A stretch of 52,377 bases of DNA, counting the filler, from Circinaria calcarea (lineage: Eukaryota), in assembly GCA_051942165.1 (NCBI GenBank). It is 2 parts of 2 records of this genome, joined end to end, with 100 filler letters (N's around TTAATTAATTAA, not from the genome) between each part and the next. Parts side by side here need not be neighbours in the genome. Positions count along the whole stretch, not along the records: positions 1 to 26,194 come from JAVECS010000084.1; 1 more part is not named here. The stretch is one strand, 5' to 3'. The position numbers and the translations under genes are program-made. Shown here in pieces: positions 1 to 52,377 of the stretch. The notes below the pieces were generated by a model that was not told the origin of the DNA, did no database searches, and saw only the letters and a list, made by a program, of their open reading frames with translations. Every line of letters begins with the position of its first letter. Positions within the stretch are counted from its first letter, which is position 1.

Positions 1-42
1 CCGAGAAAGGTCTAGGTCTCTCAACTGTCTTTCGAAGCAGCC

Positions 43-1125
43 ATGGTGGCGGTGGATGGGGTATCGGCAGTGGGCATCGGTATAGTTGGGTAAGTTTTCC
101 TTCCCCATTCATCCTGGAGTATGAGTGATGCTGAGGTCAGAGGTTGAGGTCAGAGGTTGAGGTCAGAGAGGAGGCGTTTGGATGGCGCTTGGATGAGCAT
201 CGGCATTGGCCACCGGTTCCACGTTTGCATTTACACCTTCAACGGATTCCCTACCGCCACGCCACGGCAGCAACGGCTCGATACGGTAACGCACCACACG
301 CGAACGTAATCAAATGCTGTAGACAGTTGTTTCCTGGGAAAGCGTTTGATGCAATTAAATATTTTGGTATTCTCGGAAGATTTTTATCAATTTCAACTGG
401 ATGTTATTTCTATACAGGTCAAGTATCAGCTTTCGCCTGGTTTGTGGGGGGGCCGATCAAAGCAATTGGCGTACGAGGTCCGAGATGCGCTCGGTACGAA
501 TTGAGAAGAGAATTGGGATATGGAGAGACCTCCTTTAGAAAAATATAGCAGTCGAACGATATCTTAAATACACGCGGCAACATTTGCTCGATACATTTGA
601 CGCTTTATGGAAAGAAGAGGAGTTCTTCGAGAAAGTTTCTAATGCAGATTTCCCATTGCTAACAAAACCAAGGCGCAAATCAAAGCGTTTGACCGTAGAC
701 CTTGATGCAGACTCGGATGGATCATTGGATGAAGGATGTGTTGGTGGCGAAGCCTTCGCTCAAGGGGAAGGGGGTGATGATGAAGCCTTCACCCAAGATG
801 AAAAAAGTATAGACAACGGGGAGGAGCGGATGGAGATGGACGAAGGGCAGGTAGACTATGGGTACGGGCGCTGGCTAAGGTGGGGATGTCATGAATGGCA
901 ACGATGAAGATGATGCTGCGGAATGAATCTCGGATGCGGGTATATGAAGAAATGAACAACTCACCGCTGCTTGAGGGAGGTGGAAGGATACGGCTGTATG
1001 AAGAGATTTGGTCTATTATGTTGTCGCTGATGAGAAATTGGATGGACTCGAGGGGGAAAATTGATGCACTACCTGACAAGGCCTATTTTGAGGCCAAATT
1101 TGCCCGAGGTGTGGACAGGCCTTGA
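43..1125 (+). pseudogene. Possible degraded or fragmentary coding region of unknown function
   Basis: ATG at 43, a GTAAGT donor at ~90, and three short consecutive + strand ORFs (144-548, 584-907 acidic, 895-1125) that I could not join into one clean spliced frame. No recognisable domain. Confidence 0.25.
135..169. repeat. 13-bp tandem repeat (GAGGTCAGAGGTT, ~2.7 copies)
   Basis: Read directly: gaggtcagaggtt gaggtcagaggtt gaggtcaga. Confidence 0.8.
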
Positions 1126-1447
1126 TGTTTGATTGGAAGGCAAGGGGTACTTTCGTTCATTTGAGAGACTTTCTTTGATTGCTGCTGTTTATGGATTATT
1201 GGAAGCTTTGCCGGTAGTTTCGTGCCTTTGAAGTATCGGGAGCATTCGGTATATTGTGTGGCGAGTCCTAGTCTTGTTAGGGGCAATACCCTCGCATATC
1301 AATCTTATTCCAAAACGAACGCCATTTTTGGGATCCCTCGAGCCTCAAAACAACTTTGAAAATCAACGAATCAAATGTAGCAGCTCGCATTGCCCAAACT
1401 CCAACGTCCATGCTCTTTATACAGTATCAAATCCCCTTCCTTCCCCC

Positions 1448-2001
1448 TCACCTCTCACTCATCCCTCTCTCAACCCTATTCAACTTATTCGCCGTCGCAT
1501 TCTGTCACCCCGCCGCACCATATTAGCCCAACTCCTCCCTTCCCAAACGCCCCCTTAGAAACACATACCTGCGTCCTCGTTTTCTGCCCCCTCACCGGCA
1601 ACCCTTGCGCGTGCCTCCTCCCCCGATACGCGCCCATATCCCTGAGCCGGCGGATATTGTCGCGCACCTCCCTCCGCAGGTCGTTTTCAATGTGCATGCC
1701 CGAGAGCTCGGCCGTGAGGTCAAAGATCTGCTTGTTGGCGAGGGAGCCGACTTTGGCCATCGGGTGGATGTGGAAGCGGGCCATGATGCGCTGCGAGTGT
1801 TGGGGCCCGATACCGTAGAAGGTTTCGAGGGCGCTCTGGAGGGAGTTAGTTTGGAGGGAGCTTCGTTTTGGAGGGAGGGGGGAGGAAAGGAGGGACACAC
1901 GCGTACGAGACGGGTTTCGAGGAAGTTGACGTTCAGGATGAAGACCTGCAATGGATTGGTTAGTAGTACAGTTTCGGCAGACAGATGAGGGCATTTACCA
2001 T
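1448..2001 (-). CDS. SWS2: Mitochondrial small-subunit ribosomal protein S13 (uS13m, Sws2-like), 4 exons
   Basis: Spliced product M|VFILNVNFLETRLVR|SALETFYGIGPQHSQRIMARF...IENDLRR...YRGRRHAQGLPVRGQKTRTQ|NATANKLNRVERGMSER*. Contains the S13 signature GLPVRGQxTRT. The first exon is the ATG alone (1999-2001). Confidence 0.93.
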
Positions 2002-2267
2002 TTTGAGGCGTTCTGGTAGTATTCCTATGATTTAGACATTGAATGGGTGTACAAAGTATCAATGGTGCATTGACGTTATTGCTTCCCAGGAACTGTAATC
2101 TAGGTAGGTAAGTTTTGCCGAGAAACTCCTTCTCGTTTCGGTCAAATTGGAACCGAGGGGGTCCCCTCTGTGCATTGGCGCTCTCTCCTGCCATTGTCTG
2201 GACTTCAGGACAACCTGTCAACATCTTCTACTCCTGACTCTCTCAAACAATTTGAATGTCCTTCACC

Positions 2268-3059
2268 ATGGCGAATCTTCAGCGTATAGTTATATCATTG
2301 CTACTCATCCTCACTGCGACATTCCTCTTCTTCGCTCAAACATCGCAAGCCGTCAAAGGGCCCAAGATTACCAAAAAGGTACGAATGCTACAGTACTTTA
2401 CATTCGATGTCTGCCTCTGAACAGCTGCCAGGTCTACTTCGATATCACCCATGGCGATGAGAGCTTGGGCAGAGTAGTCATTGGCCTCTACGGCAAGACT
2501 GTCCCCGACACGGCAGAGAACTTCCGTGCTCTCTGTACCGGAGAGAAAGGCTTTGGATATGAAGGTTCCACCTTCCATCGTGTGATCAAGGCCTTTATGA
2601 TCCAAGGCGGTGACTTCACCAACGGTGACGGTGGGTTGATAGTCTTCTACCTGATTTAATAGCTATGTTCCTAACCGAACAATCTTCTAGGAACTGGCGG
2701 AAAGTCTATTTACGGCGCAAAGTTCAAGGATGAAAACTTCAAGCTGAAGCATAGTAAGAAGGGCATGTTGAGCATGGCCAACTCCGGAAAGGACACCAAC
2801 GGCTCCCAGTTCTTCATCACCACCGCCATCACCTCGTATGTCTTCCAACTTTAGCTACGGCGGAGATGGTTTGCTGACAATTGATCGTAGATGGCTTGAT
2901 GGCAAGCATGTGGTCTTCGGCGAGGTACTTGAGGGTTACGACATTGTCGAAAAGATTGAGAATGTGCCCAAGGCCAACGACAAACCGGTCAAGCCCGTGA
3001 AGATTGCCAAGAGTGGGGAGCTGAAGATGGAAGAAGAAGGTATCCGCGCGGAACTCTAG
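2268..3059 (+). CDS. cypB: Cyclophilin B (secretory-pathway peptidyl-prolyl cis-trans isomerase), soluble isoform ending RAEL
   Basis: Signal peptide [28 protein letters not shown]. Motifs [34 protein letters not shown] and [12 protein letters not shown]. Three canonical introns. C-terminal HDEL-like RAEL. Confidence 0.95.
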
Positions 3060-3133
3060 ATCAGCCATCCTCTACACTTGACAGCGTCCGTCGTGAAGGT
3101 GCGGAAATGCTGATACTTCACTTTTCATATAAG

Positions 3134-3363
3134 ATCTTGTCGGATCGGCCGTCCCTGCTGTTGAAAGTGATGAGCTCGGCGAGACCCTATCGGAGAAGCC
3201 AAAGGAGCCAGAGCATGTAACCTTGGTGACTTCTCCGCCGGATAGCAACGAAGGCCTGAACATGTTGCAAAAGCTAACGTTCTTGGGGGTGATCCTTGGT
3301 ATCGTGGCTATGTTTCTAAAGTCACGTAAAGGTCCCGTACTCGTGGAGAAAAGTCTTGCTTAA
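3134..3363 (+). CDS. cypB: Alternative terminal exon of cyclophilin B encoding a linker, a transmembrane helix and a short basic tail
   Basis: Donor G|GTATCC at 3040, branch-like GCTGAT at ~3109, acceptor AAG at 3131-3133. In-frame open exon DLVGSAVPAVESDELGE...LNMLQKLTFLGVILGIVAMFLKSRKGPVLVEKSLA*. Confidence 0.7.
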
Positions 3364-4054
3364 TAGATATATCTATAGAAGAAAAATGACTCTCTCTGCG
3401 TTCGCAGTCCTAGGGATTTGATGTTTGTGAAGTAGCCCGCTGCGTAGTTGTCCATCGCAAAGACGGTCATGAAGACCAATCTGTCCAATCTGGGGCTGTG
3501 AGCCGGCCGTGACGTTAATACTCGTATAACTTGCTAAAGCAACCAACATCAATACAGTATAAAAGCCGGCGTCTTGATGATGAGAAACGGTTCACTTGTA
3601 TTTTGAATTCCATTTCATTTGCATTTCAGTTGCGATGGACTCGGGACGTCCGTTCACTTTGTTTCACGGGGGCAATCCGGTCCGAGATGCTGCCCAGCGA
3701 TCACGATCTTGCGGCGGGTCGAAAATGGAAGTGTAGCCGAAGAAAACCCCATCTTAGTTCCGGCGTGAAATTTTGCTGCGTCCAACAAAAATACATCCTC
3801 CTTGACTTCCACCTCAGTCACACCCACTGCCAACCCGACCCTGCGTTCTCACTTGACGCAGTTCCTTCTCCTGCATTCTCCTACTCGAGCCTTCTCTTGC
3901 ACTCACAGGAAGGCTTTGGTAGATCAGATCGTCAGCCTAATCACCCTGATCCCTTGACTTTTACGGCGGCTTTGCGTTCAACAAAAGTGTCATCGCTCAG
4001 GTCGATACGATATCTGTCGCTCATACGATTCCAAACTCTTCTTCTCAACACACG

Positions 4055-4148
4055 GTGAGTGTAGACTGTGGCAGAGAAGTCTTCGCTGGACTCTCGATGT
4101 TCATGTCGGTATCTGGTGATCGTTAACTAATGCATTCCTGTCATCTAG
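4055..4148 (+). other. Probable 5' UTR intron of DED1
   Basis: GTGAGT donor, ACTAAT branch point and TAG acceptor, ending 47 nt before the DED1 ATG. Confidence 0.6.
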
Positions 4149-4195
4149 ACTACACACCAACGAATAAACCTTCAATATAACAAACCACCATCAAC

Positions 4196-6395
<2,200 letters not shown>

Positions 6396-7712
6396 ATATC
6401 GCCTACCTTCGCTGTCTCGTTTCCTCTAATCGCTTTGAATCTGGGATCGTTCTACCAGGATAAATTCAACAGGGGATCCACGACACCTAACGAACGGCTT
6501 TTAACGAGCTTTGCCACGGCTTTCTCACACAACTTCTTCAATCATTGCATGCGTTCTTTTCCTTCGAAATCGCCATGTGCCCGACACGATACCACTTCGT
6601 CCTTGTTCAGCGCTGGTCACCCATGAGACAGATCCGTCTTCTTTGGTGGAGCTCTTAAACATAGATAGCGTTGACTTTTGTCTGCCGATACTGACGCGAT
6701 CCAAGCCGTCTGCTTGACCTACTTTAGGTCTATGACAGAACATGATACGAGCTTATACCCCGCTTGTTTGGATGGTTGGAATTGCACATCAACGCACCAA
6801 GTGCAAAGCTACAGGGGCGTTGCATCAAGTGATCTGCAACCCGATTTCGATTTTACCGGTCGATAGATTTCTCTGATTTTCTTCTGCGAAATGTGCTCTC
6901 CTCTCTTCTAAAAGCTATTTGCGGTCCACTATTGTGGCTAATCAGCGCTCAGACAGACTCGTCCGCGTTCTGCAGACGGTCTGATGACTATGGTCCAAAG
7001 TATCCAGGGGTGCGCGGCTATAGCTGAATGATGGCGTTTTCCAACGGGCATACGCCGGTCATCTTGAGCGCGCATGAGTGCTTGGCGCATCTACAAGAGT
7101 ACTCGGAGATTTATCTTCTGTCTCAGGATTGCTCGGTATTTGAGCGAGGCACTTGGGCGGTATGGATCATCCCAGTAGTGGAGGGCTGCAACAGAAATGC
7201 AGTTGCTGCGGGATGAAGGCTACTTCGGTAGAAGGCACCCAGATAGCATCAATTCTAAACAGGATTCAAGAATATTCCAAGTGTCTGCAACTTAAACACC
7301 TTGATCTGTAGTTCTCCACGGTATGATGAAAGCATAAAGCCCGATTGCGTAACGTAGGCAATGTTAGATTTTCGTGGGTGTGGCGTTTCATATTGTAGAA
7401 TTAACCTGCACGTGCCAGGTCCAAGAGCGACGACAGCGCCTCCAAGTTCACATCTCCAATTTCTCTCCGTTCCCCCGGTGAAGGACTCTTCACAGGTAGG
7501 GACACTCGGAACCTGCCCTCACAGAGTTCCCATGTCGAGTACTGCAACAATGACATGCGCTTGTTGGATCAGTTGACAATGCTGCATTCCATCCACAGGT
7601 GAACTCGGGGCGCCAGCAGTGAGCATTGTGCCCGAGATTTATATACCAACTATACTAAGTAAACTTATCCAAAGTGAACTTCGAAATAGGCCGCAGACAG
7701 TCCGTACCGCAA

Positions 7713-10000
7713 ATGCCGTCTCCTATACGGACCGAGGAGCCAGATCCAAGGCAGAGCTTACAGCATGTACTGGCTGCTTCCGATGCCTCCGACGTCCCCT
7801 CGCGTCAGACACTACCGTCACCTTCAATCCCCCACTCGCCTGTGAAAAGGTCCACAATATGGATACAGGAAGCGGGCAAAGAGGAAGGGGAGGATGAGCG
7901 TAGTGTTCAGAACGACTCGTACACGAGAGCAGCAGACATCAACCCCTCTCACACCATGACGGTCGCTCATAGCCGGCGAAACGCAAACGGTACCATTGGC
8001 TCTGTGTATTCTGGTAACAAGATTAGGCATCTCAAGAAGGAAGATGGTATCCCTCTCTGGCGCAAGGATATCCAGTTCTCCTTCCTTCGAGCAGTCTTCG
8101 AGGACAAGACCCCGGTTTTCACTAGGGTTTCGGACGGAACAACTGGCCATAATTTTGCGGACATATATATCCATGCTATGGCGAAAAGTACTAAGACGAG
8201 CAAAATACTCCGGGAAAAACTCTTGACAGAACACGAGGCTGCGGCGAACATGGCAATGGTGTGCCTTCTCGTCAACGTGGGCAGGATGAATACCACTCTC
8301 AACTGTTGGTACTTCTGATTGCTATTAGGACTAATGTGCTAATGGCTATCGCCAGTCTTCCCCGAAATGCGAGCTCAGCTGCGAACATATCACTCCATCC
8401 CTTGCCTTCAAGCCCATCAAGATCCTAATGCGTACAAACAATTGCAAGACGCTCCTCGTCTTAAGTCTATTCTTAAAGGTGCCTGTGAAGATCCCGATCA
8501 ACCGACAACAATTGAAAAGATCCAGGCTCTTCCGATACCTCGTACGAATCCTGTCAATCTAATTTTCGTTCTCTCCCAGTACGCTCCCAAAATTTCTGAA
8601 ACACATTTCACTCAACCTCGAGATTTTTTTGACTTGGTCATCCGAAGTACTCTGAGCAGCCGCAGTAGAGCCAAAGCGTTTCTGTGGCTTGTCTGGTGGT
8701 ACCTCGAGAGTGACTTTTCCAGAAAAGACGCGCTGAATAACCCCTTTGGCCCAGGGCAATGTGGTGAAGGCACCGGCGATATGCCATTGAAAGTACCCTC
8801 TTTTGAGCATTTAACCGAAGAGCAGGCCAACGCCGAAAATGTTGACACAGAAGAAGAGAAGGCTTACGGCGAAATGAAGAGATTGGAGCGAAAGCGTATC
8901 CTGGAGGAGGATGAGACCGTGGGACCGCCAATGAAGAAGCATATGAAGGGTATGTAATCCAAACTTTTGATTTTCATCAAACATTAAAGGAAATTGCTTA
9001 CCTATCTTGTGCCTTACCAGGATTAGGTGAAAATGGGGTGGAAGAAAAATCAATAGATTCCCCTGGTCGAGGAGTGTTGCAATCTGATACTGACCGTACG
9101 CGTTCACCCTCGCCAACCGCCACAAACTCCTGGTTGTCAAAACCCCCAAACCGTGCGACCGGACCTCCGCTAAAGTTCACCGGCTTCCGTAATGAAAACA
9201 TTCAGTCCACAACACGCCCTGACTTTGAGAAACAGCAGCCCACAGCACGCCTAATCCTAAAGACTAAAATAGAAAACGCGCCCGATTCTTCATCTCCTGC
9301 ACCTCCTGGCTCTGCACAACACCCTGTTCTTCATCCACGTTTAACCTACGGCTTCCACCATCGACGGTCGCGTCCGGAGACCTCTCACCAGAAAGCAGTA
9401 AATATCAATCGAAAAATGCGGATTGAAAACATCATCCACAAGAAACTTGTCACCGAGCAGAAGCGCGTTCGCAGAGAGAAAAGACAAGAGACTAGCACAT
9501 ATGGATTTCGAGCAATGTCTCGCATCATTGATCTTCCAGAAGATTACGATACAGAGGATGAGGGCTCATGGGGTCCTGGTGGTTTAGTTCCAAACCCTAA
9601 CGAGCGAGAAGATTATGGAGGAGAAGCTCTACGACACAAAAAGGTCGTGGACCGAGCGATAAGAAGACTTGCGAGGGAAGGACAAACCGGCTCGCTCACT
9701 GGCCTCGGCCAAAGCCTGAATCCACGCAAGAGGAAAAGTAGGGAGTACGACGATAATGACAGACGAGAAGGGAACCGCAACCAGAAGCGCAGCAAGAGCT
9801 CTGGGGGTCAAGGACTACGGCCCACGGGAGAATGTCAGGACAGAGGGAGCCAAGAGGACGGATTGGACGATCTGGACTTGGATTTGCTGGGGGAAAGTCG
9901 AGACGAACACGGCGAGGAGGAGATGGACGATGAGAGTGCGGCTGATGACACGGAGGAAGGGGATGACGAGACGGAAGAAGACGTTAGGGAGGATGCTTGA
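7713..10000 (+). CDS. IES1: INO80 chromatin-remodelling complex subunit Ies1
   Basis: Motifs IRHLKKEDGIPLWRKDIQ, LLVNVGRMNTTLN, MRAQLRTYHSIP and LQDAPRLKSILK. Three exons matching ORFs 7674-8318, 8367-8957 and 9038-10000. Acidic tail. Start codon choice uncertain. Confidence 0.88.
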
Positions 10001-11269
10001 TTCGGGGCTCTCGGGCGGCGGTTACTTACTTGGTGCTTTGCAGGCTCTTGAAGGGTAGGGCATGTATGTGGCTAGGGCTATTGGCTTTGGATTATACCCA
10101 TGAGAGCGTTTGAGGGTTTTGGAATGAGCGATGCATGGAGGGCTGTATATCAAGGAAGGACTCTTGCGAAGGTGATAGATACTCTTTTTCTGGGTCTTTC
10201 ACATCCGATCATTCTTCCTCGAGTGTGTTGCAGGTACTGGACAGGAGGACCATCAAAGGGAGGCAGCACGGCTGGCTACTTACTCACTCTCTGTATGATA
10301 ATCACACTGAGGGCTTTCTGGAGGGAGACCTTTTGTGCTTTTTAGATAAATCTTTCTCTGGCTCTCACGAGTAATCGTCTTCTACCGACCGCTCTGCAAG
10401 GGCTGTAAGTTATATTCCCTAGGTCCCTCGTCCTATCCTATCCGATCCCATCCTACCCACTCCACTCCGCCTGCTCGGCTCCATTTGCTCCGCTCGGCTC
10501 GGCTGTTCTCTTCTAACCTACGTATTGCCTCTTCCACCGTTACATACACCCACCCTAAGCAAAAAGCCTCGCTCCATTCATTATCAAAAATACCACCCCT
10601 TGCCTTTCCCTTTCCCTTCTACTCACGTTCTTCTGATTCCCATCCCATCCTAAGGGAGAATTTTGAGAATACGTAGAACTTATTTCTGGAAAGCAGCGGG
10701 GGATTTGTTCGATGATGATCCCCAAGAGCTTTAACGCCTACAGAGCTGCATATTTAAATCCATATCTTTAATAGAACGGCCGCTCCCTTAAAATAGAAAC
10801 CAATGGAAAGGTAAACTTCATTTTCGTTATAAAGGAGGCACGCGCTTGATAAAAAGGTTGGTAACTTGGACCGGGATTACTCGCTAAATATTAAGTTTTG
10901 GGAAATGTTTCTAGTAGTTTACTGTTTACATGTCCACTTGAAAGGTAAGCTTTGCTATCCCTTAAGTTGTTGCTCAGGCAGCCCGAACCCTACGTTCCTT
11001 AGATACAGGGTTGGGATTGGTCAAGCTAGACTGGCATGTTTAAGGTCGCACATTTTCATCGAGTACGCTTAAAGGCCGCGGTAGTCAATACTGTTACACA
11101 ATATACGGCAAGGTGGACAGCCTGATGATAACAAGCGCTATCGGCCTGAGTTCTTCGGAACGGGGAACGCCTCATTAGAGTATTATAACGGAGTAGCTTG
11201 TCGATGACAACGACACTGCATAGCAACAACTGCTTTGGCATCCAGTATTCTCTAGCGTTCATTTGTATC

Positions 11270-14200
11270 ATGGCTGACCCCGTTTCGGCTGCAGGAACCG
11301 CCGTTGGAGTTGTTTCCGTTGGTATACAGGTCTGTCAAGGCCTGCTATCCTACTACGCAGCCTGGAAGTCATACAGCGGCGACATCACCCATTTGTACAG
11401 TAAGATTGATGGGTTCAAATCCACGCTCGAGAATCTCGAGACAACGTTGCAGACACTCAGTCCTCAAAGTACATCAGCTACTCAGAATGTCATCGAAAAA
11501 ATCGCTTCCTGTCAAAACGCGATAGAGAAGCTGAGGGAAATCCTAGGGAAATGTCGTTCTATCAATGTGCCACAAGGAATAAGAGGAAAGGTTAAAATGC
11601 ATGGCGAAAACGCTTTATATCCGCTCAGGAAAGGAATCTTGCAAGGCTTGAAAACGACTATAGCAGATTTGCAAGATAATCTTGATAGCGCTCTTCAAAC
11701 GCTCACATTGTAAGTAGACTGGTCACCTCAAAAAGGCTTAAATTGCTGATTGTAGTCATCCAGGGATATAATGGCTAACCAGGGTCAAACTCTAACCTCA
11801 CTGACATCAACTTCAGCAAAAGCAGAGACGGAGGTGAGAGATGTCCTGCAAAGAGTTCAAAACGTGGACGTGAAGGTCGATACTGTCAATCGCATATTAC
11901 CGGATATCCAGCAGAAGACAACTCAGACCTTGCTGGATACTGCTCATATTGATAATAGTGTACACAACGTCCACCGAGACCTGAAGATCCTTCAAGGAGA
12001 CGTTATGGGATTGCTACCAAATATAGAGACCCAAATCGATAAGGTCCCCCACCGCGTAGAAACGAACATCGTGTTAAAGCTAGAAGACCACGGTCGTCGT
12101 CTCTTCGACATGATGCAAAATATAGAACGCTCTTCACTGCAACATACCGCAGAGATAAAGAGTCTTGTAAGTATTTCCTCGTATGGTTCGAACCTGATAG
12201 ACCTTCCTCGCTGAGTTTATTACAGAATGATTCAGTTAAGGGTATCCAGAGCGGCTTAATTCAAAAACCCGACTTTCTTCGCTTGGTCTGTAACGAGGCG
12301 GATCGCATCGCCGCTAAAAACGAGCTCCCGGATACGGTTTCATGTGCGTTTTCTATGCTGGATTTTTCTGCATCCTACAGAAGAGCAACCCGTCGGCGAT
12401 GCACTTGTCGACCTCATGTTAATAGATGGTACCTTCGGCCGAATTGGGGACTGAATATTCATTCTACGCGATTAAGTCACCACGAGAATTGCCCACGGTT
12501 TCGCTCCCGGACTTCAAATGCAGTAGGATTACGATTCTCCTATTGTGGGTATCTGTTAGCGCGGACAATACAGGCTTCGATATGCTATACGAAAGGAGCA
12601 GGGGGTCTCTCTCTGAGCACAACCTTGAGCTTTAGCACTGTGGTACCCGATGACTCGCCGGCATTTGCACTATTCGAACGGCGCTCCTTGATAAGTGAAA
12701 TTACCCCCCAAGACGCGTCTGACATCTTCGATAAGAAGATAGAAAGTTTACGTCGCCTTTTTCAGGAACAAAGGGCCTCGCCTTATGACGTTAATCGATA
12801 TAACGGCCACACCCTTCTACATGTACGTAATTTCGTCACTGTTTAGTTAGTCAGGATCACTAACAGTGTAGTCGTAGAGAGCTATCATACTATGTATCGA
12901 GCTTTTAGAGAAGGAAGAAAATGTTGAGATAATTTATCGCTTTCTACAAAACATCCGTAATCTTGGCATTCCTTGGAACAAGACAGACTGTTATGGAGTG
13001 TTAGTTATCTCCTATAAATAACCATTACACTTAAGTGGATTAATTATGTTAGGACCTGCCTTGATCAATTGCTCACTTACTTACCGACAAAACCGACCTT
13101 TTCGCCAATTTCGAGCTTTATAGCATTATTCCTAAGGTTGCTGGATAGCGGTGCTCAATTTGAGCGGGGGCTTATATGGAATTCCCTGAATTATCAATCT
13201 CCATACGCTACTCCTCTGCTCGCTCAAGTTCCAGATTATGCGGAAGGTACAATTTTAATCTTTAGACTGGTAGAACTTCTTGATAATAATAAGCAGTGAT
13301 ACATTGCAACGATATAAGCTTAGCGGTACTCAACCAATCAGAATCCCAGCTTAGAAAGATAATCACAAGGTTACCTCAATTGATTAATGATGCCAACGAT
13401 TATGGACAGACTCCTCTTCATTTATCTATAGGCTGGGCAGCTGGAATCAAGATACTTATTGAAGCTGGAGTCAATGTTGACCAGAAGGATCACTCTGGGC
13501 GCTCGCCAATTGTGTATGCTTGCTTGGCATCAGATTTGGAAGCACTAGGGCTCCTCGGACAAGCTGACTGTGCGTTACATACTGATAATGCTTTCAACAA
13601 TCCTTTGCGTTCCGCAATCGACATGTATGAGCATCCTCACGGTGCCGTAGAGCAGGTCGTGGGCGCTGTGACAGCGCTGCTGGCTAATAGGCGACAACGA
13701 CTTCAAGCCCTGCTCTGCACATATCTGCATTTGGATAAACTAGATCAGTTTCATCTGTCCCAAGATCAAATACTTGACGGATATGCCGTCGCGGCATTTC
13801 AGTATCTGACTGATCATGAAATTACCGTCCCTGCAGCCTTATGTCCCGGGACTTTCCGAGCTTCAGTTTATCACACGCCTGGTCTTGACTGGAGAACCTC
13901 AGAAAGTCTCTGGAATGCCGGCTTTCGCGACGTCGATGGTTTTAATGATAGAGGGCTGACACCTCTTATGAGTCAATGGATCAATGGATTCGAGTCCTTC
14001 GAAACTTATATAGAGCTTATGCTCTGGTTTGTGGCCAAAGGAGCAAGGATTCGCACCAAACAAATCAAACGGATTCTGGATCAAAACTCAGAAATTCATG
14101 GAAGGGATTACTCTCTTTTATCTGAAATGGGTACAACGGCTTTGCATTGGATTGCAATGCATATCTCGCTGATGATTAATCGGGAAATTTCTCATAGGAG

Positions 14201-14906
14201 TTCAAAGTTGGACCTCCGTACACTTTGGGAACAATTCAGCAGCCAGGTGTCCAATTTCAGCGAGACAGCAAAGCATTTTTTGGAGAGTCTTTTTACTGAT
14301 CAAACCCAAGATCGCTGCCACTGCTCTTGTTCACAACAAGGTTGCCGACCATCTACTATAGCTCTGAAATCACCACTTTATAACAATCTGTTGGAAGTAT
14401 TGAGCATAGACCCCCTATGCAACACATGCCTCGGTAAGCCCTATGACTTCCAACACAATCTGCGACGTGGATCTCACGATTTCTTGCACCACCAAGTCCG
14501 AAGCGAAGTCCGAAGAGTGTGGATAAGCACATTCTTAACTCAAGTAATTGGAACATCGGAAGAGGTTTCTCCGCAGCTGTTCATGGATCTCGTACGCCTC
14601 CTGACGTTCGAGGAACTCGACTTAACGCACACTTGCTGCCGAGTGAGTAATAATAGCATACAGGAGCCGCTTGACATAACCGATATCCACGAGATTCATG
14701 ATGAGGAGACAGTACTCCTCACCAAGCTCGAAGCCTTGGTCCTAGAATTTCAAGAGAAGAAAAGTGAGCTGAACGTTTCCATCATCGAGTTCCTGGAAGG
14801 ATACTGGGAGACGCGCATGAAAGAGGTATTGAAGGAACCGGGATACTTGAACGAGGAAGAATTGCAACGGATTGGTGTTGTGGTGCATAATGTGGCAGAT
14901 GAATAG
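11270..14906 (+). CDS. HeLo-like (fungal STAND N-terminal type) domain + coiled coil + Cys-rich motifs + ankyrin-repeat protein, ~6 exons
   Basis: N-terminus MADPVSAAGTAVGVVSVGIQVCQGLLSYY is typical of HeLo-like/SesA-like domains. Ankyrin motifs NDYGQTPLHLS, DHSGRSPIVYA, NDRGLTPL and GTTALHWIA. Cys clusters CTC..HHENCP, CHCSCSQQGC and LTFEELDLTHTCC. Five introns splice in frame. No Walker A seen. Confidence 0.75.
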
Positions 14907-15241
14907 GAGTCTGTGGGAGAGTGTAAAGGTGAACTAGGGTCTGCGGAAGGGGGAGAAAATACGCTGCAGTCTGTGGAAAAGAGAGAACATGCGGTTGACT
15001 ACCGATTTTTCGACGTTGCATGAAAATATGCCAAGGGAGGGAGAGGAGCTTGCACTATCTGCTTTTGCTCTTAATATCATAAAAAAGGTTAAATGCAATT
15101 GCTCTAAACCAGATATCGAATTTAAATGCCAAACCCAGCCTAAAATAATCTTATACACAATTTCCAGCTTAAGATAACCACAGGGCGTAGCCATAGCCGT
15201 GAAACCCGGCTTCTCGAAACTAGCCGAAATTATATATAGAA

Positions 15242-15478
15242 AGTAACGGGGAAACAGCGCTAATTGGGCAAGGCACGCATCGTACTTGATATCTCAGCAG
15301 CGATTCCCGCTTCTATTCTTCATACAATTCATATACGACTTACACACGCACTCTATATACACGACATATACACAGCATTTTACACACTATTCCTCCATAG
15401 CATTCATTCATTCATACATACATACATTCCGATCACACCGTGCAGCCTATTGAAGACGTAGCGCCCCTCTCTATAATA
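15242..15478. mobile_element. Possible degenerate solo LTR
   Basis: About 237 bp beginning aGTAACGGGG (TGTAAC-like) and ending CCCCTCTCTATAATA (transition-mutated TGTAACA-like), with an internal CA/TA-rich tract. No target-site duplication seen. Confidence 0.3.
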
Positions 15479-16252
15479 TTTTTCTTTTCTAGAGGCAGAG
15501 CGCTAAGCGCAGCTGCTTGCTGGCTGGACCCCTGCCCTGTAAAGCCTTTTAAGTTTAGTTATTAGTGCCCGCTCCACCCCTGCGCTGATTAGAGCGGGAC
15601 AGTAAGAAATTTTGGGCAAACGCCTACTGTTCTGGAATTGCCCCGTTTCTCAGCCCTCCGTTTGTTGTAATATATGAAGTAATCGTCCTGGCAGAGAAAG
15701 CAAGTAGAGAGCTTATGTTACCCGGCCGGATATTTGATCGGTTTTTATCGACGCGTCTGCGTGGATAACTGGCACGTTTTGAAAATTACTTTTTTAACAG
15801 CGACAAGAAATGAAAGTCAAGTTTTTAGCTAGGGGATTTGAGGGGCTTTATTTATTAATAGTATATACGAAAGGAAAATGGATGAGAAAGGAATAAGTTT
15901 CTAGAAGAGAGGGTTTTTAATTTTTCAACTATTTTCTATACTAAAGTACAACTGTTCAACAGTTCTAAATGTTTGGGATATTTGAACCAATGTGGAGATG
16001 TATAAGCACAACCGTTTGCTTTTTTCCCTTTCTTTGCTAATTCCGAAAGAATGGATGGAGTTTAAAGTGAAACAGAGGTAAGGGATTGGAATGAAAAATG
16101 GAGAGTATTCACGTTGCTGGCATTCGGTCGAGCTTTTTGTTGCCTTCCGGGTCTTTTTGCTTTATCGTCTCATCTGTCACACAACCAACGAAGACCGCTC
16201 CTCTCCAATTGCTAACCCCCTTCTCACACCATCCTCTCCTCTCCCAGACACC

Positions 16253-16660
16253 TCACGGAAACTCACAAACTGGATACGGATCCGACTCCTCGGAACTAAC
16301 ACACCTCATATTCTGGCTGCTCCCCATCTTTGTCCACACGCCCCTGGTCTGGCCGCGTCCGCCGGGGGAGTGATACTCGCGGTCCGCGTAGGTAATGCCA
16401 TCCAGCGCCGAGGATGAATACTGCGAGTACGGCGCCAGGTTGCGCTGCGTGCACTTGACGGTCTTGGCACGTGGGGCTGCGTTCTGCCAATTCCAGAAGT
16501 AGCAGAGATTGGGTGCGGAGGAAGAACCGGCGTCGGTGGTGAAGCGGAGCGTCCAGGGGGATTGGTTGTAGATTGTGGCGGCGTAAGTAGGGTGCGTGTG
16601 GAGGAGGAGGACTAGGATGGTGAGGAGGGTGGCAAAGGGGGGAGTTTTGAAATTGGGCAT
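16253..16660 (-). CDS. Small secreted cysteine-containing protein (135 aa, intronless)
   Basis: Signal peptide MPNFKTPPFATLLTILVLLLHTHPTYA-A. Mature region has 4 Cys. GC-rich codons. CAAAATG start context and an upstream TATA box. Confidence 0.8.
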   Translation of the reverse strand: MPNFKTPPFATLLTILVLLLHTHPTYAATIYNQSPWTLRFTTDAGSSSAPNLCYFWNWQNAAPRAKTVKCTQRNLAPYSQYSSSALDGITYADREYHSPGGRGQTRGVWTKMGSSQNMRCVSSEESDPYPVCEFP

Positions 16661-16811
16661 TTTGGTGGAGTGGTGGGAGTATGGGAGGACGTGGCTTTGG
16701 GTTTGCTTGTGGTTTGTGGAGGAGGAAGGAGTTTGTTGTAAGACTTCTGGCTTGCGATGATCTGAGAGTTCGGATGGATGGAGCGGCAACTTTGGGGGTT
16801 CCTTGAAAGGC

Positions 16812-16819
16812 ATTATATA
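16812..16819 (-). promoter_or_regulatory. TATA box of the small secreted protein gene
   Basis: TATATAAT on the minus strand, ~150 nt upstream of the ATG at 16660. Confidence 0.5.
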
Positions 16820-17238
16820 TTTTCTTGGAGCTTAGGGATCATGCGGGGAACGCCAAAGACCGCTCCAGCTGAATACGACGCCCTATGCAGAACTGTCCGC
16901 GTGCCGCCATTAGTGTATCCTTGGCCGACGGGAGAGCAAGCTGTGGGGAAATAAGACCCCAATTCGAAACTCCCAATCGGGAGATATCTACTTCTCGAAA
17001 ATGGCGTGGTGGGCGAGGGAAACGGCGTGCCGATCGGGGTGAAGGATGTTACATCGTGACTCGGAAACAGTAGCCCTTAACATAATGACTGGGTATGCAG
17101 GGAAGGGCAAGACTTGATATAGAAGAAGACGGTTTCAATATTCCTTGGCGTTGCTATTTATGAGCAAAACTCACATAGGGATTACGAAGGAGTTCGTATT
17201 AAGTCTCGCTTAATTTCTCCCTACCCATACCATATAAG

Positions 17239-17445
17239 GATCTCTACAAGGTTAGGCGAAGCGCTATAGCGAGTAGCTGTAGGACGGTAATTCATTAATA
17301 CAGCCTATTAATAATATATTCCCGAAAATCCGATCGGATCCCCGCCCAGAAAATAAAGTATTTATCGCTTGAGATAGTGCTAACTAGTAAATTACTATAA
17401 TACGGCTAGCCTAGCTAGCGCCTTCGCCTAACCATTGCGGAGATC
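17239..17445. mobile_element. Degenerate MITE-like element with ~29-45 bp terminal inverted repeats
   Basis: Left end GATCTCTACAAGGTTAGGCGAAGCGCTA (17239-17266) matches the reverse complement of the right end, GATCTCCGCAATGGTTAGGCGAAGGCGCTA (17416-17445). AT-rich non-coding interior. No TSD identified. Confidence 0.6.
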
Positions 17446-17717
17446 GCAAAAAAAGACGACCCTCAAAAGCCGCATAGACTTCTGACACCAACTGTAAAAC
17501 GCATCTGACTGACTTCTACAAAGACTATTGGGAGAGCAGAAGAAGAAAAAGAGGAGAGGGAAGGGAGAAGTGGGGAAAAGTGTATGAACAGGGAGTGGAG
17601 GGTTCTGGTATGTCTAGAAGGAATATTAAATGTTACTAGCACTCGACGTTGCAGTTTGTAAGAACAGCTGAGTAAATGTATTGACAAGTTCTTCCCTAGG
17701 ATACCAAAACGCTAATT

Positions 17718-20700
17718 TTAGGCTAGTCTTCTTCTTTTGCTGGTTGAACTCTCCTCCTGGCCCAGCGGTCGCTCTTGTTGGCTTTGGTTGCCAGAATCCA
17801 TGCTGAAGGGTTCTAGAGGCCTTAATGGGAGGCCTCCGAAAACAGGACGATTATCATCAGCGCTTCTCACTGCGATGTTGGATTGAGCCGGAACGTCAGA
17901 GGTCACGGCAGGATTAACTGTTTTTCTGAGCGAGCTTGTTGACTGACATAACTCATCCCATGTCATGCCAAGGTACTTTGATATGTTTCGAGCCCCTGGT
18001 CTTTCCCCGGGCAATTTCTTACATTGGAAAGTCGGATCCGCGCCAGATTGCAGCAAAAATCTTAGGAACTCCGCGGATCTCTTATTGGCATGATGGGCGG
18101 CAAGGTAAATGGCGGTTGAACCATTTGTGAGACTCGTGTGTGCTCCTTTCCCGACACATATAAAATTTATATTAGCTTTATTCTCCAATAAGTATCTGGC
18201 GATCTCGATCGATTTGCAGCCTGCAGAGATGGCTAACAAGAGCTCCGATTGCGCGGACTCGCTTGCGGTATGTTCCAACAGAATTTGAATGCATTGGGTA
18301 GCCACCAGTTCCTCTTCCGGTCCCATTTCTTTCCATTGATCAATAACCTGACGATAACAAGCTTGCAACTTCATATCCGCTCCGTAATTCATTAACAACT
18401 TCATGGACTCCGGAGACCTGACTACAAAAGCAAGATTAACGAGGCTTGATTTCTCATCTGCATCGAAGTATAACCACCCGGTGCAGTTTTGTGAATTTGC
18501 CCAATGTTCAAGGAGTACTCGAAGAATTTCTATTTCTTTAGACTGAATAACTAGAGAGAGATTTTTACTGTAGGTTTTCATGTTATATGTAATTATGCCT
18601 CGGGTATTGATGACGTACCCAAACTCCAACAGAAGCCGGACAGCAGGTACAGAAGATGTGCGAATGGCGTTTTCCATTGCCCTTGACAAGGGGGGATTTG
18701 GGATCTTCTCCAGCAGCTTCCGCGCACAAATCAGCTCATCAGCCTCGATCGCGTCCAAAAATATGCTCTTAAGATCTTGCGGATCATAGGGCTCGTTATG
18801 TGACGTTTTAGTTGGCACTGAGTCTCTGTTTTGGTGCGTTTCTGAGAGATGTTGGTCAAGCAGGCTTTGCGAAGAGAAACAAATATGCGAGAGGTGGCAG
18901 TCAGGAAATGAACATCTTAAAACTCTATCGTGAGACTTGACATGAGCTTTTCGTTCAGTCTGCGAAGCAAATCCAATACGGTGGAATTTACAAACAGGAC
19001 GATCACATTTGAAGATGTGTGGTCCGTAGCGTTTCACCAGCTTTAATTGTAGAGAGTTCTTAAGGTGGTCTCTGGATGGGCACGCAAGGGAGTCGAATCT
19101 TTGCCAAATACGAATAGAAGCCGCTGACACTAAAAGAGGATCGTCGTTGATCCACGTTGGTCCTATAATTCTGGGCATTAGACCACCATACCGAACCAAA
19201 AGCTTTTAAAACTTGGAAGAATTCGAAGTTCAGAACCATTTAAAGGGCCTTGGGCCCTAGGCTCAGTTGAGAACCTACATACCATTTCGGACAGAAACAA
19301 CTTGCCGTTTCTCTTGCATGAACGAGCTCATCCATCTTAGGGTGTCATAAAAACTGAATAATTGAAAGTAAACAAAGCTATGCAGAGAAACCTTGCTCGT
19401 GTCTAGCGGAGGCTCGAAATTAGGGTTTACCCGCTGTTCGAGGAAGTCAACTAAGACCTGACATATGTCTACGGTCGTAGATGAATCCGGCATATCTTGA
19501 GTGCATTGTTTGACATGCTCTAACCATTGGCTTTCAGCGTAGGCTTGTAGCACATATTCCCCAGCTAGTATTGAGTCATCGATCGCGGAGTCGTCAACAC
19601 TAACATCGAAGCACTTAAATGCAAGGTATGACATGCATGTTATGGCAACGTTTCGATGCGCAGCTACCCTTTCCAGAAAGAAGTTACTTTGCGATCCGAA
19701 TATGTATCTGCGAAGTCCTCATTAGCCTTTGATTCGACTAGATCGTGATGCAACAGACTCCTTAACAGTGAAATGTACAAAGACTACGTATTCGTCTTGA
19801 AACTCGACTATCGGCCCACAGAGCTGGACCATGTTGCGAAACCAGAAACGATCCCAAGATAGAGCGTTGTCTCCTAGTCTAATGGTGAGGGCATGCTCGA
19901 TCTCTTTTCTCTTTAAAGGGAACGGAGAACAGCCAATCCATTCAAGGATACTTCTCGCTTCTTCTCGTTCATTTGGTCTCAAATTCTTATCGATTCTCAA
20001 TCTGATGCGATCATATCTAGGAACAAGTTATTAAAACTCCTCTATTCGACGATCTGAGTAGTGAGTAATATGGAGACACACGCTTCATCCAAACCTTGTG
20101 GAAGATTATTGACTTCATCCCTGAGATTATGGATATTTGTTTGAGACATCAGTGTATCTAACACTAGTCGGGCATATAAGAACATTCCTAATGGCATAAA
20201 TTAGTAACAGGCATACAAGTTCAAAAGATGAAGCGAAGCGGTACCTTCAGCTTTTGTAGCAACTGGCTGGAACATTCTCCGAATCTCATTCGCCGTGGCG
20301 GAATCAATCTCTCTCCCTGAATCGTCTTGACATCTCAAAATCCATTCATTGGCTTTATCGACCACAAATGCCTCAATGTCGCTAAGGTTTTTATTACCGA
20401 TACAGATCCGCTGGGCGGCCGTTCTTAAAAGCCTTGAGATATCAGTTTCATCTCGACTGCTGATAAGAAGCTTCAGATTGGCATTATCGTTTGCTAGCTT
20501 TAGTAATATTACTACCAGAGCTTGCCTTTCAGGCTCCTTAATTTCGTCTAGTCCGTCGATAATAATGCATACCGATTCAACACCCTTCACTAGATCATAA
20601 AGAAGACTTTGAACAAAATCTACTGAGCTAGAAAGCTGCCGAGGATTTGACTGATATGCATGAATCACAATCGGCTGTAAATGCTTGTTTTCGACTAGAA

Positions 20701-21894
20701 GCTGAAAAGTGAGAGAATGCAATACTTGTAAAGTCGTCGTGTTGTTGTTTTGATGGCTAAGGATAGCGAATAAGGTATTCAAAGTCTTCTTCATCATACC
20801 GCGGATGATTACCGAAGATAGGTATGTTTTCCCTTCTCAACATTAACCCTCTTCAGGCAGTTTTGGCTTGCACCCTACCTGCACCAGGTATGCCCACGAG
20901 CCATATAATCCGAGTCATAGGGCTCTTGAGGTCGGACCAGTCACAGAAAGCGTCTTCAGTCCTCATCCACTCGCCCGTGACTCTGTTGCATTTGCTGCCG
21001 AGCCGTTCCAATTCATGGTCATACATACTAGGTGCAATGGAACGATTTACCTCCGCGAAGTTCAATCGATCCCACTCTTGTTGATTTTTGTCATATTCTT
21101 CATACGCACGTTCCCGTGCCTTGTAGGCTTCGGTAATATTTGCAAGCGTCACTTCGTCAGTCACGAGAAGCTTGTGACGTCTGATGTTATGAAGAATCAC
21201 AGAGATTTTACCTGCATATCGTGGCCATAGAGACTCGAAGAATATACTCCATTCTAGGCCAGTTTTAGCATCTAGTCTGCAGCATTTAACATGAGAGGTA
21301 GTGAATACTTTTGTGTCGAAAGAAGTTTAAAATAGTGACATGAAACTCTAAAATATCACTGTAGAAGATACAGAGTGCATGCTTCATTCCTTGGCTCATA
21401 TTGAACAGGTTTCCATATACTTGAAATTGAGGGAGGCTCTCTCCAATCTGAGCCATAGCTTCTAGCAAGGCATCCCAGCTCTTCAAAAATGTGCTTGAGA
21501 TCTAAGTACGAGTCAGTAGACGTGAGCGGATGGAACCAGAGAATGCTAACCAGGAGCAGGAATTTAATTGGGCCCTAAGGAAACATGAGCATTTCGGTCC
21601 AAGTTATAGATTACGACGTACCCAGATAAGACAGAGTATTTCTGGTTTGGCTTGCATGAATGTATCAAATACCCCGGTGTATTGGTTGAGACCATCTAGG
21701 TAGGGTTGAATCCTCTTCAGATTCCGTAGTGTATTTGTCTTGCCCTGTTCTTCCTGGATTTTTTCAGTCGCCTCATATACCTTGTCGATTGATGTAAACT
21801 GAGAGAAGTCATAGTCTGCTGCATCTTTAAGGTTGTGGAGAAACTCCTGTTTGGCGGATTCAAAAACACCTTGGATTGATGCTGAGGTACTCAT
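17718..21894 (-). CDS. NLR-like STAND protein: helical N-terminal domain, NACHT NTPase, winged-helix region, two C2H2 zinc fingers, ankyrin repeats
   Basis: Walker A WLVGIPGAG|KTYLSS, Walker B IIIDGLDE, LLISSR, GMFLYARLV and FVHFTVKE. Fingers CDRPVC..HVKSH and CSFPDC..HLSETH. Ankyrin-like LLEFG, LLMNYGAD, GSTAIYLAA and LLQSGADP. C-terminus SKRRRLA. Multi-exon; the junctions I checked splice in frame. Confidence 0.88.
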
Positions 21895-22384
21895 TACTTG
21901 TCTATAGACTGAGGATTCTCGGAAACAACGATAATAATCCCACTGTAACGGCGATGTCTTGAAAAGAAGATCTCACCAAAGGCCGCTTTTAATGTATGCA
22001 TGCACAAGGCCGAGCAATGCAGCGCCTCAATGCTAGCCTGGCCAATGGCTGGCCAGTGGCGAGATAAGCCATTCTGAGGCTCTACTCGTCCAATAGCACC
22101 CCGCGCATAAAGGCGCACTGCCACGTATCTGAGAGCCTTGGCTCTGAGCTACCCATGCGTGATTGGACTTACAACAAGACAGTAGAGCCTTGTCTCGCTA
22201 AAAAGAGGCTGTGCTTATTCTTCTTGCATGTAGCGCATAAGGAACCTCTCCTTCCCACAATGTCTTTACGCCAATCACTATCTGTTTCAATTACTTCGTA
22301 GCTTTTCGTTCTCATACACAAGGTCATTGATATATATGGCTGATCTCGCTGGGAAGCCCATAAATCCAAGCCATAACCCGAGTC
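21895..22384. promoter_or_regulatory. Putative bidirectional promoter shared by the NLR and SNF2 genes
   Basis: 490 bp between divergent ATGs. CCAAT boxes at 22042, 22090, 22271 (+) and 22162 (-). Inverted repeat CTGGCCA-N5-TGGCCAG at 22038-22056. Confidence 0.55.
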
Positions 22385-25300
22385 ATGAAGCGAAAATGGT
22401 ACGAAGCTAATAAAGCTAGTCGGATATCAATCAACGACCTTCTTTCACAACCTGCAACTGAATCAGCTAGCGGTGTTCCTACTGATAGCCAGCGGGCGAA
22501 TGGAAATCAAGTCCAAGCGCCTTTCTCATGTCTCTCCACCGAGCACCCGCTGGGCTATGTAATACCTCCTGAGTTTCCTATTGGACAGTTTGGATCATTG
22601 GACTATACCAGTCGGTCTCAGAACAACTTTGATAGCTTCCCAAGTATTGGCGATGTTTACCTACCCAGCCTGTCTGACGAGTCTCCATCGCTCCTCTTGG
22701 GACCAGCCAATCACGATACCATCTCGGCTAATTTCCCAAGTCAGATAAGAGATCAGTTCTTGGGCATATCACAGGACTTTCTGCGAGAACCCAGTTGTGA
22801 AGAAAGTAGAGATCACTTGCATGCGTCGCTATTTGCTGAACAAGAGGAATCCTGTATATATATCCTTTGATTTAGCCTGCCTCAAAGATGTGTACTAACC
22901 AACACTTTCAAAGCTATACCCACGTTAGATACGGCAGATACTTCATTAGATTGTGTGCAATCAGACAAGTACAATGTGTGTTTAGGAATGGTAAGTTTAA
23001 GTATCGATTAATAAAATGTTGGTACATTGAATAATTCGAGTGATAGATTTATACCGATAAAATAAAAATATCTCAATCCGTTCGCGGAAAGGTTGGCCAA
23101 CCTATGGACGTCTTGCTAAAGTTGCATGCAGACATCACCACAGTGTACTTTAAAGATTCTTCGCAGTATGCCGGTATACTGGATCAGTCCACAGCGCAAG
23201 TTGTGAAAAACCTTGTTCAAAGCTTTCGAGTAGAATTGTCCACTACTCTGATATCTCAGGGTACAGAAGTTGTTCGTCGTAATGCACCTAAAAATCATTT
23301 TGATGAGCTGTGTATTGTGGTGTACGGCTTTAACAACGATAGTGAAGCAATTGGGGATTTGCTCTCCCAAAATAACACGTACTTACAGCACCCTCGAGTA
23401 TATGACCGTACGGTGATCTATGATAATCCTCAGTATCTCGTTAAGCCTGGCAGCAAGCTAGAAGCTCCTGATGATCTAGTTTCAGTATCAGCTACTGCTT
23501 TGTCTACTGAGCGGAAGAAAGCTGTACTTACCAAGGATCAAATCGTGCAAGTCTTCGACAATGCACATGGCCCGCAGATTTATTGCGAAGTACCAGTGAG
23601 TGAGCGCCTAGAGACAAGGCTTAAAAGGTGAATAGCTGGTTCACTGTGGTCCTTTTATTTTCTCCACGACACCCGATGTCCAGCTCTGATTTTGGATTAC
23701 AGTCATCAAAAGAAGGCTCTTGCTATGATGCTCGAGAAAGAACGAGGGCGAATCGAAGGCAATGAATTCGGCAGCATGTGGGACTGCGGACTAATGGAGA
23801 ATGGCCATCTAAGGTTTGCTACATATAAGTCTTGCGAAGACATGCAGTAACCTTACGATGATCATAGGTATAGAAACATTGTTACCGGATCTGTAAGGGA
23901 TGAGCGCCCTCAGATGTGTCTTGGTGGCTTACTCGCAGATGTAAGCATCTTTATTTATCACATTGTTATATCTTGAGGCTGAGGCATACGACTCGCCTTC
24001 AATAGGAGATGGGCCTGGGGAAGACGTTGACCACGCTTGCTCTCATCGCTACTTCCCTTGACGGCTTAGACCAAACAGCAACTCAAGACACCATGGATTC
24101 TCTAGATGCTGGGCTTAACTCCAAGTGTCGAACCACTCTTATTGTAACACCTTTATCAAGTATGCTGTTCCTCGTGCCACACCGAAAGCATATACTGATC
24201 TGGTGGGTCTCAAGCTCTTTCTACCTGGGATGAGCAGATCATGCGGTAGGCCTCCAAATCTCTTTATGTGCCGGCCTTCGAGCTTATCATTATCTATAGA
24301 CATTTCAAGTCGAATAGCATAAGGGTATTGCTTTACCACGGTGCTGGCAAAAAGGGCAACCCCTTAGAATCGGTCAATCAGGATATCGTAATTACAACAT
24401 ACGGTACCCTGACAGCTGAGTGGTCGGAGAAAGCCCAAGGTTCGACTACGAACTCGGGCATATTACACTCGTACAGCTGGCTTCGTGTAGTCCTAGATGA
24501 AGGTCAGTTATGGGTCCACGGAACTTTGGTATTGCGTAAACTGACATCAGCCGCTTAAAATAGCTCACGTCATAAGGAATCATCTGACAAGACAATATCA
24601 AGCAGCGAACGCTCTCAAAGCCGAACATAGATGGTGTTTGTCGGGCACACCAATCCAGAATAGAGTTGAGGATATTGGAGCGCTGTTCAGTTTCTTGCGC
24701 CTGGCGCCTTTTGACAACAAACATACGTTTAACACCTATATCAGCAATCCGATCAAGGTAGGCAATCAAGCTGGCATGAAGAGATTACGCTTGATCATAA
24801 ACTCTATAGCCTTACGACGAACAAAAAATTGTGTTGGGGATGAGCTTCAACTGCCAAGGCGGGTCAATCAGGAAGTTTGGATCAAACTTGATTCCGAGGA
24901 GAGGAAGCTCTATGATGTGTTCAGAAAAAGCTCCTTTGAGGTCGTCGATACAATGGCTCATGACACTTCAAAGGTAAAGTCCTTTAATACTGTACTAAAG
25001 GCAATCCTAAGGCTCAGACAAATTTGCAATCATGGCTCCGATCTGCTCTCGTCTGAGGCTCTAAGAACCATAGGGAAAACCCACGATTCAAGCACAGATA
25101 TTTCCTCAAACGAGGGAGTGGAAACTTGTGAGGGCTGTGACACACCGCTTACAGACCCGGCAATAGATGAGAACGGACCAATTCAATCTGGCTGCATGCT
25201 ACATATGCTTTGTTCTCAGTGCTTACTCCGAGGTCAGGAAGAAAGCGATCCAGAATGCCTGGTTTGTCCCTTGTGTACAAGAACAGGAACAGGAGCCGCT

Positions 25301-26145
25301 GTACTTGACGAGTATTCGGATGAAGGACAGACGCCGAGTTCAATCGGTACTAATGAAAGCGTTCGACCATCATCTAAGGTCCAAGCGCTGTTGAAGAACT
25401 TGAAAGCTTTTCGTGCGGAGTCCTCGAACATACCTATCAAAAGGTTTGATCCCTTTCCCTTTTCCAGAAGGTCAGATTTACGAGGGCTGACCGCTCACCA
25501 AGCGTTGTTTTCTCGGCATGGACTAAGTTGTTGGACCTAATCCAAGTAGCATTGCAATCTGAAGGCTTTAATTTCGTGAGAATCGACGGTAAGAAGTCAG
25601 ATAAGCAAAGAAGGGAAGCCTTGAAAAGGTTCCGCACAGACCGGACGTGCACAATCTTGGTGGCGACCATCGGGAGTGCCGGCGTAGGGTAAGCACAAGT
25701 CATTGATTATTCCTGTCCATAAATGGGGAAAGACAGTGAGCAACTGATACCAAGGGTCAGCTTAGATCTAACGGCCGCTTGCCGGGTTCATCTAATTGAA
25801 CCGCAGTGGAACCCTGCAGCCGAAGAGCAAGCTCTAGATCGAGTCCACAGAATGGGCCAGACTCGGGAAGTTATTGCTATCCGTTACGTTGTCGACAAAT
25901 CCATTGAGAATGTAACAAAAAAACACCGCTTTGCATGCATGATACGCAAGGATACTAACCGCGTGCAATGCAGTACGTCATGTGGTACCAGAAAAGAAAG
26001 TTGGAATTGATCGAGCATTCACTGGGAGCGAACCCGTTAAAGGCTGACTTGGTTAGGAAACGCTTGGAGGTAAGGTAGTTTAGGTTCTACGAGCTTTAAT
26101 CAATTGCTGACCAACCCCTAGAATCTGAAAAGCTTCTTAAGTTAA
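22385..26145 (+). CDS. SNF2-family ATPase with inserted RING finger (Rad5/Rad16-like group), ~13 exons
   Basis: GGLLAD|EMGLGKT, TLIVTPLS, VVLDE|AHVIRN, CLSGTPIQN, LRRTK, LRLRQICNH, RING-like CEGC..C..H.LCSQC..CPLC, VVFSAWT, RIDG and EPQWNPAAEEQALDRVHRMGQ. Twelve introns splice in frame to the stop at 26143-26145. Confidence 0.92.
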
Positions 26146-26194
26146 AAGGCTGTCGGGTAAAGTCTCGCAGGGGAAGAAAGGGGAAGGGGAAGGG

Positions 26195-26294
26195 NNNNNN
26201 NNNNNNNNNNNNNNNNNNNNNNNNNNNNNNNNNNNNNNTTAATTAATTAANNNNNNNNNNNNNNNNNNNNNNNNNNNNNNNNNNNNNNNNNNNN
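26195..26294. other. Assembly gap with synthetic linker (44 N + TTAATTAATTAA + 44 N)
   Basis: Exactly 100 nt and symmetrical. TTAATTAATTAA places stop codons in all six frames. Confidence 0.95.
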
Positions 26295-26326
26295 CCCCCA
26301 AAACAAACAAACCAACAAACCGTTAA

Positions 26327-26521
<195 letters not shown>

Positions 26522-27137
26522 GGAAGGAAAGGAGGGATAAGGTGGGGATTGTGGGTTGTTTCGTGGCTAGGGAGTGGGGGAGTGGAGAAGTGGGGGGTTT
26601 GGGTAAAAGAAAGAAAAGTGTGGAGCCGGGTTGTTTGAGATTGGGGGACCCCTGGTTTTTAAGCTTGTCTTTGGCTGTAGAGGGGTTCATTGGGTGTTTG
26701 GAGGAAAAAGGGTGAGAGGGAGATTGGCTCGGGGCTCGAAATGAAATGAAATGATCCCAAGGATGCTACCGATAATCTCTGATTCCAAATGCTGTGTGAT
26801 TACTAAATACACTCCTAAATACACTCTTCCCCCTCGTCCTCTATGTACAACCAGGCAAATTCGACGCTATTCTCAGCCCTCCATGCACTTTCAAAGAGCC
26901 ATCAGAATCCAATGAATCCGAAGAGTCGCGCCGTCAAGAAAAGATCCACGCCTCCCACGGCACGGGGCTCAAAACTCCTCGCCAGATGCAGGGCAGATTA
27001 CCCATCTCCAAGGTGGAGTCCCGTTTCACCGAAATGCCATACTCGCATCATCTCAATCCTCGTACCTTCCGATCTCAGACGGATCTCGTTGAGCGATGCG
27101 TTATATCATCCACCCTTTTCTGCCACAAGGGTATCCA

Positions 27138-28692
27138 TCATGCATCATCCTTACCACCGCTTCCCTCATTCTTGGGTTGGATTGCTCGACCCAAGCTTTC
27201 GATGTTGCGGCCGGCGTGGGCCGCTGCTGAATCCGCGGTCGCACTTGCATTCTCCAATACTTTGCTTGCAACAGCCTGAGCTCCATCGTATGCCTTGTCT
27301 GTCGTTTTAGCAACCGTTTCCTTGGTAGCTGTCACAGTAGGCTCTAACGATGTTCTAGTAGACTCCATAGCCGCTTTCATAGATTCATACACCGTAGATG
27401 ATTGTGTGGAAGCCTCTCTTGCCAGGCTTTGGCCTTTATTGCTCAGAGCTTCAGCGCCATCTTTCACTTTATCAATCGATGCTTGGGTTTGCGCCTTCGT
27501 CATATCCACTAGTTGCGGAGGGCTAGGGTACCTCTTCAATAGCTTCAGGATCGTGTAATAGAGCTGGATGATCAATTTGTGAACAGCTTCTTTGATGATC
27601 ATTGTGAGGCCATGGCCGAAAAACCCTTTCAACACCTCTCCACTGAGACCTTCGTAAAGGGCTGAGATGCCTTCATTGCGTGCGATATATAAGATGGTGC
27701 TGAAGACGGTACTCCGAACTGCTCTGCGACCACTCTTTGTACCCCCTATTTTGCCATCCGAGGCTTTATCTAAAGATTCCTTAATCTCGGTGTCATTGGT
27801 ATCAACGCTATCTGAAGACGCTTGTGCACGAGCTTTTGCAAGGGAGAAGGGGTATGTAATCGATGAAGCAATGGCTTTACTCATAGCAGCCAAAAGAAAG
27901 GTTGCCTGTGGCGCTGGATTCGATTGTTGGTTGCGTGAGAGCAACACACGCTTAAGAGTTTCGTAGAAAAAGAATGTAAGAGACGGATTGAGTGTTAGAA
28001 CAAGACTGGCAGAGTACCCCGACCAAAATCCTTGGAGGCCTTTCTCCGAGTAAATATCCTTGGCGATCGAGCGTGTTGTAGCTGGCTTCGTAGAAATATT
28101 AGGAGTATGTACAGAAAGCATTGATGACGTTTGTTTCCGGGTCACAATGTTCGCCAGCGGCGTCGTCAATAATTTCGCAAATGCGCCTGCGAAGAATCCG
28201 ATACTCAACTCATCTAAGACTGGCAAATGCTTGGAAGATCCACTTTGAGACCGAAGACGAGATTGCCGAAGGAAGTTGTACGCCAGGAAGAAGAGAAATG
28301 AATCCGCAATGGTTTTGGACGTGCTGTGGAGGACGCCGGTGTAAAGTCCGAGGACACCGCCCTCCTGAGCGTAGATCTTTTCGGCTGTATCCCGAATGGA
28401 CTTGTACCCATCTGAGTGAGGGGATGCGGTATCCTTGCTTAGTTGGCGTTGAATCTGGAGACGAGTAACGATCAGATCGAGAGGATAGGTGAAGATATTG
28501 GAGATAGCTGCTCCTGTAGATCCGGCCACTGCATGCCCTACTGCGGGAAGGGTAGGGCCGCCGAGGACCGAGTGGGTTTCCTCATGGATCTTGTGGTAGA
28601 GAGTGAACGCATCCTACACGCAAGAAATCAGTCTGGCTTCGACATAAGCTGTTGTTGTTCCATACCACTTGACTGTTGTAAATTTCCGCCAT
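27138..28692 (-). CDS. ANT1: Mitochondrial-carrier-family protein, peroxisomal adenine nucleotide transporter type
   Basis: Three carrier repeats with signature-like motifs YPLDLIVTRLQ, TPLANIVTRKQ and YPFSLAKARAQ, plus LTLNPSLTF. Short first exon MAEIYNSQV, one intron, and a helical C-terminal extension. Confidence 0.8.
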
Positions 28693-29936
28693 TTTCAGTA
28701 GATGCCCCTCTAGCTCGGTAAGATCAAATCAGATTCTAGCATACTTCGAGGTCATCCTAAGCTGCGCAGCAAGACAAGCTCGCGAAGATCCTACAGATTA
28801 AATAATTGAGGCATCGTCCAGGAACCCCGACCTTTAACGTACGGAGCCTCGAGAGACCCCTCGGCTTCGAGTCCACAAACGTCATCCTACCGTCGATTTG
28901 TCCCGCGGCTACCCCGGATTTCGCTTCAGGCATGTGCTTGAAGCCAACGCGTGCCTGGCATCCTCGTAAGGTTAGGGCTTAGCAAGTTAGCCAACCTATT
29001 AGATGTTCCAGCTTTCCCAATATCTCATGAGATACCGGGTGTATATTGTAAGAGAGGATTTGTTGCCTCTACGCTTGGCCGGAGTATCGGATTACATTTC
29101 GTTCCTACTTGATGCAATGAAAGTCGGAGGGGCCATCTAGATCTTGTATTCGCAGCTCATTGGATCAAACTGTGTGGTTTCTCAGTGAGATCAATAGCTC
29201 ACCGATTTCAGATGTCCAGTTACAGCAATAGGGGGATGATCTCGGTGCCATACGATGCTAAGTATTTTCAAAACACAGTTTATTAGCATAGAATATGATG
29301 ACTGCACGTGGTAAAGGTATATTAGACCTACCAGAACCGCTGCAATAATGCTGATAAGTTCCAGGTGTGAATCCTTTACCACGCTTGAATGCGGCAAAGT
29401 GAGCAAATTACACGAGCTATGAAAATGGCCTTAGATGATGTCTACGTTATTGTTTCTTATTAATAAGGAGGGCTTACGAACGTGAGGTATAGGAGACACA
29501 TGCATTGCACTACCTTGAATTCTCATCTATGGTTCTATCCGGTTGCTGAGTTGTACAGACCCTGAAGTAAACAGCACTAGCAGATGATTTAGGACATCAA
29601 TAAGTCCGTTGACCAACTGTTCTCTCATATCGAGCCGTACAATGTTTCAGGACCTTGAAGAGGCCAGCTTCATCAGAGCCGAAAGTGCTCCTCATTTCGA
29701 TAGGTCTTTGGTTCGAGCCGATCGATGTATTGCCTGTAGGATCATGTTGCAATACGGAATGATGTGTCGTTCAAGCTGCTTCTCTCCCAAGTACATTACT
29801 CGACGTATAGATGATCTCTGATCGAGGGACATCATGAAAGCCCGGTTGGGTTTCGCGTAATATTAGTAACCCGACGGAGGACTCCGTATCTGAGTTTCAT
29901 ACGATATCGAACGACCGAGGGCGTGGTTCATTTCCA

Positions 29937-31047
29937 TCAGCTTTGATCGGAGCCTGGGGTCGCAATGATGCCTTCAGCATATAGCTTTGCTTCTTCTTCA
30001 ATTCGAGTCACACTGATCCGTCCGCTCTCCAACGCATTCCGTACTCCCTCGACTACTTCCCTCTCTTCCATGACTTCACCCATGACCTCGCCCTCCTTTC
30101 TCCAATAATTTTCAGCCTTCCTTCTCAAGTTCTCATCTCTCACAGTCACATTTCTTACGATCCCCACGGCTCCCAATTTTCCTCTTGTATTTTCTAGGGT
30201 TCTAGTAACCTCTTCGAGCCTTTCCGCAGAGCTTATAGGAATAACGAAGATCCTGTTGGTAGAAGAAGCCCAGAGCAGACCAGCAAGCCCTACATCAACG
30301 AGTGTAATAACCAAACCGCGGAAAATACGCATTCGCCAGTAAAAGTGGTCAAGATCTTGAGGTCGGAGGACACGAGCGTTGGCTTTCCAGTCATGTGCTC
30401 CGAAGAAATAGCACTCAGCAGCCACTAGTACCATCCCAATGAGTGCAGCAGGTGTTCTCCATCGAGACCCTTCTTTGCCAGAGATAGCTGATGAGGTGGC
30501 AAGGCCTAATGCACAAAAGTTGAGCAAATAGGGTAGAACTATGGATGGAAGGGCATAGTAGAGGTAGCTCTGAGGGTCATCAGAGTTGCAAAAGGGGCAA
30601 TCAGCCAAGGTGGACGGGCCAAACGTCAGGTAGAGACAGCGACCATCTAGAGAGGCGAGACGGTTGCGAAGAGCATGGTCGGTAGCTGTGAGTGTATTGT
30701 TCGGACGAAGAGAAGTAAGGCGGGTGAAGAGAACGTCAGATGGCGTCTGAAGGCGAGAGGAAGTCAAAGTGAAGATGTTCTCGGGAGCAAAGTTGGGGAG
30801 AGTCGAAAGTAGGGCAATCGTACTAGCCACGAAGAGGATATTGAGAGCATTGCGAACACGCTTAGGTGCAGGTCGTATGGGTAATGGCGAAGTCTGGGCT
30901 TGTGTGCGAATGCTTCTAAAGTAGGATATCAGGCGGGGGATTAGGAAAGGACCTAAAGTAAAGAGAAGAGTCTGTACACTGTGTTCGAATTAGCCACGAC
31001 CTTTGAACTATGTTGATCTTCCATACCTACGTCTGTATGCTAATCAT
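29937..31047 (-). CDS. Conserved fungal multi-pass membrane protein of unknown function (CPFC motif)
   Basis: Short exon MISIQT spliced to VQTLLFTLGPFLIPRL... and the 297-aa ORF. Several hydrophobic segments, YLTFGPSTLADCPFC, charged C-terminal helix. Confidence 0.8.
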
Positions 31048-31601
31048 ATTGCTGGTGATCTCCAAAGTGGGTTGTCGGACCCATCAGGGGGTGTATTTGC
31101 ATCTTAAATGGCATAGCCGCGAATGACAGATATCGAAATGTGGTCTAAGCGCACGAATAAAATCCTATTCTTGTGGCCTATCCACTCCGATGTTCTTTTC
31201 CTTCATCACCTCGATATTTTCTAAATCCAGGCAGATAACGTTGTCTGCCGGCCACCAGCTCAAGATGCATGAAGAGCAACTACAATGTCATTGTGGAGCG
31301 TCCTAAACTCGAGTTGGATCTGCTCAACCCAATTTCCGCACTAATCACTCATAACGTTACCGCCAATACTTATTTACTGAGTACGGCACTTTCGAAGCTT
31401 TGGCGAACCTTTTCTCCATGTTCACTCAGAGTCAAAAAGAAATGCCAACATCGACCATGCAAGCCTCTGCCAAGGGGCATCTCACTTCGTGTTGCAGAAT
31501 CACAGCGAAGGCCATGACAGATTTTGCGTCAATAAGATGAGAAACAAATTCAGAATAGAAGTTCAGATCCACTGGTCTTCCAGCATCTGCCATTGTGAAA
31601 T

Positions 31602-32395
31602 CTAAAGCTCCTTTTTCACTCCTTGCCCTCCGCCTCTCCCACCCATTTTCATGGCCTCCTTCTGCTTCGCAGGGCTTTCCCTCAACTGCTTCACCAAAAC
31701 CCATGATGCCATTACTGCTATACTCGCCAGCCGCACCACAGTACCGCAAGCGATGCCCCAAACTTGTATGCTAACACTCCCCGTTGGCGCTCTCGGAAAC
31801 GCAAGTATCCATTCCACGTATGACGGCACCCACCCCTTTGGTAGCCAGAACATCGGCTGCCTTGCGAACCAGAACTGCAAGAAAACACGTAGACCGTTTG
31901 TGCCGAGCCAGCGAGCTATGAAGACGGTGCTATCGAAGGAAGCCTTGAAGGCTTCAAGGGATTGTGCTGTAAACAATTACACGCATTCAGTAAAGTGTTT
32001 TGTTCAACCCAATGTCCATAATGAACTAAGACCAACTCACACTTCTGCTCATATTCCGCCAGCGTCTTATCATGCTGCCTCCGCAGCTTCGCCCATTTCG
32101 CAAACTGGTCCTGGGAGCTTGTGGCATTCAACTCGCGCTTCAGCCGGACGACCTCACGACTGAGTACCGTCTGAGATTTGACATCCGCGGAGGTAGAAGT
32201 CGGTAGCTTGTTGTATATGACCCATAGCTATCACCATATCAGTTAGACAATAGCCTATCTAACTGTCGTGGCATTTCAGCCCCACTGCTCGAAAACCGGA
32301 GACAATACCAAACTGTTGATTGCCGCCGCGCCAACTGTATTCACAAGGTGAATCACCAGCTGTAGGATAAACACTACCAGCAGAAGGGAAGGCAT
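31602..32395 (-). CDS. GET1: Guided entry of tail-anchored proteins factor 1 (WRB/CHD5 family)
   Basis: [23 protein letters not shown]..., [50 protein letters not shown] and C-terminal KKEL. Three exons. Confidence 0.93.
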
Positions 32396-32567
32396 ATTGA
32401 CGGATGCTTACTGCTCTGTGGTGGGATTCGAACCGCAAAAAGCTTCGATGCGCCTTCTACGACATGCTTCGCCAAAGAAAACCCCCCCATGTATCAGCCC
32501 TACGCCCCAAGCACCCCTCCCTCCCTTCCGCATCTCCCCCTCCACACCATCGATACCTACAGTACAC

Positions 32568-33644
32568 ATGTCAACGGGCTCCCCTTCCACTTCACCACCG
32601 CACCACCCCCAATTCATCTACGCAGTTCTCACCACCTACCTAACCGCCCACACGCACTCCATCCTCTCAATCGAAATCCTCCCCTCCTCCTACCCGTCCC
32701 CCAACCTCCTCGCCGATGGCACCAACCTCGGTCTCCCAAAAAAATCTCTAGTTCAAGCCTTCCTCATCGCGCGACAGGTTCTATTCTCCCGCCTCCATGA
32801 CAACCATTGGGGCAATGGCAATGAACCCTCCGCAAGCGAAAGCAGCGATGCCTCCCTCGAAGCAGCCACCAAGATCCTCCTCCTCTACAACCCCGAACAC
32901 CTAACCGCCGCCAACGCGCGTAAACACCATCTCCGTTCCCTTCTTCCCACCGCAACCTCCACTTCCACCTCCCCACCGTCAGCGCTCCCACAACCCCCGG
33001 CCGCCCTAACCTCCGACCTCGCCTTCTCAACCACCCTCCTCACGTCCCCGCTGCCGCGCCATGCGAAATCGCCCACGCTATGGTCGCACCGCTACTGGCT
33101 GCTAAAAACCTACCGCTCAGCTCTCGTCCGCTCTGGCTCTGGCTCTGGCGCCGCAGACGGCAACAGCACGCACCAAGGGTACGGCACACTGCTCGAGGAA
33201 GAAATCAGCACGGTCCTCCGAGCCGGCGAGAGGCACCCGGCAAACTACCACGCCTTTCTGTATGCGAGGCGGATCGTGTTGCTTCTGGAGCGTCAAAAGC
33301 CAGAGCCAGAGCCCGAGACCGAGACCGAGACCGAGACCGAGGACGTACGGGCCAGGATTACAAACACGGTACATAAATGGTGTCTAGCCCACCCGCGGGA
33401 TATCTCCGGCTGGGGCTTCCTCGCCTTTTGGTTGGATCCTAGCTTCCGCTTCCGCGGAGGCGAAAGCCAAAGCGACAGCGAAATGGTGAATCAAACCGTG
33501 CTGGACGCAGTTATCCAGCGAACAGAAGCATTCGTCCGAGATCTAGACTGGAGGGGCAAAAGCGTGCAGTGGTTCCTCTCCAGGATGAAGTTACGCGGCC
33601 AAGGCATCCAGGAGGCGGAGCACGGCATAAGACAGACAGGATGA
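32568..33644 (+). CDS. Protein prenyltransferase alpha-subunit repeat protein (PTAR1/Ecm9-like)
   Basis: Motifs LLYNPEHLTAANARK, HAKSPTLWSHRYWLL, AGERHPANYHAFLYAR and WCLAHPRDISGWGFL. Single exon. First ATG at 32568. Confidence 0.8.
   Translation: MSTGSPSTSPPHHPQFIYAVLTTYLTAHTHSILSIEILPSSYPSPNLLADGTNLGLPKKSLVQAFLIARQVLFSRLHDNHWGNGNEPSASESSDASLEAATKILLLYNPEHLTAANARKHHLRSLLPTATSTSTSPPSALPQPPAALTSDLAFSTTLLTSPLPRHAKSPTLWSHRYWLLKTYRSALVRSGSGSGAADGNSTHQGYGTLLEEEISTVLRAGERHPANYHAFLYARRIVLLLERQKPEPEPETETETETEDVRARITNTVHKWCLAHPRDISGWGFLAFWLDPSFRFRGGESQSDSEMVNQTVLDAVIQRTEAFVRDLDWRGKSVQWFLSRMKLRGQGIQEAEHGIRQTG
33297..33341 (+). repeat. Coding hexamer repeat (GAGCCA/GAGACC)n giving PEPEPETETETETE
   Basis: Read directly in sequence and translation. 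Confidence 0.8.
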
Positions 33645-34262
33645 ATAAATACACTCATAGTTTTTTTTCCCCTTTCTTTCTCGATTTCCCATTCGGGAAA
33701 ATATTTTTGGTACATGTATTTATTCGTTTCTACCTAGTGACCGAGATCTCGAGACCGGGGAAAGAAGGGGGGAAAAAGGGGCAAAAGGGGCAAAAACCGC
33801 CGTTTTCATTTTTCCCCTTTGCCTGTATGGATGCTTTCTTTCGCTTTACCCGTCTCATGCATGGATGGCCAAGAAGAAAGAACCTTTCAGGTAACCTATC
33901 CATCCAGCCAACCGGCCAAACCGGCTGTCCCCTTATCTAGCTAGATAGACGAATCCAACCTCCGTGCATATGCGTCTAGCGTCTAGTATGTGTTTTTTTT
34001 TTCCAACGCCCTGATTCGCCCCAAAAACGAAAACCCCATCCAATTAGCCCCCTTTGGAAGATTGTCAATATGACAGAATGACAATGATATCTATCCAAAG
34101 CCAGGTTGCTTCCTTTTTCCAAGAAGAAAAAAAAAAAAAAGAAAAAAAAGTGCCCCTCCTCCCTTGTTCTGCGGACAAATGAATACGTATGGAAATAGAA
34201 ACGTTATCATGTAATTCTTGATGTCTCTTTTCCCTTTTCCTTTTCCTTTATTCGGCATGTTT

Positions 34263-37200
34263 TCATATGTTGATTCCCTGTTCCGGCGGTGAATGCGAAA
34301 GTCCATTCATCCTGGCGCTCGGCCCCAACATGGATGGTATTGGTTTCCGTCGAGCTCTAGTGGTGCAGATTCGTGGTGCTCCCTGGATAACACGAGGCTC
34401 TTTCATCAATGTCGGATCGAGTTTGGCCGGTACTACGGTACCCTATCAGCATTGACCAAAACACACATCTAACCGGAACAGATTTGGAACAATACTCACT
34501 CCTTGTGATGATTGACCGGTAGTCCCCAGGGAACTTTCCGGTCGGAGGGGTTGCTGCTGCAGAGCGCCAAAGGTGATCGGATGTATCGGAAAGGAAGCTG
34601 GTGCTGGACTTGCCGAAAAACGATGCACGTCCACGGTTCCGTTTCGAGAGGATTACTTGGTCGAAGAGCATGATGGTCGGATCATAAGCCGGTTTCGTCT
34701 CTCGTTCGTGAATGAACTCGTTGAAGCCTGAACTTGAATTAGGACAGACCCTCCTGAATGCGAAGCGAGGAATAGCAACTTACCTTGCGTTTGCAGCAGC
34801 ACATTTACATAGTCCGCGTTCTCGTGTGGCAGGCTTCTGAGAAAGCCGTCCATATCAAAATGGTAGAGCATCCCAGCTTTCTTCTGGTCACCTGTAGTAG
34901 GTTGCAAAAATTTCCTATACGTGTAAAACAGGCTTGCAAAGCACCGCACGAAAGCTGCGCGCACCTGCTCTGGATGAAAAGCCGAAGTACAAACCAAGCA
35001 AATTTGCGGTGCGCATCTGCCATGAGAGTTGATTCCACAACCTGCGCACCTGTAGATACCATCTTCTCCTTTTTCATCACAGATAGCACAGACAGCCCTG
35101 TCGTCGTGAGGGTACCATCTTAACTCGTGGCCCTCAATCCAGGATGTTGTCTCGGTGTTTCGCACCGGCTGCATTAGCAAGCCTGGCATAACCGTAGAAG
35201 CTGCGAGAGTAGACTGAGCATATGTGGACGGAGCATAATTAGATGTCTGGCTGTCGGTTGATATGGTCGTCACGGAAAGATTAGAAGAATGGCCACCAAA
35301 CGGTACGCTGGGCCGTCGTAACGTAGGTTTCCGATCAAAACCAAAGGACGAACTTCTCCTCGATGTAGCATCAAAGTGACCTGACCGCTTTTCTCGAAGC
35401 GTGGCTTGCAAGGCAATCCCGGAGTCGTTACGAGAGATAGGCGTACTGGGCAGAGATGGAAAAGAACCGGAGGTAGGGGATAGCGACGGAGGTGAATTGC
35501 CTCTCGTCGCAGTACCGGTCATCGTTCGGTCATGAGCACGTTGATTTTCAAGTCTAGACTGTACGAATGCGTTAAAGACGGGTGGCCTCGGAGCGGGCGT
35601 TGACTCGTTCTCTCCAAACGAGGCCGAATTCAAGCTCGCATACTTGGCCAGCGACGTCGGAGGGGGATTGCTTGTGAAGATAGTAGGATTTTCCGAAGAA
35701 AATGCATCAAAAGGGAAGCTCTCCACGGCGTACGCAGGTGGCCCAGGACGGATACCATAGCGGTTGTGGTGGGGCGCGGCCAATTGCAACAAAGATATTA
35801 GCTTTCGGCGTTGCTGCCGAGGCAAAGGCGATGGCCTCGTCGTGCTCTCTATCTCATCTTGGTCCAGATCCACAAGTACGAAATCGTCCTCAGGAAGGTC
35901 GACCCTTTCGTAACGACGCTCGATCCCGACGATGTAAGGGCATGGGGCTTCGATGGCTTGTATGAGGCGAGCAGGAAGGACGGGGATAAAGATGCCTGAC
36001 CAGGTGAGAGGATAGAGGAGTTCGACAAGAGCTTTGCTTGCCAGATGCAGCATCGAAGTGTGAGACGAGAGAAGGATAATACGGGATTCCGCTAACGCAA
36101 ACTATTTAGAGGTCAGTGGCAATTCGCATATATAGATGGACTGAATTCAACCTCAAACAAAACAACTATATTGGGTATCGATAACGCCCGAAACAATGCA
36201 TAAATGTCAGTCTAGGAGGCGAGTTAGCAACTACCCAGTAGGATTGTCATGGAGCATCCTTACACTACGTGAGCCCGGTAGCTCGTTGATGGCCTCCTTC
36301 CGTGCAAACAGTCTCAAATCTCTGATGGCTATCTCTACTTGGGTCTTCGAGGAAGTAGGGCTCAAGGCCTCTGCACACAAATTGATAACGTATCTTTCTA
36401 GAGGTTGCCACATTCCAATTTTGGGGGAGCTCGGCGGGACCCGAAGTATACCACCGTTAGTCATTGGTACCACTACAGCCTTAAGCCATTCTTTCCAGAA
36501 GGTGGTGAGGGACGGATCGCGGCCAAGGATTCCATATGCTCTTGGGATCCACAGGCCGGTATCTCCGTCGGTTAGCCCATCGATTTTGCTGGCAGCGCCA
36601 TGTCGTACTGGACGTAACAAATCGGTCATGAGGCCAATTTTCTCCTCAACCCCACTGATATCGTCTTCAAGGTTGTCTCTGGCTATCGAACCCGAGGTCA
36701 CCGTAGGTAGCCTTGCCAACAAGCGAGAAAGCTTTGCCCGTTCCAACGCTAGTCTTTCTCCCAGGCTACTTGCCAATTCCCTTTCTTCTCCGGTCATATT
36801 ACTTCGCCTCCAGCCTTCACATTTGCGCTCCAGAGCTTCCGAAGCTCGTTGGTTCAGCGGCATCCACACGATGATGCATGTTGAGTAAAGCCTCGAGTTG
36901 TCGCTTGAAGTCATTGCAAACCCATGCCAGGTAGATCGGGGCCGCTCATCGGCAGATACAATGTTGACGTCGTTGGGGAAGGCAAACATTGGAACGTAGT
37001 CTGGGAAAGGTGCTCTTCGCTTGGTCTCTTCCACCATCCCTGGAGGTGGATATCTGTCCAGTAGCACCGGTTCAAACCTTCGCTTCAAGGGATGCATGTT
37101 GCCATCCAAGTTAAGGGGTTGCGGGTTGGGAATTACAGAGTTGTAGTTACTCAACCGCTTCGATGTGCGAATCGAGGCTGCGTTTGGCCTGTCAGCTTAC

Positions 37201-37898
37201 AACTGAGATGTAAATAACGAGGGCCATGTACCTACATTGCCTTGCAACCGAGTGTTGCCTCTTCAGACTGCTCATATCTCTAAATGAGATCCTCCGCCTA
37301 ATACTTCCAACCCCTAGCTTGAGGCCAGCAGCGTCTTCATTGGTAATCCTTTGAGTCTTAGGCCGTGGCTTTGGTCGATTAGGTGCCACGACCTCGGCGC
37401 TGAGGCTTAGATCTGATAGAAACGAATCTCGCTCGGAAGCAAACTTCCGTAGTGCCTTTTCAAAATCGACATCATTGAGTCCCGTCGTGCCGCTTATCTG
37501 GATACCCTTGATTGTTGCGCTGCTTCTATTACTATCCGAGCCTGTTTTATCCGGCGTGAGCGATATTGACTGGATTGAAAGCCGGGCGTCGTCAGAGAGT
37601 CGAGACAGGCGGTGATAGGAGCTTCGTTTAGAGTGTCGTGGTGTTGTTGGAGAGGATAAGGGCGCCCCTTGATCTGCCTCTGCTAGCTCGTCTTCCTTGA
37701 TCGTCGGTTCTACCGGCGTGGAAGGGGCAACTTTGTTGCCAGCGTCCACATCTTCGCCCCAATTGAGTTGCTCACTATCTACACCTATGGATTTTCAATA
37801 AGTGCTTTTGCAAAGGCCCAGGGCTTTTCCTGACCTGCAATGAAGAACCAGTCTGCCAAAGGCGCAGATGACGTTTGGATGGACAAAATAGGAGCCAT
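34263..37898 (-). CDS. DENN-domain protein (putative Rab GEF) with a C1-like zinc domain
   Basis: N-terminal APLADWFFIAG, uDENN HPLKRRFEPVLLDRYP...PMFAFP, DENN LLYPLTWSGIFIPVLP...EAPCPYIVGI, C1-like H..CAIC..CAGC..H..C..C and dDENN VRAAFVRCFASL. About 6 exons. Confidence 0.9.
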
Positions 37899-40070
37899 TG
37901 ATGGAGTTCTAAGCGGTTGGGTAAGGAGCGTGGGGGTGCTTCAAGCACTTGCGGAGCCTAACTATGGATTGTCTCGTTCATGGAGGAGTGTTTGTTTGGT
38001 AGATAATTGAGGTTTTGGTTTTATGCTTGACCGTGGATCGTGATAACAGAACGTCAGGCAGCAAAAAGTCCCGCTGCTCTTTCACCCTCGAAAATCTTCC
38101 TTGTGTTTCGAAGAATGTAAAAATATTCCAAGAGAAATGAGTGGAGCTTCAGCCAAGGCATGCAAGTCCGACAGCAAACGTCTTTGCGTCTGCGACTCTT
38201 TCAGCAAAGCCCATACGTTACCAGCGGATGCAGACGCACAATGCACAATGCACAATGCAGCTGCAAGCCTCCCTGTCGATGGCCGATCAGACGATGCGAT
38301 AACGTGACGCTCACTAAATTGGCTGGTGCCCCAGCTTGGATATCGCTAGACCTCTTTGAGGCGGTGATGTACTCGGTAGATCATCATCAGTTAGTCGCAT
38401 TCAGGGTAGAGTTGTGGAAATTGGAATGAGAATCTGGAGGCTAGAGATGCCGTGCTCACTGCTCGGGCGACAAGTTCTCGCACTACCATATGGTATCTAG
38501 GCGACAGGAGAGCAAAGGGTCCGGTCACTTGGGTACATTGGGAGATGCGCTTTCACGAAGGGCGAGCTGATGTTGCGCTTCCGACTGCGGCCACGCGTGG
38601 GAGGTCCTGTCTATTTTCGCTTGGGCATCAAATCTGCCAGGGATGATAGATGCCCATAAAAACCGGAGTTCGCAAGGCGGGGTCGGGATTATTCCTTTAC
38701 CCAGCCAGTGAGATAAGCCCGATACACTGTTCTATCCCTGACACTACCCCACTCGCACGATTCATGGCGCGGGAAGGCTAATCGCTTCAGGGACTTGTCA
38801 TGCCAGCACAGTGACAAGGGACGGCTATTGTTTCAGCTTAGTCGGAAAAAGGGGGGGAAATGATAGGGGTTTGTGGAACGCGTACTCCGTAGCCTCCGCG
38901 ATCTCGGGCTATCTATCGACTTGGTTCACCAGTTCTGTGTTTGGTGTCGGACGGTAATTTGCAAGACATGGCAGAAACCGTGTAACACGACCGAGCTCCT
39001 ATCATCTCTCCTGACAGAGTACACAGACAGGGCCAATTGACTACAACACTGACCACCCATAGGTAGAATTTCAGGGGCAGGTCGTTGCCTTTCCTCGCGC
39101 ACGTCGACCCTCGACCCTCGACTAGAATATCAAACGGCTCCGAGCAGAAGCAATCGGCTGTCCTTAACCGCTAGCTTGGAGACCTTAGGGCGCTTAGAGC
39201 CTGGAGATCAAGGGATGAAAAGGGGGACCCTTGATGATGATGCGTTGACAGATAGATTGATTGCCTATCCAGATTCCGGAAGCCAAAGCGCAGGCGTAAT
39301 TATCCCATGCCTGACTGATCCACGCCCGGGATCAGCCCTATCAGACTTCATTCATGGCGGCGTCTAACGCCGGAACGTCAAAGCAGCTGTGGAAGGAAAT
39401 ATGCAAGGGCCTGAAGCGACAACCACCATACTTCCAGCATATCTATTCTGCGCGCTAAGCGTAACTAACGTCCACAGCCAAAGGCATAGCTAAAACGTCC
39501 ATGGCCAGGATCTTGCGGAACAGAAAACCGAAAGCGTACCTGTACAAGAGGCTTCAGAGTCAGGAGAGAGCATAGGATATCGAACTTCTATTAAACTGTC
39601 CTAAATCTATTTAGTATGACTCGCCGGAGTTCTTTGTCCCCTGTACGACGTAATATGCAACAAGCTCTGCAGACTTGGCATCACAAGCTTCCATCCTCCT
39701 TCGCCTACCTCTTATCAAACCCCAACTCTTTACTGCTCCCGCTATTGTCCCCGCTTGACTTTGTCCGTATGTCCGTTAGATAGCCGCACGTTAAACATGT
39801 GACCGGGCCCTGGGCTGGTTCCACCGATCTCAACGCAGATCTAGAACCCGACACGTACCAGTGTAAATTCTATCGCGTACTTGTGTTTTAAACACGGTAT
39901 TATGCTCCCCAACATGATCACATACAGTGCTACGGAACTGAAGCAAATCCGCACATTAAATCTTGCATCTCGTTACTCCGCGCTGCACCAGCTCATAGCT
40001 TGCAGCATTACACCTCGTGCTTCGAATGTGAGGTACCCCAAGTTGAAAGAGTGTTCCATGTGTTGCTGTG

Positions 40071-41210
40071 TCAGTTGGTCCTCTTTGAAGTTAGCCATCC
40101 CGTGCTTAGGATGCCAGGATCTCCCATTGCAGATCGCCATTGGATTGTGAGCATTCCAAGGACTGTCCGACCATCTTTGGTAAGCTCCTTTTTCGAAAAC
40201 TCCGTGTGCTGCTCTAGTTTTTTTTGTTCTTCAACAAGAAACGCTACTTGTGTAATATCTTGTGGCGCTAGTTTAGGAAGGTGAGGAACAGTTTGATCCG
40301 GAAAAGCAATGTCCCAGTTGAGGGATCTCGAATTAAACGGAGCCTTGGCGTCAAAAGTAAGTCCGTCGAGAGTGATTAAACCATCAGTGAGGTTCTCGAT
40401 CTGCGCCTCGAGCGCGTATCGAGATGACCTGAGAGCCTGCGGTTTATCCTTGCCCGCTTCAATCGACGGTAGTTCAGAGGCCTTGGTACGTACGCTGAGA
40501 CAAGGGCGGGCAATGAATTGGTAAAGCTTCCTAAAAGTCCTAACCCTTCCACTAGAGGCCGAGTTTTCCGCTTTCGAGATTGTATTCTCCGAATAGCTGA
40601 GGCTTACCGATAGAACATGGTTGCCATCTTCACGCAAGTCAAACCGTACGATCTTCTGCATCGTCGCTCTAGGGGCCAATCCGGATCTAGAGAAGTCGTC
40701 ATCTTCAGGGGAAAGCTCAAGGACCGCGGTCTGGGATGGGGTTTGCATTTCTGCCGTAAATTTCGCAGAAGTAATCATACGATCCGAATTTGGAGGAAGC
40801 TCATTGTTTGCACAAAGAGTACAAGAAAAAGTCTCCCCTACGTATGCGGATCCAAATGCCGGTGGTAGCATAAGCTGCGCATCTTAATTAGCATAACCTA
40901 AAATCAATATAGTTACCCAGCCTGGCATACCACCGGACTAAATATGAAACCATCATCATAGCCCGCAACTGGTAAGCTGAGGGCGGCTTTTGGATTGACG
41001 GAGTAAGCGGGGCTTTGCTGCGGCGGCAAAGGATACTGTCGAGATAGGGACGGCCTTGAGAGGCTTCGCAATTTCAGCCTAGGGCAATCGGCATCGCAGT
41101 GGTCGACTTACCGTAAGACTGACTGCTATCAGTTCCATACATTAAGTACCAGGTTATGGAGGTTTGTTACCTTTGAGAGACAATGAGTGCGGCTCTTTGG
41201 GAGTCTCCAT
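40071..41210 (-). CDS. TRAPPC13: Trafficking protein particle complex subunit 13 (DUF974 family)
   Basis: Spliced N-terminus KEPHSLSLKVLRLSRPSL. Motifs LPPAFGSAYVGETFSCTLCANNE, RTFRKLYQF, LEAQIEN and GMLTIQWRSAMGDPGILST. Confidence 0.88.
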
Positions 41211-41457
41211 CCTTCGGGACGCTTGGCTCTCCTCGACTGGATCACGCTCCTTGTTTAACCAAAGTGACGAGTACAATCGGATATATCAGTACAACTACCT
41301 CGACGACTCGAACTTTTGGGTTTCTCATCTCAGTGTTTATGAATATGTCTCGGACTTGTAATGCTAGTCTAGCTTTTGTTACTTGATATAAGCGAGACAA
41401 GCGACGTCGACCCTGCAGCTGTTTTGTTTTTGAGTACATGTGGCAGTAGCAGAGAAC

Positions 41458-42086
41458 ATGGTATCTGCATCTTCACGTTTAGGATCAGCAGATCTTCTGC
41501 TAGAACGATGTCCTGGTTTAATCATGCAATTCGACACTCCTAAAGGTTGCTATCGTAATTAAAAACGGGTGGCCCCCGCATTCATAAAATGGAACTTTTT
41601 CTTAATTTGTCACTGATACAACCACGCCAGGTCGAGGAATTTTTGCATCGGCGAGCATCCCATCAAAGACTGTAATCGAAGTCTGTCCAGTCATGGTGCT
41701 ACCTCCTGGAGACGTCAGGGCCATCACGACTACTCAGCTTGATCACTATACCTAGTAAGTCTGCAATGGCTCCGACGATTGCCAGCTCTGAGATTGATAT
41801 TGGTAGCAACTGGCCCTTCCGGGATCCAAAGACCAGAAGGCGGGTAACCACTCAAGCGGTGGTACTCGGACTTGGCTCAATGTTCAATCACTCTAGCCGT
41901 AACCAGAACGTGGGCTGGGAGCGGAATCTAGGATCGCAGTCCATGACATATAAAGCTCTACGAGACATAGAAATGGGGGAGGAGCTATGTATTAGCTATG
42001 GAAAACTTTGGTTTGTTGATGCGGATGCAGCCGAAGACGTTTGCGAAGATGGATTAGATGCTCTCAATCAAATTAAGCTGCCATAA
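41458..42086 (+). CDS. Small SET-domain protein lysine methyltransferase
   Basis: Spliced KGRGIFA...VIEVCPV...LDHYTYNW...LGLGSMFNHS...ALRDIEMGEELCISYG. Two introns. Confidence 0.88.
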
Positions 42087-42521
42087 ATGACACTGTCAGG
42101 TATTTATAACACTACTACCTCAGTAGACGATATTCCTGCGTTGGTAGGAAGAGTCCAGCAATTCTGCCAAGTAATTCTCAACAGGTACATCCTCTTATCG
42201 AGCGGGCCTTACCCTCATTTAGGGCCTATCCATCACGTGATAAATGCAGGTTTCGCGACGGTATGACGTCACACTCTTGATAAATCGACGAACAAAGCCC
42301 TAAGAACATGGTAGAAGGCAATGCATCCTCCATGTAGTGTAAGAACACGTATCATAACGAGATTTTCTTGCGTTTGTTACGGCTGATCATTTCTATGATT
42401 TGAATTCTGTGCTGTGGTGCTAGTCGCCTTGATAATTTATAGCTACAGAGTTCTCAAGAATAGAAGTCATTGACATCTAGACTGATGCACTGTCTTCAAG
42501 CAGCTTCTGAGCGAGAAGACA

Positions 42522-43772
42522 ATGGTCATAAAATCTTCTTCCAAAGTTACCAAGACCTCAACACCAACAACACCGATCAAGAAGCGTCTACGAAATGCTA
42601 TAGCAACTCCCGCAGCTGAAACTGACGGTGGCAAATCGGCAGTAGTTGACCTTACGCAGGAAGAGGAGGACGAGGACGAGTTCGTTACCAAATCCAGAAA
42701 AAAGAGAAAAGTTGCATCGCCATGCAAGGACAAAGATGTAGAGAAGCGATTGAGAACGTTCCGCAGTCATCCTCCGAAAACATATCTCGACAAGCTGAGC
42801 CGAGCTCAGGGACAGAGGTACGGTCTTTCTGATATACATTGGTGGATAGCTCGGTACTGAATCAGCATCAAAAAGGATGTTTGTCCTCGATCGAGCCCGT
42901 GGCGGTACCGACGATGTTCCTGAAGAAACAATCGAGATGGCAGGTTCGACGGGGAACATCTACAGTGTTTCCATCAATCAGCTGCCCAGCTGCACATGTC
43001 CGGATAACCAGAAAGGAAACCAATGCAAGCATATCATCTACGTATGACCGGACAGGGCTCTCTAATGTACGATGAGCTAACTTTGCGATAAGGTATTACA
43101 TAATGTCCTGAAAGCCCCAGAGCATCTACAATACCAACTCGCTTTTCTCTCCTCGGTAAGCTCTTCACACCAAAACATTAATTCACTCCCTAAACTCAGC
43201 TAACAAAAGCTCCCAGGAACTCCGCGAGATCTTCTCCCTCGCCCCCCTCCCGGCCTCCGCCCAAGCTTCCGCCACAGACTCAGACCCCGAGCTCCCTTCC
43301 AATCGCAAACCTATCGAAGGCGACTGCCCCATCTGCTTCACGGAATTCGCTCCCGAAACCGAAGATATCGTCTGGTGCAAAGCCGCCTGCGGCAACAACA
43401 TCCACAAGGGTTGTTTCGAGCAATGGGCGACGAGTCAAAGGGGCAAGGAGGTCCGATGCGTTTACTGGTAAGCTCGTGCATCTCTACCTGATCGGGAAAA
43501 GGGACTAGGACACTAATTTAAACCCAGTCGAACCCTATGGCAAGGCGATGAGGATTCCATCAAGAAGATCAAGGCGAAAGGGCAGGTGAATGAGGAGGGA
43601 TACGTCAATGTGGCCGGGGAGCTGGGGCTGTCGGGTACGAGAGGTAGGTTTTCCCCTTTTTTCCCTTTTCCCCCCGTTTCCAGCAGGGACCTGTTTCTGA
43701 CTGGCAGTTTCCTAAGCAGATTACTCGACGTACCATCAGCCGTGGGTACGACGGAATTTCGGATATTACTAG
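42522..43772 (+). CDS. SWIM zinc finger + RING finger protein (putative E3 ligase)
   Basis: GSTGNIYSV..PSCTCPD..GNQCKHIIYV (SWIM) and CPICF..WCKAACGNNIHKGCFEQW..CVYCR (RING). Ends DYSTYHQPWVRRNFGYY*. About 6 exons. Confidence 0.88.
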
Positions 43773-44366
43773 CGCTTGGAATCGAGAAACGGTCCAGCGT
43801 TACGGTTTGCAGACGGGGTGGTCTACGGTGTCTCGGCTATTGCAATCTTAATGGCTTTCCCTTTGTCCAAGATACCCAGCTCCTTCTGCTTTTCGCTTTT
43901 GCGCATTTGGGCGTTGAAATCGCCCCTTGTTTAGGGATGGAGCTCTCATTTGGAGCTTCTAGCTATCAAGCTTTCGTCCACAAGCCGTTCAGCTTGAAGA
44001 TTTTCCGACCAACTGGGCTAAAATCCAAGAAAAGGACCCCACGCAATCCAAACCGGTCCGCACCAAGGTAGTTTCCACCCTGATATTTGCATCTCTCAGA
44101 GGGAAAAAAATAAATTAAAAAAGGTATCATATCTCCCACCGGCCTATCCTTCTCCCCTACCCCCTATCCCCTTTCCCTATTACCTAAAAACCCAACATCG
44201 AAGTTCCAACAAGAAAAAAATCCCTTAAAATCGCTAGGTCCCCAAATCCCCAAGGTTCCCAAAGTCCCATTGGCCAAATTGAGAACGAAATAGCTCCCCC
44301 CCCCCCCCAAAGAAACCCTTCCGCATCCAACTTGTGGCCACCCCCCGTTTTTTGCCTCCTCCGAAA

Positions 44367-46270
44367 TCATTCGGACCCGTACCCACACCGACCTAGCACA
44401 AAGTCCCTGACGAAGGCGAAGGCGGCCGCGGGCTGGTCCGAGGGAACCATGTGGCCGGCGGAGAGGAAGCGGTGGTAGGTGAGGTTGCGCTGTGTGTGTT
44501 CGGGGTAGGGTTAGGATTTGGATTGGGGTTGGGAGATGAGAGGTGGAAAAAGAGGAAAGGGGAATGGCATACCTCAGCGCCCCAGTTCCCCGCGACCTCG
44601 CCGTCGACGATAAAGGGTTTGTTGGGGGGGGACTGGAAGCCTTGGTGGCCGTTCCTGTGTGTCAAAGTCTGCCGTTAGGGTTGAAGAGTATGAGATAGGG
44701 GAGAGGGGAGAGTGGAGAAGGGAGAAGGGGGGTTTCTCCTGTTCTTACCATGTCATGTTCTGAATCACCAACTCCGTGCCCACGTGATTGATCAGGAAAT
44801 CGTAGTCGCCCGAATAAATGTGCACACCGATGCCTTGGTCCAGTATCCTCGGGATGATCGAGTAAGCCGGCGGAGTCACGACCTCCACGCCCAGAGTCGC
44901 CTGGACGGTCGCGTTGCAGACGGTGAAGTTTTTTGGGGGTGCGTGGAGGGCGGTACGGACTGCGGGCTTGTTGAGCCAGTTTTGGACGGGTACTGGGTTG
45001 GGGTGGTTGGCGCAGGAGGAGTTGATGTTGTAGACGTTGAAACTGGTGGGGGTTAGGATGGGTTTGCGAGATACTGAAGAGGCCCACCGGGAGTGTTCTT
45101 GGCAAGTTGGATTACTTACCATTGATGGTTTGCTAGCAGGTAATTGAGTGCGGTGGTAAATGTGGCGCAGGGTCCGAAGCATGGACCGTAGATGGACTCA
45201 TTGATTGCCGCCGGAGTGGTTGGGGCTGATAGCACATTGCAGCTCGAATCGTTACTTGCGCCTTCTTGTCGCCTGCTCAAGGCAGAGTTTTGGCCCTCTG
45301 GGTTGCCAGGTATGACGATGGGGCCCGGCGACGGGGGATAAGTCATATGACCGAGGACTTCGGTAAAGCCACATTGATTATCAGCTTGACTGAAAGCGGA
45401 TAGAATATCTTGAGGGATATCCAATATCTGTTCTTGCCGGTGCAGGTATGTGTCCACAACGACATCGGACATGGCTGCGGCATTCCCAAACGTCGGGTTC
45501 CCCAAGGTAATGGATTTGAGATTCATGGGTAATTCCGCCTTGTTTTCAAGTATATCCTGCGCAAAGTAGGGGATCTGTACGGATGGTTTAGTTATTGCTC
45601 TTGATTCTGAGCATGCCTCCTCGTTACCCGCATTGGGGCATAGCTTGACATCCTATACTTACATATATGCCCGCATACGATTCACCCATGATGTAAGTAT
45701 TCTTTGACTTGAGTGTAGGGAACACAGCGTAGAAGGCCTTCAGCCATTGATAGAATGCTTGCGTGACTTGGGCATTGTCGGTGGCATCAGCACTACCGGT
45801 GGAGAAACCGGTCCCGACTGGCTGATCGATATAGAGAATATTGGCCAGCTTTGTCCAGGAGTAGCGATTATATGCTGGCTTAGTCGCATTTTCCAGGAAG
45901 CGTAGAGGTCCATTTTCACTCATAGCTCCTTGAAGCGAAGAGCATCCAGGACCGCCGTTCAGCCAAACTAGGCACACATTAGTAAAACCCTTACAGGGAG
46001 ATACCACAGTTCCGTACTTATCAGGTCTTCAGAACGTGCCCCCTTCTCGGCCTCGAATAACCAGAAGAAGAGGGCATCATTCTCCGTTCCAGGAATAGGA
46101 ATTTCGCCAGCCCAGCTGAAGGGCAGTTTGTAGGTAATGTCTGGGAGAAAACCAACAGCATACTTGGTAATGTTAGGACCAAAAGGCACAGCACAGTCTG
46201 TAAGAGCAGAGGAATAATTTGCTAAGAAAGCCGCAGCAATAGACAACCAGACTATATACAGACTCGTCAT
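44367..46270 (-). CDS. Secreted serine carboxypeptidase (peptidase S10)
   Basis: Signal peptide, WLNGGPGCSS, YIDQPVGTGFS, catalytic GESYAG, YSGDYD and AGHMVP. About 6 exons. Confidence 0.93.
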
Positions 46271-47103
46271 AGTGGTGACTGTCGTGTTATAATAACACCA
46301 GAAGCTCGATTTCAACTGTTCGGTGGTAGTATGAATGGTGTTATGCAGGCAATCCAAGTGGAATGGACGAGCGCGATCACTCACCCACCGATCCGTTCGC
46401 TTAACAGGGCGTGTCTCAAAAGCTAACAGAGAATATTTAAGGGGTTCTCAAACGCTGTAAAAGAAAGTCCGGTATCGGCAGTATCATTACCATTCTCCGT
46501 ATTGAATTCCCCTGCCAAAGAATGACTTATTTTTGGAGAGGCCCGTACAGAATAGCAAAAGACTGTTTCGGGACCATGCGGTGAGGATTGGTCACGTAGT
46601 ACAGTGTGAACATATGGAATGGGGTACATGCGAGATGTCTCGGGTTCAATGCACAAGCTGTCTTGCGGAAATCTTAACTAGTCAATTGTTGTGAGATCTT
46701 TCAAAATATCCCTTTAGAAACATAACTCTATAATTAACAAGGACAATGACAATGACAAGGAAACTCCTTATACACACATGTTGCTCATCGGCAATGAGCC
46801 TTGCACACTAGCCACATTTTCCTGTTGAAATGTCTGTTATGATCATTGGTAAGACTTCTATAGTTAGCACCAAAAAGTCGTTTGGAAGACACTCATTCAG
46901 CTCTTGTTGTTCAAGGAAGATTGTGCCGTTCCTCCTTTGCTAGAAGAACATCAGTACGGTAAGTTACAAAGCCCTCTCGCCAGGAGCTCTGTAGCTTTCA
47001 GCCATCAACAAATCTCGAGCCTCAGATCAGGCCACAGTCGATCGTCAATGGAGCAGAAAGAATTTCTAATCACACAATCTATAGCCTTACATAAAGTACC
47101 TAC

Positions 47104-47406
47104 CTACTTGCTGCTCGTCGGGCGGGTCGGGATGCTTGTAAGGCTCATCCCCGTTGGAGCTAGGCCTTCCTTAGTCAGCATCCACCCACAAGAATCCGCT
47201 GAAATCCCCAATCTGTCTTCCCTTCTCCATTTATTGTCCACGTCCTCAACATACCCTTGACCTAGAGGAAAACCATCAATCTCTAGTGCACATTCCCGAG
47301 TAGACGGAGAACGGCTTGAGCCTTTCATAATCCTGACCATCTGCCCCCGGGGGAGGCTCTCGGAGCCTTCCTTGAAAATGGGTTGGTTAGGTTCGCTTTC
47401 TGGCAT
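47104..47406 (-). CDS. Hypothetical protein (100-aa ORF, 3' end uncertain)
   Basis: ATG-initiated ORF ending at a possible GTAGGT donor. No recognised domain. Confidence 0.25.
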   Translation of the reverse strand: MPESEPNQPIFKEGSESLPRGQMVRIMKGSSRSPSTRECALEIDGFPLGQGYVEDVDNKWRREDRLGISADSCGWMLTKEGLAPTGMSLTSIPTRPTSSK

Positions 47407-47886
47407 ACATGCGTGCTTTTGGTTTCAGCGGGGCGAGGTGGGAACGGTCGCCCTAAGAAGGTGAATGTGTGAAAGGGAGCAATGTCCATTCTGTTACCTA
47501 CATGTATGATTATCTATCTGGAGCCTCTTATTTCTATGGGGCAGATGTCAATGCACGAAGGTTATCATGTTCTCCTTGTATGCACCTCCCTTAGCGGAGT
47601 ATATGCTGCCACCAACTATCTATCATCACACCTCAACCTACTGACCGCTATTCATTCCGTAACTGTAGCTTATTAGGCTGATGGATACACGACCCCGCTT
47701 TAAAGCTACGAGGTCCTTGGTATTGTTCCAGCTCTCGGACGGTCCTTCCCTTCCGCGCAAATGCAAAACATAACAGCGATAATGAAGCGAGCGGTCTATT
47801 AGAAGGCCAACATACCCAGCGAGTACCATACCGGTGGCAGATTTCAGAATCAGCCCCCAAGCATTAATGCTATTTGATAATGGACC

Positions 47887-48150
47887 TCAGGTCGTCCATG
47901 ACCGGCCTGATCTTGAGACGATACCCGTTGAATATCTGTCGGCTTTCAGCTCTCTATAAGCACTGACCACGGAGAAAAGGAAACTTACTTTAACCCAGGT
48001 CCTCGAGCGGAAATTTCAAGCTAGCAAACACAAAGTTAGAGTTTCTGGAATTTGTAGAAAAAGGAAGTGGATATATGCGCTGGCATGTCTTACAGTCCTG
48101 GTCATAATCGCGCGGTTTTCGGCAGGTGATAAGGAAGCCGAAGAACCCAT
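47887..48150 (-). CDS. Candidate 45-aa spliced micro-ORF
   Basis: Exons 48150-48094, 48020-47989 and 47935-47887 joined by introns GTAAGA..CTAAC..TAG and GTAAGT..CAG give MGSSASLSPAENRAIMTRTLEISARGPGLKYSTGIVSRSGRSWTT*. Confidence 0.3.
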
Positions 48151-49749
48151 AAGCCAGCTTCAGAGCCCCCTCTAGGAATACCAATATACCGGTGAAATCA
48201 GAAGAATGGAACCAATGACAGCATCTGGTCCTTTTATCAAATCATGGGGGCCGACATTCGACATGACCGGGCGTCCAGAATGGCTCTTGGCAGCCAGGCG
48301 GCAGCTTGGGAGTAGAGGATTGCATGGATGGGTTATCGCTCACCGCAGTTTTCTATCCAAATATGTTGGAAAGCTCAAAGGGGTAGTGGTCTATCTGTTT
48401 ACCTCGCTACGGCTACGGGCTCGGGAGCCCCTCGTTCCGAACAGCCTGGAATAGTAAGTACTCGGCTGCTGCAATTGTAACTCATTGATCTGACGCCAGC
48501 GTGGTTAGTGTCGGGTGTTTAATGTAAATAAAGCAGGCCAGCTATCAAGCGTAAGTGGCGCCAACTAACGCCTCTGCAAAATCGGTTCAATAGAGCAGCA
48601 CTATCCCTAACAGTAGCAGTCTCCAAATCTCAAGTATACCAGGCACATACCCTCGGACCTTGTTCATGTAGGGTAATCATAGTGGACCGAAAGGGTATGT
48701 CCAGGCACTTGACTGACCGGTGTTCTGTGTGACTATTCGTGCTCAGGCAATAGATTATATGCTCTGGTTAACGTAAGTCGTATTCTTGAGTATACCAGGG
48801 ATATCTCAGAAGAGTGCAGGGACGTCACTCAGCTGCAATCGGTATGACAGTTTGAAACAATCGCAAAGAACGCCACCATATTATCCTGCTTCATGGTACA
48901 CTTTGGTCTGCGTAGCTCAGACTGCTTATCAAAATGTTAACCGCCATAAAATGAATTACCTTTCCTGATTGCTGCGAACTCTGTCTAATCAGCAAGACAA
49001 AGATTGAGCCACCGAAATACTTTTTAGAGGAACAATCATGGGGACTTCGCCGAAGTGTGGTTTTTAGCAATCGAGTACGAAGCTTTAAACTCTCGATCAT
49101 CTAATCCAGGCCCGAGAGAGAACAAGCTCACACAGAAACGACCGCTATCAGTAACTTCATCTACTTAGACCCGCGCACGATGTTATATTAGGGCCTGGGC
49201 ACGCACTACTCGGTTATAGGATTGGTGTGATACCTTTTGCTAGAATAGCTTGGACACCTGTACAAGGTGTATGGCTGGAGAATTTATTGCTCTTAGTTAC
49301 CTATTAGTATGTGTTCGGTGATGTGGTACTTGACGAGCAACAGACGCAAAGTTGATTTAGGCAATTTGGCGTTGCATTCTACGGCTTGGGTAAATGGTGT
49401 TCTTTAAGAATTCCCAAAGTTCCTGGAATACGGAGTATGGTGGGAATGAAAGGCATGGAGTAGAAATTATAAACTGTTGATGATCACCCGTTTCCAAAGT
49501 GCATCAGCGAACCTTCAAGATTGTAGTACATATGGCGAACGCGATAAACGCTAGCAACGATATCTCCTTGGCTTTTCAAGCGATCGGGCGGGTAACCCCC
49601 ACAAGACCGGCAAGCTTAGACGCGGAAGCTTAGACGCTAGTAAGGGACCGGCCGGGAGTTAGCTTGCAAGGCCAAACTGTCGCTTAGTCCATGTTCGATG
49701 AAACGGTCTGTCCAATTGCTATTGTTTGACAACGCCTCTTCCTCTTATC

Positions 49750-51836
49750 ATGTCCAGCACGAATACTCCAGATCCCATACAGTCTTCTTCGGCAGGTATA
49801 TGATGCTCCTCTTCGTCAAAACTCACCAATCTCTTGTACAGTCAATGGGAATGCCGAGGCTAATTGGATTACGTGGACAATAGGAACGAAAAGCAAAAAA
49901 CATAAAAGGAGGAAAGGAGGCGGTAAGGGCAAGGAAAATGGGAATACTGAAAAGCTCAATGGTACCAGTGGGGAAGCAGAGCATGACCAAGATGAAGCCG
50001 AGGTCGGAGAGCCCCGAATACTCGCAGAGCCAGAGCAACCCCCAGACACGCAGGAAGAACCGGAGCCCAATGGACTTCGGGAAGTCATTAGCAACGGTGT
50101 TTCCCCAGGTTCTGACTTGGCCCACGCACCAGGAATGCCAATTGAAGAGAAGGAGTTGCCCAAGGCCGTTGAGAACCTGCCAGGTTATCGATCGCGAAAG
50201 ACCTCCATGGCCGGTAAGGAGGTACAACCTGAGCCCTTGAAGAGCCCACAGGCAAATCGATCGCGTAAGCCTACGATGGTGGACGAAATACAGAAGAACG
50301 GATTTTCATCCACCTCGGCTGATGACACCGAGACCCGGTTAGATGCATTGGCGAGAGAACGTGCCGCATTAAGAGATGAAGTTACTCAACTCAGGAAAGC
50401 CTTGCAAGACATACAGGGGAAGCATGAAGAAGAGCTAAGTAGCTTCAGGGAGCAGCTGGAAGACACGCAAGGGGAAAAGGAACATGCAGAATCACAATAC
50501 GGGAATTTACTTGGTAAAGTTAATCAGATCAAGTCACAACTCGGAGAGCGATTAAAGGCATATGCCGTAGGCATAACACCGCAAGCTTGTTGTGCGGTCT
50601 CAGCTAATACTAAGACAGGACGACTTGGCTCAAGCAAGAAGTCATATTGAGGAACTCGAGGAACAAAAAAGGGATATGCAGGAGCAGAATACCTCTCGTG
50701 AAGCCGAGCTTGCACAGCTTGCTGAAGTAGCAGAGCAAAGATCCAAGGAACTCTCAAGCCTGCGTAATCGGATGAACCTTTCCCAGCAGAACTGGACCAA
50801 GGAACGAGACGATCTCATACAAAGAGAGGCATATGCAAGAGAGGAGTTTGATGGTGCAAAGCAGGCTATGTCTGACTGGGAAGTTCTAGCTATGGAGGAA
50901 AGGTCTATCAGAGAAGGCCTTGTGGAAAGAGTTGCCGATTTGGAGGAACAAGTCTCGAATCACCGAACGGCCCACGAGAAGGCCGCAGCGGAGCGAGACC
51001 TTCAATCCCTGACAGTGGACGGTCTACAGCGAGCTTTACAAGAGATCCAAGAAGGTTGGTCAGAGGCATGCAACCAGTCACGAAGCTAACAAAGGTGTGT
51101 AGCTCGGAAGCGTGAGTTACGGGAAGTGGTCGAGAACTCGCAAGCACAAATCGAAAGTTTGCAGAAGCAACTGCAAGAAGTCCAAGTTGAGGCCGCCGAG
51201 TCCAAGAATGCATTGGAGTTAGCGAAAACAGAAATCGAGAGGACCCTGCCATTCGAAATGGAAGTCAGAGAGAAGAATTTATTGATTGGCAAACTTCGTC
51301 ACGAAGCGGTCATCTTGAACGATCACTTGACCAAGGCTTTGCGCTACTTGAAGAAAGGAAAACCCGAAGATAATATCGACAAGTTGGTGTTTGTAGACTG
51401 TGGTATTCTTGACTCTAGGACTAACTCATCGTAGGCAACTAGTCACGAATCATTTTCTTCACTTCCTCGCCCTTGAACGGGCGGATCCCAAGAAGTTTCA
51501 AATCCTTCAAATCATTGCAGCCTTACTGGGCTGGACCGACGGTATTAGCCTCACCGAAAGAAATCATAGACGAGATTGCTGATTCTCTTAGATCAACGTG
51601 AGCAAGCGGGTCTTGCCCGGCCTGGCGCATCAAACCCCAATCTCCGAACACCTATATCACCCTGGCATCGCACTCCAAGTACTCCAGCCCTGTCATCGGA
51701 GTTCTTTCCCGACAGCGGAGGCAGAAAAGAGTCGTTAGCGGGGCTGTGGTCTGATTTCCTAGAGCAAGAAGCACAGGAGGGAGCGAGGTCATCAAGGTCA
51801 CCCAGCATATCGAGCTTGGTGAAACCACCGTCGTAG
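49750..51836 (+). CDS. RUD3: Golgin with GRAB domain (Rud3/GMAP-210 family)
   Basis: Long coiled coil (YGNLLGKVNQIKSQLGERLK, WEVLAMEERS, KNLLIGKLRHEAVILNDHLTKALR) and GRAB region EDNID..LVTNHFLHFL..KKFQILQIIAALLGWTDDQREQAGL. About 6 exons. Confidence 0.85.
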
Positions 51837-52337
51837 CCGTGAAAGGAAGGGTTCACGCTTCAATCGTTTTAGCAATTGCCTATCAACGGTAGAGCAGTGT
51901 CAGTGGCGCGCAGAAGCGATAGCACAAAGACAACATTCATCAAAGACGTCCGAGCATCATCTCCAACTGAGCTCTGTTTACATAGTCTCTAGCCTTTTTC
52001 AAGTAACGCCCCTATGGAACACGGTCGTATATAAAGTCAAAGTTTAGTAGTGCTTCTGAGCGAAAGCCGAAAGCTTCGCTAAGCAGAGCTCGGAATTAGC
52101 TGCGGTCTTGTAACCCGGAAACTTGCTTCTAGCGCGTTGCCGCATTGGAATTTAGGGTTCAGCGAAGCATGTGATGATTCTCTCGCTAGAAGACCCCCCC
52201 TTTTTCGGTCCCCACCCCCCATGAAAGTTACAGTCCCCCATGCTCTGCGCACGTCAACAGCTACCATCCCCCGTCTACCCCTCCTCCACAGCCTCTCGCG
52301 CTCTCTAAGCCTCAATTCCCCAATCCGCTCGCTCGCA

Positions 52338-52377
52338 ATGGCTCCTACCGGTATGCTCCCAGTCCTTGTATTTATAG
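52338..52377 (+). CDS. Possible first exon (MAPT) and start of an intron of a gene running off the window
   Basis: CAATGGCTCCTACCG|GTATGC following a pyrimidine-rich 5' region. Confidence 0.4.
   Translation, partial: MAPTGMLPVLVFI

Follow-up and report, generated by a model that had tools for sequence, protein, structure and literature searches.

The gene pair and its products

The window, by which we mean the whole 52,377-nt stretch of Circinaria calcarea DNA analysed here, contains two long genes diverging from a common spacer, one encoding a NACHT-type NLR and the other a SNF2 ATPase, with the following features:

17718..21894, minus strand: NLR gene, 9 exons, 1228 aa; ATG at 21894, stop at 17718-17720; manual GT-AG model
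21894-21622, 21574-21551, 21501-21309, 21253-20879, 20832-20245, 20187-20082, 20016-19759, 19707-19283, 19162-17718, minus strand: NLR exons
20990..21894, minus strand: N-terminal all-helical domain, Pfam DUF7708, about residues 1-250, exons 1-4; boundaries approximate
20245..20960, minus strand: NACHT (NPHP3_N-type) NTPase; NPHP3_N E 6.5e-17, NACHT E 2e-4; boundaries approximate
19759..20016, minus strand: winged-helix domain GPIID_WHD; Pfam E 3.3e-7
18834..19007, minus strand: two tandem C2H2-like zinc fingers with an HDRxxxC linker between them; from ligand conservation in alignment A4
18027..18296, minus strand: ankyrin repeats, degenerate, without a tandem DNA array; Pfam Ank_2 E 4.2e-12
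21895..22384, no strand: divergent spacer, ATG to ATG, 490 bp; CCAAT boxes and one GAGGCTGTGC word
22385..26145, plus strand: SNF2 gene, 13 exons, 1011 aa; ATG at 22385, stop at 26143-26145; homology-guided model
22385-22853, 22914-22990, 23047-23627, 23703-23813, 23868-23940, 24006-24159, 24215-24245, 24300-24502, 24564-25443, 25503-25688, 25761-25911, 25974-26069, 26122-26145, plus strand: SNF2 exons
23077..23421, plus strand: HIRAN-fold domain, exon 3; AF2 model and Foldseek
24006..25911, plus strand: SNF2 ATPase core; SNF2-rel_dom E 4.5e-37, Helicase_C E 1.5e-9
25127..25276, plus strand: C3HC4 RING between the two ATPase lobes; pattern match; all 8 ligands invariant in 16/16 sequences

The least certain intron of the NLR model is the last one (120 nt), and no frameshift was seen in this gene because a single HSP (41 % identity) spans residues 10-956 against the Aplosporella relative P0121. 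Likewise, SNF2 residues 178-1004 align with relative P0137 in one HSP (46 % identity), and with these models the original prediction of two intact multi-exon genes diverging from a 490-bp spacer holds. The MKRKW start that it had singled out does open the SNF2 gene model, but residues 1-177, MKRKW included, match no relative, so that the start codon given here is simply the earliest ATG in the open reading frame.

Along the NLR, the DUF7708 helical domain is followed by the NACHT, the winged helix, two C2H2-like fingers and the ankyrin repeats. The protein thereby has the NACHT with Walker A and B and the succeeding winged helix of fungal NACHT NLRs (STAND), as well as the tripartite layout of N-terminal domain (DUF7708), NOD (NACHT) and C-terminal repeats (Ank). 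In Pfam scans, DUF7708 matched exon 3 with E 1.6e-6; for the relatives the E-values ranged from 1e-10 to 1e-15. An AF2 model of the N-domain of P0121, used as a stand-in for the window NLR, comprises 12 helices (pLDDT 81), and a fold search with the N-terminal domain returned no informative match. Walker A (GIPGAGKT) is interrupted by a 46-nt intron, and Walker B reads CIIIDGLDE. The predicted ankyrin repeats are borne out by the Pfam match, although TRF found no tandem array in the window, where self-similar C-terminal repeats of the diversifying NLR type are absent. According to TRF, the NLR genes of four relatives contain ankyrin arrays with a 99-nt unit in 8-24 copies (76-89 % matching); the relatives with arrays of 99 or 201-204 nt are L005/6/7, L012/15, L035 and L049. 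The SKRRRLA end is present as predicted, but is not conserved in 11 relatives. Another STAND-like gene lies in the window at 11189-14906.

The two predicted C2H2 fingers each follow the pattern C-x4-C-x15-H-x3/4-H, with a loop exceeding the canonical one by 3 residues. Within alignment A4, which comprises 12 sequences (the window NLR and 11 relatives), six of the eight ligands are invariant (H73, H77, C83, C88, H104, H109), while C52 and C57 occur in 90 % of sequences or more. Pfam zf-C2H2 models, by contrast, gave no match to the fingers even at E<=10, and against PDB sequences there were weak matches to BCL11A (the best, E 0.19) and ADR1, at E of about 0.2-1. These putative fingers are thus real as a pattern, in that they fit the classical C2H2 ligand spacing and a short-linker tandem, but not the curated zf-C2H2 profile. 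According to PMC12258605, C2H2 fingers occur as non-canonical domains in 34 Sordariales NLRs.

The SNF2 protein combines a HIRAN fold, the SNF2 ATPase and an embedded RING in this order, which is the architecture of Rad5/HLTF. The HIRAN region was modelled by AF2 over exon residues 11-125 (pLDDT 73-92); in Foldseek, the 12 matches listed among the top 15 ranks were HLTF HIRAN or K. lactis Rad5 throughout (prob 1.00), with TMt of 0.57-0.66 against stand-alone HIRAN chains. The Pfam HIRAN model did not match the SNF2 protein, and the HIRAN assignment applies at the fold level only. The prediction of ATPase motifs plus a RING was confirmed: motifs I, II, III and VI are present (GLGKT; DEAH, split by intron 24503-24563; GTPIQN; QALDRVHRMGQ) and the C3HC4 pattern was found, even as Pfam RING models stayed below their cut-offs on this protein (zf-RING_5 E 0.016). 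As judged from these motifs, the NTPase sites of both proteins are intact.

The spacer contains the four predicted CCAAT boxes (22042+, 22090+, 22162-, 22271+), a marginal excess over the ~1.2 expected per 490 bp from 129 occurrences in the 52377 bases of the window (Poisson P ~0.03). CCAAT is absent from 6 of 17 relatives' spacers, and the four boxes are not a family feature. Across the spacers a GAGGCTG-type word is enriched (25 versus 3.9 expected; present in 13/18), although the word was derived from the very spacers on which its enrichment was scored; the window spacer has a single such word, GAGGCTGTGC, starting at 22206. We take this word to resemble a stress-response element.

Linkage and co-diversification

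For the family survey, 80 metagenome loci were chosen by SNF2 likeness alone (patterns RLRQICNH and GTPIQNR[LV][ED]). NLR-family matches occurred in 32 of them, and in 30 once the match had to start before query residue 650. In all 30 the NLR is the immediate SNF2 neighbour, lying upstream and divergent in 24, downstream and convergent in 6, and never in tandem. Grouping at 90 % identity gave 57 clusters: 21 were positive, 7 in which the upstream flank or more could be tested were negative, and 29 were too short to test, such that the genes are linked in 21 of 28 informative clusters. Across 754 kb, no NLR-family match was more than 4.9 kb away from the SNF2 block, and the rest of the flanks had none. 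Among 1134 ORFs beyond the pair, no family was common to at least 3 positive clusters except NLR C-terminal fragments. Recurrent linkage at non-syntenic loci, the check set beforehand, is therefore what these loci display. Furthermore, unlinked homologues in other genomes had been named as evidence against the prediction; instead, the genes carry consecutive accessions in two named genomes, namely Aplosporella prunicola (NLR KAF2138225.1, SNF2 KAF2138226.1; contig size 630843 for both) and Fusarium sarcochroum (FSARC_14703, SNF2, and FSARC_14704, NLR, on a 7758-bp contig). The pair does not require a shared promoter, as the 6 convergent loci (3 clusters) include relatives from the SNF2 clade to which the window gene belongs. 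Identity among relatives is low, about 35-46 %. One entire SNF2 subclade, moreover, adjoins a PI3/PI4-kinase gene rather than an NLR.

The two gene trees, whose comparison had also been called for, proved congruent. Patristic distances of NLR and SNF2 correlate at r = 0.817 for 19 representatives, a value reached in none of 2000 permutations, and both trees have 7 of 16 splits in common, where 500 label permutations gave 0.23 on average and at most 4. Such congruence shows shared history, not function. Linkage and co-diversification together show that the window holds a copy of a two-gene cassette conserved among filamentous ascomycetes, with carriers that are often only distantly related to one another. 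Its genes are passed on, duplicate and rearrange together, adjacency being kept while the surroundings change. That the NLR and SNF2 genes form a real co-inherited unit is, in our view, very likely.

Identity of the SNF2 with a single-copy syntenic housekeeping orthologue had likewise been named as evidence against the prediction. In a quick-search tree, built with no Uls1/Ris1 or Irc20 references, the SNF2 clade (64 rows, SH-aLRT 92) stands apart from 4 RAD5 references, RAD16, TTF2 and CHR27. Apiospora species carry both a named RAD5 and an SNF2 of the window type. For relative P0003, the closest solved sequence proved to be that of K. lactis Rad5 (218 bits versus 153 for the runner-up). By these comparisons, the window-type SNF2 is an extra Rad5/HLTF-type paralogue and not the RAD5 orthologue.

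Discussion

Our reading, which we consider probable as a whole, is that of a co-inherited cassette whose two proteins work jointly on DNA in the nucleus. For the joint action on DNA taken by itself, we likewise deem the case better than even. A nuclear location of the NLR is suggested by motifs that are unconserved in its relatives. A role in defence or non-self recognition is conceivable, yet we put it forward tentatively, and 'immunity' and 'guarding' are roles that the pair would have by conjecture. No description of such an NLR-SNF2 pair was found in the literature searched, and a fungal NLR with a Rad5/HLTF-like partner probably constitutes an undescribed two-protein system acting on DNA.

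The comparison with Rad5 of yeasts and human HLTF is the closest, as the HIRAN, the SNF2 translocase and the RING between its lobes agree in order and folds. In contrast, the window SNF2 clade is separate from named RAD5, the Pfam HIRAN and RING models remain below threshold, and the window-type protein coexists with true RAD5 and is tied to an NLR gene. Fork reversal, 3'-end binding and PCNA polyubiquitination would be putative activities of the window protein.

Heritable units in which a fungal NLR gene stays next to the gene of a non-NLR partner are known from NWD2/HET-S and the gasdermin genes, a concept described in PMC9815663. The present pair shares this retention of an NLR gene beside a non-NLR partner. 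However, the partner in those pairs is a small pore-former, whereas here it is a 1000-aa DNA enzyme, and unlike NWD2/HET-S-type pairs the NLR possesses a long helical N-domain of its own. As the window NLR and SNF2 share no motif (best local similarity E 0.17), the amyloid-type relay known elsewhere among fungal NLR pairs is not applicable here. Goodbye-like NLRs (2014; PMC4986451) also have a long helical N-terminal domain before a NACHT with ankyrin repeats, but the Pfam family that fits the N-domain of the window NLR is DUF7708. Pfam Goodbye (PF17109) gave one weak match (E 0.009), to P0128 only, among 5 NLR relatives scanned.

Among plant NLRs, the RRS1/RPS4 type consists of head-to-head pairs into which a DNA-binding domain has been integrated. 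Reminiscent of these are the divergent arrangement and the DNA-binding-type domain on the NLR; here, however, only one partner is an NLR and the other a SNF2 ATPase, the fingers are invariant across the family instead of being sporadic integrations, and some cassettes are convergent. SNF2 ATPases also belong to bacterial defence systems such as Zorya (ZorD) and DISARM (DrmD), where the SNF2 motor is similarly encoded next to other defence-type NTPases. That likeness lies in the SNF2 core, while the closest relatives of the window SNF2 are eukaryotic and Rad5/HLTF-like.

How might such a pair operate? We propose that the NLR would act as an ATP-driven switch, with its ankyrin end responding to a cue that varies; some relatives have at this end an array of 33-residue repeats of high self-similarity, of the kind linked to rapid fungal NLR diversification. 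The fingers would position the NLR on nucleic acid or on its SNF2 partner, and the activated NLR could then recruit or license the Rad5/HLTF-like enzyme, in which the HIRAN would grip DNA at a 3' end, the SNF2 motor remodel the DNA and the RING ubiquitinate a target. The most likely purpose would be surveillance of foreign or aberrant DNA, be it genome defence or a controlled damage or cell-fate response, rather than bulk housekeeping repair.

A more specific version seems to us doubtful: a DNA-addressed NLR, whose finger pair reads the GAGGCTG-type word or foreign or aberrant DNA and whose NACHT then loads a dedicated Rad5/HLTF-like translocase/E3 there, as a fungal nuclear innate-immunity or genome-defence device. 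Such a device would have no described counterpart. Alternatively, the NLR could guard an HLTF-like restriction factor against being disabled by invaders; human HLTF is targeted by viral proteins.

The strongest competitor, which we nevertheless regard as unlikely, is a housekeeping or regulatory pair, in which the NACHT-finger protein, comparable to bacterial MalT-like STAND transcription factors, is a STAND-type signal-dependent regulator that tunes either a Rad5-like fork remodeller or a co-activator during DNA-damage tolerance or stress transcription. The architecture conserved along the entire NLR, invariant fingers included, could also fit such a regulator, and the intact enzyme motifs, the stress-response-element-like word common to the spacers (a likeness we presume) and the sister SNF2 subclade in conserved synteny with the PI3/PI4 kinase point the same way. 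Against it speak the non-syntenic flanks, the deep paralogous lineages of the cassette, the low identity among relatives, their self-similar ankyrin arrays, typical of diversifying NLRs, and the true RAD5 coexisting in Apiospora.

Considerably less probable is that both genes are cargo of a transposable or some other mobile unit, their linkage reflecting co-transfer and not joint function. Flanks do vary from locus to locus, both divergent and convergent orientations exist, the P0143 90 % cluster lies on contigs of many assemblies (the longest mostly 9.3-10.2 kb), and the pair at L062 is bracketed by 60-nt direct repeats 9754 nt apart; yet 9 loci have no consistent terminal repeats, the flanks share no transposase or recombinase family, and the cassettes have diverged deeply and in a tree-like manner. 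Chance adjacency of two fungal gene families, both of them expanded and fast-evolving, to which the further STAND-like gene of the window and the first relative lists without common species (SNF2: Hypoxylaceae, Usnea; NLR: Aplosporella, Xylographa, Thelonectria and others) might have pointed, has next to no probability left and is refuted by the 21/28 linked clusters, the lack of non-adjacent matches, the congruent trees and the consecutive accessions in two named genomes.

To our knowledge, the function of most fungal NLRs has yet to be established, and those NLR-partner pairs that are understood all signal to pore-forming proteins. The pairing reported here is of a different kind, a widespread, co-evolving association of an NLR bearing invariant DNA-type fingers with a DNA translocase/ubiquitin ligase. 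If joint action on DNA is true, NLR switching would be tied directly to DNA transactions; a defence system would be a new way of extending eukaryotic innate immunity into the nucleus, and a housekeeping pair would reveal a STAND-regulated branch of Rad5/HLTF biology. The cassette also offers a two-gene handle for genetics in tractable genera with one or both homologues, among them Fusarium, Aspergillus and Podospora.

Results

Gene models of the divergent pair

Two genes diverge within the window, both of fungal-type structure (short introns, 46-120 nt, with GT-AG borders and branch sites of the CTAAC type), for which manual, homology-guided exon models were built:

17718..21894, minus strand: NLR gene, ATG at 21894, stop at 17718-17720, 9 exons, 1228 residues
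22385..26145, plus strand: SNF2 gene, ATG at 22385, stop at 26143-26145, 13 exons, 1011 residues

Each model is backed by one alignment, close to full length, to an annotated relative, with residues 10-956 of the NLR aligning to the Aplosporella protein P0121 (41% identity) and residues 178-1004 of the SNF2 protein to its relative P0137 (46% identity). SNF2 residues 1-177 had no match in the homologues, and the start is therefore merely the first ATG of the frame. The two start codons lie 490 bp apart; exon models, alignments and this spacing bear out the coordinates and description of both genes in the original prediction. A biocrust metagenome (run X1) containing 8% of the window's words yielded short contigs 85-99% alike across NLR, spacer and SNF2 (window 14000-26195) in the same gene order, which represent a close relative keeping the arrangement and lend no independent support. 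Searching a word index with the C-terminal exon of the NLR gave no match, which is weak evidence, as ankyrin words crowd the candidates.

Recurrent linkage of NLR and SNF2

Loci were collected by scanning metagenome contigs with the SNF2 alignment only, keeping the best 80 of 404 relatives (26-41% identity), and the NLR model plus four of its relatives then served as queries against their 754 kb. NLR-family matches occurred in 32 of the 80 loci, and in 30 once a match had to start before query residue 650, a filter which removed one locus with an ankyrin-only match (L016) and one with C-terminal matches only (L026). In these 30 positive loci the NLR lies upstream on the opposite strand in 24 (divergent) and downstream in convergent orientation in six, never in tandem. 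No NLR-family match in the 754 kb is more than 4.9 kb away from the SNF2 block, and the rest of the flanks has none. Clustering the loci at 90% identity gave 57 clusters, comprising 21 positive, 7 negative and 29 too short for testing; all negatives were testable on the upstream side at least, and four of them on both sides (L043 and L054 on the upstream side alone). In four more short clusters the convergent position shows only an ankyrin-bearing ORF. One locus, L041, carries a second, more distant SNF2-like gene (18989-20643) about 7.6 kb downstream of the paired SNF2, without a second NLR.

The positive loci stem from many contig sets with different prefixes. Furthermore, among 1134 flank ORFs of at least 90 aa, no family outside the pair was common to three or more positive clusters, which means that the loci do not belong to a single syntenic block. 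Recurrent linkage at non-syntenic loci, which according to the original prediction would support it, was found in 21 of the 28 testable clusters.

Named genomes agree. HMMER, run exhaustively with the SNF2 exon as query, returned 132 representatives at E ≤ 1e-30. The SNF2 relatives with a species name span the Sordariomycetes, Dothideomycetes, Eurotiomycetes, Leotiomycetes, Lecanoromycetes and Geoglossomycetes. When the 20 representatives that could be named were compared with 10 named NLR relatives, the remaining eight of which had no SNF2 of their species among the 20, two species occurred in both lists, and the genes were consecutive in both: KAF2138225.1 (NLR) and KAF2138226.1 (SNF2) in Aplosporella prunicola, on contigs equally long, and FSARC_14703 (SNF2) followed by FSARC_14704 (NLR) on a 7758-bp contig of Fusarium sarcochroum.

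Co-diversification of the two genes

Trees of NLR and SNF2 from 19 representatives share 7 of 16 splits (500 label permutations: mean 0.23, maximum 4), and their patristic distances correlate with r = 0.817, a value reached in none of 2000 permutations. This congruence shows that NLR and SNF2 have long been co-inherited and duplicated as a unit; by itself it is no demonstration of functional co-evolution. The closest SNF2 tree neighbours of the window (L010, L020 and L022) are convergent whereas the window is divergent, so the pair has changed orientation without losing its adjacency, which argues that a shared promoter is not the constraint.

The SNF2 partner

The SNF2 protein has a Rad5/HLTF architecture, as indicated by its HIRAN fold, embedded RING, ATPase motifs and similarity to K. 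lactis Rad5. SNF2 motifs I, II (DEAH), III and VI are all present. A C3HC4 RING, with all eight ligands invariant in 16 of 16 family members, sits between the SNF2 lobes and scored below threshold with the Pfam RING models. Exon 3 had no Pfam match; folded together with 15 relatives it gave pLDDT 73-92 across residues 11-125, and in a Foldseek search of the PDB the top 15 ranks (12 rows listed) were all HLTF HIRAN or K. lactis Rad5, with probability 1.00 and TMt 0.57-0.66 for stand-alone HIRAN chains. Likewise, the best solved sequence match of the family member P0003 was K. lactis Rad5 (218 bits versus 153 for the next).

In a tree of 77 sequences (a quick search on the region of one exon, with references lacking Uls1/Ris1 and Irc20), the window falls in a 64-row clade (SH-aLRT 92) together with 56 of 58 locus representatives and Hypoxylaceae, Usnea, Apiospora and Penicillium relatives, while four RAD5 references, RAD16, TTF2/lodestar and CHR27 lie outside. 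The window SNF2 is not the housekeeping RAD5; the possibility that it might be the housekeeping orthologue gives way to this separate clade and to Apiospora species having both a named RAD5 and this SNF2 type. One further relative (P0194, 39% identity) is listed for a plant, Thlaspi arvense, with the title 'unnamed protein product, partial'; it may be fungal DNA within a plant assembly.

The NLR partner

Pfam, applied exon by exon, recognised an N-terminal DUF7708, NPHP3_N/NACHT, GPIID_WHD and ankyrin repeats, and the Walker A motif (GIPGAGKT, interrupted by an intron) is intact, as is Walker B (CIIIDGLDE). Alignment with 11 relatives revealed two tandem finger units, C-x4-C-x15-H-x3/4-H, joined by an HDRPxKC-like linker, six of the eight ligands being invariant and two kept in at least 90% of sequences. 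These fingers had no Pfam match even at E ≤ 10, and their likeness to solved fingers was weak and limited to BCL11A (E 0.19) and ADR1 (E 1). For P0121, which is the closest named relative and served as stand-in, the first 281 residues were confidently modelled as all-helical (pLDDT 81); a fold search with this DUF7708-domain model matched designed helical repeats only (Z ≤ 9.8) and was uninformative. A weak Goodbye match (E 0.009) was found in one NLR relative. The putative nuclear signals, SKRRRLA in the NLR and MKRKW in the SNF2 protein, are not conserved as such.

The NLR genes of four lineages of relatives end in tandem arrays of ankyrin-coding units of 99 nt (33 residues) or 201-204 nt, in 2.5-24 copies with 76-89% matching; the following are examples:

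Ankyrin-coding tandem arrays at the 3' end of NLR genes, units of 99 (or 204) nt in 4.6-24.5 copies with 76-88% matching (locus, coordinates)
L005, 2934-3759
L006, 2432-3212
L015, 2078-3003
L035, 4-1664
L049, 1326-3737

No such array occurs in the window, where the NLR ankyrin region is degenerate. Self-similar repeats of this kind have been linked to rapid diversification of fungal NLRs (PMC4986451).

Words in the spacer

Across 18 spacers separating divergent start codons, the most enriched GC-containing words are AGGCTG-based 7-mers:

Enriched 7-mers in 18 spacers (observed versus expected)
AGGCTGA, 14 versus 2.4
GGCTGTG, 13 versus 2.6
GAGGCTG, 12 versus 2.8

The derived word RGGCTGWS occurs 25 times versus 3.9 expected (about 6-fold) in 13 of the 18 spacers, a figure that is optimistic, since these spacers also served to define the word; in Markov simulations it averaged 4.3 occurrences and never exceeded 13. 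Such GAGGCTG(A/T)(G/C)-type words resemble the Crz1 calcineurin-response element and might be read by the NLR's own fingers. The window spacer has one RGGCTGWS word at 22206-22213, with a CCAAT box 65 nt later (22271), a succession that proved no general rule across the 17 spacers of relatives. The four CCAAT boxes noted originally are marginal in the window spacer, and fail as a family feature, being absent from 6 of 17 relatives' spacers.

Discussion

Our analysis shows a conserved, co-diversifying two-gene cassette in which NTPase, RING, HIRAN-fold and finger features are retained. The original prediction had envisaged a co-regulated NLR/SNF2 system, and the support from linkage, tree congruence and consecutive accessions extends only to the reality of the two-gene unit. 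As for the mechanism, we infer that the NLR would act as switch and sensor, sensing via its ankyrin end, that its fingers would bind either nucleic acid or the SNF2 partner, and that the Rad5/HLTF-like enzyme would serve as a DNA-directed executor or as a guarded component. Given the accessory distribution and the diversifying repeats, we are inclined to see the cassette as a surveillance system for DNA that is foreign or aberrant.

A rival reading is that of a housekeeping, STAND-regulated repair or transcription unit. Four of the seven negative clusters (L029, L037, L044/46/47 and L070/75) fall into a single subclade (98*) that also takes in the short locus L060, whereas the negative L056 lies in another small clade. 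In the three loci of the subclade scanned with Pfam a kinase gene precedes the NLR-free SNF2:

PI3/PI4-kinase-like gene upstream of the NLR-free SNF2, same strand (locus, coordinates)
L029, 4531-6971
L044, 1373-3670
L070, 4622-7024

This kinase-linked, NLR-free sister subclade may be a syntenic, housekeeping-like source of the NLR-linked copies. A second rival is a mobile cassette, which would fit the varied flanks; 9 loci showed no consistent terminal repeats on either side of the pair. Separately, 13 near-identical SNF2 relatives (the P0143 cluster) recur in many Logan assemblies with up to 38 contigs each, the longest contigs measuring 9.3-10.2 kb in 11 of the 13 and 17.8 and 22.1 kb in the remaining two, and could represent either a single species sequenced many times or a unit bounded by repeats. 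Chance adjacency, rated the probable explanation early on, partly since the first lists of SNF2 relatives (best, Hypoxylaceae and Usnea at ~40% identity) and NLR relatives (best, Aplosporella, Xylographa, Thelonectria, Trichoglossum, Chlorociboria, Fusarium and Aspergillus) had no species in common, was overturned by the metagenome loci and is excluded.

As far as our literature searches reach, the NLR-SNF2 pair is undescribed. No NLR-SNF2/Rad5 pair was found in the full-text literature, including NLR and population-genomics papers, with the supplementary neighbour tables of PMC9815663 and PMC12258605 as places that might list some; in the part of PMC12258605 covered, C2H2 fingers are reported in 34 Sordariales NLRs and a helicase neighbour goes unmentioned.

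Several features surround the pair in the window:

11189-14906, plus strand: second STAND-like gene, with a weak PigL_N/HeLo-like N-terminal match (E 1.8e-4) and ankyrin repeats
16253-16831, minus strand: ORF with a signal-peptide-like hydrophobic start, no Pfam match
26327-26521: histone H4 C-terminal frame, right of the N run
27138-28613: mitochondrial carrier, right of the N run

An N run with TTAATTAATTAA mid-way occupies 26196-26295, 50 bp past the SNF2 stop, and has the look of two contigs joined artificially; therefore the DNA to its right need not be the true neighbour. On the other side, about 3 kb separate the second STAND-like gene from the NLR 3' end, and those of its ORF pieces that were scanned yielded no P-loop domain. 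Between these two STAND-like genes, the ORF at 16253-16831 may encode a small secreted protein.
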